DNA from: an uncultured bacterium
GTDB lineage: Bacteria; Fidelibacterota; Marinisomatia; Marinisomatales; UBA2128
Assembly (NCBI GenBank): GCA_964534955.1
Contig: CAZHRR010000004.1
Coordinates: 1 to 42,159 of the forward strand
Direction of reading: 5' to 3'
DNA: 42,159 nt
Shown here: positions 1 to 42,159 of the stretch, one piece after another
How the letters are laid out: each line of letters opens with the position of its first letter
Numbering within the stretch: the first letter of the stretch is position 1
Notes under the pieces: generated by a model
Seen by the model: the letters and a program-made list of their open reading frames with translations, nothing else
Database searches by the model: none
What the model was told of the DNA's origin: nothing
Made by a program: the position numbers and the translations under genes

Positions 1-109
1 CTCTGGCGTCTGAACCAAATATTCCTATCACATCACCGTGAAATCGCTCAGCTATTTCTCTCTTAAGTGATTTGATTCCTGCGACTATCGTTGATTTATT
101 TTGTTTCAT
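1..109 (-). CDS. nucleotidyltransferase-domain protein, N-terminal fragment (MNT/MntA-like); continues beyond the window edge
   Basis: ATG at 109-107 on the minus strand. Translation MKQNKSTIVAGIKSLKREIAERFHGDVIGIFGSDAR resembles the G-S-x-A-R start of minimal nucleotidyltransferases. Not in the ORF track because it is truncated. Confidence 0.4.
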   Translation of the reverse strand, partial: MKQNKSTIVAGIKSLKREIAERFHGDVIGIFGSDAR

Positions 110-339
110 GTAATAAAATTAAGACAAATAACTTATCTTTTAGATTATTTATTTGCAGCCTTCATATCGAATTTATTGCGGTTTAATCAATGCAAAATTG
201 TTTGAGAATAATCTGACATTTTAATTTGCTGGGAATTTAAGAATAGATAAGGACAGTTGGTGTCGCATTAAAATAATATTAATCCTTCATTTTACCCAGC
301 TCCTCTACTCCCTGCCACTTCTGCTGTTTTACTTTTCCT

Positions 340-2010
340 TTGAGTTTTTCATCGGACTCCAGCAACTTCCTGCCTGAGATGATTCACTTTCCGACAGAAC
401 TGACACTGCTGCCGATTCTCATACCACTCTACACGGAGATGCATTACCGGTTCAAATGGCTTCCATTCAGCCGTTACTTCCGCCGGGAACCTGAAATCAT
501 CGCCGATACACCATACAGACTCGAACCGGGAAAAAGTCTGCCTATCCTCCTTTTAATCAAAGATGCCCACCAATACCCCATCCATCTGCATAGTGTAATT
601 ATCTCGGGAAGAGACTTTAAAGGGAACTCCCATGAAAAACAACTTACTCAGGAACTTGATATCAACGATCATTGGTGGCACAGGACAATTGAATTAGATA
701 CTGGCAATCTCTCTGGTGACTTGACGTTAAATGTTAAATTTGACTTCACAATTAAAGGAAAACGCCGTGTAGCGGTAAATCATAATCTGCCCACTTCCCC
801 GGATAAACCGTTGACAGTTCACATGGCGGAAACATCCCTGCCTGGGACTGATCGAGGATGGTATTGGGGAGATCTTCATTTACATACGAACTTAACCGAA
901 GATCAAGTCGAATTCGGGGCACCTATTGATGCTACTAAAAAAGCAGCAGAAGCATGTGGTCTATCCTTTATCTGCCTCACTGATCACTCTTACGATCTTG
1001 ACGATAAACCGGGTTCATGGAGTGAACCTGATCCTGATTTACGGAAATGGTACAAATCAAGGACTGCTATTTCAACTCTTAATAAAGAGACCGGCTGTAT
1101 TCTTGTACCCGGAGAGGAGGTCAGTTCGGGCAACAGCCGTGGAAAAAATATACACACACTTCTTTTAAACTGGCCGGAGTTTGTCCCCGGTTCGGGGGAC
1201 GGTGCTGAGCGATGGTTTCGAACAGCATCAGAACATCAAACGACAAATATCTTAAACAAAACTGCGGATGGTGCACTATCAATCGCAGCACATACACGAA
1301 TGCATGTCCCTTTTCTCCAAAAAATTCTGTTGAAACGAGGTCTATGGGAACAGGATGATCATCTTCAGGCGAATGTAGCCGGTTTTCAGGTGCTTAACGG
1401 CAGTTATAATGACGATTTCGAGGAGGGTATTCAGTTTTGGGTGAGATCGCTCCTGAAGGGAAAGATTAGCTATATTTACGCCGGGAATGATGCTCACGGC
1501 AACTTTAACCGGTTCCGCCAAATCAAGACTCCCATGCTTTCCATCCAGGATCACACAGAGCAAATACTCGGAAAATGCCGAACAGGAATTATGCTTAGCG
1601 AAAGTATATCCTTGAACAGCATTCTCGATGCTCTCCGACATGGCAGGTGCGTTATTTCTGACGGCCCTCTGATGGATATAACAATTCGTAACGAAGAAGG
1701 TAAAAGTTATACTTTAGGTGATTCTTCTACGGGAGGTAATATAAATATATCAGTAAACTGCATATCCTCAATTGAGTACGGCAATCTTGACTCCTTCAAG
1801 TTGATTCTTGGAGATTTAGCACATCAGGAAGAGAGACAGGTTCATGAGCTAAAATTCAAACCGGACTTATTTTCAGAGTCCGAAGAAATATCTCTGGATG
1901 TAAACGGTATTTCCGGATATTTACGGGGAATCTTGATTTCTCAAGACAGTAACGGAAATCGGTTTCAATGTTATACAAATCCTATCTGGATAAATCACCC
2001 TTCCGAATAG
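340..2010 (+). CDS. PHP-domain (CehA/McbA-like) metal-dependent phosphoesterase with an uncharacterised ~170 aa N-terminal region
   Basis: 556 aa ORF with PHP-type motifs GDLHLHTN, LTDHSYDL, AHT, GNDAHG and a C-terminal TNPIWIN. The track start is TTG at 340; an ATG at 379 is an alternative. Confidence 0.65.
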   Translation: MSFSSDSSNFLPEMIHFPTELTLLPILIPLYTEMHYRFKWLPFSRYFRREPEIIADTPYRLEPGKSLPILLLIKDAHQYPIHLHSVIISGRDFKGNSHEKQLTQELDINDHWWHRTIELDTGNLSGDLTLNVKFDFTIKGKRRVAVNHNLPTSPDKPLTVHMAETSLPGTDRGWYWGDLHLHTNLTEDQVEFGAPIDATKKAAEACGLSFICLTDHSYDLDDKPGSWSEPDPDLRKWYKSRTAISTLNKETGCILVPGEEVSSGNSRGKNIHTLLLNWPEFVPGSGDGAERWFRTASEHQTTNILNKTADGALSIAAHTRMHVPFLQKILLKRGLWEQDDHLQANVAGFQVLNGSYNDDFEEGIQFWVRSLLKGKISYIYAGNDAHGNFNRFRQIKTPMLSIQDHTEQILGKCRTGIMLSESISLNSILDALRHGRCVISDGPLMDITIRNEEGKSYTLGDSSTGGNINISVNCISSIEYGNLDSFKLILGDLAHQEERQVHELKFKPDLFSESEEISLDVNGISGYLRGILISQDSNGNRFQCYTNPIWINHPSE

Positions 2011-2040
2011 CGTCTTCATCCGATGATAGCGGAAGCTCTC

Positions 2041-2057
2041 ACACCGTGAACGGGTGT
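2041..2057 (+). repeat. small hairpin ACACC-GTGAACG-GGTGT, a member of the CGTGAACG-loop hairpin family
   Basis: Inverted repeat acacc/ggtgt around gtgaacg, 30 nt after the stop of the PHP gene. The same loop occurs at 4464, 4983 and 5024. Confidence 0.4.
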
Positions 2058-2197
2058 AAAATCACATCTGCCAGATATTGAACATCAGACTTACCTAAGA
2101 TTTCGCTATTTATTCGTCGAAAGTATGAAGACAGGCGGTAGACCATTATAAATCCTCTGTGGTTGATTATCTATTCAAGCCAAGAAGGGATTATAAA

Positions 2198-2569
2198 TCA
2201 AACCAATTTACATTGGTAGTTTTTGAACTTATTATCATCCGTTATGATGGAATATTTGTTTTTTATACTTTGTGCAATCAACATTCTATCGAAAGGATCT
2301 TTATGGTGAAATGGTAGATTTTTTAATAAGAGTGCTTCCTCAGATGTAAAGTCCAGTAATTCAAATCCACTTTTTTCAGCAATATCTATAGGATCAAAAT
2401 CTATTTTGAGTTTTCCAATGGACGCTTTTATCATCAGTTCAGCAACACTTATTGAACTCAGATAAACAATATTCGTAGGTCGTTCAATTTCTTCTCTCCT
2501 TTTTTTGTTCATCTTCTTAGGATCAGAAATTGCCAAAAGAAAAACATGAGTATCAAGAATCATTTTCAT
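2198..2569 (-). CDS. vapC: type II toxin VapC (PIN-domain ribonuclease)
   Basis: Translation (M)KMILDTHVF...AEL...DPFDRMLIAQ...ITDD carries the PIN acidic residues. It overlaps the stop of the upstream antitoxin. The start is ambiguous among ATGs at 2581, 2575, 2569 and 2563. Confidence 0.8.
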   Translation of the reverse strand: MKMILDTHVFLLAISDPKKMNKKRREEIERPTNIVYLSSISVAELMIKASIGKLKIDFDPIDIAEKSGFELLDFTSEEALLLKNLPFHHKDPFDRMLIAQSIKNKYSIITDDNKFKNYQCKLV

Positions 2570-2798
2570 TCTCATTCCCATAAAACATTTTGTTTACTTC
2601 ATCGTCCTCTTCATTAAAATCATCCGGTATGTCAAGCTTACCAGCTAATAATCCTAATTTTCGTTTGCCTTTCGGCCGATGCGGAACCAAATCAACAAGC
2701 GGCAAATTATTCTTTGCTATAACCACTTTTTCGCCATGAAAAACGAGATCAATTAAGTAGGAAAGCTTTGCTTTCGCTTCTGATATGTTGACAATCAT
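2553..2798 (-). CDS. Phd/YefM-family type II antitoxin
   Basis: 81 aa, MIVNISEAKAKLSYLIDLVFHGEKVVIAKNNLPLVDLVP is a typical Phd/YefM N-terminus. Translationally coupled to the PIN gene. Confidence 0.75.
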   Translation of the reverse strand: MIVNISEAKAKLSYLIDLVFHGEKVVIAKNNLPLVDLVPHRPKGKRKLGLLAGKLDIPDDFNEEDDEVNKMFYGNENENDS

Positions 2799-2819
2799 AA
2801 TGACACCTTTTCTTATTAT

Positions 2820-2856
2820 GGTTAAGTTAACCTATTATGGTCATGTTGGTCAACAT
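2820..2856 (-). promoter_or_regulatory. candidate toxin-antitoxin operator: two short palindromes just upstream of the antitoxin start
   Basis: GGTTAAgTTAACC (2820-2832) and ATGTTGgtCAACAT (2843-2856) lie 20-60 nt upstream of the antitoxin ATG. ATGTTG recurs at the start codon region. Confidence 0.3.
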
Positions 2857-2969
2857 ATTTTTTTACAATATTCCTTTTGATACCTGCTCTTTTTGTTTGG
2901 TATAACAGTAATAAATCAACTATACTCGGACAGAAAAATTAAAGAAGAAAGGAAATTCTTTCAGAATGA

Positions 2970-4175
2970 TTAACAGGTATTGATTGAGTTTCCAGACTTA
3001 ATAATTGTCTTAACTCTATTCTCTCCCACTCGATAAGCAAGCTCCGAAAGTTCCAGTACATCCCAGATGATTAGATCTGCCTGTTTCCCGACCTCTATGG
3101 TACCGATTGACTCCTCTCTCCTGAGAGCCGCAGCTCCGCCGAAGGTAGCAGCTGTAAACGCCTCTTCTACTGTCATATGGAGATAGAGGCAAGCCAGGCC
3201 TATAATGAAAGACATCGATTGGATAAAGGAGCTGCCGGGATTGTAATCGGTAGCGAGGGCAATGGTTAAACCTTTATCAATAATCATCCGCGCTGGTGCA
3301 TATTCACTCTTTCCCAGAAAGAAAGTAGTCCCCGGCAGTAATGTGGCCACCACATCAGCTTCCCTCATCTTTTCCAGTCCTTCCTCGGAAACGTGCATCA
3401 AATGATCGGCTGAAGCAGCTCCCAGTTCTGCCGCCAGAGAAGCTGCACCGGAATCTTCGAACTCATCGGCGTGAAGGCGGGGTTTGAGACCGTATTCAGA
3501 GGCAGCTTCGAGGATTCTTCTGGACTGACCAACATCGAACCAGCCATTCTCACAAAAGACGTCACACTGTTCAGCAAGATTTTCCTCTGCTACAGCCGGA
3601 ATCATTTCCTCACAGACGAGTGACACATAATCATCCTTGCGATGGCGATATTCAGCCGGAAAATCATGAGCACCAAGGAATGTAGGCACTACGTCAACCT
3701 CTGATCTTTTAGCGGCTCTCTTGAGCGCTCTCAGTGACTTCAACTCATCTTCAACTGAGAGGCCGTAGCCGCTCTTGGCTTCGACGGTTGTTGTCCCAAG
3801 GGCGAGGAATTTTTCCAGCCGACTGAAAACACTCTCCTCCAGTACATCTTCGGAAGCATCCCGAACACCACGTACGGTGGACAGAATCCCGCCGCCTGCA
3901 GCTGCAATCTCCTGATAGCTCTTTCCCGCTGCCCGCATGGCAAACTCCTCAGCTCGCACATCTGCGAAAACAGGGTGGGTGTGGGAGTCTACAAAGCCGG
4001 GAGTGACAAGCCCCCCGCCAGCATCTACTACTTTCTCAGTGTTACTAACCTCAGCGCCGATCTCCTCGATATTACCGTCGGAGACGAGAATTTCCTGATT
4101 CGTGGATTCTACTACCTTTTTAGAGGAAGAGTTATAGGTAACCAGTTTTTCTATGTTCGTAATTTTTTGAGACAT
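2970..4175 (-). CDS. hutI: imidazolonepropionase
   Basis: 401 aa with the amidohydrolase signature GFVDSHTHPVF, and HADEF and ATDYNPGS motifs typical of HutI. The neighbouring gene is hutU. Confidence 0.9.
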   Translation of the reverse strand: MSQKITNIEKLVTYNSSSKKVVESTNQEILVSDGNIEEIGAEVSNTEKVVDAGGGLVTPGFVDSHTHPVFADVRAEEFAMRAAGKSYQEIAAAGGGILSTVRGVRDASEDVLEESVFSRLEKFLALGTTTVEAKSGYGLSVEDELKSLRALKRAAKRSEVDVVPTFLGAHDFPAEYRHRKDDYVSLVCEEMIPAVAEENLAEQCDVFCENGWFDVGQSRRILEAASEYGLKPRLHADEFEDSGAASLAAELGAASADHLMHVSEEGLEKMREADVVATLLPGTTFFLGKSEYAPARMIIDKGLTIALATDYNPGSSFIQSMSFIIGLACLYLHMTVEEAFTAATFGGAAALRREESIGTIEVGKQADLIIWDVLELSELAYRVGENRVKTIIKSGNSINTC

Positions 4176-4194
4176 GGTTAGTTTAAAAGGGCGT

Positions 4195-4255
4195 GCCTGC
4201 CCGCTCCTCTGCCAGCCCTCATTCTTCGGGAGCAGACGGGAACGTCTGCCTTTTT
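4195..4255 (+). repeat. GCCTGCCC-family palindromic element (long B-like variant) ending in a GC hairpin plus T-run
   Basis: GCCTGCCCGCTCCTCT...TTCTTCGGGAGCAG aligns with the element at 42034-42063. GCAGACG-ggaa-CGTCTGC (4232-4249) is followed by TTTTT. Confidence 0.45.
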
Positions 4256-4419
4256 ATTGTTGATTTCTTTCAACCCAGCCCTGTGCACAGCATCCTGTGG
4301 AAAGGACTGGGCTACGGAAAATTCCCTGCAAACAAAAATGATTGACTGGACAACTAAAGATTCTCTGTACATAGCCGTCATTTACTAGGTTATGGAAAAG
4401 TGCTCATGCTTATCAATAG

Positions 4420-4439
4420 CCTAGTCCTTAAGGGCTAGG
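4420..4439. repeat. hairpin CCTAGTCC-ttaa-GGGCTAGG
   Basis: 8 bp stem with one G-T pair, located downstream of the transposase stop. Confidence 0.35.
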
Positions 4440-4463
4440 AGATGAATGAACACAAATGCTGAT

Positions 4464-4479
4464 ACGCCGTTCACGGCGT
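4464..4479 (-). repeat. CGTGAACG-loop hairpin (ACGCCG-tgaa-CGGCGT on the minus strand) containing the transposase stop codon
   Basis: Perfect 6 bp stem. The TGA stop (4471-4473) of the transposase lies in the loop. Confidence 0.5.
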
Positions 4480-4962
4480 TATTCCGTGATGTTTCAATAA
4501 CCTGTTTAATTCTTCTTTATAGCTAATCTTTCTATGGTGTTCTTCCCCGCCTGACCGGGTAACCAGTCGGGCAGGCTGATTACGAATATACCGTCTGACT
4601 TTGTCCACTTGAGATTCCAAAACAGAAAAAACGGAAAAACCCCTTTGCCATATGAATTTACCGCGAATAAAGTTATTTGAATTAATCCAATGAGATGATT
4701 CGCCTTTTATTAAATTAGCAATATCAGATGGTGCTTGTGTTGGTTTTAGTCCTGCGAGTAAATGTACGTGTTCCATCTCACCGTAAACTGTATCTACATA
4801 AATACTGTTTTCTTCACCATATTCTTTGAAATGTAATATCAGGTTTTGGTTTAATTCTTTAGTAATAATTCTTTCCCGTTTTTTCGTTGACCAAACAAAG
4901 TGCATCCCCGCCTGCTCCCGACAAAGGAGGGCGGGCAGGCAGATTTTATGATAGGTTTGCAT
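4471..4962 (-). CDS. IS200/IS605-family Y1 (HUH) transposase, RAYT-like, carrying two in-frame palindromic-element insertions
   Basis: FVWSTKKR, HUH motif HVHLL, WQRGFSVFSV and the catalytic-Tyr region RRYIRNQ...HHRK are all present. The segments CLPALLCREQAG and PARLVTRSGG are encoded by GCCTGCCC-family elements. Confidence 0.75.
   Translation of the reverse strand: MQTYHKICLPALLCREQAGMHFVWSTKKRERIITKELNQNLILHFKEYGEENSIYVDTVYGEMEHVHLLAGLKPTQAPSDIANLIKGESSHWINSNNFIRGKFIWQRGFSVFSVLESQVDKVRRYIRNQPARLVTRSGGEEHHRKISYKEELNRLLKHHGITP
4546..4575 (-). repeat. type A GCCTGCCC element, 30 nt, inserted in frame in the transposase gene
   Basis: Minus strand CCTGCCCGACTGGTTACCCGGTCAGGCGGG aligns with GCCTGCCCGAACTGTTGTCCAGTCAGGCGGGC at 42004-42035. 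It splits YIRNQ from EEHHRK. Confidence 0.7.
4906..4941 (-). repeat. type B GCCTGCCC element, 36 nt, in frame near the transposase N-terminus
   Basis: Minus strand TGCCTGCCCGCCCTCCTTTGTCGGGAGCAGGCGGGG aligns with GCCTGCCCACCCTCCTTCGTCGGGAGCAGG at 42034-42063. Confidence 0.65.
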
Positions 4963-4982
4963 AGTTATTTACCTCATTGATA

Positions 4983-5043
4983 AGGGCGTGAACGCCCTCA
5001 CTATTTAGGGTGATTTCTCTAATCCCAGCCGTGAACGGCTGGG
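4983..5043 (+). repeat. two CGTGAACG-loop hairpins (AGGGCG-tgaa-CGCCCT at 4983-4998; CCCAGCCG-tgaa-CGGCTGGG at 5024-5043)
   Basis: Perfect stems of 6 and 8 bp with an identical loop and closing pair but different stem sequences. They sit upstream of the transposase, in inverted orientation relative to 4464-4479. Confidence 0.5.
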
Positions 5044-5153
5044 TTATGGAAAAATCTCTCCACACTGACGATAGCGATTGGATTGATAAAAATTGTTTGG
5101 GTTGATTATCTGTTTGAACCTCATAAGTTTTTCATATGCGGAACATGAGTCAT

Positions 5154-6818
5154 TCAACTTTCGTCGGAGATACCGGGAATTTTTATTCCCCACTTTCGAG
5201 AATTCTCGACTGCTCTCTCATAGCCGGCATCTGCATGACGGGTAACACCTATTCCTGGATCGTTAGTGAGTACTCGCTGGAGTCGATCAGCCATTTCCGG
5301 CGTTCCATCGGCGACGATAACCTGCCCGGCGTGGATGGCTAAGCCCATCCCCACACCCCCGCCGTGGTGAATAGAGACCCAACTGGCGCCGCTTGCGGTA
5401 TTCAGGAGAGCATTCAGGAGCGGCCAGTCAGCGATGGTATCGGAGCCGTCCTTCATCCCTTCAGTCTCACGATAAGGCGACGCCACAGAACCGGTATCGA
5501 GGTGATCCCGTCCAATGACAATAGGCGCCTTGATTTCACCGCTCGCCACCAGTTCATTAATAGCCAGACCAAACTTTGCCCGGTCACCGTATCCCAGCCA
5601 GCAGATACGGGATGGTAATCCCTGGAACGTCACCCTCTTTTGCGCCATCTCAATCCAGCGGCAGAGGGCTTTGTCCTCGGGGAAAAGTTCCAATACCTTC
5701 TCATCTGTTCTCGTTATGTCATCGGGATCGCCGGAGAGCGCCACCCAGCGGAAAGGTCCCTTGCCATCGCAGAATAACGGCCGGATGTAAGCCGGGACGA
5801 ATCCCGGGTAATCGAAGGCATTCTCAACTCCTGCCTTCTGCGCCTGCCCGCGGAGGTTGTTGCCGTAATCAAAAACTATAGCTCCCATCTTTTGCAGCTC
5901 GAGCATGGCTCGACAGTGGACAGCCATTGATTCAAATGCCAAGGAGATATACCGGTCGGGATCTGACTTTCTCATGGGCAGCGCTTCTTTGTAAGAGATT
6001 CCGTGAGGCACATAACCGTTCAGCTCATCATGAGCTGAGGTTTGGTCTGTTACCATATGGGGGACGATGCCGCGCTTGACGAATTCCGGGAAGAGATCCG
6101 CTGCATTCCCGAGGAGTCCGATGGACAGAGCCTCTTTCTTTTCCTGAGCCTCCCGGGCTATAACCAACGCCTCATCGAGAGATTCCGTCATCCGGTCTAC
6201 GTAGTTAGTCGCCAGCCGACGCTCGATCCGTTCCCGGTCCACTTCCACAGCAATCATGACCGCTCCCGCCATAGCAGCTGCCAAAGGCTGTGCACCACCC
6301 ATACCGCCCAGTCCGGCAGTCAGGATCAGCTTTCCAGTCAGGTTGCCGTCAAAATGCGTCTCTCCCGCCGCTATAAAAGTCTCGTAAGTTCCCTGGAGAA
6401 TCCCCTGTGTACCGATGTAGATCCAGCTGCCTGCCGTCATCTGACCATACATAATCAGTCCCAGCTTATCGAGCTCCCGGAAATGCTCCCATGTGGCCCA
6501 ATTGGGGACAAGGTTAGAATTGGCAATTAGTACCCGGGGAGAATATGTGTGCGTCTTGAATACACCCACAGGTTTCCCGGATTGGACCAGCAGCGTCTCG
6601 TCATGATCAAGAGTCTTCAGCGCTGCCAGGATACGGTCGAAGGCTTCCCAGTTCCGGGCGGCTTTCCCGTAACCGCCGTAAACGATGAGCTCATCCGGCT
6701 TTTCAGCTACTTCAGGGTCCAAGTTGTTCTGGATCATTCGGAAAGCCGCTTCCTGCTGCCACCCCTTGCAGGACAGATCTATTCCGGTGGGGGCTTTGAC
6801 GGTTCGTGGTTTACTCAT
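5154..6818 (-). CDS. hutU: urocanate hydratase
   Basis: 554 aa, full-length match to the HutU pattern ([34 protein letters not shown]). Confidence 0.95.
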
Positions 6819-6847
6819 AGTCGTGGAGAATTTAGTTATATAACTTG

Positions 6848-6880
6848 AAAGATGACATCTTTGCCAAAGATGTCATCTTT
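6848..6880. promoter_or_regulatory. perfect 15 bp inverted repeat made of two tandem palindromes, 30 nt upstream of hutU (operator or terminator candidate)
   Basis: AAAGATGACATCTTT-gcc-AAAGATGTCATCTTT followed by TT. Each arm is itself a 7-1-7 palindrome. Confidence 0.35.
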
Positions 6881-6916
6881 TTAGGAAACCAGGGACTTAA
6901 TCAGATGGCAGTTTGT

Positions 6917-6964
6917 CCGCCCGCCCAACGCTGTACGTGACGGGCAGGCAGTTAGCAGCCTGCC
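6917..6964 (-). repeat. GCCTGCCC-family element (type C) plus an adjacent GGCAGGC/GCCTGCC hairpin
   Basis: Minus strand GCCTGCCCGTCACGTACAGCGTTGGGCGGGCGG. GGCAGGC (6943-6949) pairs with GCCTGCC (6958-6964). Confidence 0.45.
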
Positions 6965-7222
6965 TATCGTCCCCCATTGAAGAAAAATCAGGAGTGCAAT
7001 GGTGAGATATGTCGTTGATTCTTCATATCCAATGTTTCGCCATATACCTCTTTTTTGTTTATAATCCCCATAGGTTAAAATAAATTCAGACTGTGGGTGA
7101 TTCAACAACAGTCCGGTTCTGTTCAACCCGATTTTATCCCCAATGCTCACAACGTTTTGATGAAAAGATGAAGTTTTGGTGAGCATTACGGATAAAACCC
7201 TATTCGTAAGATGCCATTCATA

Positions 7223-7579
7223 ATGAAGCACGTAAGAACACTGATTTTGTTGTTGATAGTAATTTATGTTCACTCCTGTTCTGAGGACTCAGATGATATA
7301 GAAGAGTGGGACGGATTTTATTATATTGGTTTTGAGATCAATTCTTTCAAACCGTGTGGTTTGGATGAGTCTTGGTGGGTTACGGGGGAAGACGAACCAT
7401 TGGAGGAGTTCTTTTCAAAATATTATGAGGTAGCAGATGATGGGTGTGAAGTCTATATCCGCGTCAATGGAATAAAAACAGAGAAAGGTTCATATGGTCA
7501 TATGGGTGCATCGGACCGTGAGTTTGAAGTTACGGAAACCCTTGAAGTTCGGTGCCGGCAAGAAGGTGACTGTCAATGA
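7223..7579 (+). CDS. hypothetical small lipoprotein
   Basis: MKHVRTLILLLIVIYVHSC is a signal peptide with a lipobox-like VHSC. The ORF is 118 aa, acidic, with 4 more Cys. No family recognised. Confidence 0.5.
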   Translation: MKHVRTLILLLIVIYVHSCSEDSDDIEEWDGFYYIGFEINSFKPCGLDESWWVTGEDEPLEEFFSKYYEVADDGCEVYIRVNGIKTEKGSYGHMGASDREFEVTETLEVRCRQEGDCQ

Positions 7580-7770
7580 ACATATGTTTCTGATCTTAAC
7601 AATTAACGAATGGCATCTAACAACCAATCAACCCGACCCGAAAAGCTGGTAGCGTAATTTTATGAAATTTGAACTTCTAAATGTTAATTTAATAACTGGA
7701 ATGATCCGTGCCCTCATATTTCAAGCGGGTTATTTCCACCGTTATTTCGACGAAAGACGAGGACTCAACC

Positions 7771-8469
7771 ATGAACTTTGATCACTTCGAGTGCTTCAGC
7801 TTTGACTGCTACGGCACCATAATTGACTGGGAAACCGGCATATCATCCGCACTACGGTCAATAATGGAAACGCACGAAGTCAAGGTTTCCCATGATGACC
7901 TGCTGGAGTTGTACGGAAATGCGGAGACAGAAATCGAAGCGGGACCATATCGACCCTATCGCGAGGTCTTGAAGGCTGTTCTTTCTAAAATTAGTGATAT
8001 ACTTGGATTTGAGCCATCCCGTGATGAGTTGGAAAGTTTTTCGATGTCAGTGATGAACTGGCCTGCCTTTCCGGATTCCTCACAGGCTTTAGAAGCATTG
8101 GCGACTCAATATCGACTCATCATCTTATCCAATATCGATGATGACCTATTTCATTTTTCTCAGAAGCTGCTCGGAGTTGAGTTCGATCAGGTTTTCACAG
8201 CGCAGAAAATAGGCACATACAAACCGTCACGCCGAAACTTCGAATACCTAATCCAACACGCGGGAGTCCCGCAACCTAAAATCCTGCACGTCGCGCAAAG
8301 CCTTTTTCACGACATAGCGCCTGCCAAGGGAATGGGACTTTCGACAGTATGGGTCAATCGCCATCAGGGTCTCTCAGGGTCTGGGGCAACTCCTCCAGAC
8401 GAGGCAACGCCGGACTTTACAGTTCCTGATTTACGCTCTCTCGCGGTATTGACCGGGTCCATGGCATGA
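7771..8469 (+). CDS. HAD-superfamily hydrolase, type II haloacid dehalogenase-like
   Basis: FDCYGTIIDWE (the DxYGT motif), ILSN, YKPS and VWVNR are typical of the L-2-haloacid dehalogenase subfamily. I prefer the ATG at 7771 to the GTG at 7708. Confidence 0.8.
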   Translation: MNFDHFECFSFDCYGTIIDWETGISSALRSIMETHEVKVSHDDLLELYGNAETEIEAGPYRPYREVLKAVLSKISDILGFEPSRDELESFSMSVMNWPAFPDSSQALEALATQYRLIILSNIDDDLFHFSQKLLGVEFDQVFTAQKIGTYKPSRRNFEYLIQHAGVPQPKILHVAQSLFHDIAPAKGMGLSTVWVNRHQGLSGSGATPPDEATPDFTVPDLRSLAVLTGSMA

Positions 8470-8557
8470 CTGTAACTCGGCATAACAAATGCGTCTTGCA
8501 GACGCAGTAATCCGCACCGCTCACGCGGATAGTTAGGCCTAAAAAAAGGAGTCGACA

Positions 8558-9037
8558 ATGAATCCGTATAATTTCCGATTGTTTAAGCTGCTCACTTTAA
8601 TCCCTTTTCTCCTCCTGTTAACTTCCTGTACAGCAGGTGATACTCAATTCACACAAGATAGCCCAGCTGGTTTCTGGTACGGTCTCTGGCACGGAATCAT
8701 CGCGGTTATTAGTCTGATTATCCACATATTCAATGAAAATGTCGTTGTATATGAAATAAACAATACGGGAGGCTGGTACGATTTAGGTTTCTTATTAGGT
8801 GTAATATGTATCTGGAGTGGAAGTTCACAAGTGACTTGTAAATCTGCCGCGAATAAAAAACGTGAAAAAGAATGGGAAGAGATAGGCGCTAAAGTTGAAA
8901 ACAAAGTAATGGGTAAATTAAAAGAATGGGCTGAAGATGAAGAAAGCGCTGATTCTGGCAAAGACTGGGAAGAGATTGGTGAAAAAGTAGAGAAAAAACT
9001 GAAGCGGAAAATTCGTGAGTGGGCAGAGAAGGACTAA
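8558..9037 (+). CDS. hypothetical lipoprotein/membrane protein with a duplicated charged C-terminal repeat
   Basis: Signal peptide with lipobox LLTSC, two hydrophobic segments, then KEWEEIGAKVENKVMGKLKEWAEDE and KDWEEIGEKVEKKLKRKIREWAEKD. Confidence 0.55.
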   Translation: MNPYNFRLFKLLTLIPFLLLLTSCTAGDTQFTQDSPAGFWYGLWHGIIAVISLIIHIFNENVVVYEINNTGGWYDLGFLLGVICIWSGSSQVTCKSAANKKREKEWEEIGAKVENKVMGKLKEWAEDEESADSGKDWEEIGEKVEKKLKRKIREWAEKD

Positions 9038-9205
9038 AGCCGAAAGGGAGCTGTGATATAAGTAGAAAAATGCCTGACAATAAAATTAACAAGGACAAAA
9101 TAAAGCGCCGCTCATTCCTCTCTCTGTGAAAATGCCGGTTAGCTCAGGCTAGTCTTCCTTCTATTCATAAATCGTAGTTCCCGGGCTTAAGGGGAGAGGG
9201 ATCGA

Positions 9206-9241
9206 GCCTGCCCCTTAACGAAGGATGAGGTCGGGGTCAGG
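9206..9241 (+). repeat. probable GCCTGCCC-family element between convergent genes
   Basis: GCCTGCCCC-N16-TCGGGGTCAGG (CCTG/CAGG and CCCC/GGGG arms). It overlaps the hairpin TTAAGGGG...CCCCTTAA at 9187-9218. Confidence 0.35.
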
Positions 9242-9246
9242 TTAAA

Positions 9247-10395
9247 TCACTCAAAATTTTTCACTGCCGATCTAACAGACTCCAAAAAAGGAGAAAATGT
9301 CTCCACACTATCTTTCAATGCATCCCATGAAAACACGGAAAAACCTGCATAATCCGCATGAATCACTCTATCTAATTTCTCAGCTGCTGCTGTCGGTGAT
9401 TGATTGTATACAGCCAATCCCATAATGATGCTCCGGTTGTACTTCCCTTGCACTGAATTTTCTATGCTCGTCAGATTGCCCTGAAATCTGTCCATTCTTA
9501 TCTCATAATTCATGGGTACTACATAATCTACCAACCCCTCTGCCAGCCACTGGTCCCATTCCTGGAAGAAACGATTCTTTGCCACAGAAGGATTCGGCTT
9601 CACTGCCACAGAGAGAGTACACTCCGGCTTATTAACCATGACAACTTCGCTGCACTTCCGCATGAAGTCAGTTACAGATTCCCTTCGAATTCGGTCCCAC
9701 TCCGACCGAAGAAATTCTATCTCTTCTCTATTGCCAATGAGAGTATTGTCAGGACGAAACCCATAGGCTGATACAAATCTGCTCTCGGCAGCCGGATGGA
9801 ATCCATAATCAAGATCGACCAGACGCACATAATCAAGATGTATTCCATCCACATCGTACTGATCAAGAATTTCGACTATCACACTCACAAGATGGTCTGT
9901 AACACCGTCAACTGCCGGCGAAAGGAACCGGGGAAATCCGCCGTTCCCATTCACATAATTAAGCTCGATGTCAGTCTGGTTTCTTCTCGGTTCGTCTATC
10001 CACTCGGGATGAGCGAGAAACACATGTGTTGTATCACTGGGCAGCTCAGGACTGGACCACACCAGGAAAGTATTCAACCAAGCGTGGACTTTCAATCCAA
10101 GAGCGTGGCCTTTGTCAATAGCATATGATAGCGGATCAAAATCAGGATCGGTGAGAAAACGACCGCGTGGGACAATTTTACTGGAATAATAGGCGTCCCC
10201 TCTGCCTCTCACTTGCAGAAAGACATGATTGAACCCAATTTCTGCAGCTGTCTCAAGTACTCGATCAATCTCCTCCATTGATATCATAGAATATCGCACA
10301 ATCCAGAGACTCCGTATGTCAGATGACTGTGAATCGTTTCCGAACGAAATGGATTGAAGTAGAACAAAAAAGGCAACCTGGAAGGTTGCCTTCAA
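9247..10395 (-). CDS. glycoside hydrolase-like family 10 (GHL10/DUF187) protein, probably secreted
   Basis: LWIVRY..GFNHVFLQVRGRGDAYYSS..DPLSYAIDKGHALGLKVHAWLNTF matches the GHL10 pattern. The proposed TTG start at 10395 gives the signal peptide MKATFQVAFFVLLQSISFG. The track ORF reaching 10638 overlaps rplQ. Confidence 0.65.
   Translation of the reverse strand: MKATFQVAFFVLLQSISFGNDSQSSDIRSLWIVRYSMISMEEIDRVLETAAEIGFNHVFLQVRGRGDAYYSSKIVPRGRFLTDPDFDPLSYAIDKGHALGLKVHAWLNTFLVWSSPELPSDTTHVFLAHPEWIDEPRRNQTDIELNYVNGNGGFPRFLSPAVDGVTDHLVSVIVEILDQYDVDGIHLDYVRLVDLDYGFHPAAESRFVSAYGFRPDNTLIGNREEIEFLRSEWDRIRRESVTDFMRKCSEVVMVNKPECTLSVAVKPNPSVAKNRFFQEWDQWLAEGLVDYVVPMNYEIRMDRFQGNLTSIENSVQGKYNRSIIMGLAVYNQSPTAAAEKLDRVIHADYAGFSVFSWDALKDSVETFSPFLESVRSAVKNFE
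10362..10392 (-). terminator. intrinsic terminator closing the ribosomal supercluster after rplQ
   Basis: Minus strand AAGGCAACC-ttcca-GGTTGCCTT followed by TTTTTgTT, 35 nt after the rplQ stop. Confidence 0.7.
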
Positions 10396-10426
10396 AAAAT
10401 GATTAAAAGGATTCAAACCGCTGAGC

Positions 10427-10909
10427 TTATCCCTCTTCGGTGTCTGCTTCAGCAGCTGAAGTTTCTTCAGCTTCGGCAGCCGCTTTCTTCCTGGCTTCTT
10501 TCCTGCTCTTTTTAGCCTTCTTCTTATCGTCATCCCTCTTCTGAATATCCTCGACATAATCAACGAATTCCAGAAGGGAGACAGAAGCACAGTCGTTATC
10601 CCGAATACCCAGCTTGATGATTCGAGTATAACCACCATTCCGCTCGGAATATTTAGGAGCTATCTCATCGAACAGGATCTTCACCATATCGGGGTGGGGA
10701 ACTTTTTTCAACACCTGCCTGCGATCATGAAGAGTACCCCTTTTGGCTTTGGTAACCAATGGTTCGATAAAACGTCTCGCTTCCTTTGCCTTGGCATCGG
10801 TTGTCTTGATACGCTTATGCTCTATTAAAGCAATGGCAAGATTGGCCAGCGTCGCCTTCCGATGGCTTGCTGTCCTTCCCAGTTTTCTTCCTCTTTTCTG
10901 ATGCCGCAC
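10427..10909 (-). CDS. rplQ: 50S ribosomal protein L17 with a charged C-terminal tail
   Basis: MRHQKRGRKLGRTASHRKA... is a canonical L17. A ~40 aa K/E/A-rich tail follows the core. Confidence 0.95.
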   Translation of the reverse strand: MRHQKRGRKLGRTASHRKATLANLAIALIEHKRIKTTDAKAKEARRFIEPLVTKAKRGTLHDRRQVLKKVPHPDMVKILFDEIAPKYSERNGGYTRIIKLGIRDNDCASVSLLEFVDYVEDIQKRDDDKKKAKKSRKEARKKAAAEAEETSAAEADTEEG

Positions 10910-10920
10910 AGTTCCCTCGC

Positions 10921-11892
10921 TTAATTTTCGGTGTCGGCCATATATTTCTCTATATCCATCCCAAACTGCAGGCCCATTTCACCCAGTTTCTCGACAAGTT
11001 CAGAGAGTGACTTGCGCCCAAAGTTCTTGTACTTCAGCATCTCGCCCTCTTCCTTGGACACAAGTCCACCTATCGTCTCGATACCGGCTGCCTGGAGACA
11101 GTTGTGACTCCGAACGGATAATTCCATTTCGTCGATACTTCGTTCCAGAAGATTTCTGACTTTAATGATTTCCTCATCAACCTCTTCAGTAACTTCAAGA
11201 ACAGCTCCTGCTCCAGCAATCACAAACTGCTTAAAGTGATTAAGAAGAATGGTCGCAGCGTGATTTACACTGTCTGCCGGACTTATTGTACCATCGGTAT
11301 TTACTTCGAGTATTAGTTTCTCGAGGCTGTCTTTCGCGGACGATACAGGTTGAACATCATAGTTGACCCTGATTACCGGATTAAATATAGAATCGATGAA
11401 GACGGTACCAATCGGAATGTCCACCCTGCTGTGACTGTTGGCATCAACATATCCTGTCCCTACACCTATCTGTATTTCCATCGTGAAATCTGTGTCCTCA
11501 TTCATCGTAGCAATATGATGCTTGGAGTTCATGACCTTGAACTGAGGTGAAATATCCAGATCTTTAGCTATAAACTCCCCTTTACCGGTAAAACTTAATT
11601 CTACCTTATCAGGATTATTCTCGTTGAGTTTGAACCGAACCTCTTTCAGATTTTGGATTACATCGGCTACATCTTCCAGCACACCATCTATTGAGGTGAA
11701 CTCATGAAGGACTCCATCAATCCGAACAGAGGTAATTGCTGCACCGGGAATGCTGGTCATCAGCACACGGCGAATGGAGTTACCTACAGTAATGCCAAAA
11801 CCTCTTTCCAGTGGTTCCAGCGTAAATTTGCCAAACTCCTTAGTGGAGGACTTTTCATCAATTTGAAACTTGAATTCATTCTTTTTTGCCAT
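10921..11892 (-). CDS. rpoA: DNA-directed RNA polymerase subunit alpha
   Basis: GFGITVGNSIRRVLM and the C-terminal domain ELSVRSHNCLQAAGI. I chose the ATG at 11892, which lies after the rpsD stop; the track start at 11934 overlaps rpsD. Confidence 0.93.
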   Translation of the reverse strand: MAKKNEFKFQIDEKSSTKEFGKFTLEPLERGFGITVGNSIRRVLMTSIPGAAITSVRIDGVLHEFTSIDGVLEDVADVIQNLKEVRFKLNENNPDKVELSFTGKGEFIAKDLDISPQFKVMNSKHHIATMNEDTDFTMEIQIGVGTGYVDANSHSRVDIPIGTVFIDSIFNPVIRVNYDVQPVSSAKDSLEKLILEVNTDGTISPADSVNHAATILLNHFKQFVIAGAGAVLEVTEEVDEEIIKVRNLLERSIDEMELSVRSHNCLQAAGIETIGGLVSKEEGEMLKYKNFGRKSLSELVEKLGEMGLQFGMDIEKYMADTEN

Positions 11893-11911
11893 TCTCGATT
11901 TCCCCTTGTGA

Positions 11912-12529
11912 TTATTTCGAATAAAGTTCCACAACTAATTGAACGTTAAACATAGTATCCAGATGTTCACGATCAGGTATCTGATCAAACGTTCCAGAAA
12001 GAGATGCCTTGTCCAGCTTTAACCATGGAATGTCAAGATCTCCCCTAATCCGTTTAACTGAATCGTGTATCACGGACATTTTCCTGCTTTTCTCCCTAAC
12101 CTGAACCACATCTCCGGGCTTAACAAGATAGGATGGTACATTCACAATTTTACCATTAACAGTCAGGTGTCTGTGATTTACCAGTTGTCTTGCAGCTGAT
12201 CTTGTGGTCGTGAAACCCAGACGATAGACCACATTGTCAAGTCTTTGCTCTAATAGCTGCATGAGGTTGACTCCTGTCTCTCCCTGCATCTTTTCGGCCT
12301 TTTTGAAAAAGCGGCGAAATTGCCGTTCGAGAAGACCATAGGCATACTTCATCTTCTGTTTTTCACGAAGCTGCATCGCATAGTTAGAAGGCCGACGGCG
12401 GCGACTCTGTCCATGCTGGCCAGGAGGATAATTTTTCCTCTCAAGGATCTTAGAGATCTTTTCATTACCAAAAATATTCTCACCAAACTTCCTGGCAATT
12501 TTTGCTTTGGGACCTATAAAACGTGCCAT
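11912..12529 (-). CDS. rpsD: 30S ribosomal protein S4
   Basis: MARFIGPKAKIARKFG..., canonical S4 in alpha-operon order. Confidence 0.95.
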   Translation of the reverse strand: MARFIGPKAKIARKFGENIFGNEKISKILERKNYPPGQHGQSRRRRPSNYAMQLREKQKMKYAYGLLERQFRRFFKKAEKMQGETGVNLMQLLEQRLDNVVYRLGFTTTRSAARQLVNHRHLTVNGKIVNVPSYLVKPGDVVQVREKSRKMSVIHDSVKRIRGDLDIPWLKLDKASLSGTFDQIPDREHLDTMFNVQLVVELYSK

Positions 12530-12542
12530 TACTTATTCCCCC

Positions 12543-12935
12543 CTATACTCTGCGTTTCTTCGGTGGACGACAACCGTTATGAGGAATAGGTGTGACATCA
12601 GTAATTCTGGTCACTTCCAGACCAGCAACTCCTAAGGAACGAATTGACGATTCACGGCCGGGGCCAGGTCCTTTCACACGCACCTCCACAGAAGTCATTC
12701 CTAATTCCATGGCTTCCTCCGCTGCTTTCTCGGCAGCCTGACCGGCAGCATAGGGTGTGCTTTTCCGAGAACCCTTGAAGCCGGATGTGCCCGCGCTGGC
12801 CCAAGTGACTACATTCCCGTTCATGTCGGTAAAAGTGATTATTGTATTATTGAAAGTCGCCTTAATATGAGCGATACCTTCAGAAGGTACCTGCCCCTTT
12901 TTCTTCTTTCTCTGTTTTGATCCTTTCTTTGCCAT
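12543..12935 (-). CDS. rpsK: 30S ribosomal protein S11
   Basis: [18 protein letters not shown]... [13 protein letters not shown]. Confidence 0.95.
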
Positions 12936-12948
12936 AATTCAGTTATTA

Positions 12949-13335
12949 TTATCCTTTCTTGCCTACTGATGTTTTTCGACCTAACCCTACGGTTCTCTTT
13001 CTTCCCTTACGAGTACGGGCATTGGTTTTTGTTCTCTGGCCTCTGACTGGAAGACCTCTCCTGTGGCGTAATCCACGGTAACTGCCGATATCCATCAGAC
13101 GCTTAATGTTTTTCGTCCGATCAGTCCGGAGTTCTCCTTCTATAGTCAAGTCACCAACAACTCCTCGAATAGCCGTCACCTGTTCTTCACTCAAATCAGA
13201 CACACGAATATTTCCATCCACTTTTGCTTCTTCAATAATTTTCCCTGCTGTAGAATGTCCAACGCCAAAAATAGAGGTGAGGGCATATTCAACTTTCTTA
13301 TCTCTTGGTAGATCTACACCTGCTATACGTGCCAT
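12949..13335 (-). CDS. rpsM: 30S ribosomal protein S13
   Basis: [26 protein letters not shown]... Confidence 0.95.
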
Positions 13336-13338
13336 AGA

Positions 13339-13452
13339 TTATCCTTGTCTTTGCTTGTGTTTTGGATTACTGCAAATTACCCGAACCACTCCCTTCCGGC
13401 GAATGATCTTACACTTGTCACATATTTTCTTTACTGAGGATCTAACTTTCAT
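13339..13452 (-). CDS. rpmJ: 50S ribosomal protein L36 (zinc-binding type)
   Basis: Hand translation [37 protein letters not shown]. Too short for the ORF track. Lies between map and rpsM. Confidence 0.9.
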
Positions 13453-13458
13453 TTCTCA

Positions 13459-14217
13459 TTATCCTTGAACGGCCCCATTACTTAAAATATTGCCACCTTT
13501 TTCGGTTACTACTACAGTATGTTCAAAATGTGCTGACGGTTTGCCGTCTTTTGTACAAATAGCCCAACCATCGGGTTTGGTGTAGATTTCTTTGGCACCT
13601 AGATTTATCATAGGTTCAATAGCAATACACATGCCGCTTTTCAGCCTCAAACCTCTACCGGGTTCACCATAATTCGGTACCTGGGGATCTTCATGAAGAT
13701 CACGGCCGATTCCGTGTCCTACCAACTCTCTTACTACGCTATAGCCCTTCTCTTCTACAAAAGTCTGTATTGCGTGACCAATGTCTGAAACATGTTTACC
13801 GGTCTTTGCCTGCTCAATACCGACATAAAGTGACTCTTGGGTGGTTTTCACCAAATCTTGTACCTCTTGTCCCACATTGCCTACCATGAAAGTCAGTGCG
13901 TGGTCACCATGATAACCGTTCTTTAGTGTACCACAGTCGATACTGACAATATCCCCATCCTTGAAAGGAATATCATTAGGTATGCCGTGGACTACACCAT
14001 CATTGACAGAGATACAAAGGGTAGCCGGATAACCTAAATATCCTTTGAATGCCGGTTCAGCACCCCGTGAACGGATGTATTTTTCTGCGATGCTATCCAA
14101 CTCCTTGCCGGTCATACCTACTTCTATCTTTTCACCAAGAAGATTTAGTGTTTCAGCTACAATCCTGCTGCTCTCTGCAATCTTATCCACTTCCCTCTCA
14201 CTGCGAATGGCTACCAT
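13459..14217 (-). CDS. map: methionine aminopeptidase type I
   Basis: 252 aa with CISVNDGVVHGIP, DCG, HGIGR and EPM motifs. Confidence 0.93.
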   Translation of the reverse strand: MVAIRSEREVDKIAESSRIVAETLNLLGEKIEVGMTGKELDSIAEKYIRSRGAEPAFKGYLGYPATLCISVNDGVVHGIPNDIPFKDGDIVSIDCGTLKNGYHGDHALTFMVGNVGQEVQDLVKTTQESLYVGIEQAKTGKHVSDIGHAIQTFVEEKGYSVVRELVGHGIGRDLHEDPQVPNYGEPGRGLRLKSGMCIAIEPMINLGAKEIYTKPDGWAICTKDGKPSAHFEHTVVVTEKGGNILSNGAVQG

Positions 14218-14218
14218 C

Positions 14219-15559
14219 TCAGCTCCTCCGCCGTCCGCGAATCTTACCCTTCTTCAGGAAGCCGTCGTAGTGTCTCATAAGAAGATGTGATTCCACCTGC
14301 TGCAGTGTGTCTAAAGCAACACCTACAATGATAAGCAGACTGGTACCTCCGAAAAATGATGCTAAGCTGTAATTGACATCCATAGTTTGCATAAGTAAAA
14401 AGGGGAACACCGCTACAAATGCCAGGAAGAAAGAACCAGGCAGTGTAACCCTGGTCAGGATGTTGTCAATAAACTCACTGGTTTTTTTACCGGGTCTGAT
14501 ACCGGGAATAAAGCCCCCATGCTTTTTCATATTATCAGCAACTTCCTGGGGATTAAATGCAATAGCAGTATAGAAATAGGTGAAGAAAATGATGAAAACA
14601 CCAAATACAAGCCAATAGAACCAATGATTAAATGAAAACAAACGATTTATCCCATCAAAGAAACTGCTGCCGCTGAAAAATGTGGCAATTGTTGTGGGAA
14701 GAAACATGATGGATTGTGCAAAAATAATAGGCATGACACCAGCAGTGTTTACTCGCATGGGAATGTGTGTAGACTGTCCTCCATAAACTTTTCGCCCTAC
14801 TACCCGTTTCGCATATTGAACAGGAATCTTTCGAGTACCTTGGGTTATCAACACAACAAAACCGACTATCACTATCATAATTCCCATTAGAACAACTTCT
14901 GTAAGAGGTCCACGGAGATCATTTTTTATTAGATCAACTTCTGTCAGAATTAACATTGGGATTCTTGCCACGATACCGATCATAATTATGAGGGAGATAC
15001 CGTTGCCAATCCCCCGTTCTGTGATCTGCTCACCCAACCACATGATGAAGATTGTACCAGTCACTAACGACACTACAGCAATAAATCGGAACCCAGCAAA
15101 ATCTGATGGCACCACCTGCATTAATTGATTGCCTACTGATACAGGATCCAGACTCTCCAGAAAAACAGAAATCCCATACGCTTGTAAAGTTGAAATCAAA
15201 ACGGTACCATATCGTGTAATCTGAGTAATCTTCTTCCGACCTTCTTCACCTTCTTTCTGCAGTCTCTGGAAATAGGGAACCACAACCCCCATAAGTTGAA
15301 TGATAATGGAAGCCGAGATGTAGGGCATGATTCCGAGGGCAAATAGAGTCGCCTTCTGAAACGCACCACCTGAAAAAAGATCATAAAGCCCAAATAACGT
15401 ATTGCTGTACTGCTTGAAAGCTTCTGAGATAGCATCAACATTCACACCTGGAATGGGAACGTGAGCACCCAAACGAACAATGATCAGGAGCATCAGTGTA
15501 AAGCCGATGCGCTTACGCAGTTCTGGAATGCTCGCTATGTTCTTGAACTTCTCCAGCAT
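14219..15559 (-). CDS. secY: preprotein translocase subunit SecY
   Basis: 446 aa polytopic membrane protein with ALGIMPYISASII and the conserved position after rplO. Confidence 0.95.
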   Translation of the reverse strand: MLEKFKNIASIPELRKRIGFTLMLLIIVRLGAHVPIPGVNVDAISEAFKQYSNTLFGLYDLFSGGAFQKATLFALGIMPYISASIIIQLMGVVVPYFQRLQKEGEEGRKKITQITRYGTVLISTLQAYGISVFLESLDPVSVGNQLMQVVPSDFAGFRFIAVVSLVTGTIFIMWLGEQITERGIGNGISLIIMIGIVARIPMLILTEVDLIKNDLRGPLTEVVLMGIMIVIVGFVVLITQGTRKIPVQYAKRVVGRKVYGGQSTHIPMRVNTAGVMPIIFAQSIMFLPTTIATFFSGSSFFDGINRLFSFNHWFYWLVFGVFIIFFTYFYTAIAFNPQEVADNMKKHGGFIPGIRPGKKTSEFIDNILTRVTLPGSFFLAFVAVFPFLLMQTMDVNYSLASFFGGTSLLIIVGVALDTLQQVESHLLMRHYDGFLKKGKIRGRRRS

Positions 15560-15999
15560 CAGACTATTGTTACTTTGCCTCCGGCTTTCTCAATTTTGTC
15601 TTTAGCGGATTCAGAGAAAGAATGTGCAGATACATTAATTCCGGTCTCCAATTCCCCTTCTCCTAATACTTTAACAGGAATGCTGTTCGTTTTGATGAGA
15701 CCTCTCTCTATCATCAAGTCAATGTTGATTTCTTTCTCATTCAAATCTGCCAAACGTCCGATATTAACAATCTGATATACTTTCTTGAAACGTGCATTAC
15801 TGAAGCCACGTTTAGGGACTCGCCGCTGCAGAGGCATCTGGCCCCCCTCAAACCACGGGCGCCTTTTACTGCCGGACCGGGAATGGTACCCTTTATTACC
15901 TCTGCCAGCAGTTTTTCCAGTGCCGGATGCAGGACCTCTCCCTATACGTTTGCGATTCTTTCTGGCGCCTGCTCCCGGCTTCAGATTACCCAACTTCAT
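15559..15999 (-). CDS. rplO: 50S ribosomal protein L15
   Basis: MKLGNLKPGAGARKNRKRIGRG... Confidence 0.95.
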   Translation of the reverse strand: MKLGNLKPGAGARKNRKRIGRGPASGTGKTAGRGNKGYHSRSGSKRRPWFEGGQMPLQRRVPKRGFSNARFKKVYQIVNIGRLADLNEKEINIDLMIERGLIKTNSIPVKVLGEGELETGINVSAHSFSESAKDKIEKAGGKVTIV

Positions 16000-16190
16000 G
16001 ACTGCTCCACTTCTAGAAGAAAACGGACAGCATTTACCATACCTCGAATTTGTGGAGTGTCAGCATGTGTAACAGTCTGATGCATCCTTCTCAATCCTAA
16101 TGCTGCTATCGTCCTTTTTGTTTTTGAATTGTGGCCAATTGTGCTCTTCACTTGAGTGATTTTCAATGATTTTGTCTTTTTTTTCGGCAT
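15996..16190 (-). CDS. rpmD: 50S ribosomal protein L30
   Basis: KSLKITQVKSTIGHNSKTKRTIAALGLRRMHQTV. Confidence 0.9.
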   Translation of the reverse strand: MPKKKTKSLKITQVKSTIGHNSKTKRTIAALGLRRMHQTVTHADTPQIRGMVNAVRFLLEVEQS

Positions 16191-16193
16191 AAT

Positions 16194-16697
16194 CTATTCA
16201 AATACCTGCTTTAGTGTGATACCTCGCCGATTTGCTATGGATACAGGATCTTGCAGATTCCGTAGAGCTACTTCGGTTGCCCGCACAATGTTGTTCGCAT
16301 TTGCTGAACCGTACCGCTTTGTCAAGATATCGGTAATTCCCGCTTGTACAACCAGCGCCCTGACTGCCTCACCAGCAATAACTCCTGTTCCGGGAGCTGC
16401 CGGTTTCAGCATAACTTTACTTGCTCCATATTTTCCAACGATTTTATGAGGAATCGTCCCTTTAATGACAGGTACACGGAACAAATTCTTTTTCGCATCT
16501 TCCTTTGACTTAGTAATTGCTGCTATTACCTCATTAGCCTTACCATGGCCTAAACCTACATGTCCGTTGCCGTCACCAACTGCTACAAGGGCGTTAAATC
16601 TGAATCTGCGACCGCCCGCAACTACTTTGGCAACCCTGTTGATACGTACAACAGTCTCTTCCTGAAGATCCAGTTCTGTGGGATCAATGTTATTCAA
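16194..16697 (-). CDS. rpsE: 30S ribosomal protein S5
   Basis: [27 protein letters not shown]... Confidence 0.95.
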
Positions 16698-17062
16698 AAT
16701 TCCAGTCCTCCTTCCCTCGCTCCTTCAGCCAATGCCTTAACACGACCGTGGTAAATAAATCCATTCCTGTCAAAGACGACCTTTTTAATTTTGTTCTCTT
16801 TAGCTCTTTCAGCAAGAATTCTCCCTGCCTGAGTACTCATCTCTATCTTCGTTTTTGTACTCTTTAATGCAGATTGTACAGAAGAATCTAAGGTGGATGC
16901 TGACACCAGAACTTCACCTTTGTTATCGTCAACAATTTGACCATAGATATGTTTCAAACTACGATAGACAACCAGCCTGGGACGTTCACTATGAGTGAAC
17001 ATACTTTTACTTCTCCTCCGTCTGCGAACTCTTCTTTCTTTCTTTAATTTCTGCTCTCTCAT
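16694..17062 (-). CDS. rplR: 50S ribosomal protein L18
   Basis: [21 protein letters not shown]...[26 protein letters not shown]. Confidence 0.95.
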
Positions 17063-17067
17063 ATTTA

Positions 17068-17613
17068 CTATGCTCCTACCCCACCGATGGTCTTACCCTT
17101 CTTAATTCGAACATATTCATCTACATAGCGAATACCTTTACCTTTGTAAGACTCTGGTGAACGGAAAGATCGAATCTTTGCTGCTATCTGTCCAACTAAC
17201 TGCTTATCAATCCCCGATACTGTTATTGTATTCCTTGTTGCACTAATCTGAATTCCTTCAGGAGGTTCGAAATAAATATCATGCGAGAAGCCCAATTTAA
17301 GCTTAAGCTTCCGACCTTCTAAATCGGCTCGGAAACCTACTCCTTGTATTGATAACTCTTTGCTGAAACCATTTGAGGTACCCGTCACCATGTTCTGAAG
17401 CAATGACCGTGTAGTTCCATGTAAAGCCCGGTGAGTCTTGCTATCTGAAGGTCTGCTCACAAGAAGAGAGCCGTTCTCCTGCACAACATCAATGTCAGGA
17501 TGAATATCAAGCTCTAAAGTTCCCTTGGCTCCTGTCACACTAATGTGTTTCCCTTCAAGAGTGATTTTAACCCCATCAGGAATCTGTATCGGTTTTTTTC
17601 CAACTCTTGACAT
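17068..17613 (-). CDS. rplF: 50S ribosomal protein L6
   Basis: [21 protein letters not shown]... Confidence 0.95.
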
Positions 17614-17622
17614 TTTACAATC

Positions 17623-18021
17623 CTACCAAACGTTGCACAATATTTCACCGCCCACATTCAACTTCCGGGCAACTTTGTCGGAAACAACACCTTTGGATGT
17701 GGTCAATATCGCAACACCCAGACCATCCAATACCTTAGGTATTTCGCCAGCTTTCGCATATACCCGTCGTCCAGGTTTACTGATCCGACTGATAGATCTA
17801 ATAACTGGTTCCCCTTCTGAATCATACTTCAGGAAAGCACGGAGTCTACCACCCTTGTCATCGTTCACAATAATGAAGTCGCGGATATAATGTTCTTCCT
17901 TTAGGATGAAAAGAATCCTCTTTTTCAGGTTCGAGAGCGGAATATCTGCAAACCGATTATTCGAATTTTGCGCATTCCTGATTCTCGTTAAGAGATCGGC
18001 TACCGGATCTGTCATGGTCAC
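17623..18021 (-). CDS. rpsH: 30S ribosomal protein S8
   Basis: MTDPVADLLTRIRNAQ... GGEILCNVW. Confidence 0.95.
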   Translation of the reverse strand: MTMTDPVADLLTRIRNAQNSNNRFADIPLSNLKKRILFILKEEHYIRDFIIVNDDKGGRLRAFLKYDSEGEPVIRSISRISKPGRRVYAKAGEIPKVLDGLGVAILTTSKGVVSDKVARKLNVGGEILCNVW

Positions 18022-18041
18022 TTCAGTATTCTCCTCTTAGC

Positions 18042-18227
18042 TTACCAGCTCGCCTTTGTCACACCTGGAATCTCACCTTTCAAAGCCATCTCACGGAAGC
18101 AGAGACGGCAGAGGCCGAATCTCCTCAGATATCCTCTGGGACGACCGCAATTGGAGCAACGATTATACTTTCTGGTGCTGAACTTGGGTTTACGCTTTGA
18201 TTTTGCAATGAGTGATTTCTTTGCCAT
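18042..18227 (-). CDS. rpsZ: 30S ribosomal protein S14 type Z (zinc-binding, 61 aa)
   Basis: [23 protein letters not shown] has the CxxC...CxxC pattern. Confidence 0.93.
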
Positions 18228-19240
18228 CAGGCTACCTCAGCTGCTTCAGTTAATTCATTAGAAACGGAATCACCTTCTTCCGCCACATTACTATTCTCTT
18301 TTTTAGCACGCTCGAAACGGTTATCAAGCCGGAAAGGTAATCCTAGTAATTTCAATAACTCATAACCTTCTTGATCCGTCTGGGCAGTTGTTACAATAGT
18401 GACATTCATTCCTCTTATCTTGTCAATTTTATCGTAGTCAATTTCGGGAAAAACAACGTGCTCTTCTATCCCCATGCTATAGTTTCCGTGACCATCAAAC
18501 GACTTAGCAGAAAGTCCCCGGAAGTCTCTTACCCTCGGAAGAGCAATAGAAACAAGTCTCTCAAGAAATTCGTACATCTTCCATCTGCGCAGAGTCACCC
18601 GACAACCGACAGGATCACCTATCCTCAATTTGAAATTGGAAATTGCTTTCCTAGCTTTCGTTACTACAGCTTTCTGTCCGGTGATTGTCGCCAAATCCTC
18701 AGATGCTTTTTCAAGAGAACCTGACTCATTCCTTGCATCACCCATACCAACATTCAGGGTTATTTTATTCAATCTGGGAACCTCTAAAGAATTGGTGTAA
18801 CCGAGTTCCTTCATCAAAGCAGGTGTAGCTTTCTCCCGATGATAAGCCAATAAAGAAGGTCTATATTCGGCTTTCTTCTTAGGAGAAGTCTTTTTTGCCA
18901 ATTCTGCCTTTTTAGGTGCAGACTTCTTCTGAGGAGTTGTTTTCGTCGAACTTCTTTTCTTGGCTGCAGGTTTTTTCGTCGTGCTCTTTTTGCCAGTAGA
19001 TTTTTTTACAGTACTTTCTGCTGTAGAAATTTTCTTGGCTGCAGACTTTTTTGTTGTACTTTTTGCCGAAGCTTGCTTCTTGGCAGTACTCTTTTTTACA
19101 GCAGATTTTTTCACTGTACTTTTCGCAGCAGCAATTTTCTTTGAACTGCTCTTCTTAGCCACAGATTTCTTGGCTGGGGCTTTCTCTTCTGCTTTAGAAG
19201 CTGATTTCTGTACTTTCTCTTTTTTCTCTTCCTTACCCAC
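18227..19240 (-). CDS. rplE: 50S ribosomal protein L5 with a ~125 aa Lys/Ala/Ser/Thr-rich N-terminal extension and a ~34 aa acidic C-terminal tail
   Basis: The core [40 protein letters not shown]... is a canonical L5. The ORF stays open for 125 codons upstream and starts 8 nt after the rplX stop. Confidence 0.85.
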
Positions 19241-19248
19241 GTTTACTC

Positions 19249-19557
19249 CTAAGAATCAATATCTTCCCCTGTCTTACGCGACACTCGTACCTTTCGACCT
19301 GTATCGAGGAACCTGTATCCCACACGGGTGGGTTTCCCGCCTGTAACAACTGCAAGATTGGATACATGTATTGAGGCTTCCTTTTCGATAATCCCACCTT
19401 GGGGATTCTGTTGTGAAGGACGACTGTGTCGCTTAACAAAATTCACTCTCTCTACAATAGCTCTGTTCCGTTTCGGCATAACGTAAAGGACTTTGCCAGT
19501 CTTACCTCTATAAGCTCCTGAAATAACCATCACTGTATCACCCTTTTTGATGTGCAT
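19249..19557 (-). CDS. rplX: 50S ribosomal protein L24
   Basis: [23 protein letters not shown]... Confidence 0.95.
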
Positions 19558-19558
19558 C

Positions 19559-19927
19559 CTATATAACCTCCGGTGCCATGGAAACTATTTTCATAAAGCC
19601 GCCTTCACGAAGTTCTCTGGATACAGGTCCAAATATGCGAGTTCCTTTTGGCTCAAGGGAGTTGTCTAGTAGAACAGCAGCGTTATCATCAAAACGAACA
19701 TAAGAACCGTCCTTTCTGCGAATCTCTTTCCGAGTTCTTACCACTACCGCTTTGGAAATCTCACCTTTTTTCACCATTCCGCCCGGCATAGCCTGTTTAA
19801 CCGTTACTACCACAACATCACCCACACGGGCATATCGCTTTCTTGTGCCACCGAGGATTTTGAAAGCGAGAACTTCTTTCGCGCCTGTATTGTCTGCTAC
19901 TTTGAGTCTTGTTTCCTGTTGGATCAT
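19559..19927 (-). CDS. rplN: 50S ribosomal protein L14
   Basis: [19 protein letters not shown]... Confidence 0.96.
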
Positions 19928-19955
19928 GATGCTGCCTCAATTTTAAAATGTTTGC

Positions 19956-20219
19956 TTAGCCTGCTTTACTTTTCTCTATCAACTCTGTAACACGCCACCT
20001 CTTAGTCTTGCTGATGGGACGTGAAGCAATAATGTTCACCTTATCACCTACTCCATACTGCCCTCTCTCATCATGAGCCATAAATTTCTTTTTCTTCACT
20101 ACATATTTCTTATAAACGGGGTGCTTAACCTTTCGTGAGACTTCTACAACAACCGTCTTGTCGCCTGAATTACGAATCACATTTCCCGTCAATATCTGTT
20201 TTTTACCCCGAACACTCAT
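19956..20219 (-). CDS. rpsQ: 30S ribosomal protein S17
   Basis: GKKQILTGNVIRNSGDKTVVVEV. I chose the ATG at 20219, 1 nt after the rpmC stop; the track start at 20234 is an alternative. Confidence 0.92.
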   Translation of the reverse strand: MSVRGKKQILTGNVIRNSGDKTVVVEVSRKVKHPVYKKYVVKKKKFMAHDERGQYGVGDKVNIIASRPISKTKRWRVTELIEKSKAG

Positions 20220-20220
20220 T

Positions 20221-20445
20221 TCAGCTCTCCTCACTTTCTGAATTACCTCTCGTACCTAATTCATATTCCCGAAGAGCTGTTTTCACCTGGGCGACTTCCC
20301 GGCGCAGATGACGAATACGCAATGGATTCTCTAACTGTTGCAGAGCCTTCTGGAACCTGAGATTTTCTAGTTCCTCCAAATTATCTGAGAGCCTTGATAT
20401 CAATTCCTTTACGGACATTTCTCGTAATTCTTCACGTCTCATCAC
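20221..20445 (-). CDS. rpmC: 50S ribosomal protein L29
   Basis: ELREMSVKELISRLSDNLEELENLRFQ... Confidence 0.92.
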   Translation of the reverse strand: MMRREELREMSVKELISRLSDNLEELENLRFQKALQQLENPLRIRHLRREVAQVKTALREYELGTRGNSESEES

Positions 20446-20457
20446 AAATTCTCCAGC

Positions 20458-20877
20458 TTAGCCAGCCTGCTCTCGACGCTCAGCTAATTTGGTCTTAATT
20501 GGAAGTTTAAACCCTGCCATTCGGAATGCCTCTAAAGCCAGCTCACGAGTGACACCTTCTACCTCAAATAAAATCTTCCCAGGCTTTACCACAGCTACCC
20601 ACTGATCAGGAGCACCCTTACCCTTACCCATTCGAACCTCTGCCGGCTTCTTGGTAATAGGCTTATCAGGAAATACTCTGATCCACATGCGGCCATGTTT
20701 TCTGATTTTACGAATAATTGCTACCCGGCAAGATTCTATCTGCCGGGCAGTAACCCAACCGGGTTCCAGAGCCTTTAGCCCGTAACTCCCATAAGCTACG
20801 TGACTACCTCTGGTAGCCATTCCGCGGCGGCGGCCCCGATGAACTCTTCTCCACTTAACTTTGCGCGGTTCTAACAT
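20458..20877 (-). CDS. rplP: 50S ribosomal protein L16
   Basis: [19 protein letters not shown]... [10 protein letters not shown]. Confidence 0.96.
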
Positions 20878-21503
20878 CAGGTGCTTTTCTCCCCATTATA
20901 AATCCAAACCTTTATGCCGATTGTGCCATAGGTAGTTCTTGCTTCTGTAATGGCAAAATCTATATCCGACCTGAGAGTGTGGAGAGGAACTTTACCTTCG
21001 CGAAATGTTTCTGACCGGGCGATTTCTGCACCACCCAAACGTCCGGCTACTCTGATTCGTATCCCTTCAGCACCCATGCGAATTGTTGATTGGATAGCTT
21101 TCTTCACTGCTCGACGATAAGCTATCTTCCTGACAAGCTGATGTGCGATATTTTCTCCCACCAGTTTGGCATCCAATTCCGGACGCTTAATCTCTAAGAT
21201 ATTCACCTGAACTTTTTGACTGGTAAGTCTCGTCAACTCCTCCTTCAAACGATCAACTTCTTCACCACCTTTTCCTATCACGATTCCCGGCCGAGCAGTA
21301 TGGATAGATATCACAAGATTCTTACTTGTCCGGTCAATATCAACTCTCGATACACCTGCATTCGGTAATCTCTTGCCTATATACTTTCGGACGCGGATGT
21401 CTTCCGCCATAAATTCTGGAAACTCCTTCGTGGCAAACCAATTGGAGCTCCACGGTTTATTGATACCCAGTCTAAAACCTATCGGATGTGTTTTCTGCCC
21501 CAC
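20877..21503 (-). CDS. rpsC: 30S ribosomal protein S3
   Basis: [23 protein letters not shown]... Confidence 0.96.
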
Positions 21504-21514
21504 ACTAACCTCTC

Positions 21515-21862
21515 TTAAGATTTCTCATCAGATAATACAATCGTTAAATGACTTGAACGTTTCCTGATCCTTTTAACTCGCCCCATGGCACCTGCCCTAA
21601 ATCGCCGCATGGTGGGTCCTTCATCAACATAAGCTTTTTTCACAAGGAGGTTTTCGGGATCAACCGATTTACCTTCCTCTGTCTGTAACATATTTGCTAC
21701 AGCTGAATGAATAGTGTTTTCAATGACTTTCGACGCTTTTTGAGGTGAGAAGTGAAGAACATTCAATGCGCTTCCCACTCTCTCGCCGCGAACTAAATCG
21801 AGCATCTTCCTAACTTTTGTTGCTGACTGACGTACATAACGTGCTTTGGCTAATGATTCCAT
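21515..21862 (-). CDS. rplV: 50S ribosomal protein L22
   Basis: MESLAKARYVRQSATKVRKMLDLVRG... I chose the ATG at 21862, which lies after the rpsS stop; the track start at 21922 overlaps rpsS. Confidence 0.92.
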   Translation of the reverse strand: MESLAKARYVRQSATKVRKMLDLVRGERVGSALNVLHFSPQKASKVIENTIHSAVANMLQTEEGKSVDPENLLVKKAYVDEGPTMRRFRAGAMGRVKRIRKRSSHLTIVLSDEKS

Positions 21863-21866
21863 AATT

Positions 21867-22136
21867 TTAAGTCTTCCTGTCTCCGGAATGCATTCGGAAT
21901 ATTCTTGTCGGCGAAAATTCACCTAGAGAGTGACCTACCATATTCTCTGATATAAACACAGGAATAAATTGTCTCCCATTGTGAACAGCAATGGTATGCC
22001 CCACAAACTCAGGAGCAATAATACTCCGTCGGGCCCATGTCTTGATGACAGTCTTCTTCTTGCTTTTCTTCATGGCATTAATCTTTTTCAGGAGCTTCTC
22101 ATCCACGTAAGGTCCCTTTTTGACCGAACGACCCAT
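21867..22136 (-). CDS. rpsS: 30S ribosomal protein S19
   Basis: [18 protein letters not shown]...HNGRQFIPV. Confidence 0.96.
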
Positions 22137-22963
22137 TATTTCTTCCTCCTCTTAACAATATAACGATTTGAAGCTTTTTTGTTTTTCCTGGTTCTGTATC
22201 CCTTTGACGGAACGCCTGTAGGAGAACATGGATGCCGTCCGCCGGAAGACTTCCCTTCTCCACCACCCATTGGATGATCAACAGGATTCATCGCTACACC
22301 GCGAACTTTCGGTCTACGACCCTTCCACCGATTTCGACCTGCCTTGCCCAGTTGAACAGTCTCGTGGCTTTTATTACTGACTTCACCAATTGTTGCAAAA
22401 CAGTCTCCCCTGACCAACCGAACCTCTTTGGATGGAAGTTTCAAAGTCACCTTCCCTGCATCTCTTGCCAGGATTTGGGCTCCTGTGCCGGCACTTCTAA
22501 CCATCTGGCCGCCACGACCAGGTGCAAGTTCAATATTATGTACCATATGACCTGATGGAATATTTTTCAGAGGCAGGCAGTTGCCAATCCGAATGGGAGC
22601 ATTTTCTCCAGAAACGACCGTATCCCCCACTTTCAACCCGTAGGGTGATAGCATATATCGTTTTTCACCATCTGTATAATGCAGCAGTGCTATCCGAGCT
22701 GAACGGTTAGGGTCGTATTCGATAGCTGCTACTTTTGCAGGAATATCGAATTTGTTACGCTTGAAGTCTATAACCCGGTACTTCCGTTTATGGCCGCCTC
22801 CTCGCCGCCTGGACGTCATACGACCCTGATTATTCCTGCCGCCAGTCTTCTTCAGAGAACGAGTCAACCTTTTCTCTGGCTTAGACTTGGTGATCTCTTC
22901 GAATGTCGAGAGCGTTTTGCCGCGCTGACCGGGAGTTATCGGCTTTACAGTCTTAACAGGCAT
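22136..22963 (-). CDS. rplB: 50S ribosomal protein L2
   Basis: 275 aa with [24 protein letters not shown]. Confidence 0.97.
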
Positions 22964-23286
22964 CAGCTTTCAACCTCCATTCCAAAAAGATCAATAGTAT
23001 AGTCCTTCTGCAGAGTGACAATGGCTTTTTTCCAATTTGAGCGACTTCCAGTTGTACGAATGGGACGACCTCCACTCCTTATCGTCATCTCCTTATTTTT
23101 TCCCCGAAAGTTCATAGTGGCAACACTTGCGACTTTCACATCAAATTTCTTTTCAACAGCTCTCTTCACATCAATCTTATTTGAAGTTGGACTTACTTGA
23201 AAAGCATACTTCCGCTCAGATTCTTCAAGATGGCTCATTTTTTCTGTGAGCAATGGTCGGATAATTACCTGTCTTATTTTGGTCAT
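22963..23286 (-). CDS. rplW: 50S ribosomal protein L23
   Basis: [16 protein letters not shown]... plus S10-operon order. Confidence 0.92.
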
Positions 23287-23287
23287 C

Positions 23288-23920
23288 TTAAGACACCGCC
23301 AGTTGATTATTTAGTCGCTCGAGCCCTTCCTTATCAAAAAGAATCACATCACAATCCAGAAGATCATAAGTAGAAGCACTCTCAGCCTGGACAATAAAAA
23401 CATTGGGCAGATTCCGTGAAGATAGAAGGACATTTTCATTTAATTCTGCAGGCAGGAAAGTGATCTTTTTATCGCTGATTCCAAGCTTTTCCAGGATTGC
23501 GATGAATTTTTTCGTTTTCACCTCTTCCAGCTTTACACTCTCGACTACCATAACCGCCTCATCAGAAATACGTTGCGACAAAACGCTTTTCCGTGCCAGC
23601 CGCCTCATTTTCTTCGGAAGTTTCTTCTCATAATTTTTTGGCTTGGGTCCAAATATGACACCACCACCTCTCCAAATAGGAGAACGAATGGTCCCTGCAC
23701 GAGCACGACCGGTTCCTTTCTGACGCCATGGTTTTCTACCTCCACCCCTCACTTCGGAGCGAGTTTTTGTAGAGTGCGTACCCTTACGAGCATTTGTCAT
23801 TTCAGCCACTATTGCACGATGGACAAGCTGCTCATCTGGCGTGATTTTAAATACGGAATCATCCACCTTGATTTTCGAGGTAACGCTTCCACTCTGATCG
23901 TACACTGACAATTCCATCAT
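23288..23920 (-). CDS. rplD: 50S ribosomal protein L4
   Basis: RGGGRKPWRQKGTGRARAGTIRSPIWRGGGVIFGPKP. Confidence 0.95.
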   Translation of the reverse strand: MMELSVYDQSGSVTSKIKVDDSVFKITPDEQLVHRAIVAEMTNARKGTHSTKTRSEVRGGGRKPWRQKGTGRARAGTIRSPIWRGGGVIFGPKPKNYEKKLPKKMRRLARKSVLSQRISDEAVMVVESVKLEEVKTKKFIAILEKLGISDKKITFLPAELNENVLLSSRNLPNVFIVQAESASTYDLLDCDVILFDKEGLERLNNQLAVS

Positions 23921-23925
23921 AACCT

Positions 23926-24543
23926 CTACTTCGTAATCGTCACGATACCGTTTCGTGCTCCGGGAACTGCACCTTTTATGAAGAGATATCCATTTTCTTC
24001 ATCTACTTTCACGATCTCAAGATTGTTTGTAACGGCAGTTCGATTGCCCATCTGTCCAGGCATTTTCATTCCCGGCCAAACTCTTGATGGATCAGAAGAT
24101 TGTCCTATGGATCCTGGAGCCCGCAATTGATCAGATTGACCGTGAGTTTTAGGTCCTCCGCTAAAACCGTGACGTTTTACTACTCCCGCAAACCCTTTTC
24201 CTTTCGAAGTACCGCGAACTGTAACACGATCGCCTTCTTTAAATATCCCTACCGTGTATTTTTTTCCAGATGCAGGAATTCGGCTTTTGCGAACTGGGAA
24301 CTCTACGAGGTGGCGTTTAGGAGTAGTTCCGGCTTTTTTGAAATGCCCCATTTCAGGCCTTGTTGTCTTCTTGTCAAGCTTATCTTCAAAACCGAACTGA
24401 ACAGCTAAATAGCCATCTTTCTCTTCTGTCTTCACTTGAGTCACTACACAGGGACCAGCTTGAACTACCGTCACCGGAAGACTGCGACCATTGTCGCTGA
24501 ATATGCGGGTCATCCCTATCTTTTTACCGATTAAACTGTTCAC
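23926..24543 (-). CDS. rplC: 50S ribosomal protein L3
   Basis: LIGKKIGMTRIF... GKGFAGVVKRHGFSGGPKTHGQS. Confidence 0.96.
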   Translation of the reverse strand: MNSLIGKKIGMTRIFSDNGRSLPVTVVQAGPCVVTQVKTEEKDGYLAVQFGFEDKLDKKTTRPEMGHFKKAGTTPKRHLVEFPVRKSRIPASGKKYTVGIFKEGDRVTVRGTSKGKGFAGVVKRHGFSGGPKTHGQSDQLRAPGSIGQSSDPSRVWPGMKMPGQMGNRTAVTNNLEIVKVDEENGYLFIKGAVPGARNGIVTITK

Positions 24544-24545
24544 TT

Positions 24546-24854
24546 TTATGCCTTTATTTGGATATCCACTCCAGCTGACAGATCAAGCTTCATCAGAGCA
24601 TCAGCAGTTTTAGGTGATGCGTTCAGGATTTCGATCAGCCTCTTGTGTACTTTGGTCTGAAACTGTTCACGGGACTTCTTGTTCACGTGAGGTGAACGGA
24701 GAACTGTATATATAGTTCTCTTTGTCGGCAAAGGAATTGGTCCCGATATCACAGCTCCCGTTTGCTTCACTGTTTTCACAATTTTATCTGTGGACTTATC
24801 CAGCAGATTATGATCATAAGCCTTCAGTCTGATTTTAAGCGTCTGTCCTGCCAC
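24546..24854 (-). CDS. rpsJ: 30S ribosomal protein S10 (GTG start)
   Basis: [14 protein letters not shown]...[14 protein letters not shown]. The GTG start lies 10 nt after the tuf stop, behind AAGGAG. Confidence 0.95.
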
Positions 24855-24864
24855 GTTATTCTCC

Positions 24865-26055
24865 TTACTCCACGATGCCTGTTACCACACCGGCACCGAC
24901 CGTATGCCCTCCTTCACGAATGGCGAACCGGAGATTCTCTTCCATAGCGATGTTTGTGATTAATTCCACATTCAGATTTACATTATCACCTGGCATCACC
25001 ATCTCCGTACCCTCCGGAAGGGTCACAACACCTGTCACATCCGTCGTACGGAAGTAGAACTGAGGACGATAGCCGTTGAAAAACGGTGTGTGACGCCCAC
25101 CCTCTTCCTTCTTCAGAATATATACTTCCGCCTTGAACTTCGTGTGAGGTGTAATACTTCCCGGCTTTGCAACCACCATACCGCGCTTCAGCCACTCCTT
25201 GTCGATACCTCTAAGAAGTAAACCGGCATTGTCGCCAGCCTGACCTTCGTCCAGCTCCTTCCGGAACATCTCCACTCCGGTCACCACTGTCTTCTCATGT
25301 TCTCCCAGGCCAACTATATCTACCTCATCTCCGACCTTCACAATACCGCGCTCTACTCGTCCGGTACCTACCGTACCACGGCCTGTAATGGAGAATACAT
25401 CCTCCACCGGCATCAAGAACGGCTTGTCAATATCTCGCTCCGGCTCTGGTATGTAGTTGTCGATGGCATCTACCAGCTCTCTAATACTTTGGGTCTTGTC
25501 TTCGTCATCCGGATTGTTCATAGCTTCCAGAGCACTCCCCTTGATAATAGGTATATCATCACCGGGGAATTCGTACTCACTCAAAAGCTCACGAAGCTCC
25601 AGCTCTACCAGCTCAATAAGCTCCGGATCGTCCACCTGGTCCGTCTTGTTCAGATAGACCACGATAGCCGGTACATTCACCTGACGAGCCAGAAGGACAT
25701 GCTCACGGGTCTGGGGCATGGGGCCGTCTGCCGCACTCACCACCAGAATGGCGCCATCCATCTGTGCCGCTCCGGTGATCATATTCTTGATATAGTCGGC
25801 ATGTCCGGGACAGTCAATGTGAGCGTAGTGACGGTTCTCCGTCTCATACTCCACATGTGCTGTCTGAATCGTAATACCGCGCTCACGCTCTTCAGGAGCG
25901 TTGTCAATACTGTCAAATGATCTGATCTCACTCAATCCGCGCTTGGACAGCATCATCGTCATGGCGGCTGTCAACGTAGTCTTGCCATGGTCAACGTGTC
26001 CTATCGTCCCAACATTCAAGTGGGGTTTAGTGCGCTCAAACTTTGCCTTTGCCAT
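24865..26055 (-). CDS. tuf: elongation factor Tu, copy 1 (str-operon copy)
   Basis: 396 aa with [18 protein letters not shown] and NKTD. The protein is identical to the ORF at 40645-41835. Confidence 0.98.
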
Positions 26056-26073
26056 TGCTATTCCTCCTTACTA

Positions 26074-28164
26074 CTATGCGACCACTTTGCCGTACACTTT
26101 CTCAATAATCTTTTCGCTGGTTGATTTCGGGATGGTCTGATACTTCTCAAACTCCATTGAAAAGACTGCTCTACCCTGGGTTATGGATCTAAGAGCTGTG
26201 GCGTACCCGAACATATCGCTCAATGGTACCATGGCGCTGATCACTACTGCATCCTTTCGGTGATCGGTTCCCAATATCTCACCACGGCGAGATGATAAAT
26301 CGCTCATCACATCTCCAAGATACTGTTCCGGAAGCACAACCTCTACCCGCATGGACGGTTCCAGAAGTACCGGTTTAGCCCGTCCGCAAGCTTCCTGAAC
26401 AGCCATGGAACCGGCAATCTTGAATGCCAATTCTGAAGAGTCAACTTCGTGATAACTGCCGTCTATTAACTCAACACGAACATCTTCCATTGGATAACCG
26501 GCAAGTACACCATTACGAAGTGCTTCCTGTATTCCTCGATCCACCGAAGGAATGTAATCCTTCGGCACAGCACCGCCCACAATTTTGTTATCGAAATGAT
26601 ATCCCTTCCCAGGATCATTCGGTTCGACAGTAATTTTTACATGACCATATTGTCCCCTGCCGCCGGACTGACGAATAAATTTCCCTTCAGCCTCAGAAGG
26701 CTGAGTAATTGTCTCCTTGTAGGCAACTTGGGGTATTCCAACTTTGGCATTTACTTTGAATTCTCTCTTCAGTCTGTCCACAAGTATTTCAAGATGCAAC
26801 TCACCCATCCCGGAAATAACAGTCTGACCAGTCTCCTCATCTGTTTTAACCGTGAAAGTAGGATCCTCATCAGACAGTTTTACCAGTGCCTCTGAAAGGT
26901 TTTCTTGGTCAGCTTTACTCTCCGCTTCAATAGAAACAGAAATCACCGGTTTCTGAAATTCCATAGCCTCCAGGATAATGGGAGCTGTAGGATCACAAAT
27001 TGTATGCCCCGTCTTTGTATGTTTGAGTCCTACGACAGCACCAATTTCTCCTGCAGAAAGAATTTTTCTCTCTTCTCGCTTATTGGCATGCATCAGCAGA
27101 ATACGACCAATGCGTTCTTTCCTATCATTAGTAGCGTTAATGACTGAAGTACCTGATTTTAACTCACCAGAGTACACACGAAGGAATGTTAACCTGCCAA
27201 CGTAGGGATCGGTCATAATTTTAAATGATAGTGCGCTGAAAGGTTCATTTGTTGATGGTTTTCGAGCTAACAAAATGTCCGAATCCCCAGGAGTGTGTCC
27301 AATAACCTCTGGGATATCGATAGGTGCCGGTAGATAATCCAATACAGCATCGAGCAATCTCTGAATACCTTTGTTCTTAAACGCAGAGCCGCATAGTACA
27401 GGTACAAAAGCGTTTTCTATACATCCCTGACGGATTGCACTCTTAATCTCATCAGCAGTTAACTTTTCATCAGCTAAATACTTTTTAAATAGTTTCTCAT
27501 CAAACGCAGCCGCTTCTTCCACAAGATGATGACGTGCTTTTTCGGCTTCCTCTTTCAAATCATCCGGAATGTCTGTGAAATCATAATGAACACCAAGGGA
27601 TGACTCGTTGTAAATAATCGCTTTCATGCGAATGAGATCAATGAGTCCGGTGAATAGTTCACCAGCTCCGATAGGAAGTACGATAGGGAGAGGCTTCGAC
27701 TTAAGCCGCTTTTTCATCATGTCCAGTACATTGTAGAAATCTGCTCCCATCCTGTCCATCTTATTCACAAAGGCAATACGCGGAATTTTGTAATAATTAG
27801 CCTGCCGCCAAACAGTCTCACTCTGAGGCTCAACTCCCCCTACCGCACAGAAAAGAACAACGGCACCATCCAGGACACGAAGAGAACGTTCCACTTCAGC
27901 TGTGAAGTCGATATGACCTGGAGTATCAATTATATTGATGCGGTGATCTTCCCAAAAAGTAGTCGTAGCAGCAGAAGTAATTGTTATGCCACGTTCCCGC
28001 TCCTGATCCATCCAATCCATGGTAGCGGCACCTTCATGCACTTCTCCCATTCTGTGCACACGTCCAGTGTAGTAAAGGATGCGCTCAGTAGTGGTCGTCT
28101 TACCCGCATCAATGTGGGCTAAGATGCCAATATTTCTGACTCTATCTAAAGAAGTCTGTTTCAT
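26074..28164 (-). CDS. fusA: elongation factor G
   Basis: 696 aa with [23 protein letters not shown] and NKMDR. Confidence 0.98.
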
Positions 28165-28631
28165 CTTCTCCTGCCGTAATGGGCAAATGCCTTGTTCGCT
28201 TCAGCCATTCGGTGTGTATCTTCCTTCTTCTTCACAGCGCCGCCTTCTTCATTCGCTGCAGCGATAAATTCTCCAGCTAGCCGCTGGGCCATGCTGCCCT
28301 TGCGTGATTTGGCGAATCCAATAATCCATCTGGCAGCAAGCGCAAAGGCTCTGTGATCCAGAACCTGAATCGGAACCTGGTATGTGGCGCCACCTATTCT
28401 CCGGGATTTCACTTCTATCATAGGTTTTACATTGACCACAGCTTTCTGGAAAAGTTCAATAGGGTCAGACTTAGTCTTTGTTTTCACAATATCCATAGCA
28501 CCATAGAAAATACCTTCAGCTGTACTCTTCTTACCTCGCACCATAAGGTGATTAATAAACTTCTGCACCTGCGTGTCACCGAATACAGGATCAGGTGCTA
28601 TCTTTCGCTTTTCTGGTCTGCGTCTCCTCAT
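28161..28631 (-). CDS. rpsG: 30S ribosomal protein S7
   Basis: [27 protein letters not shown]... Confidence 0.96.
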
Positions 28632-28645
28632 CGGTTCAATCCTTA

Positions 28646-29017
28646 TTATCGGGGTCTCTTAGCACCGTATCGAGACCTGCTTGTTTTCCTGTCCATCACG
28701 CCTGCAGTATCCATTGTACCGCGGACAATGTGATATTTTACACCTGGTAAATCCTTTACACGACCACCTTCAATAAGTACTATGGAATGCTCCTGAAGAT
28801 TATGACCTTCACCTGGGATATAAGCAATCACTTCAATACCGTTTGTCAGTCTCACTTTTGCTACCTTACGAAGAGCCGAGTTAGGTTTCTTAGGTGTAGT
28901 CGTGTAAACTCGAGTGCATACACCTCGCTTTTGAGGATTCCGCTTCAAGGCACGGGAACTGCTCTTTTGAGTTGTTCTTTTCCTACCTTTACGTATAAGC
29001 TGATTAATTGTCGGCAT
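28646..29017 (-). CDS. rpsL: 30S ribosomal protein S12
   Basis: [13 protein letters not shown]...[19 protein letters not shown]. Confidence 0.97.
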
Positions 29018-29040
29018 TAATTTTCTTTTCCTTTCTCAAG

Positions 29041-32000
29041 CTAAGCAGCTACTTCGGCTTCAACTGCTTCTGTGTCTTGCTCAGTTATTTCAGCATCTTC
29101 GCTTTCAATGGGTTTCTGAACCAGCATATCTCTGTATTGTTCAAAACCAGTGCCCGCTGGGATAAGGCGACCCAAAATCACATTCTCTTTCAATCCTCGG
29201 AGATAATCAGTTTTGCCCTCTGTTGAAGCATCAGTCAAGACACGTGTCGTCTCCTGGAAGGAAGCAGCCGAAATAAAGCTCTCAGTGTTGAGTGAAGCCC
29301 GAGTTATACCCAACAAGAGCGGTCTGAATGAGGCCGGTTTTGGCTTCCGGCTTTTGGCGGGTGCCTTTCCTTCTTCTTTTAGACTATCATTAATCAACTT
29401 GAATTCGGTCTTATTGACCATCTCGCTTTCTACAAAGTCCGAATCGCCGGGATCGGTGATGTAACGCGATTGCTCTATCCTTTGATTCTCTTTGAATAGA
29501 TCCATCCTGCTCACTCTATCGATGGGCAGAAACTTAGTATCACCGGGATCATCAACTTCCAGCTTTTGCATCATCTGACGTACAATAACCTCAATATGTT
29601 TATCGTTAATACGCACACCTTGAAGGCGATAGACTTCCTGAATCTCGTTAACCAGATATTCCTGAACCCGTTCAGGTCCTAAAATATTCAAGATGTCCGT
29701 AGGCGCTATAGCACCTTCGCAAAGGCGGTCACCAGCGCTTACACGGTCTCCCTCATGAACAATAACATGTCGACCATAAGGAATCCTGTATTTACGAACC
29801 TCGTCATGAGCACCTTCTACAAGCATCTCGCGGATACCTCGTTTGGTTTTACCAAACTTTACTTTACCATCGATTTCTGTCACTACAGCAGGTTCTTTAG
29901 GTTTCCGTGCCTCAAAGAGCTCTGCCACTCGAGGAAGACCACCGGTTATATCGCGAGTTTTACCAATCTCCTTACCAATCTTCACAATGACATCGCCAGC
30001 ACCCACTTTCTTACCATCTACCACCATCAGCACTGCTTTCACAGGAAGAATGGTTCCACCAGCTAAGACATTTTCATCCTTATCAAGGATTTCAATGTGG
30101 GGAGACAATTTGCGATTCCTTGATTCGATTGTTACAATCTGTTTTTTACCACCCTCAACAGCCTCAACCTGATAGGTCTCTCCTTCAATCATATCCACGA
30201 ATCTGATAAATCCGCTTTGCCTGGCAAGAATGACATCTGTGTAAGGATCCCATGTGAACAAAATATCACCTCTGTTCACTTCCTGACTATCCTTCACGAC
30301 TAGTACTGCTCCATAGGGTACATTATAAGTTGAGAGTACCCGCTTGTTCTCATCCATTATATCGATGGCAGCATTTCTCACCAATACTCGTCTGACCAAG
30401 AGAGCTTTCTTACCTCCCACAGTTTCACTATCTTGAACTTCAGCAAATTCTAAATTTGTTGAATATCTAACGGTTCCTTTCCGTTTAGAAACCATTTGAG
30501 ACTGTTCAATGATCCTGGAAGCTGTTCCACCGATGTGGAAGGTTCTTAATGTTAGCTGAGTACCCGGTTCACCGATTGACTGAGCTGCAACGATACCTAC
30601 TGAAGAACCAAGAGCTGCCAACTTATTAGTATTTAGATCATATCCATAGCATTTAGCACAAACACCCCGGTCGGATTCGCAAGTAAGTACAGAACGAATG
30701 AATACTCTGTGTATATCAAGCTCAGATATTAGTTCAGCCTCTACCCCTCCGATAGGTGTTCCAGCCTTTAGCACAACTCCGCCATCACCAAAAACGTCTT
30801 CCTGAAGTACCCGTCCAAGAATGCGGTCTTTCATGGGCTCAATTACTTCTTCGCCTTCCTTTAGATCAGAAATCCAGACACCATTGATGGTACTACAATC
30901 ATCTTCATAAATCACCACATCCTGGGCAACATCTACCAGTCGGCGAGTCAGATAGCCGGCGTCTGCTGTTTTAAGGGCTGTATCAGCCAGACCTTTACGG
31001 GCTCCGTGAGTAGAAATGAAGTACTCTAATACTGTAAGACCTTCCTTGAAGTTAGACGTGATGGGTGACTCGATAATTTCACCTTTTCCACCGGTCATAC
31101 TTTTCCTTGGTTTAGCCATAAGCCCGCGCATACCTGCCAACTGCTTAATCTGGTCTTGACTTCCTCGGGCACCGGAGTCGGCCATCATGTAAACGGGGTT
31201 AAAACCATCCTGGTCAGTTTCAAGATGCTTCATCATATCAGCAGCAACGTCATTAGTAACATGAGTCCAGACATCTATTACCTTATTATAGCGTTCTCCT
31301 TCTGTGATAATCTGGCGATCATATTTTGAATGGATGGAGTTGACTTCTTTACCGGCAAGGTTGATAATGTCAAATTTCTCCTTGGGAATCAATACATCAT
31401 CAATCGCAATACTAACTCCGCTCTGAGTAGCATACTTGAATCCGAGATTTTTTAGATCGTCCAGGAACTTGCCAGTCTTGTGATTTCCAACTAACAGATA
31501 AGTGTCATAGATGATTTTCTCCAACCGCTTCTTGGAAATCATTTCATCAACATAACTAACTTCCTCAGGGAGAATTGAGTTGAATATGGCTCTACCAACA
31601 GTGGTATTCTCCTGCCAGCCATCTTTCGTGCGGACATTAATGATCGCATGAAGACCAACTGCACCGTTCTCATAGGCAAGTGCTACTTCATTCAGACTGC
31701 TAAATGACATACCTTCACCTTTATCATCTTTCTTCAGCTTGGTAAGGAAATAACAACCTAGAACCATGTCTTGTGAGGGAACGGTAATGGGATAGCCATG
31801 AGCAGGATGCAGGATGTTATGGCTTGAAAGCATCAATATACGGGCTTCCATCTGTGCTTCTGCAGAAAGAGGTACATGTACTGCCATCTGGTCTCCATCG
31901 AAGTCAGCATTAAATGCAGCACATACAAGAGGATGAATCTGGACGGCCTTACCATCTACAAGCACAGGCTGAAAAGCCTGAATACCAAGACGGTGAAGCG

Positions 32001-33327
32001 TAGGTGCACGGTTCAGCAATACTGGGTGATCCTGCACCACATAATCTAAAATCTCATAAACCTCTGGTCGCTTTTCTTCTACCATCAGCTTTGCGCTGCG
32101 AGGTGTATTAATGATACCTCGTGAAATGAGTTCATGAATGAGCTGTGGTTTGAAAAGCTCGATGGCCATATCCTTAGGAAGACCACACTCATGAAGCTTT
32201 AGTTCAGGGCCAACCACGATCACGGAACGTCCGGAATAGTCCACGCGCTTACCAAGAAGGTTTTGACGGAATCGTCCTTGCTTACCTCTAAGCATATCGC
32301 TTAAACTCTTCAATGGACGCCGAGTACCGCTGCTCATAGCCGTACCCCTGCGGGTATTATCAAAAAGGGTGTCCACAGCTTCCTGCAGCATCCTTTTTTC
32401 ATTTCGCAAGATCACATCCGGCGCCTTGATTTCCATCAGCTGCTTAAGGCGATTATTCCGAATAATGACGCGGCGGTAAAGGTCGTTCAGATCGCTTGCT
32501 GCAAACCGGCCTCCTTCCAGAGGAACTAATGGTCGAAGCTCAGGTGGAATTACAGGTAGTACTGTAACCACCATCCACTCCGGACGATTAAGCCGTTTGC
32601 GGTCAGGTGATGGATAAAATGCATTGACAACCTTCAGACGTTTCAAAGCATCAGAGCGTTTCTGCTTTGACTTCGACGTTTTAATTGTGTGCAACAGTTC
32701 TTTGATTGTTGCAGAAATATCCAGGATTTTAAGTGCATCACGAATCGCAATACCGCCCATTGCAGCGTAGAAGAAGTTATCCTCATCCACATCTTCCTCA
32801 GATACCGCTTGCTTCCCAAACTCTTTTTCTAAAGTTTGATATTCTTCTTCTTCAATGAGATCAAGAGGGTTCTTACCTGATGCTCCAGGATTGATGACCA
32901 TGTACGATTCATGGTAAATAACCCTTTCCAAAGCCCTCGTAGGAATTCCAAGAAGGTGACTCAACTTACCCGGAACTGATCGCAGATACCAGATATGCAC
33001 TACCGGCACAGCGAGAGTGATATGTCCACCCCGTTCTCGACGGACCCGCTTGCGAGTAACCTCTACACCACAGCGATCACAAATAATACTCCGATAACGA
33101 ATACCTTTGTACTTCCCGCAGTGACACTCATAGTCTTTGACAGGACCGAAGATCTTCTCACAGAAAAGACCATCTTTTTCTGGTTTATAAGACCTATAGT
33201 TAATCGTTTCCGGTTTCAGAACTTCGCCGTATGATCTCCTCAAAATTTCTTCTGGTGAAGAGAGACCGATAGAGACAGAACTGAAGTCTTGGGGCTGATC
33301 GATTTTTCGCGGTTTAATGTAAACCAA
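29041..33327 (-). CDS. rpoC: DNA-directed RNA polymerase subunit beta' (TTG start)
   Basis: 1428 aa with [12 protein letters not shown] and the zinc motif CHCGKY...[15 protein letters not shown] site lies upstream of the TTG at 33327. Confidence 0.98.
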
Positions 33328-33344
33328 TTGAGTTCCTCCGATTA

Positions 33345-36300
33345 TTAATGTAGCTTAACGTCCACACCGAGTCCCTGCAGTTCCTTAACAAGAACATTAA
33401 AAGATTCCGGAATTCCGAACTTCGGTACGTTATCTCCTCTTACAAGGCTGTTGTAAACTTTCGAACGGCCTTCCACATCATCTGATTTTCCAGTCAGGAT
33501 CTCCTGGAGAGTGTAAGCTGCGCCATAAGCTTCCAGAGCCCAAACTTCCATCTCTCCGAACCTCTGACCACCGAACTGGGCTTTCCCACCAAGTGGCTGC
33601 TGAGTGATAAGTGAGTAAGGACCGGTTGAGCGGGCATGCATCTTGTCATCAATCATATGATTAAGCTTTAACATGTAGATGTAGCCTATGGTAACAGGTT
33701 GATCAAATCTCCCGCCAGTTCTTCCATCAAAGAGAACTGTCTTTCCGCTCGTAGGGAGTTTGGCTTTCTCTAATTCTTCCACCACTTGCTTCGGTGAAGC
33801 ACCATCAAAAGAAGGTGTTTCATACCGTTCATCAAGTTCATGACCAGCCCATCCGAGCATTGTTTCATAAAGCTGACCCAGGTTCATACGTGAAGGTACA
33901 CCAAGCGGATTCAAAACAATGTCAACAGGAGTGCCATCCTCTGTGAAAGGCATATCCTCTTCAGGTACCACTACAGCTACTACACCCTTATTTCCGTGGC
34001 GACCAGCCATTTTATCCCCTACCTGAATCTTTCGCTTTTTAGCAATGTAAACCTTAGACAGCTTAGATACTCCAGGCTGAAGTTCATCACCTACTTGCAG
34101 CTTGTAGATTTCACGCTCCAGGTTCTCTTCTATCTTCCGCCACTCACGTCGGAATGAGTTCCACACTTGTTGTATTTGAATCCAGACCTTCCTATCCTGA
34201 ACCCACGGATTATCTCTGGAAATCTGTTCCAGATCAAGACCAGTCAGACGTTTTAAGGTTAACTTTGTAGATGCCTTGATAACAGTCTTCCCAGTATTAA
34301 CATCGCGCAACCCGGCACTGATCTGATCAGTTAGAAGTTGTACAAGTCTATCATCGCGCTTCTTCTTGATCTGCCTCTTCTTTACGGAAGTTTCTTTCTG
34401 CCTCTCGTGAATCATTTTCTTTTCCATTGCTCGAGTAGCTTTCGTCTTTCGTTCAAAAACCTGTGTTTTAATGACTACACCTTTAGTACCGGGATCTGCA
34501 CGTTTGGAAGCATCTTTTACATCCCCGGCTTTTTCTCCAAAGATTGCTCGAAGAAGTTTCTCCTCAGGTGTAGGATCGGTTTCACCTTTCGGAGTCACCT
34601 TACCTATTAAAATATCTCCTGCAGAAACCTCTGAACCAATACGGACAATACCATTTTCATCCAGGTCCTTGGTAGCTTCTTCACTGACGTTAGGAATTTC
34701 ACGAGTCAACTCTTCCTCGCCGCGTTTTGTATCCCGTACTTCAAGCTCTACCTCGGTGATATGCACTGAGGTAAATATATCATCTTTTACCAGCCTCTCG
34801 CTGATGACAATGGCATCCTCGAAGTTATAACCTCGCCAAGGCATAAAAGCCACCAGGACGTTCCGGCCTAAAGCAAGCTCACCTTTCTCCATGGAGGGAC
34901 CATCTGCTAACAGATCGCCCCGCTTAATAGTGATACCCTCCTGCACTACCGGACGTTGATTCATACATGTATCCTGATTGGTTCTGGAATACTTTACAAG
35001 AGGAATTCGAATTGTGTTTTCATCACGTGTTATGGTCATGTCATCTGGAATTTCATCCGTTTTAATTACGATTTCCTTAGCGTCAACGGATGTCACAACA
35101 CCTTTTACAGGAGAGTAAATACCACCCCGGGAATCATTGGCTACTGTCGCTTCCATACCCGTTCCCACGATGGGAGCCTGGGGATTAATCAGAGGAACTG
35201 ACTGGCGCTGCATATTTGATCCCATCAAAGCACGGTTGGCATCATCGTGTTCCAAGAAAGGAATTAGTGCAGCAGCAACACTTAGAATCTGGTGTGGAGC
35301 CACATCCATATATTGGACTTGTTCAGGCTCTACAATAGGGAAGTCACCCCGAATTCTGGCTCGAATATGATCCTCTGATATCCGACCCTTCTCATCTAAT
35401 TCGATATTTGCTTGAGCTATCATTGAGCGGTCTTCATCCTCTGCAGATAAATACTCTATCTTCTTTGTAACAAAAGCACCAGATCCATTTTTATTGGTCA
35501 CTATACGGTATGGAGCTTCGATAAAGCCCAGGTCATTCACTTTCGCATGAGTTGCCAGAGAGGAGATCAGACCAATATTGGGACCTTCCGGAGTTTCAAT
35601 GGGACACAGTCTTCCGTAATGAGTGTAGTGAACATCCCGGACCTCAAAACCGGCTCTCTCCCGTGTCATTCCACCTGGTCCTAAGGCTGATACTCTTCGC
35701 TTATGAGTTATTTCAGCTAATGGATTAGTCTGATCCATAAATTGACTAAGCTGACTGGTACCGAAGAAAGAGTTGATAACAGTTGTCACTACGCGAGAAT
35801 TGATGAGATCCTGAGGTGTTAAACTTTCTGCTTCCCGCAGATTCATCCGTTCACGAATGGTTCTCGACATGCGGTTCAGAGCAATAGAAAACTGATTGGT
35901 TAACTGTTCACCTACAGATTTCATCCTTCGATTACCCAAATGGTCAATATCATCAGCACCGCGGTTACCTTTTCTCATCTCGATCAGGAACTCAACAACC
36001 CGTATCATATCATCCGTAGTAAGCACAGTGTGATCAAGAGGTACATCCAGTGCAAACTGCTTGTTCAATCTATAACGACCTACTTTACCAAGGTCATATC
36101 TCTTAGGACTGAAAAACATCCTCTCAATAAACTTTTGGGCGGTTTCCAGATTAGGCGGTTCACCTGACCGGATGTGCTGATACATGAGGTTCAAAGATTC
36201 TTCAGTGTTTCTTGTAGGATCCTTCTTCATAGTATTCACAAGTAGTTCGGCAGAGAGATTATTGCCAGCATCAACTACTTCAACAGCATCAATCCCGGAT

Positions 36301-37124
36301 TTTTTGATTTCTTCGAGCAAATCCTCAGTCAGTTCGTTACCGCCTTCACAGATTATTTCACCTGTCTCCAGATCGACAACGTCATCAGCCAAGAATTTAC
36401 CAACTATCTTTTTGTTGGAGCGTTTGCTAATCTTCACTGTCTCAATAAGGCCGAAGGCCCTGAAGATGTCAGCATTTGAAGAAAAACCAAGAGAACGAAG
36501 TAACGTAGTGACAGGAAACTTCTTCCTGCGATCGATGATGACGAAAATGCAATCGTTAATATCGGTAGTATAATCAATCCATGAACCTCGGAATGGTATT
36601 ACACGGGCTTGATACAGCTTCGTCCCATTCGGATGGATGTGTTCATCAAAGAAGACACCTGGTGAACGCTGCAGCTGACTGACGATTACTCGCTCAGCTC
36701 CGTTAATGACAAACGTCCCGCGGTCTGTCATAAATGGTACATTGCCAAAATAGACGTCCTGATCAATACTGTGGGCATATTTCGTCCGGTCAAACTCATC
36801 GGTAATGTGCAGAGTCAGCTTCACTTTTAAAGGTACTGAGTAGGTTACCCCTCTTTCGAGACATTCAGAGGGTATGTATTTCGGCTTTCCATAATAGTAG
36901 CTCTTGTACTCAAGGATGTAGTTGCGGTGTGTATCCTCAATAGGAAAAGCATTCCGGAATACCTCTTCCAGTCCAAATGCTTCTCGCTTATTGACAGGTA
37001 CATCAAGCTGCATGAAATGCCTGAATGACCGTACTTGCACATCAAGAAGATTCGGCATCTTCTGAATGGACTTAATCTGTGAAAATGAGTTTCTTTTTGT
37101 TATTTTACTCTTTGTTGGAGACAA
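33345..37124 (-). CDS. rpoB: DNA-directed RNA polymerase subunit beta (TTG start)
   Basis: 1259 aa with [14 protein letters not shown] and [22 protein letters not shown] lies upstream of the TTG at 37124. Confidence 0.98.
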
Positions 37125-37204
37125 TATACTCTCCTCCTACTCTGTTATGATTTTATCCTGTTTAGCTGCGACGTTCATCATCGCTTTAGTTCTGATAAGC
37201 AGTA

Positions 37205-37585
37205 TTACTTGAGCTCTACAGAGGCGCCAACTTCTTCAAGCTGCTTCTTCATCTCTTCGGCTTCCTCTTTGCTCACGCCTTCCCGAACAGCCTTGGGAGC
37301 ACTCTCGACAAGATCTTTTGCTTCTTTAAGCCCAAGATCGGTCATACTCCTTACTACTTTAATTGCCTGGATTTTCTTGTCTCCTGCAGCTGTGAGAACA
37401 ACATCGAAAGTGTCTTTCTCCTCAACTGCAACTTCGCCACTTGCAACTGGACCGGCAGCAACCGCTACGGGAGCAGCGGCAGTAACACCAAACTTCTCCT
37501 CTATCTCAGATATTAATTCAGAGATCTCCAGCATATTGGCATTCTCAAGGTAGTCAAGAACATCTGTACGCTTAACCTCAGCCAT
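37205..37585 (-). CDS. rplL: 50S ribosomal protein L7/L12
   Basis: Ala-rich hinge followed by [24 protein letters not shown]. Confidence 0.96.
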
Positions 37586-37605
37586 TGTTGTATTCCTCCT
37601 GGTCT

Positions 37606-38124
37606 CTAGGACTGTTTAGTTTCTTTAAGATTATTGAGCACATTCACCATATTGCTCATCGAATTTTTCAAAGCTAAAGCTATCTTTGTCATAGGTGATG
37701 AAAGATCTGCTACCAATTTTGTAAGCAACTCCTCGTGAGAAGGTAAGTTAGCAATCTGAGCAAAAGAGACACGATCCATTACTTTACCTTCAAAAATGAA
37801 TCCTTTAACTTCCGGCAGTGCGTGGTCTTTCTTGAATTCTTTAATCACTCTCGCTGGTAACGTAGGATCATCATAAGAAATTGCGATGGCTGAGGGGCCG
37901 GTCAGCATATCATCAATATCGGCAAGCTCAGCTTCTTTTGACGATATTTTAGCCAAAGTATTTTTCACCACTGTGTACTCTACACCACTTTCATAAAATT
38001 TTCGGCGAAGCTCCGTTACATCAGCAACAGAAAGACCGAGATAATCAGTCACATATATACTTGTAGCTTTTTTCAGTTTATCTGTCAACCCTTCGACAGC
38101 GCTAATATTTTGTTGGTTTGGCAT
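37606..38124 (-). CDS. rplJ: 50S ribosomal protein L10
   Basis: 172 aa. Position between rplA and rplL, with [19 protein letters not shown]. Confidence 0.93.
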
Positions 38125-38128
38125 CTCT

Positions 38129-38818
38129 CTACACCAAAGTTGATTTATCCACTTTTATCCCCGGTCCCATAGTAGAAGAAACAGTTACTTTTTTCAAATA
38201 GGTACCTTTTACCGTTGTTGGCTTTTCCCTCATTAACCTCGAAACAACTGATTTGAGATTGTCAATCAGAAGTTCAACTTCAAATGAACTTTTACCAATA
38301 CTAACATGAATGATACCGAATTTATCAACTCTCAGCTCTACACGACCGGCTTTGATTTCCTGGACGGTCTTTGTTAAATCTTTTGTAACAGTACCGCTTT
38401 TGGGATTGGGCATCAAACCCTTTGGACCAAGAATCTTTCCAAGCTTTCCTAACTGGGGCATCATCTGTGGAGAAGCAACTATGACGTCTATCTCGTCCCA
38501 ACCACTTTCGAGCTTTTTAATGTATTCATCGCTGCCGGCAAAATCAGCTCCAGCATCGATTGCATCATTCACATTTGAGCTATCAGTCAAGACAAGAACA
38601 CTTATTTCTCTGCCAGTGCCGTGAGGTAAAGAAGTTGTAACGCGAATATTCTGTTCTGCCCGCTTGGGATTAACTCCAAGATTCACCGTGGCCTCTATTG
38701 TTTCATCAAACCTGGCTTTGGAGGTCTCTTTCACAAGCGTGAAAGCTTCTTCAGGAGCATAATAATGTGTCCTATCAATTTTCTTTAAACTTTCGTTATA
38801 TTTTTTACCGTGATGCAT
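38129..38818 (-). CDS. rplA: 50S ribosomal protein L1
   Basis: GPKGLMPNPKSGTVT and IHVSIGKSSF. Confidence 0.96.
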   Translation of the reverse strand: MHHGKKYNESLKKIDRTHYYAPEEAFTLVKETSKARFDETIEATVNLGVNPKRAEQNIRVTTSLPHGTGREISVLVLTDSSNVNDAIDAGADFAGSDEYIKKLESGWDEIDVIVASPQMMPQLGKLGKILGPKGLMPNPKSGTVTKDLTKTVQEIKAGRVELRVDKFGIIHVSIGKSSFEVELLIDNLKSVVSRLMREKPTTVKGTYLKKVTVSSTMGPGIKVDKSTLV

Positions 38819-38821
38819 CTT

Positions 38822-39247
38822 TTACCCCTGAACCTCAATTCCCATACTCTCAGCAGTCCCTTTGATAATATTCATGGCAGCTTCAATTGTATTTGCATTC
38901 AAGTCCTGCATCTTAGTCTCTGCAATCTTTCTAACATCATCCTCTGATACATTTCCTACCTTTTCTTTGTTAGGCTCAGCAGATCCTTTATCAATTTTAG
39001 CTGCCTTCTTTAGAAGAACCGCTGCTGGAGGTGTTTTAGTGATAAATGTGAATGAACGATTCTCATAGACCGAAATCACAACAGGAATCACAGTCCCCAT
39101 CTGATCCTTCGTCTTTTCGTTGAACGCCTTGCAGAAGTCCATAATGTTCACACCGTGCTGACCTAAAGCAGGTCCTACAGGTGGTGCAGGATTCGCTTGT
39201 CCACCTCGGATTTGAAGCTTGATAATAGTCATCACTTTTTTTGCCAT
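38822..39247 (-). CDS. rplK: 50S ribosomal protein L11
   Basis: [35 protein letters not shown]. Confidence 0.97.
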
Positions 39248-39254
39248 GGTTTTC

Positions 39255-39782
39255 CTATTTCTCGTGTTCTACCTGAAGATATTCAAGTTCAACAGGCGTA
39301 GACCTTCCAAAGATGGAGATAAGCACTGTTACTTTCTGCTTTTCAGCATTCACTTCCTGCACTAAGCCATTGAAATCCACAAATGGACCATCCACAATCT
39401 TGACAGGTTCACCTTTATGAAAACGTGTACCAACCACTTCACGTCCATCCATATTTTCTACTTCACCCAAGATTCGCTTTACTTCAACTTCTTTCAACGC
39501 TTCTGGCTGGTTATTTGGACCAACAAAACTGACGATTCCATGGATATTTTCCACAAAATGCCGCGACTCTTTATCCAACTCCATTTTGACCAGTATATAT
39601 CCGGGAAAGAAGACCTTATTCTTAACAACCTTCTTACCCCCTCTCATTTCTACGACGTTTTCTGAAGGAACGAGGACTTCTTCAATTCTATCTGCCATTT
39701 CACCTTCGCTGGCTTCGTGAAGGAGTGAATCACGTACCTTCTTTTCACGTCCAGATAATACTCTAAGTGAATACCATTCCAT
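39255..39782 (-). CDS. nusG: transcription termination/antitermination factor NusG
   Basis: [14 protein letters not shown], a C-terminal KOW region [11 protein letters not shown], and the conserved position. Confidence 0.95.
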
Positions 39783-39785
39783 CTT

Positions 39786-39968
39786 CTACAATATTACCTG
39801 CATAATAAGATTTAATACTTGATCAACTACAAAGAGAAATACACCGAGAAGTACAGCAAGACCAAGGACCACATATGTCGATCCACGAAGTTCGTCCCAG
39901 GTAGGCCATGAAACTTTCTTCATTTCGAACTGCACACCTTCTAAAAAGTTGCGTATCTTCTTTATCAT
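39786..39968 (-). CDS. secE: preprotein translocase subunit SecE
   Basis: 60 aa with EMKKVSWPTWDEL plus a single transmembrane helix, directly upstream of nusG. Confidence 0.9.
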   Translation of the reverse strand: MIKKIRNFLEGVQFEMKKVSWPTWDELRGSTYVVLGLAVLLGVFLFVVDQVLNLIMQVIL

Positions 39969-39986
39969 TCCTATTCACTTTTTTTT

Positions 39987-40059
39987 ATGAGCGGTAAGAA
40001 TTTCCGAAGTGCGAAGCCTCCTGCGGAGATCATACGGAGAACCCTCAACCGCTGATTTT
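39987..40059 (-). pseudogene. degenerate tRNA-Trp 3' half (copy 3) with a 36 nt hairpin in the T-loop position
   Basis: Minus strand AAAATCAGCGGTTGAGGGTTC[36 nt, 40003-40038]AATTCTTACCGCTCAT aligns with AAAACCGGCGGTTGCGGGTTCAATTCCTGCCGCTCCT of tRNA-Trp. Confidence 0.55.
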
Positions 40060-40091
40060 GCCTGCCCGAACTGGTGTCCATTCAGGCGGGC
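40060..40091 (+). repeat. type A GCCTGCCC element
   Basis: GCCTGCCCGAACTGGTGTCCATTCAGGCGGGC, abutting the anticodon-loop end of the copy 3 remnant. Confidence 0.65.
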
Positions 40092-40160
40092 TTGTCCGTC
40101 ATTGCAGGTGAGGCAGGAATTTCCAAAGGATCCTGTGGAGAACCCGCAACCGCCGGTTTT

Positions 40161-40200
40161 GCCTGCCCGAACTGATGTCCAGTCAGGCGTGCCTGCCCGC
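40161..40200 (+). repeat. type A GCCTGCCC element with an extra terminal GCCTGCCCGC
   Basis: GCCTGCCCGAACTGATGTCCAGTCAGGCGTGCCTGCCCGC. It forms the 3' boundary (in tRNA orientation) of the insert in the outer tRNA. Its inverted partner CGGCAGGCAG is at 40320-40329. Confidence 0.65.
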
Positions 40201-40235
40201 CAATTAACTGTAGAATTATCTACCATAATTAATTG

Positions 40236-40308
40236 CAGGAGCGGCAGGAATTGAACCCGCAACCGCCGGTTTTGGAGACCGGTGCTCTACCAATTGAGCT
40301 ACGCTCCT
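40236..40308 (-). tRNA. trnW: tRNA-Trp (anticodon CCA), intact, no encoded CCA end
   Basis: AGGAGCG TA GCTC AATTGGTA GAGC A CCGGT CTCCAAA ACCGG CGGTT GCGGG TTCAATT CCTGC CGCTCCT G gives a full cloverleaf with discriminator G73. Confidence 0.93.
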
Positions 40309-40469
40309 AATTCCACTTTCGGCAGGCAGGGAGACCGGTGCTCTACTCCCGATTATAGTCGGGAAGCTACTCACCTATTTCCTCAATAAGCAGGCGGAGA
40401 AACCATTGTTTTACTCTCGACCTCCGTCGAGAAACTGCGTTCCTATCCAATATCTTTTCCACAACAGAC

Positions 40470-40634
40470 CTACTTGGTCTCCTTGTGAACAGTATGGCAC
40501 CGGCACCAAGGGCAGTATTTCTTGTGTTCAACTCGATCAGGATGCTCCCGCCTGTTCTTGGAAGTAGCATAATTCCGTCGGTGACATTCAGGACACTCAA
40601 GTATCACCAGATCTCGTTTACTGTTACCGCCCAC
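40470..40634 (-). CDS. rpmG: 50S ribosomal protein L33 (zinc-binding type, GTG start)
   Basis: Hand translation [54 protein letters not shown]. The GTG lies 10 nt after the tuf stop behind AAGGAG. The track instead lists a spurious 77 aa ORF in another frame. Confidence 0.88.
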
Positions 40635-40644
40635 GTTATTCTCC

Positions 40645-41835
40645 TTACTCCACGATACCTGTTACCACACCAGCACCGACCGTATGCCCTCCTTCACGAA
40701 TGGCGAACCGGAGATTCTCTTCCATAGCGATGTTTGTGATTAATTCCACATTCAGATTTACATTATCACCTGGCATCACCATCTCCGTACCCTCCGGAAG
40801 GGTCACAACACCTGTCACATCCGTCGTACGGAAGTAGAACTGAGGACGATAGCCGTTGAAAAACGGTGTGTGACGCCCACCCTCTTCCTTCTTCAGAATA
40901 TATACTTCCGCCTTGAACTTCGTGTGAGGTGTAATACTTCCCGGCTTTGCAACCACCATACCGCGCTTCAGCCACTCCTTGTCGATACCTCTAAGAAGTA
41001 AACCGGCATTGTCGCCAGCCTGACCTTCGTCCAGCTCCTTCCGGAACATCTCCACTCCGGTCACCACTGTCTTCTCATGTTCTCCCAGGCCAACTATATC
41101 TACCTCATCTCCGACCTTCACAATACCGCGCTCTACTCGTCCGGTACCTACCGTACCACGGCCTGTAATGGAGAATACATCCTCCACCGGCATCAAGAAC
41201 GGCTTGTCAATATCTCGCTCCGGCTCTGGTATGTAGTTGTCGATGGCATCTACCAGCTCTCTAATACTTTGGGTCTTGTCTTCGTCATCCGGATTGTTCA
41301 TAGCTTCCAGAGCACTCCCCTTGATAATAGGTATATCATCACCGGGGAATTCGTACTCACTCAAAAGCTCACGAAGCTCCAGCTCTACCAGCTCAATAAG
41401 CTCCGGATCGTCCACCTGGTCCGTCTTGTTCAGATAGACCACGATAGCCGGTACATTCACCTGACGAGCCAGAAGGACATGCTCACGGGTCTGGGGCATG
41501 GGGCCGTCTGCCGCACTCACCACCAGAATGGCGCCATCCATCTGTGCCGCTCCGGTGATCATATTCTTGATATAGTCGGCATGTCCGGGACAGTCAATGT
41601 GAGCGTAGTGACGGTTCTCCGTCTCATACTCCACATGTGCTGTCTGAATCGTAATACCGCGCTCACGCTCTTCAGGAGCGTTGTCAATACTGTCAAATGA
41701 TCTGATCTCACTCAATCCGCGCTTGGACAGCATCATCGTCATGGCGGCTGTCAACGTAGTCTTGCCATGGTCAACGTGTCCTATCGTCCCAACATTCAAG
41801 TGGGGTTTAGTGCGCTCAAACTTTGCCTTTGCCAT
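40645..41835 (-). CDS. tuf: elongation factor Tu, copy 2 (tRNA-linked copy)
   Basis: Protein identical to copy 1. The DNA differs at only two synonymous sites (40657, 40672). Confidence 0.98.
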
Positions 41836-41864
41836 TGCTATTCCTCCTTAGTTGAGAGAAAATG

Positions 41865-41937
<73 letters not shown>

Positions 41938-41957
41938 ACAAGTTCCTTCATGCCTAG

Positions 41958-42003
41958 AGCGGCGGACGAGGCTTCCCGACTGATTCGGGACGACCCTCAG
42001 CTT
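41958..42003 (-). pseudogene. tRNA-Gly 3'-half remnant with a 17 nt hairpin replacing part of the T arm
   Basis: Minus strand AAGCTGAGGGTCG[TCCCGAATCAGTCGGGA]AGCCTCGTCCGCCGCT versus intact AAGCTGAGGGTCGCGAGTTCGAGCCTCGTCCGCCGCT at 42090-42126. Confidence 0.65.
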
Positions 42004-42077
42004 GCCTGCCCGAACTGTTGTCCAGTCAGGCGGGCCTGCCCACCCTCCTTCGTCGGGAGCAGGTGAGCCTACCCGCC
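42004..42077 (+). repeat. abutting type A and type B GCCTGCCC elements
   Basis: GCCTGCCCGAACTGTTGTCCAGTCAGGCGGGC (42004-42035) then GCCTGCCCACCCTCCTTCGTCGGGAGCAGG (42034-42063) plus TGAGCCTACCCGCC. Confidence 0.65.
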
Positions 42078-42089
42078 ATGTTCCATATG

Positions 42090-42159
42090 AGCGGCGGACG
42101 AGGCTCGAACTCGCGACCCTCAGCTTGGAAGGCTGATGCTCTACCAACTGAGCTACCAC
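42090..42159 (-). tRNA. trnG: tRNA-Gly (anticodon UCC), 5' end truncated by ~3 nt at the window edge
   Basis: ..GTGG TA GCTC AGTTGGTA GAGC A TCAGC CTTCCAA GCTGA GGGTC GCGAG TTCGAGC CTCGT CCGCCGC T, with discriminator U73 typical of bacterial tRNA-Gly. Confidence 0.85.

Follow-up and report, generated by a model that had tools for sequence, protein, structure and literature searches.

The insertion of REP sequences in frame into tnpA(REP) genes of subclass 2.4, and into other genes, is already published. In subclass 2.4 these insertions have been read as tolerated peripheral loops (Quentin et al. 2018, PMC6006769). A passage of Di Nocera et al. (2013, PMC3733652), citing Ogata et al., describes Rickettsia palindromic elements (RPEs) and intragenic REPs as in-frame palindromes that lie in otherwise intact genes, sometimes two per gene, and that add short peptides to the encoded proteins. 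Among the Y1 HUH proteins, subclass 1.2 is recognized by the motifs DH[IV]H, WQ and YIKNQKEHH (Quentin et al. 2018, PMC6006769), and was reported to be without IS200-type terminal structures and without an association with REPs (PMC6006769).

Here we describe a locus within a 42,159-nt stretch of DNA, referred to below as the window. The comparisons support the conclusion that two members of a family of dispersed palindromes are inserted in frame into a gene of the HUH/Y1 transposase type. The gene, an ORF of 163 amino acids (4471..4962, minus strand) whose translation is exactly that given by the initial annotation, is present as a single copy within the window. It matches PF01797 (Y1_Tnp) with 91.8 bits (cut-off 23; E 4.5e-26) and the NCBIfam model NF033573, IS200/IS605 transposase, with 76.5 bits (cut-off 55). 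The closest relatives of the protein are 142 amino acids long, with identities of 78-65%, or 89-75% when gaps are left out.

The 163-aa protein carries the hallmarks of TnpA, with H65-V-H67, WQ at 105-106, Y125 and Q129 (a Y-x3-Q motif on the C-terminal helix), HH at 142-143, and the TnpA fold. The top PDB matches of its AlphaFold model are the TnpA proteins of ISDra2, IS608 and IS200 (E about 1e-7), and the E. coli RAYT 4ER8 is a weaker structural match (E 6.5e-4). The motifs of subclass 1.2 appear as EHVH (the clade has E for D), as WQ, and as YIRNQ and EEHH with an insert between them. The Y-x3-NP motif of class 2 RAYTs is absent from the protein, its tyrosine motif being Y-I-R-N-Q. Judged by these motifs, the host protein is an IS200-like TnpA-Y1 of subclass 1.2 (Y-x3-Q-x2-HH) and no classical RAYT. 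The earlier label of HUH (RAYT-like) transposase therefore keeps its first half, which PF01797 and NF033573 bear out, but loses its second to the Y-x3-Q motif and a fold nearer to IS200 TnpA.

Both insert sites are empty at the DNA level in L001, a Marinimicrobia metagenome-assembled genome, and comparison with these empty sites set the insert boundaries at 33 nt and 30 nt. The type B hairpin element (33 nt; 4907..4939, minus strand) lies inside the W8 codon at tctg^gatg, for which the empty site is aaaatctggatgcac. It splits the TGG codon, changing W8 to C and adding 11 residues; the insert together with the split codon (codons 8-19, 4906-4941) reads CLPALLCREQAG. The type A hairpin element (30 nt; 4546..4575, minus strand) lies between Q129 and E140 at tcag^gaag, for which the empty site is aatcaggaggaac, and its codons 130-139 encode PARLVTRSGG. 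The type A element had been delimited in the same way by the initial annotation, and comparison with L001 confirmed it; of the 36-nt type B element placed at 4906-4941, the segment and its codons stand, but the inserted DNA is the 33 nt from 4907 to 4939. Both segments had also been proposed to be lineage-specific in-frame insertions, and this was borne out: residues in any insert column are present in 0 of 114 aligned homologues, and residues at either segment in 0 of 80 metagenomic loci.

The inserts resemble other copies in the window, with 29 of 33 positions identical between the type B insert and the copy at 42035-42067, and 24 of 30 between the type A insert and the copy at 42005 (both counted from the alignment). 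An alignment nucleotide for nucleotide, as first described, is thus found at the termini but not in the cores, which differ to this extent and yet fold as hairpins. As RNA, the type A insert folds with -20 kcal/mol (z = -4.5). Inspection of the sequence by eye revealed no convincing local hairpin at the two target sites in the coding sequence.

The element family is defined by the termini CCTGCCCG...CAGGCGGG and by a core that is variable but self-pairing. The pattern GCCTGCCC-N8-30-CAGGCGGG has four matches in the window against 0.00 expected (100 shuffles), two of them in the Y1 ORF and the others at 40060 and 42004 beside tRNA genes. With no more than one mismatch per terminus, eight copies are found in the 42 kb, and the copies fold stably. 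As imperfect palindromes of 20-40 nt that are repeated in the genome, the inserted elements are REP-like, and neither a GTAG nor a CGTC tag is present on either strand of the termini (G)CCTGCCCG and CAGGCGGG. Within the window, the Y1 transposase gene is the only gene that elements have entered. Sequence and alignment place a type B-like element of 45 nt in intergenic DNA at gggcgtg^aacg (4196..4240, plus strand). A 30-nt type A element (40061..40090, plus strand), a match to the strict pattern, abuts a displaced tRNA-Trp 3′ half, and another of the same type and length (40162..40191, plus strand) abuts the 3′ half of a split tRNA-Trp gene at ttttg^. At 42005..42067 (plus strand), a type A element (42005-42034) runs straight into a type B element (42035-42067), and the pair abuts, at cttg^, the displaced 3′ half of a tRNA-Gly. 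Hairpins of like kind are seen in the D, anticodon and T loops of tRNAs, and the interrupted tRNA copies stand beside intact ones.

The junctions that can be defined read WG^RA in 8/8 cases and TG^RA in 7/8; this rule is drawn from eight junctions, in which the two tRNA-Trp halves may copy a single event and the exact position of the G is ambiguous. In other phyla, look-alike elements fail the TG^RA rule, and the target claim is therefore limited to this clade. In this lineage, the elements favour single-stranded loops of other hairpins as targets, namely the anticodon loops of tRNAs and the hairpins at the ends of the Y1 unit. The eight defined elements measure 33, 30, 45, 30, 30, 30, 27 and 30 nt, all multiples of three, and the type A copy is without a stop codon in four of six reading frames (read by eye). 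Given such lengths and mostly open frames, insertion into a gene adds a peptide of 10-11 residues and leaves the reading frame unbroken.

Rfam, at gathering thresholds, matched only tRNAs in the window and in 13 other loci, with no family for the elements. A scan of assembled-genome contigs with GCCTGCCCG-N13-18-CAGGCGGG gave matches most of which, among those listed, are due to chance in GC-rich genomes, and the informative matches among those listed come from low-GC genomes only. A literature search with the terminal sequences of the elements yielded only irrelevant human and primer matches, and nothing specific was found in the literature on hairpin insertions in Patescibacteria.

The Y1 gene is part of an IS200-like unit of ~640 bp that is inserted between hutU and hutI in a Marinimicrobia genome. 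The gap between these two genes is only 13 nt in the relatives L211 and L212, and the unit sits in differing genomic contexts across genomes. The left end of the unit (5024..5052, minus strand) consists of TTCCATAA and then the hairpin CCCAGCCGTTCACGGCTGGG, which has a perfect 8-bp stem; this end is found in the window, L001, L131, L002, L005 and L007, and the foot of its hairpin is RTAG in the relatives. The alignment of relatives reveals a second upstream hairpin, GAGGGCGTTCACGCCCTT (4982..4999, minus strand), and a downstream hairpin, AACGCCGTGAACGGCGT (4464..4480, minus strand), overlaps the stop codon and is invariant in 8 loci. The right end (4413..4439, minus strand), an inverted repeat of the left, consists of the hairpin CCTAGCCCTTAAGGACTAGG and then CTATTGA; where the consensus CCCAG...CTGGG has a C:G pair its stem has T:A, a double change that preserves pairing. 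There is also a solo right-end hairpin, CCCAGCCCTG...AAGGACTGGGCTACGGAA (4274..4319, plus strand), whose loop contains an 18-nt mini-hairpin (4284-4301).

Hairpins with RTAG feet flank the Y1 gene in inverted orientation and, within the window, are found only beside the gene. The conserved end hairpins are present as inverted repeats in all clade members, and unit-type hairpins (loops CTTYAG/TGAAC) lie on both flanks of 62 of 66 subclass 1.2 loci, so that the description of subclass 1.2 as having no terminal structures does not hold for this clade or for these loci. The conserved flanking hairpins of the unit and the inserted elements belong to two different families, and the idea implied by the initial annotation, in which an enzyme's own cargo has struck its gene, is for that reason only conjectural.

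The clade probably contains five or more independent element hits on the Y1 gene, and analogous inserts are seen in independent assemblies and samples. The same gene family holds an in-frame double element of 60 nt in P0007/L002 and a 32-nt element in P0009/L005, and in the decayed copy L129 a frameshifting 25-nt palindrome lies 6 nt away from site 2. In the hairpins of the unit, an element occupies the loop of the right-end hairpin in L130, which is paralleled in the window at 4284-4301, a type A-like element lies in the loop of the second upstream hairpin in L007, and nested type A-like hairpins are found at CTT^TAG on both flanks in L192. A further candidate, P0016, was rejected as an independent hit at site 1 because it is simply a unit whose 5′ end is cut off. 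In the closest relatives, L001 and L131, the Y1 unit is present, and their analysed sequence contains no type A or type B element.

The best explanation of the whole, to which we assign a probability of about 0.65, is that an IS200-like unit has twice been entered by non-autonomous REP-like hairpins mobilized by a Y1 enzyme. The hairpin elements would be non-autonomous, REP-like single-strand DNA transposons that a Y1 HUH enzyme cuts, rejoins and pastes into TGRA sites in single-stranded DNA, as happens in the IS200/IS605 family. The obvious, though unproven, candidate for the mobilizing enzyme is the resident subclass 1.2 protein. A tblastn search with the Y1 protein through all pattern-matched loci blocks found no Y1 gene near look-alike hairpins, making the link between enzyme and elements circumstantial. 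The Y1 gene may have been entered repeatedly because the gene and its hairpins are near the enzyme, often single-stranded and dispensable; alternatively, elements may be enriched at the Y1 unit because dispensable DNA tolerates insertions, and not through targeting. The copy in the window is probably a recent hit, as the termini of its elements are still perfect. A wider version of this explanation is unlikely in our estimate: here a widespread class of mini-transposons of the CCTGCCCG...CAGGCGGG type, 27-45 nt long, of 3n length and mostly stop-free, would target single-stranded TGRA sites, especially hairpin loops including those of tRNA anticodons, would decorate housekeeping proteins in frame in Marinimicrobia, Bacteroidota and Patescibacteria, and would be mobilized by orphan TnpA-Y1 proteins of subclass 1.2.

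With translation from M1, the Y1 protein would have a floppy loop at its N-terminus and a second, disordered one that separates the Tyr-x3-Gln catalytic helix from the invariant HH. In the AlphaFold model, the core has pLDDT values >90, insert 1, which precedes beta-strand 1, has values of 58-69, and residues 133-143 fall to <50. The site of insert 2 maps in the model of P0002 to a helix-kink-helix junction just after Q118. Since insert 2 follows Y-x3-Q directly and is modelled as disordered, the activity of the insert-bearing protein is doubtful, and the predicted loop between the helix and HH makes it more likely that the protein is weakened than that it is fully active.

A possible reading, though one we on balance doubt, is that the gene is a dead relic, without selection or a functional protein, whose open frame is a by-product of elements that are stop-free and of 3n length. 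All eight defined elements, including those at non-coding sites, are multiples of three, and frame retention thus needs no selection. The invariant Y-x3-Q / x2-HH motif is interrupted by insert 2, which is modelled as disordered. At W8 and at the near-invariant positions N60 and S115, the protein has residues found in 0/114 homologues, changes that fit incipient decay. Around the locus lie solo ends of the unit and remnants of other hairpins, and the frameshifting palindrome of the decayed L129 is at nearly the same site. The 492-nt ORF is nevertheless without stop codons or frameshifts and keeps every catalytic residue, and its dN/dS against the nearest homologue (L001) is 0.12, a whole-branch average that is blind to selection after insertion; the initial annotation had raised the prospect of an obvious pseudogene, which on these grounds the gene is not. 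The two unusual substitutions in the protein are within the range of intact homologues (1-3), and the non-synonymous distance to the outgroup L002 is the same for the window gene as for the intact L001 gene (0.114 vs 0.123). The flanking hairpins of the unit are intact as well, one of them through a compensatory change, and the insert-bearing P0007 lineage, with a dN/dS of 0.047, indicates that genes with inserts can persist under strong constraint.

Translation could also begin at the internal ATG (M20; 4903..4905, minus strand) that directly follows the type B element, in which case insert 2 alone would be translated, and insert 1 would form a hairpin in the untranslated leader, where it may curb expression. 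In IS200, translation is limited by a leader hairpin. Residues 17-19 are where the matches to the Pfam and NCBIfam domains start, the GGGAG/AGG purine runs of the element stand 5-13 nt upstream of the ATG at 4905, and the hairpin is stable as RNA (-17 to -24 kcal/mol). We consider this start somewhat unlikely, however, given that MQTYHKIW is intact, in frame and found in 109/114 homologues, and that the original ATG at 4962 retains its upstream GAGG box. It is very improbable that both inserts go untranslated, either because they are excised from the mRNA as hairpins resembling introns or because the ribosome passes over them. Ribosome bypass elements do exist in some yeast mitochondria, and like hairpins in tRNA D, anticodon and T loops recall archaeal tRNA introns; but 3n lengths and open frames are just what read-through translation requires and are needless for splicing or bypass, no Rfam family matched, no sign of splicing machinery was seen, and the interrupted tRNAs stand beside intact copies, as dead genes would. 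It is barely credible that no mobile DNA is involved and that the segments are instead loops specific to the lineage, whether ancestral or adaptive, or else artefacts of assembly: the exact allele is known from one contig only, but the segments are present in 0/114 homologues and 0/80 loci, the insert DNA matches dispersed copies in the window, the empty sites are precise, and analogous inserts come from independent assemblies and samples.

What is new at this locus are the WG^RA junctions, the 3n lengths, and the location of other copies in single-stranded loops. A WG^RA target combined with a preference for loops and the 3n rule would explain how genes are invaded without being killed, and the gene in the window is a natural test of insertion tolerance next to the Y1 HUH catalytic helix. 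The picture of subclass 1.2 is revised: its proteins, bounded here by conserved hairpins, become candidates for biochemical assignment. Short GC-rich in-frame insertions of this kind also make proteins predicted from metagenome-assembled genomes too long or otherwise distort them.

The insertions in subclass 2.4 tnpA(REP) genes are alike in that short palindromic repeats lie within a Y1 HUH gene with the frame kept. The host there is a class 2 RAYT (Y-x3-NP), whereas here it belongs to subclass 1.2, the sites are at the N-terminus and directly after Y-x3-Q, and the hairpins that flank the gene are of another family than the inserts. The likeness to Rickettsia palindromic elements noted at the outset is apt for in-frame insertion into an otherwise intact protein gene, but is functional only, the elements of the window being 27-45 nt long, without a GTAG/CGTC tag, probably unrelated in sequence, and hosted by a free-living marine phylum. 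With the REPtron (E. coli TnpA-REP, 4ER8), the locus shares inverted RTAG-foot hairpins that flank the gene, an arrangement that looks low-copy and domesticated, but the gene in the window has Y-x3-Q and a fold nearer to IS200 TnpA than to 4ER8, and the Y1 unit sits in varying genomic contexts, as an insertion sequence does. The mobile GC clusters in genes of yeast mitochondria are likewise hairpins of high GC content within a genome richer in AT, and they enter coding sequence with a preference for a short target; they are organellar, eukaryotic and unrelated in sequence, and serve as an analogy only. The IS200/IS605 family (IS608, ISDra2; 2VJV, 2XMA) shares the Y1 HUH fold, elements defined by hairpins, and the use of a short specific sequence in single-stranded DNA. 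The elements in the window differ in that each is a single 30-nt hairpin without separate left and right ends. In style, the WG^RA junctions and loop targets seen here are like those of IS200/IS605.

The open reading frame at 4471-4962 on the minus strand encodes 163 amino acids, and its translation reproduces exactly the protein sequence of the initial annotation. The protein matches PF01797 (Y1_Tnp; E 4.5e-26, residues 17-129) and the NCBIfam equivalog NF033573 (IS200/IS605 family transposase), and the source lineage is indicated by a ribosomal protein L2 that is 88-89% identical to those of Marinimicrobia/Fidelibacterota MAGs. Its motifs (H-V-H, W-Q and Y-I-R-N-Q...E-E-H-H) form the signature of TnpA-Y1 subclass 1.2, which is described as IS200-related, low in copy number and lacking both IS-type ends and REPs, with hosts in the Cyanobacteria and Bacteroidetes (Quentin et al. 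2018, PMC6006769). The AlphaFold model is confident in its core, and the PDB structures it matches best are those of ISDra2, IS608 and IS200 TnpA (E about 1e-7), whereas the E. coli RAYT 4ER8 is a weaker match at only 6.5e-4. The earlier description of a RAYT-like HUH transposase is therefore sound as to the Y1 HUH family but not as to class, since classical (class 2) RAYTs carry Y-x3-NP and not Y-I-R-N-Q.

Codons 8-19 of this gene (4906-4941) encode CLPALLCREQAG and codons 130-139 (4546-4575) encode PARLVTRSGG. Both segments conform at the DNA level to GCCTGCCC-N-CAGGCGGG, a pattern with 4 matches in the window and an expectation of 0.00 from shuffled sequence, and the two matches outside the gene (40060 and 42004) adjoin tRNA genes. 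Looser scans added copies at 4196, 40162 and 42035, as well as a relative at 6920, and every member of this dispersed family, here termed type A/B, is predicted to fold into a hairpin. Among 353 homologues from a database search, the nearest are 142-amino-acid proteins (78-65% identity) from Candidatus Marinimicrobia MAGs and from marine or vent metagenomes. In alignments of 24 and 115 sequences no other protein has residues in the columns of either segment, and among the 80 best metagenomic loci none shows an internal length excess at the Y1 gene. On the contig of the closest homologue (L001; GCA_016784325.1) both sites are empty in the DNA ('aaaatctggatgcac' and 'aatcaggaggaac'), which sets the inserts at 33 nt (insert 1, type B, 4907-4939), interrupting the Trp-8 codon, and 30 nt (insert 2, type A, 4546-4575). 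The presence of two in-frame palindromic insertions is thus confirmed, and the interpretation first placed on them is supported with caveats. One caveat is that the proposed nucleotide-for-nucleotide alignment with other copies applies only to the termini; over the full length, by hand count in one alignment (A3), the inserts are identical to tRNA-associated copies at 24 of 30 (type A) and 29 of 33 (type B) positions.

Boundaries were defined for eight elements, in each case from an empty site or by comparison with an intact reference. The left flank ends in TG in seven and in AG in one, and the right flank, where the original is kept, starts with GA or AA. The junctions are tctg^gatg and tcag^gaag at coding-sequence sites 1 and 2, ttttg^gaga and cttg^gaag in the anticodon loops of tRNA-Trp and tRNA-Gly, cctg^aagg in the loop of a Y1 unit's right-end hairpin (L130), and cgtg^aac in an upstream hairpin loop, at 4196 in the window and independently at L007. 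The majority of non-coding targets are loops of other hairpins, and at a distant subclass 1.2 locus (L192/L193) a type A-like hairpin is nested at CTT^TAG in the loops of both flanking hairpins. The eight elements measure 33, 30, 45, 30, 30, 30, 27 and 30 nt, each length divisible by three, and the type A sequence is, on our own reading, free of stops in every forward frame and in one reverse frame, so that frame would be kept without selection at each event.

The tRNA loci carry further rearrangements. A second tRNA-Trp(CCA) gene (40100-40385, minus strand) is split within the anticodon. Its 5′ half (about 40339-40385) contains a 19-nt hairpin in the D loop, its 3′ half (about 40100-40156) an 18-nt one in the T loop, and the two halves bracket an intact tRNA-Trp (40235-40308) and hairpin elements. 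When the halves are joined and the loop hairpins removed, ARAGORN reports a perfect tRNA-Trp, with two compensatory pair changes in the acceptor stem relative to the intact gene. A further 3′ half, also displaced, comes next at about 39990-40056. A displaced 3′ half of tRNA-Gly occupies part of the region 41950-42089, between tRNA-Thr and a tRNA-Gly(TCC) gene that continues past the end of the window. It begins exactly in the anticodon loop and has a 17-nt hairpin in place of the T loop; one type A and one type B element stand between it and the intact tRNA-Gly gene. At least two more mini-hairpin families of 17-19 nt (TCCCGA...TCGGGA and CACAG...CTGTG/TCCACAGG...) have inserted into the loops of other hairpins, namely the D and T loops of tRNAs and a solo Y1-unit end hairpin (4284-4301, 40347-40364, 41974-41990 and about 40113-40130). 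Two 396-amino-acid ORFs (24865-26055 and 40645-41835) lie where duplicate tuf (EF-Tu) genes are expected; each has an antisense ORF of equal length, which suggests near-identical copies kept by gene conversion.

At odds with the published account of subclass 1.2, the Y1 gene belongs to a conserved unit about 640 bp long. In alignments A5 and A6 the gene is preceded by TTCC-RTAG-CCCAGYCGTTYACGGCTGGG and GAGGGCGTTYACGCCCTT, while on its downstream side lie AACGCCGTGAACGGCGT, which overlaps the stop codon, and CCCAGCCCTGAAGGACTGGG-CTAYGGA; the outermost 14 nt of the unit are inverted repeats. Similarity between loci ends at these boundaries, and neighbouring genes vary among genomes. In two relatives whose hutU is 88% identical, hutU and hutI are 13 nt apart, as against about 980 nt in the window, where the space is occupied by the Y1 unit, solo unit ends and hairpins. 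Of 66 more distantly related metagenomic loci of subclass 1.2 with enough flank (from L131-L210), 62 have one hairpin common to both flanks, with variable stems and loops that are typically CTTYAG or TGAAC, which contradicts the published absence of terminal structures or REPs. These loops and the end-hairpin sequences indicate that the gene's cognate hairpins form a family distinct from that of the type A/B inserts. Just past hutI is a PIN-domain gene (2198-2581), probably the toxin of a toxin-antitoxin pair. Compared with one of the relatives (L211), where the GHL10-hutU gap is 55 nt, the window has about 2.4 kb of extra DNA (6819-9246). A gene for a HAD hydrolase and unannotated ORFs lie in it, together with a perfect palindrome of 33 nt (6848-6880) and a hairpin element (6920-6948).

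Y1 genes of this clade have been struck repeatedly, the two window events included. One homologue (P0007), found on five contigs from several samples, has a 60-nt in-frame double element near its 3′ end, and another (P0009) has a 32-nt element in the same place. In a decayed Y1 copy (L129, 4310-4345) the insert is another kind of palindrome, 25 nt long, which lies only 6 nt upstream from the position of site 2 in the window, breaks the frame and is flanked by an AGAA duplication. No type A/B elements were found in 8.4-8.5 kb from each of the relatives with 88% hutU identity.

The P0007 lineage shows that insert-bearing Y1 genes can persist under strong constraint. The window gene is not an obvious pseudogene, as its ORF is intact, all catalytic residues are kept, and dN/dS against L001 is 0.12, a value that covers the periods before and after insertion together. 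Its non-synonymous distance to the outgroup does not exceed that of the intact L001 gene, and only two substitutions (N60Y and S115L) affect positions that at least 80% of homologues conserve, a number within the range of intact homologues. The perfect element termini suggest that both insertions are recent. Counting against function, insert 1 (pLDDT 58-69) removes the conserved Trp with which strand beta-1 begins and shifts the first seven residues of the protein out of place. Insert 2 directly follows Q129, which by homology to IS608 completes the metal site with the HUH histidines, and parts it from the invariant HH; the insert-free model has a helix-kink-short-helix junction there, and residues 133-143 of the window protein have pLDDT below 50. 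The gene is probably a recently struck copy whose product, if made, is likely attenuated and may be inactive. Translation from M20 is possible: purine-rich runs from the type B element precede the internal ATG at 4905, and Pfam and NCBIfam matches begin at residues 17-19, but the codons upstream are intact and conserved.

Conserved termini around a free self-pairing core, a short target, insertion into single-stranded loops and physical association with a Y1 HUH gene fit a non-autonomous element moved by a Y1 enzyme. Type A/B elements would move through single-stranded DNA, as IS200/IS605 elements do and as has been proposed for REP/RAYT systems, and the resident subclass 1.2 protein is, on circumstantial grounds, a candidate for the mobilising enzyme; the distinct cognate hairpins and the relatives that lack type A/B elements count against it.

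Similar hairpins occur in other phyla. A genome scan with forced termini gave mostly chance matches in GC-rich genomes; among the matches listed, low-GC genomes of several phyla have hairpins with matching termini, often nested in other hairpins and sometimes within long ORFs. Hairpins ending in CCTGCCCG...CAGGCGGG lie in frame in housekeeping-type ORFs of Patescibacteria and Bacteroidota MAGs (L103 6215-6244, L128 6058-6090, L016 1655-1687, L078, L110, L051 and L038), recurrently encoding PAR...GG or ARLP...GGQA. Patescibacteria RluD aligns to E. coli RluD (1QYU) with a clean 10-residue gap at the element, and Saccharibacteria MurD has extra residues there; the other hosts are, by eye, presumably a PstS-like protein, RpoD, ribosomal protein L4 and a prolyl-peptidase-like protein. 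The shared termini were imposed by the search pattern and so do not demonstrate common descent, and the TG^RA rule fails for these elements; a wider family is a lead, not established from these sequence matches.

That palindromic elements insert in frame is established both for Rickettsia RPEs and, in many species, for GTAG/CGTC REPs, at times with two per gene (PMC3733652), and frame-preserving REP insertions inside tnpA(REP) have been called a 'unique feature' of subclass 2.4 (PMC6006769). In-frame hairpin insertion into a Y1 gene is real here but has published precedent, and the main value of the locus lies in the target rule, the length rule, loop targeting and a revised picture of subclass 1.2. 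The host subclass and phylum, the element family and the positions of the inserts all set the window case apart from the published ones: its inserts belong to an untagged family, are not the gene's own hairpins, and lie at the N-terminus and in the catalytic helix.

Follow-up and report, generated by a model that had tools for sequence, protein, structure and literature searches.

A lysine-rich N-terminal extension, very probably translated, on ribosomal protein uL5 of a Marinimicrobia bacterium

INTRODUCTION

Low-complexity regions are a known feature of bacterial ribosomal proteins. Among the regions that have been surveyed, 9% have >30% Lys and most are C-terminal; S2, S16, L25, S3, S6, L3, L10, L17, L19, L21, and L31 were named as frequent carriers, and L5 is not listed (Ntountoumi et al. 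2019, PMC6821194). Parcubacteria are marked by an Ala/Lys-rich tail on uS19 (PMC9297842). In uL5 of Cutibacterium acnes, a C-terminal extension of ~31 aa has been traced between 23S helices H84 and H38 (PDB 8crx; PMC10085706). In eukaryotes, Lys-rich disordered domains are abundant in snoRNP proteins, and their electrostatics are reported to be important (PMC11528048).

The gene described here lies in a stretch of 42,159 nucleotides (the window), to which all coordinates refer unless a contig is named. It encodes a uL5 with a long Lys-rich N-terminal extension and an acidic C-terminal tail. Among the uncultured bacteria of the dark ocean, Marinimicrobia (SAR406) are one of the most abundant groups, and in this organism a core ribosomal protein of the group is nearly doubled in size by its tail. 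No description of an extended uL5 in this phylum was found in the literature.

RESULTS AND DISCUSSION

Identity and context of rplE

The gene is located between rplX and rpsN on the minus strand, within the spc-operon order L14-L24-L5-S14-S8-L6-L18 (Table 1). An initial annotation, made from the letters and open reading frames of the window, had described a 337-aa L5 with a core beginning near residue 126 and a long N-terminal extension, and the coverage of the frame by Pfam and NCBIfam profiles confirms this description. Ribosomal_L5 (PF00281) matches aa 150-206 with 79.2 bits against a cut-off of 34.9, Ribosomal_L5_C (PF00673) matches aa 210-303 with 138.5 bits against a cut-off of 27.8, and the L5 equivalog NF000585 matches aa 131-304, corresponding to profile positions 6-179 of 181, with 266.5 bits against a cut-off of 186. 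Beyond the profile-covered core lie ~125 residues on the N-terminal side (19240..18866) and 33 after LGLPFR (18328..18230).

The product matches solved bacterial uL5 chains with E values of about 1e-66; according to the PDB sequence matches, these chains are 158-210 aa each, and a long N-terminal tail is absent from all of them. From these matches, the protein is inferred to sit in the 50S central protuberance beside 5S rRNA. A search of the genome returned one L5 match, rplE thus being single copy, and, judged by its profile scores and operon position, the open reading frame encodes the true uL5 of this member of the Marinimicrobia (Fidelibacterota). The S14 encoded downstream is the short form, with two Cys pairs (zinc type).

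Table 1. Positions of rplE, its parts, and adjacent elements in the window
Feature	Coordinates	Strand	Extent	Description
rplX (L24)	19249..19557	(-)		Upstream gene; stop 8 nt before rplE start
Shine-Dalgarno AGGAG	19246..19250	(-)		5-nt spacer to GTG; overlaps rplX stop TAG (19251-19249)
rplE (uL5)	18227..19240	(-)	337 aa	GTG start, TGA stop; from ORF list and profile matches
N-terminal cap	19181..19240	(-)	aa 1-20	Mixed charge, net +2; begins M/V-G-K-E-E-K-K
Array of degenerate KKxxx pentapeptides	18866..19180	(-)	aa 21-125	~20 units; net +34; predicted coil
Canonical uL5 core	18329..18865	(-)	aa 126-304	From conserved Y-x-P-x-L junction to LGLPFR
C-terminal tail	18230..18328	(-)	aa 305-337	Net -5; conserved LDNRFER motif, then variable acidic stretch
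rpsN (S14)	18042..18227	(-)	61 aa	ATG shares one base with rplE TGA (TGATG)

When the entire assembly was scanned in six frames, a Lys-rich low-complexity region was detected, at the thresholds used, in only one ribosomal protein, L5, and the idea that Lys-rich tails are a genome-wide habit of the ribosomal proteins was rejected on that result. The other proteins of the operon have canonical lengths. Compensation by the tail for the loss of a neighbor in the central protuberance was also considered and rejected, as bL25 (78.8 bits), bL31 (109.8 bits), and a canonical 5S rRNA (model positions 1-120, 102.9 bits) are all present and normal.

Only five other open reading frames of the genome contain Lys-rich low-complexity sequence: C53:7927-8481 (+), C34:4467-5174 (+), C19:4091-4963 (+), C145:382-2031 (-), and C13:13390-14973 (-). 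By eye, they comprise a GrpE-like protein with a basic N terminus of 50 aa, a MotA/ExbB-like membrane protein with a basic C-terminal tail, two TPR-like proteins with Lys-rich segments of 110 aa, and one long membrane-anchored protein. In two related genomes, second, weak matches to the tail (E of about 1e-4) fall within open frames of ~400 aa (G033:C29:5112-5417 and G019:C117:4959-5267) and represent other Lys-rich proteins of this order.

Composition and predicted structure of the N-terminal extension

Residues 1-125 comprise 43 K, 1 R, 8 E, and 0 D, equivalent to 34% Lys and a net charge of +36. Hydrophobic residues account for 7% of the whole extension, which is also rich in Ser and Thr and nearly doubles the size of L5. 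A repeat unit of 7-8 aa had been proposed for this region but was not borne out: the autocorrelation of Lys (0.67, 0.53, 0.47, and 0.40 at lags of 5, 10, 15, and 20) and the spacing of KK doublets, at 5 or 10 residues, both indicate a period of 5 aa.

No DNA tandem repeat was found by TRF in 18866-19240, and the Lys codons of the tail are mixed (AAA 58%, AAG 42%). Together, these observations indicate that it is the protein sequence in which the periodicity is maintained, and recent DNA slippage was rejected as the origin of the repeat on the same evidence. Poly(A) sliding was rejected because the longest run of A is 7 nt.

The AlphaFold2 model, built on an alignment of 26 sequences, contains a confident uL5 body, with aa 1-125 modeled as coil at pLDDT values of 41-53; the N-terminal tail is accordingly predicted by the model to be intrinsically disordered. 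An antisense open reading frame of 128 aa, Phe/Leu-rich and located at 18960-19346 (+), crosses the Lys-rich region. Its frame is open in eight of 19 relatives, and it is the shadow of a low-complexity coding sequence.

Translation of the extension

The L5 loci of 19 relatives in which rplX was found were compared; these relatives come from the genus itself and from 15 further families of its order. One locus of the same genus (L003, G001:C30) was left out of the counts; it has an N just upstream of rplE, and its 437-aa open frame and 426-aa first-start product are therefore artefacts. In all 19 loci, the first in-frame L5 start lies 2-13 nt past the rplX stop. The same coupling is seen in the window, where the long open reading frame begins 8 nt past the rplX stop, as had been stated (rplX ends at 19249), although its start codon, at 19240, is GTG and not ATG. 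The arrangement of AGGAG with a 5-nt spacer is kept in the genus and several other families, and in more distant families the ATG of rplE follows the rplX stop by 2 nt.

The rplX stop and the L5 core are separated by 81 to 398 nt in the 19 loci, with extensions of 26-130 aa. Over this interval, the L5 frame contains no stop in any locus, while the other two sense frames contain 43 and 123 stops and are stop-free in only four and one of the 19 loci, respectively. Composition alone does not, therefore, keep the L5 frame open. Extensions of very different length share the N-terminal cap (MAEEKDKK, MVKEE, MGKEEKK), so that a conserved cap and the conserved Y-x-P-x-L junction bracket a variable middle in the relatives. 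The window and a 93%-identical relative (public run) do not differ by any indel, and every Lys is retained across the 10 tail substitutions; dN/dS is 0.70 for the tail and 0.29 for the core, calculated from very few changes (14 in the tail).

The extension is thus very probably translated from the rplX-coupled GTG at 19240, given the open frame in 19 of 19 loci and the conserved Shine-Dalgarno sequence. This agrees with the initial annotation, which had considered translation probable and had pointed to stops or frameshifts in the repeat region of close relatives as evidence that would speak against it; the locus comparison and the 93%-identical relative contain neither.

It is very improbable that the extension is untranslated or only partly translated, with a TTG at codon 114 or 131 serving as an internal start and the sequence upstream acting as a long leader. 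Initiation at these codons would leave 17 or 0 extra residues, respectively, a weak AAGG precedes the first of them, and public annotation often calls shorter products. There is indeed no in-frame ATG near the start of the core, as originally noted, the first being codon 143, within the core helix. The in-frame non-ATG codons in or near the extension are GTG at 27 and 43 and TTG at 114 and 131. An internal non-ATG start with a Shine-Dalgarno sequence near 18870 had been suggested as an alternative, but the positions of these internal GTG and TTG codons are not conserved in the locus comparison and no strong Shine-Dalgarno sequence precedes any of them, AAGG upstream of codon 114 being the only candidate. 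In contrast, a strong and conserved Shine-Dalgarno sequence precedes the upstream start, and in every locus compared the L5 frame runs without a stop from the end of rplX. There was no Rfam match at an E value of ≤1 over 18100-19700, which also counts against a long leader; the idea that the stretch is a structured RNA leader and not coding was rejected on this result. Fusion of a separate H1-like gene to rplE was rejected because rplX and rplE are direct neighbors in all 19 loci.

Public gene calls for the same protein disagree. Full-length calls of 283-313 aa occur beside NCBI calls of 172-255 aa in the same 90%-identity clusters. The short calls begin either mid-tail or at a Met located 15-17 residues past the junction, in the conserved first core helix; several NCBI/JGI/ENA entries of 172-196 aa start inside this helix and are consequently shorter than canonical L5. 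Since the short calls truncate a conserved core helix or start mid-tail, they are not credible alternatives, and on these alignments the shorter public starts are unlikely to be right. The L5 tail is often cut off or wrongly shortened in public annotation, and the correct start matters for protein catalogues, marker-gene alignments, and future ribosome structures of the phylum.

Distribution of N-terminal extensions

Relatives were surveyed as the best 120 database matches, restricted to candidates of 185-590 aa. Extensions of at least 40 aa were present in 80 of these best 120 relatives, of at least 80 aa in 51, and of at least 120 aa in nine. In the 80 extensions of at least 40 aa, the Lys fraction is 0.30 +/- 0.04 and the net charge is positive in all, with a mean of +0.20 per residue. 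The repeat period depends on the clade, being 5 aa in the genus of the window and 9 or 15 aa elsewhere.

Across 201 sampled genomes of the phylum, stop-to-stop L5 frames are only ~187-211 aa long in several large families, and frames of 260-340 aa are reached in the order of the window and in families f21 and f22. Within the order, extensions vary from 0 to about 130 aa, with sequence that is barely alignable between families, and the ~1-Mb genomes of one family of this order (f12) have little or no extension. The presence of little or no extension in many clades and in ~1-Mb genomes indicates that the tail is dispensable for uL5 function. As judged from these comparisons, the tail behaves as a trait of the lineage: it lengthens, shortens, and changes quickly, with its composition (~30% Lys and a charge of ~+0.2 per residue) kept.

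As a control, 80 L5 loci of other phyla were examined; their median extra length was 4.5 aa, and only two loci had an extension of at least 40 aa, Lys/Ala-rich in both cases. A tail of this kind on L5 had been considered unusual, which holds for bacteria generally (two of 80 unrelated loci with at least 40 aa) but not within the phylum (80 of the best 120 relatives). The two control loci belong to a Thermodesulfobacteriota metagenome-assembled genome (L030) and an uncultured bacterium (L079), with N-terminal extensions of 54 and 66 aa, respectively. At least one of them, L030, lies outside Marinimicrobia, so Lys-rich tails seem to have arisen at the uL5 N terminus repeatedly, in lineages that are not related to each other. 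This recurrence may point to a location in the central protuberance that is permissive or useful.

C-terminal tail

After LGLPFR, a further acidic tail of 34 aa had been reported; its acidic character is confirmed (net -5), and its length is corrected to 33 aa. AlphaFold2 predicts a helix at aa 308-321. By analogy with the C. acnes uL5 extension, the tail would lie between 23S helices H84 and H38. The LDNRFER motif is also present in relatives without the N-terminal tail, and among the best 120 database relatives C-terminal tails were found without N-terminal tails and vice versa. The hypothesis that the basic N-terminal and acidic C-terminal tails are a coevolving pair was rejected, as their lengths are not correlated in these 120 relatives (Spearman -0.13, p = 0.16). 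Separately, in two gammaproteobacterial metagenome-assembled genomes (L071 and L102), the L5 frame runs 77 and 58 residues beyond the usual C terminus, representing either an extension or a read-through artefact.

Possible function of the N-terminal tail

The reading considered likely is that this uL5 carries a translated, disordered, polycationic N-terminal tail and an acidic C-terminal tail, and that the former functions in electrostatic binding of RNA at the central protuberance. The N-terminal tail would stay attached to the ribosome at this site, where it may serve as an in-built polycation whose charge allows non-specific binding to rRNA or to other RNA in the vicinity. Once bound, it could stabilize or shield the RNA or aid assembly of the 5S RNP and the central protuberance.

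The variability described above also bears on a different explanation, that the tail, although translated, is not under selection for any function and results from neutral low-complexity drift, in which repeats are gained and lost at a solvent-exposed terminus that tolerates them. The range of lengths within one order, from 0 to about 130 aa in families that can hardly be aligned, the clade-specific periods of 5, 9, and 15 aa, the tail dN/dS of 0.70 (with few changes), and the lack of extensions in many clades are all in keeping with such drift. It is nevertheless rather unlikely, because composition is tightly held in the 80 extensions of at least 40 aa (Lys 0.30 +/- 0.04, always net positive), none of the 10 recent tail substitutions loses a Lys, and mixed codons without a DNA tandem repeat are not the product of recent slippage. 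Furthermore, 43 extra Lys residues are costly on one of the most abundant proteins of the cell; in this phylum, streamlined members are reported to economize on side-chain nitrogen (PMC6798728).

The tail had also been described as a histone-H1-like repeat. Its composition is H1/Hc2-like, but membership of the corresponding families is not supported, as all profile scores fall below the cut-offs: 39.9 against 40 for PF07382 (HC2), 31.6 against 80 for NF038053, and 20 against 135 for NF038052. On these scores, the likeness to H1 and Hc2 is compositional and not one of homology. An H1-like second role, in which the tail would bind DNA or polyanions and tether ribosomes to the nucleoid or mRNA, or drive clustering or hibernation, is consistent with the similarity of its composition and period to those of Hc2 and the H1-like proteins of Burkholderia, and a +36 tail may be long enough to extend past the ribosome surface. 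Such a role is highly unlikely, however, considering the subthreshold family scores, the lack of a free-standing copy, and the existence of tail-less relatives in the same phylum.

A broader proposal is that the uL5 tail is a functional polycationic arm that binds nucleic acid or polyanions beyond the rRNA of its own ribosome, with a length tuned to habitat and with loss in nitrogen-economizing, streamlined surface clades. This proposal is improbable. If true, it would give deep-ocean Marinimicrobia a polycationic arm for nucleoid or mRNA tethering, clustering, hibernation, or replacement of Mg2+ or polyamines. Electrostatic binding of RNA at the central protuberance remains the favored function of the tail.

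Comparison with known systems

Chlamydial Hc2 (PF07382) and the Burkholderia H1-like proteins (NF038053) resemble the tail in their Lys/Ala-rich repeats of short period, strongly basic character, and predicted disorder. They are, however, free-standing nucleoid proteins, whereas the Lys-rich region described here is fused to uL5. Mycobacterial HupB, in which a Lys/Ala-rich tail is fused to HU, is also a nucleoid protein. The Lys-rich domains of snoRNP proteins provide an analogy only, being eukaryotic and nucleolar and located on assembly factors instead of a ribosomal protein (PMC11528048).

The C. acnes uL5 is similar in having a lineage-specific C-terminal extension, and the PDB sequence match reaches 11 residues beyond the core. 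It differs in belonging to another phylum and in having no long N-terminal tail, and the C-terminal tail of the Marinimicrobia protein is acidic, with its own LDNRFER motif. The low-complexity regions surveyed in bacterial ribosomal proteins (PMC6821194) share with the N-terminal extension a terminal position, a Lys/Ala-rich composition, and restriction to particular lineages, and are likewise presumed to be surface-located on the ribosome and to contact nucleic acid. The L5 region is distinguished from them by being N-terminal, by also being Ser/Thr-rich, and by nearly doubling the protein. With 34% Lys over 125 aa, and a Lys fraction of 0.30 +/- 0.04 in 80 relatives, it has the composition (at least 30% Lys) and the conservation within a lineage that mark a Lys-rich terminal low-complexity region. 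Bacterial ribosomal proteins with Lys-rich tails of low complexity have been described before, and the uL5 tail of this Marinimicrobia bacterium is a striking example of them rather than a new system.

Follow-up and report, generated by a model that had tools for sequence, protein, structure and literature searches.

A complete tRNA-Trp gene nested within a split tRNA-Trp gene in an uncultured bacterium: probable successive insertions by a small protein-less cassette of a GC-rich hairpin mini-element family

We analysed a stretch of 42,159 nucleotides of DNA from an uncultured bacterium (contig CAZHRR010000004.1), referred to below as the window, and focused on a tRNA-Trp locus in the spacer between rpmG and secE. 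The gene order at this locus, tuf-rpmG-tRNA-secE-nusG, is bacterial. On the minus strand, a 169-nt insert containing an intact tRNA-Trp(CCA) gene lies between the two halves of another, loop-expanded tRNA-Trp (Table 1). An initial reading of the letters without database searches (the sequence-only reading) had described this anatomy of 5' half, insert and 3' half, which was borne out base for base. It had not included a second nested layer (40444-40396 and 40097-39987), a tRNA-Gly counterpart (42089-41958) or the family kinship of the insert termini.

Table 1. Coordinates of the features in the window (positions 1 to 42,159).
Feature	Coordinates	Strand	Remarks
Outermost ('X') decayed tRNA-Trp 5' half	40396..40444	-	C-type acceptor AGGAACG; ends ...TTCTCC
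D-loop hairpin of X half, TCTCGACGGAGGTCGAGA	40432-40415	-	homologous to outer D hairpin
Left end of putative older cassette, GCCTGC + TTATTGAGGAAAT	40377..40395	-
Outer (R-type, inferred former resident) tRNA-Trp 5' half, positions 1-35	40330..40376	-	half-tRNA model, E = 1.1e-5
Outer D-loop hairpin, 18 nt, TCCCGACTATAATCGGGA	40364-40347		replaces D loop CAATTG
Insert, 169 nt	40161..40329	-	absent from L003/L004/L052
Insert left end, CTGCCTGCCG + AAAGTGGAATT	40329-40309	-
Inner intact C-type tRNA-Trp(CCA)	40236..40308	-	ARAGORN; Rfam RF00005, 71.7 bits
AT-rich hairpin spacer of insert, 35 nt	40235-40201	-
Insert segment GCGGGCAGGC	40200-40191	-
Type A hairpin element of insert	40191-40161	-
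Outer (R-type) tRNA-Trp 3' half, positions 36-73	40105..40160	-	half-tRNA model, E = 4e-9
Outer T-loop hairpin, 18 nt, TCCACAGGATCCTTTGGA	40139-40122		between C56 and A57
Right part of older layer	39987..40104	-	84% direct repeat
Decayed GGACAAGC	40097-40090	-	in older right part
Second type A element	40090-40060	-	in older right part; E = 3e-8
Outermost decayed 3' half	40059-39987	-	half-tRNA model, E = 1.3e-3
T-loop hairpin of outermost 3' half, 36 nt	40038-40003
tRNA-Gly(UCC) locus	41958..42159	-	same architecture
Intact tRNA-Gly	42159-42090	-	5' end cut by window
Spacer of tRNA-Gly locus	42089-42068	-
Type B element of tRNA-Gly locus	42067-42035	-
Type A element of tRNA-Gly locus	42034-42004	-
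Resident Gly 3' half, from A37	42003-41958	-
Hairpin TCCCGAATCAGTCGGGA in Gly 3' half	41990-41974		replaces T-arm CGAGTTCG
IS200/IS605-family Y1 transposase gene	4471..4962	-	two in-frame mini-element insertions; Pfam, NCBIfam, PDB alignment
Type A insertion in transposase gene, 30 nt	4546-4575	+	target TTC^CTG
Type B insertion in transposase gene, 33 nt	4907-4939	+	target ATC^CAG
Inverted type B copy upstream of IS200 region	4208..4241	-	84% complementary over 32 nt; E = 1.2e-8
Further type B variant	6913-6949	+

Only the inner copy scores as a tRNA: the tRNA scan of the locus proposed by the sequence-only reading, done with ARAGORN and Rfam, called the inner tRNA-Trp(CCA) alone, and this copy is presumed to be the working gene. 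Its sequence is identical in two relatives, L053 and L065. Both outer halves were recovered far above chance with half-tRNA models in nhmmer (E = 1e-5 for the 5' half and 4e-9 for the 3' half), and the 3' half was also found in Logan contigs L001 and L002. Inner and outer tRNA-Trp agree at 69 of 73 positions. Their acceptor stems (AGGAGCG/CGCTCCT in the inner and AGGTGAG/CTCACCT in the outer copy) differ by two fully compensated pairs, 4:69 and 6:67, just as had been noticed from the letters. When rejoined, the outer halves fold into the cloverleaf that had been claimed for them, with extended D and T arms (-40.1 kcal/mol, z = -3.3), a folding that none of 200 shuffles reached. The 18-nt hairpins reported in the outer D and T loops were likewise located, and outside of them the halves carry no substitutions. 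Once the D-loop hairpin is taken out, GCU-GUAGAGC remains, in which there is no D loop.

The insert had been placed exactly between C35 and A36. Its length of 169 nt and this position hold, with the refinement that a 1-nt ambiguity (C) allows it to be written equally well as CCTGCCTG...CGGGCAGG at 40330-40162, between C34 and C35. It starts with CCTGCCTG, finishes with CGGGCAGG and sits at TC^C without a target duplication, the target-site duplication at the tRNA-Trp amounting to 0-1 nt. The inverted termini GCCTGCC and GGCAGGC of the sequence-only reading are present; CCTGCC...GGCAGG pair perfectly, and a longer imperfect repeat (TGCCTGCCGAAAGTG and CAGTTCGGGCAGGCA) matches at 12 of 15 positions. 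The two junctions, CTC^CCTGCC and GGCAGG^CAAA, have at most 1 nt in common and no shared core. Within the cassette the tRNA keeps about 10 nt of its own leader and trailer and is no hybrid, since its acceptor strands are mutually matched and unlike those of either outer half. Without the tRNA, only about 95 nt remain. There is no plausible protein-coding ORF in the insert, only short ORFs overlapping the tRNA and the repeats, no integrase gene in it or among the window genes scanned, and no promoter-like or terminator-like site in its spacer. At the gathering threshold or at E <= 10, Rfam found no family besides tRNA at the locus; a group I intron or another known RNA family was rejected on this ground. 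The right end of the insert is the type A hairpin, and the left end does not fold alone but can pair with GCGGGCAGG at 40199-40191; a cognate TnpA was not identified. Two Logan assemblies of the same organism (SRR8146443 and SRR8146442) are identical to the window over 40295-39960, and the left junction is seen in the assemblies of three relatives. The part upstream, with the D-loop hairpin and the outermost 5' half, is known from the window alone and has no independent assembly.

A comparison of the rpmG-secE spacer in related genomes, which the sequence-only reading had suggested as a search for an empty site, found such sites in three close Marinimicrobia (L003, L004 and L052, with NusG 91-92% identical). 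Their spacer contains one plain tRNA-Trp, whose leader and trailer are those of the window and whose sequence equals the rejoined outer halves and, over the 5' half, the outer half minus its hairpin. From this identity it follows that the outer 'gene' is in all appearance the former resident tRNA-Trp, split by an insert bringing a second tRNA-Trp. Filled sites were found in L053/L054/L056, where the spacer reads AGGTGAATAGCTCAATTGGTAGAACATTGGTCTAC, CTGCCTGCCGTAAGTGGAATT and the inner tRNA, and in L065, where it reads ...GGTAGAGCATGGGTCTCC, CCGCATCAAGAAAATGGAATT and the inner tRNA. In both cases a resident-type 5' half, cut at the same position, precedes the 21-nt left end and then the inner tRNA. 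Of these extra 5' halves, that of L053 (E = 1.7e-7) carries 5/35 substitutions and that of L065 (E = 1.3e-5) carries 8/35, and no significant 3' half remains in these two genomes. Identities over secE-rplA give the tree (((L004 group, L053 group), window), L065), to which L005/L060 are external. The genes on either side of the locus agree with it and give no sign of allele transfer, and transfer between lineages was therefore discarded as the source of the common junction. This phylogeny speaks for repeated gain, or for gain and exact loss. Two candidate fragments in L065 were also discarded: an apparent older C-type fragment upstream proved on alignment to be merely a diverged leader, and a decayed type A element with a 3' half downstream rested on a match of only 10 nt, which 33 of 2000 shuffles reached.

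The split gene and its insert are themselves enclosed by an older layer, about 20% decayed at its outermost. A gap-free alignment of the X 5' half with the outer 5' half and the left end that follows covers 58 nt, 38 of them identical, and scores 36 against 14.9 +/- 2.5 for shuffles (0/2000 as good); with a plain half-tRNA HMM the X half was not significant. In the older left end, TTATTGAGGAAAT corresponds to the leader GGGAGAAATT found before the tRNA in the relatives. The older right part starts with the trailer CAATGAC and matches the inner unit at 61 of 71 positions (score 98, shuffles 16.3 +/- 2.8, reached by 0/2000). The hairpins are included in these alignments, and the 36-nt T hairpin resembles the outer T hairpin, with a second one contained in it. 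Acceptor types alternate through the layers, from C-like to R to C. The older layer shows, as far as such decayed remains can be interpreted, that the present 'resident' R-type tRNA had arrived in such a cassette inside a still older tRNA-Trp, and insertion into tRNA-Trp has on this comparative evidence happened more than once.

At the end of the window, the tRNA-Gly(UCC) locus repeats this architecture. Its resident 3' half, in which the hairpin takes the place of one T-stem strand, keeps its native flank and is followed by a tRNA-Thr gene. The empty site is represented in L053, L064 and L065 by a plain tRNA-Gly with the same flank and tRNA-Thr 19 nt further on; the CysRS candidates P0122 and P0124, examined in the search for the neighbouring contig, had led to relatives with empty Gly sites. 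The anticodon loop of tRNA-Gly(UCC) offers the same TC^CA site, and a cassette apparently landed there too, with its left junction beyond the window end. Exact-protein look-ups of L33 and EF-Tu, aimed at the sequence beyond that end, gave no match, and an integrase-type origin cannot be excluded for this locus. The nested model predicts upstream of 42159 a Gly 5' half that finishes in ...GCATCAGCCTTC and leads into a CC(C/T)GCCTG-type end, perhaps with a hairpin in its D loop as well. The absence of the pattern from any other tRNA would have spoken against the sequence-only reading; the pattern does appear at tRNA-Gly, as far as that locus can be seen.

The termini of the insert are those of a family of mini-elements that start with C(C/T)(C/T)GCCTG, finish with CGGGCAGG and are inserted at TC^C without target duplication. 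Plain members, types A and B, are imperfect GC-rich hairpins of 30-33 nt (about -8 kcal/mol as DNA for type A), recovered with nhmmer at E = 1e-6 to 1e-8; at least 7 copies lie in the 42-kb window, and GGGCAGGC occurs in it 11 times (0.9 expected). TC^C was found at all junctions with known native sequence, that is, CTC^CAA in Trp, TTC^CAA on the right side in Gly and the two sites in the transposase gene, and it also holds at the remaining copies. The element ends, CCCGCCTG and CGGGCAGG, contain neither a GTAG nor a CGTC tetranucleotide. Compared with five homologues (of 4097 retrieved), the transposase contains exactly two extra clean blocks, of 11 and 10 residues, whose removal restores the native codons exactly and which lack target duplications; the type B insertion splits a conserved Trp codon. 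The gene scores as an IS200 equivalog (76.5 bits), not as a RAYT, and has type B copies around it, at 4208-4241 on the minus strand and, as the in-frame insertion, within the gene itself. This IS200 copy is the only transposase of the window, and its own end hairpins are unrelated to the elements that interrupt it.

Outside this organism the element was not found in genome, metagenome or viral scans. Among 185,579 species genomes the 20-nt core of type A gave 42 matches, all by chance in GC-rich coding DNA; a stricter element pattern gave none in JGI metagenomes; and four scans of viral contigs with element patterns, the left junction and the inner tRNA plus leader returned nothing or chance matches. 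An autonomous element with the same ends was not found in the collection scans either, only 42 kb of the genome being at hand, and six-frame translations of the elements matched nothing in the protein database at E <= 10. The window contains no TnpB, IscB or nuclease gene. Over 35257-42159, comparison with L053 and L004 revealed no other window-specific insertions outside the tRNA loci.

The small D- and T-loop hairpins are a recurring, templated sequence family and not random decay, and their origin is unknown. Their stem is shared across layers, in a different tRNA and in a distant relative, and the D hairpins of the two layers display a compensated stem pair (TCTCGA/TCGAGA and TCCCGA/TCGGGA). 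A relic upstream of the tRNA in L005 also bears the D hairpin (GAATAGCTTTCCAGACTATAA, compared with GAGTAGC-TTCCCGACTATAA; 1 of 2000 shuffles reaches this match), and its occurrence both there and in the recently split half of the window implies a template. L053 and L065 have no D hairpin. An origin from type B through the common TCCCGA was considered and dropped, this hexamer not being rare (22 copies in the window). The hairpins would break the D/T elbow, so that the relic would no longer pass for a tRNA, and they are left unexplained by the cassette model of the sequence-only reading.

We consider it probable that the rpmG-secE spacer results from successive insertions into tRNA-Trp by a small protein-less cassette of the hairpin mini-element family. 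The anatomy, the empty and filled sites, the common termini and target and the exactness of the insertions are established. The first of two interpretations offered in the sequence-only reading, an inverted-repeat cassette that targets the anticodon loop and carries a replacement tRNA, is supported by the empty sites, the recurrence, the older layer and the tRNA-Gly locus. In our best reading, the cassette belongs to a REP/MITE-like family, carries cargo, is self-compensating and is mobilised in trans by an enzyme that remains unknown. It would have entered the resident tRNA-Trp at U33-C34^C35; the inner tRNA would then have taken over the job, and the outer halves would be the split remains of the previous gene. 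As such an insert makes good the function that it removes, a normally single-copy, essential gene can harbour it, although the copy number here is unconfirmed. Mobility is inferred from the comparative states, no movement, intermediate or enzyme having been observed. The mover may be an enzyme acting on single-stranded, hairpin-forming DNA, with a preference for tRNA gene loops because they are unpaired. The best candidate is an HUH/Y1 transposase of the IS200/IS605-RAYT kind, since this kind inserts beside a short motif without duplication, but we put it forward tentatively and with well below even confidence; the Y1 gene of the window is an unproven candidate for the kind of enzyme that moves the family.

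Plain targeting of TC^C does not explain why the Trp cassette is found in the tRNA-Trp of at least three lineages. Its presence in the cognate tRNA may be due partly to survivorship and possibly to homology-assisted homing, and the recurrence may reflect such homing or one old insertion that was later excised exactly in the L004 group. It is conceivable, but in our opinion doubtful, that selfish 'replacement tRNA' cassettes actively home to the cognate anticodon loop, with leapfrogging turnover and with hairpins that disarm the displaced tRNA. A cargo acceptor stem different from that of the victim would then stop the nested halves from mispairing, and each new cassette could invade the tRNA brought by the last, within and between lineages. 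In the boldest version, the tRNA segment by the hairpin end would be the guide and TC^C the adjacent motif, and a trans-encoded nuclease would cut uninterrupted alleles.

Homing could also have taken the place of transposition altogether, the whole composite allele being copied into an intact tRNA-Trp by homologous recombination, with the tRNA halves or the conserved neighbour genes as arms and a break at TC^C that may stimulate copying; one version invokes an RNA-guided nuclease, with the tRNA segment next to the right end as guide. Such a process would be expected to put one and the same cassette at one site in three lineages and always into the cognate tRNA, and the alternating acceptor types, the template implied by the recurrence of the D hairpin in the window half and in the L005 relic, and the hairpins bounding the tRNA segments next to the insert ends (17 nt left, 21 nt right) fit it as well. 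A precedent exists in IS605-family TnpB, which is described as using transposon-end guide RNAs to cut vacant sites and drive homing (PMC10055086; 10.1101/2023.11.20.567912). However, plain A/B members lie in the transposase gene at sites without flanking homology, so the family can insert without it; moreover, the D hairpin is missing in L053 and L065, the genes on either side of the locus agree with the species tree, the window is without a nuclease, TnpB or IscB gene, and arms between heterologies would measure only 12-21 nt. We therefore retain this route as a possibility to which we give limited credence.

The second interpretation of the sequence-only reading, a still-structured composite RNA, is not favoured. 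A functional RNA under selection, whether a platform on which the inner tRNA is processed or a non-coding RNA in its own right, would account for the lack of substitutions in the outer halves outside the hairpins, for hairpins that extend loops and leave stems intact in halves that still fold as a cloverleaf once rejoined, and for the compensated pair between the D hairpins of the two layers. We nevertheless regard it as unlikely, because point mutations have eroded the outer 5' half in L053 and L065, where the 3' parts are no longer present, L004 does without any composite, the outermost window layer is decayed, the Gly hairpin replaces a T-stem strand, removal of the D hairpin would not restore a D loop and no Rfam family corresponds to it. 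Integrase-mediated integration, in which a tRNA portion borne by attP takes the place of the resident one, usually leaves displaced tRNA 3' halves downstream of an intact tRNA, and the visible part of the Gly locus and the two tandem Trp 3' halves look alike in this respect; in archaea, a tRNA 5' fragment lies beside a recombinase-bearing element (PMC3293823). That the locus is a remnant of such an event, with the element later almost entirely deleted, is still very improbable: both Trp halves are kept around a complete tRNA whose acceptor stem is internally matched, whereas hybrid tRNAs with mismatches at two acceptor pairs would be expected from a crossover, the junctions share no core, no integrase gene lies in or beside the insert, and the same termini are found on 30-33-nt elements inside a coding gene. 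Least credible of all is a tandem duplication of tRNA-Trp with random decay, or an assembly chimera of the alleles of two strains. The similarity of inner and outer copies could in principle mislead an assembler, and Logan contigs of the same organism do break inside the inner tRNA, but the order is nested and not tandem, the exact junctions recur in independent assemblies (L053/L054/L056/L065 for the left, L001/L002 for the right one), and the non-tRNA parts of the insert belong to the window repeat family.

Insertion of a small cassette thus remains the preferred reading, and it recalls several known systems. Genomic islands, prophages and integrative plasmids integrate in tRNA genes and have a replacement tRNA segment in their attP. 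Like them, the cassette targets a tRNA gene, often in their case at the anticodon or T loop, preserves a working tRNA and leaves displaced fragments that can pile up serially; unlike them, it has neither an integrase nor a shared junction core, totals 169 nt and carries a complete tRNA around which both resident halves are nested without forming a hybrid. One archaeal integrative case left behind a tRNA-Thr fragment (PMC3293823). With bacterial group I introns the cassette shares the position in the anticodon loop and the maintenance of a working tRNA. There, the function of the interrupted gene is restored by RNA self-splicing, whereas here the interrupted gene is dead, the function comes from the second gene in the insert and no ribozyme core is present.

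As in REPs and REPINs, the elements are over-represented GC-rich imperfect palindromes of 30-33 nt, single or in tandem, some of them in a coding gene. A Y1 transposase gene is also accompanied by copies in inverted orientation, but one of these 'flanking' copies is the in-frame insertion in the gene. REPs and REPINs are defined by a GTAG or CGTC tetranucleotide at one end and are known inside genes, and Rickettsia palindromic elements are mentioned in the same source (PMC3733652). The present elements differ in lacking this tag, and the Y1 gene scores as IS200 and is itself interrupted. To our knowledge, REPs that carry a tRNA gene as cargo, or that lie within one, have not been described. 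Rickettsia palindromic elements and prokaryotic MITEs are also short palindromic selfish DNA tolerated in genes, including in frame, but they are larger (about 100-150 bp), and MITEs usually have target duplications; here the terminal inverted repeats are present and the duplication is not. We know of none that carries a tRNA gene, nor of any reported nested in its own cognate tRNA.

IS200/IS605 elements insert 3' of a short motif without duplication. The fixed TC^C motif, the absence of target duplication and the right-end hairpin are features in common with their non-autonomous derivatives (PATEs), the exactness of the insertions would permit excision to restore the target, and a preference for unpaired loops fits a single-stranded target. 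For IS200/IS605 and PATEs, single-strand 'peel and paste' transposition is described (PMC10055086). The present elements depart from them in that their ends are also short inverted repeats, a left-end hairpin is not evident, a link to TnpA is not shown and the end hairpins of the resident IS200 are unrelated. Archaeal split, multi-intron and permuted tRNA genes are expressed, and the bulge-helix-bulge endonuclease repairs them at the RNA level (PMC4390854, PMC4033280). Interrupted D, anticodon and T regions and complementary GC-rich sequences flanking the halves are found here too; the organism, however, is bacterial, removal of the D insert restores no D loop, and the junction has no bulge-helix-bulge. 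By inspection, the junction helix UGCCUGCC/GGCAGGCA leaves 5 and 2 nt unpaired on its two sides, whereas the motif needs two 3-nt bulges and a 4-bp helix.

We found no published description of a tRNA-carrying nested cassette. This would be the first bacterial case found of a protein-less mini-element sitting in a normally single-copy, essential tRNA gene and carrying a complete spare copy of it, and one that additionally piles up in nested layers. tRNA alleles could in this way be replaced horizontally without the cell ever being without the tRNA, and the origin of interrupted or split tRNA genes from mobile DNA, so far argued mainly from archaeal genomes, would have a living model in bacteria. 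Annotation should reckon with half-tRNAs and loop-expanded pseudo-tRNAs beside real tRNAs. That insertion is exact, leaves no duplication and falls at TC^C in unpaired loops suggests an enzyme of defined specificity. The tRNAs hit are predicted to be those whose anticodon loops contain U33-C34-C35 (CCN) or U34-C35-C36 (UCC), and the two cases seen, Trp-CCA and Gly-UCC, both fit this prediction.

The minus-strand reading of the rpmG-secE spacer agrees exactly with the nested layout claimed by the sequence-only reading, in which the two halves of an outer tRNA-Trp flank an insert carrying an inner tRNA-Trp (see table). The inner gene, described there as intact, is the sole tRNA called at the split locus by ARAGORN and Rfam; the outer halves are not called, and half-tRNA profile searches match them with E values of 1e-5 and 4e-9. 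The two acceptor-stem pairs said to differ between inner and outer genes were both found to be fully compensated, the inverted termini GCCTGCC and GGCAGGC do border the interruption, and the outer halves, once rejoined, fold at -40.1 kcal/mol (z = -3.3) into the expected cloverleaf, in which the D and T arms are longer than usual.

Features of the nested tRNA loci and of the mini-elements (^ marks the insertion junction)
Feature	Position	Strand	Length	Sequence or remark
Decayed Trp 5' half (X5')	40444-40396	-		upstream of outer 5' half; own D-loop hairpin
Outer tRNA-Trp 5' half	40376-40330	-		AGGTGAG TA GCT [TCCCGACTATAATCGGGA] GTAGAGC A CCGGT CTCC
Interruption	40329-40161	-	169 nt	direct reading of sequence
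Inner tRNA-Trp(CCA)	40308-40236	-		ARAGORN + Rfam, 71.7 bits
Type A copy 1	right end of Trp insert	-		adjoins outer Trp 3' half
Outer tRNA-Trp 3' half	40160-40105	-		AAA ACCGG CGGTT GCGGG TTC [TCCACAGGATCCTTTGGA] AATT CCTGC CTCACCT G
Type A copy 2	40090-40060	-		adjoins second, more decayed Trp 3' half
Decayed outermost Trp 3' half (X3')	40059-39987	-		with 36-nt T-loop hairpin
Type A copy 3	42034-42004	-		adjoins tRNA-Gly(UCC) 3' half
tRNA-Gly(UCC) 3' half	42003-41958	-		hairpin TCCCGAATCAGTCGGGA in place of part of T arm
IS200/IS605 Y1 transposase gene	4471-4962	-		two mini-element copies inside, in frame
Type B in transposase gene	4907-4939		33 nt	ATC^CAG, conserved Trp codon split
Type A in transposase gene	4546-4575		30 nt	TTC^CTG, between NQ and EEHH
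Type B, further copy	Gly spacer
Type B, further copy	4208-4241			inverted

The interruption terminates in a 31-nt GC-rich element, type A (consensus CCCGCCTGAcTGGACAnCAGTTCGGGCAGGC), present in three copies on the minus strand near the nested gene. Each copy adjoins a tRNA 3' half, and these halves all begin directly past the CC of the anticodon. The decayed 5' half X5' ends in CTCC followed by GCCTGC, and aligns without gaps over 58 nt to the outer 5' half and left end (score 36, against 14.9 +/- 2.5 for shuffles, 0/2000 of which reach it); the downstream units of the inner and older layers align at 61/71. The Trp locus is therefore doubly nested, in the 5' to 3' order X5', [left end-R5', [left end-intact tRNA-spacer-GCGGGCAGGC-type A], R3'-trailer-GGACAAGC-type A], X3', where R denotes the outer gene. 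The outermost halves carry the acceptor stem of the inner (C) type, so that the acceptor types by layer are C-like, R and C. The 3' half at the Gly site has an intact tRNA-Gly 85 nt upstream of it.

The related type B element reads CCCGCCTG CTCCCGACrAAGGAG GGyGGGCAGG, while the fold of type A as DNA is an imperfect hairpin. The window has 11 occurrences of GGGCAGGC where 0.9 would be expected. Members of the family have the form CCCGCCTG...CGGGCAGG and are inserted at TC^C. The Trp insert, GGTCTC^CCTGCCTG...CGGGCAGG^CAAAACC, shares these termini and this target. On the left it begins with sequence similar to the 5' part of type B, and on the right it finishes with GCGGGCAGGC plus type A. The older Trp layer is built likewise, and at the end of the Gly insert stand type B and then type A. 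Judged from its sequence, the Trp insert is a cargo-carrying member of the mini-element family. Both tRNAs struck have TC^CA in the anticodon loop: C-U-C^C-A in Trp-CCA, and U-U-C^C-A in Gly-UCC. Copies and flanks were taken from 42 kb of genome only, and none of the public collections scanned yielded the element. Two other GC-rich hairpin repeats are intergenic on the plus strand, at 6913-6965 a variant of the element, CCGCCCGCCCAACGCTGTACGTGACGGGCAGG, with GGCAGGC..GCCTGCC directly after it, and at 9175-9235 a different cluster, TTAAGGGG...CCCCTTAA.

Compared with five homologues (from 4097 matches), the Y1 transposase contains just two additional blocks, one of 11 and one of 10 residues. 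At the DNA level both insertions are exact and without target duplication, and once they are removed the IS200 profile and solved TnpA structures are matched better. As the HUH motif and catalytic Tyr are intact, the transposase may still work with its inserts. Direct repeats at 4361-4399 and 5015-5053 form the ends of the IS200 copy itself, which also has GCCGTGAACGGC-type hairpins (4465-4478, 4984-4999 and 5025-5042); these ends and hairpins are unrelated to the type A and B elements.

NusG places the organism in the Marinimicrobia/Fidelibacterota. Comparison of the secE-rpmG spacer between related genomes, proposed in the sequence-only reading, revealed three relatives (L003, L004 and L052) with one plain tRNA-Trp, identical in sequence to the window's outer halves rejoined, and with matching leader (GGGAGAAATT) and trailer (CAATG..GGACAAG). 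This is the empty site, and it shows the outer tRNA-Trp of the window to be the former resident gene. L053, L054 and L056 contain a 5' half of the resident type in which the D loop is ordinary and five positions are substituted; it is cut where the window's is, and CTGCCTGCCGTAAGTGGAATT and an inner tRNA identical to the window's come next. No right end and no 3' half are left at their Trp locus. L065 (GCA_046861645.1) has an L053-like, more decayed arrangement (8/35 substitutions in the half, left end 15/21 identical); L005 and L060/L061, the outgroup loci, have the R-type tRNA. The tree derived from nucleotide identity across secE-rplA is (((L004 group, L053 group), window), L065), L005 and L060 lying outside, and tuf, rpmG, secE and nusG all agree with it. 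Since the filled state is scattered across the tree and decay of the resident half is unequal between lineages (0, 5 and 8 of 35 in the window, L053 and L065), the pattern suggests either that insertion recurred or that insertion was combined with exact loss; either way the DNA would move. At the Gly site, L053, L064 and L065 have a plain tRNA-Gly, with tRNA-Thr 19 nt further on. The window's hairpin-bearing Gly 3' half keeps exactly this native flank and is thus the resident part, the DNA up to the intact tRNA-Gly being extra; the left junction lies outside the window.

In the metagenome contig L055 (1-1215), nusG and roughly the last 90 nt of secE come after an unrelated coding sequence that takes the place of the rest of secE and the tRNA; the contig is either rearranged or chimeric. 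Two tuf genes, each encoding 396 aa, lie in the window at 24865-26055 (after fusA) and 40645-41835 (after the tRNA cluster), and in L004 (164-3462) fusA-tuf is joined straight to rpmG-tRNA-Trp-secE, an indication that the tuf copies recombined or that the assembly was joined across them.

The displaced halves have one small hairpin each, in the D loop of 5' halves and the T arm of 3' halves, and these hairpins group into sequence families and are not random decay. The stem TCCCGA/TCGGGA is common to the Trp D loop and the Gly T arm, its compensated variant TCTCGA/TCGAGA occurs in the older Trp layer, and the two Trp T-loop hairpins have their first 11 nt in common. In the distant relative L005 (~65% nucleotide identity), a relic at 318-399, in the spacer upstream of an intact R-type tRNA-Trp, resembles the window's 5' half and the beginning of its D-loop hairpin (GAATAGCTTTCCAGACTATAA), with a score reached by 1/2000 shuffles; a GCCTGG motif stands at the expected place of the cassette left end. 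The window's D hairpin is recent, because the R-type tRNA must have stayed intact until the present cassette came, yet its sequence is old, which means that it was copied from a template. Its absence from L053 and L065 means that it is not obligatory. Either the hairpins are tiny site-specific elements themselves, or the cassette takes the split halves along with it; the origin of the hairpins is unexplained, and their effect would be to abolish the D/T elbow in the displaced tRNA.

The data establish that insertion at TC^C is exact and makes no duplication, that plain hairpin elements and tRNA-bearing cassettes have termini in common, that sites exist in an empty and a filled state, that nesting is serial and that the inner tRNA is intact. 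Neither movement nor an enzyme was observed; we infer that the family may be moved in trans by an enzyme working on single-stranded, hairpin-forming DNA. Transposases of the IS200/IS605-RAYT HUH/Y1 kind insert beside a short motif without duplication, leave exact joints and recognize hairpins, and theirs would be the best-fitting known chemistry. The window's own Y1 gene has different ends, is itself struck by the elements, and has no demonstrated link to their movement. Loops of tRNA genes may be preferred as being unpaired when the strand folds, and insertion into a single-copy tRNA would be survivable only when the element supplies the same tRNA, which would in part explain the pairing of cassettes with cognate targets.

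A serious, if only tentatively held, alternative to transposition in trans is homology-assisted, homing-like spread, which is favoured by the occurrence of one Trp cassette at tRNA-Trp in three lineages and by the templated hairpins. A guide-RNA version, in which the tRNA segment next to the right end would be the guide and TC^C the adjacent motif, is conceivable by analogy with TnpB-driven homing (PMC10055086; 10.1101/2023.11.20.567912), and has no support here apart from geometry. A functional composite RNA seems improbable. Like tRNA-targeting integrative elements, the Trp insert preserves tRNA function; unlike them, it has no integrase, no shared core and no hybrid tRNA, their defining tests, and integrase remnants are a still weaker candidate, not excluded for Gly. 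Weakest of all is duplication followed by decay, or an assembly artefact. From inside the inner tRNA to secE the window sequence recurs unchanged in two Logan assemblies (SRR8146443 and SRR8146442) of this organism, so the downstream part did not arise in a single assembly run; for the upstream third there is only the window assembly.

In look and behaviour the insert ends are like REP/PATE-type hairpin elements, but unlike REPs they have no GTAG/CGTC tag; REPs within genes are already known (PMC3733652). As to an association with a RAYT, the evidence is divided: type B copies in opposite orientations lie at 4208-4241 and 4907-4939 by the Y1 gene, yet the second of them is inside that gene, which scores as the IS200 equivalog (76.5 bits). 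A group I intron was rejected (Rfam, tRNA only), as was an archaeal-type intron. Full-text literature searches gave no description of an element-borne tRNA gene nested in its cognate tRNA.

Both Logan contigs (L001 and L002) begin within the inner tRNA's D loop (window ~40295), despite local repeats shorter than the assembler word size; strain heterogeneity upstream, i.e. a polymorphic 5' part, may account for this. A PIN-domain gene (PF01850, E = 4e-15) lies at 2198-2581 on the minus strand; some PIN toxins cleave tRNA anticodon loops. A minus-strand ORF of 337 aa with ribosomal protein L5 (18227-19240) has an N-terminal extension of ~150 residues with a sub-threshold match to histone H1-like HC2 (PF07382, E = 6.5e-10, below cut-off); an ORF drawn too long, or an extension rich in lysine and alanine, may explain this.
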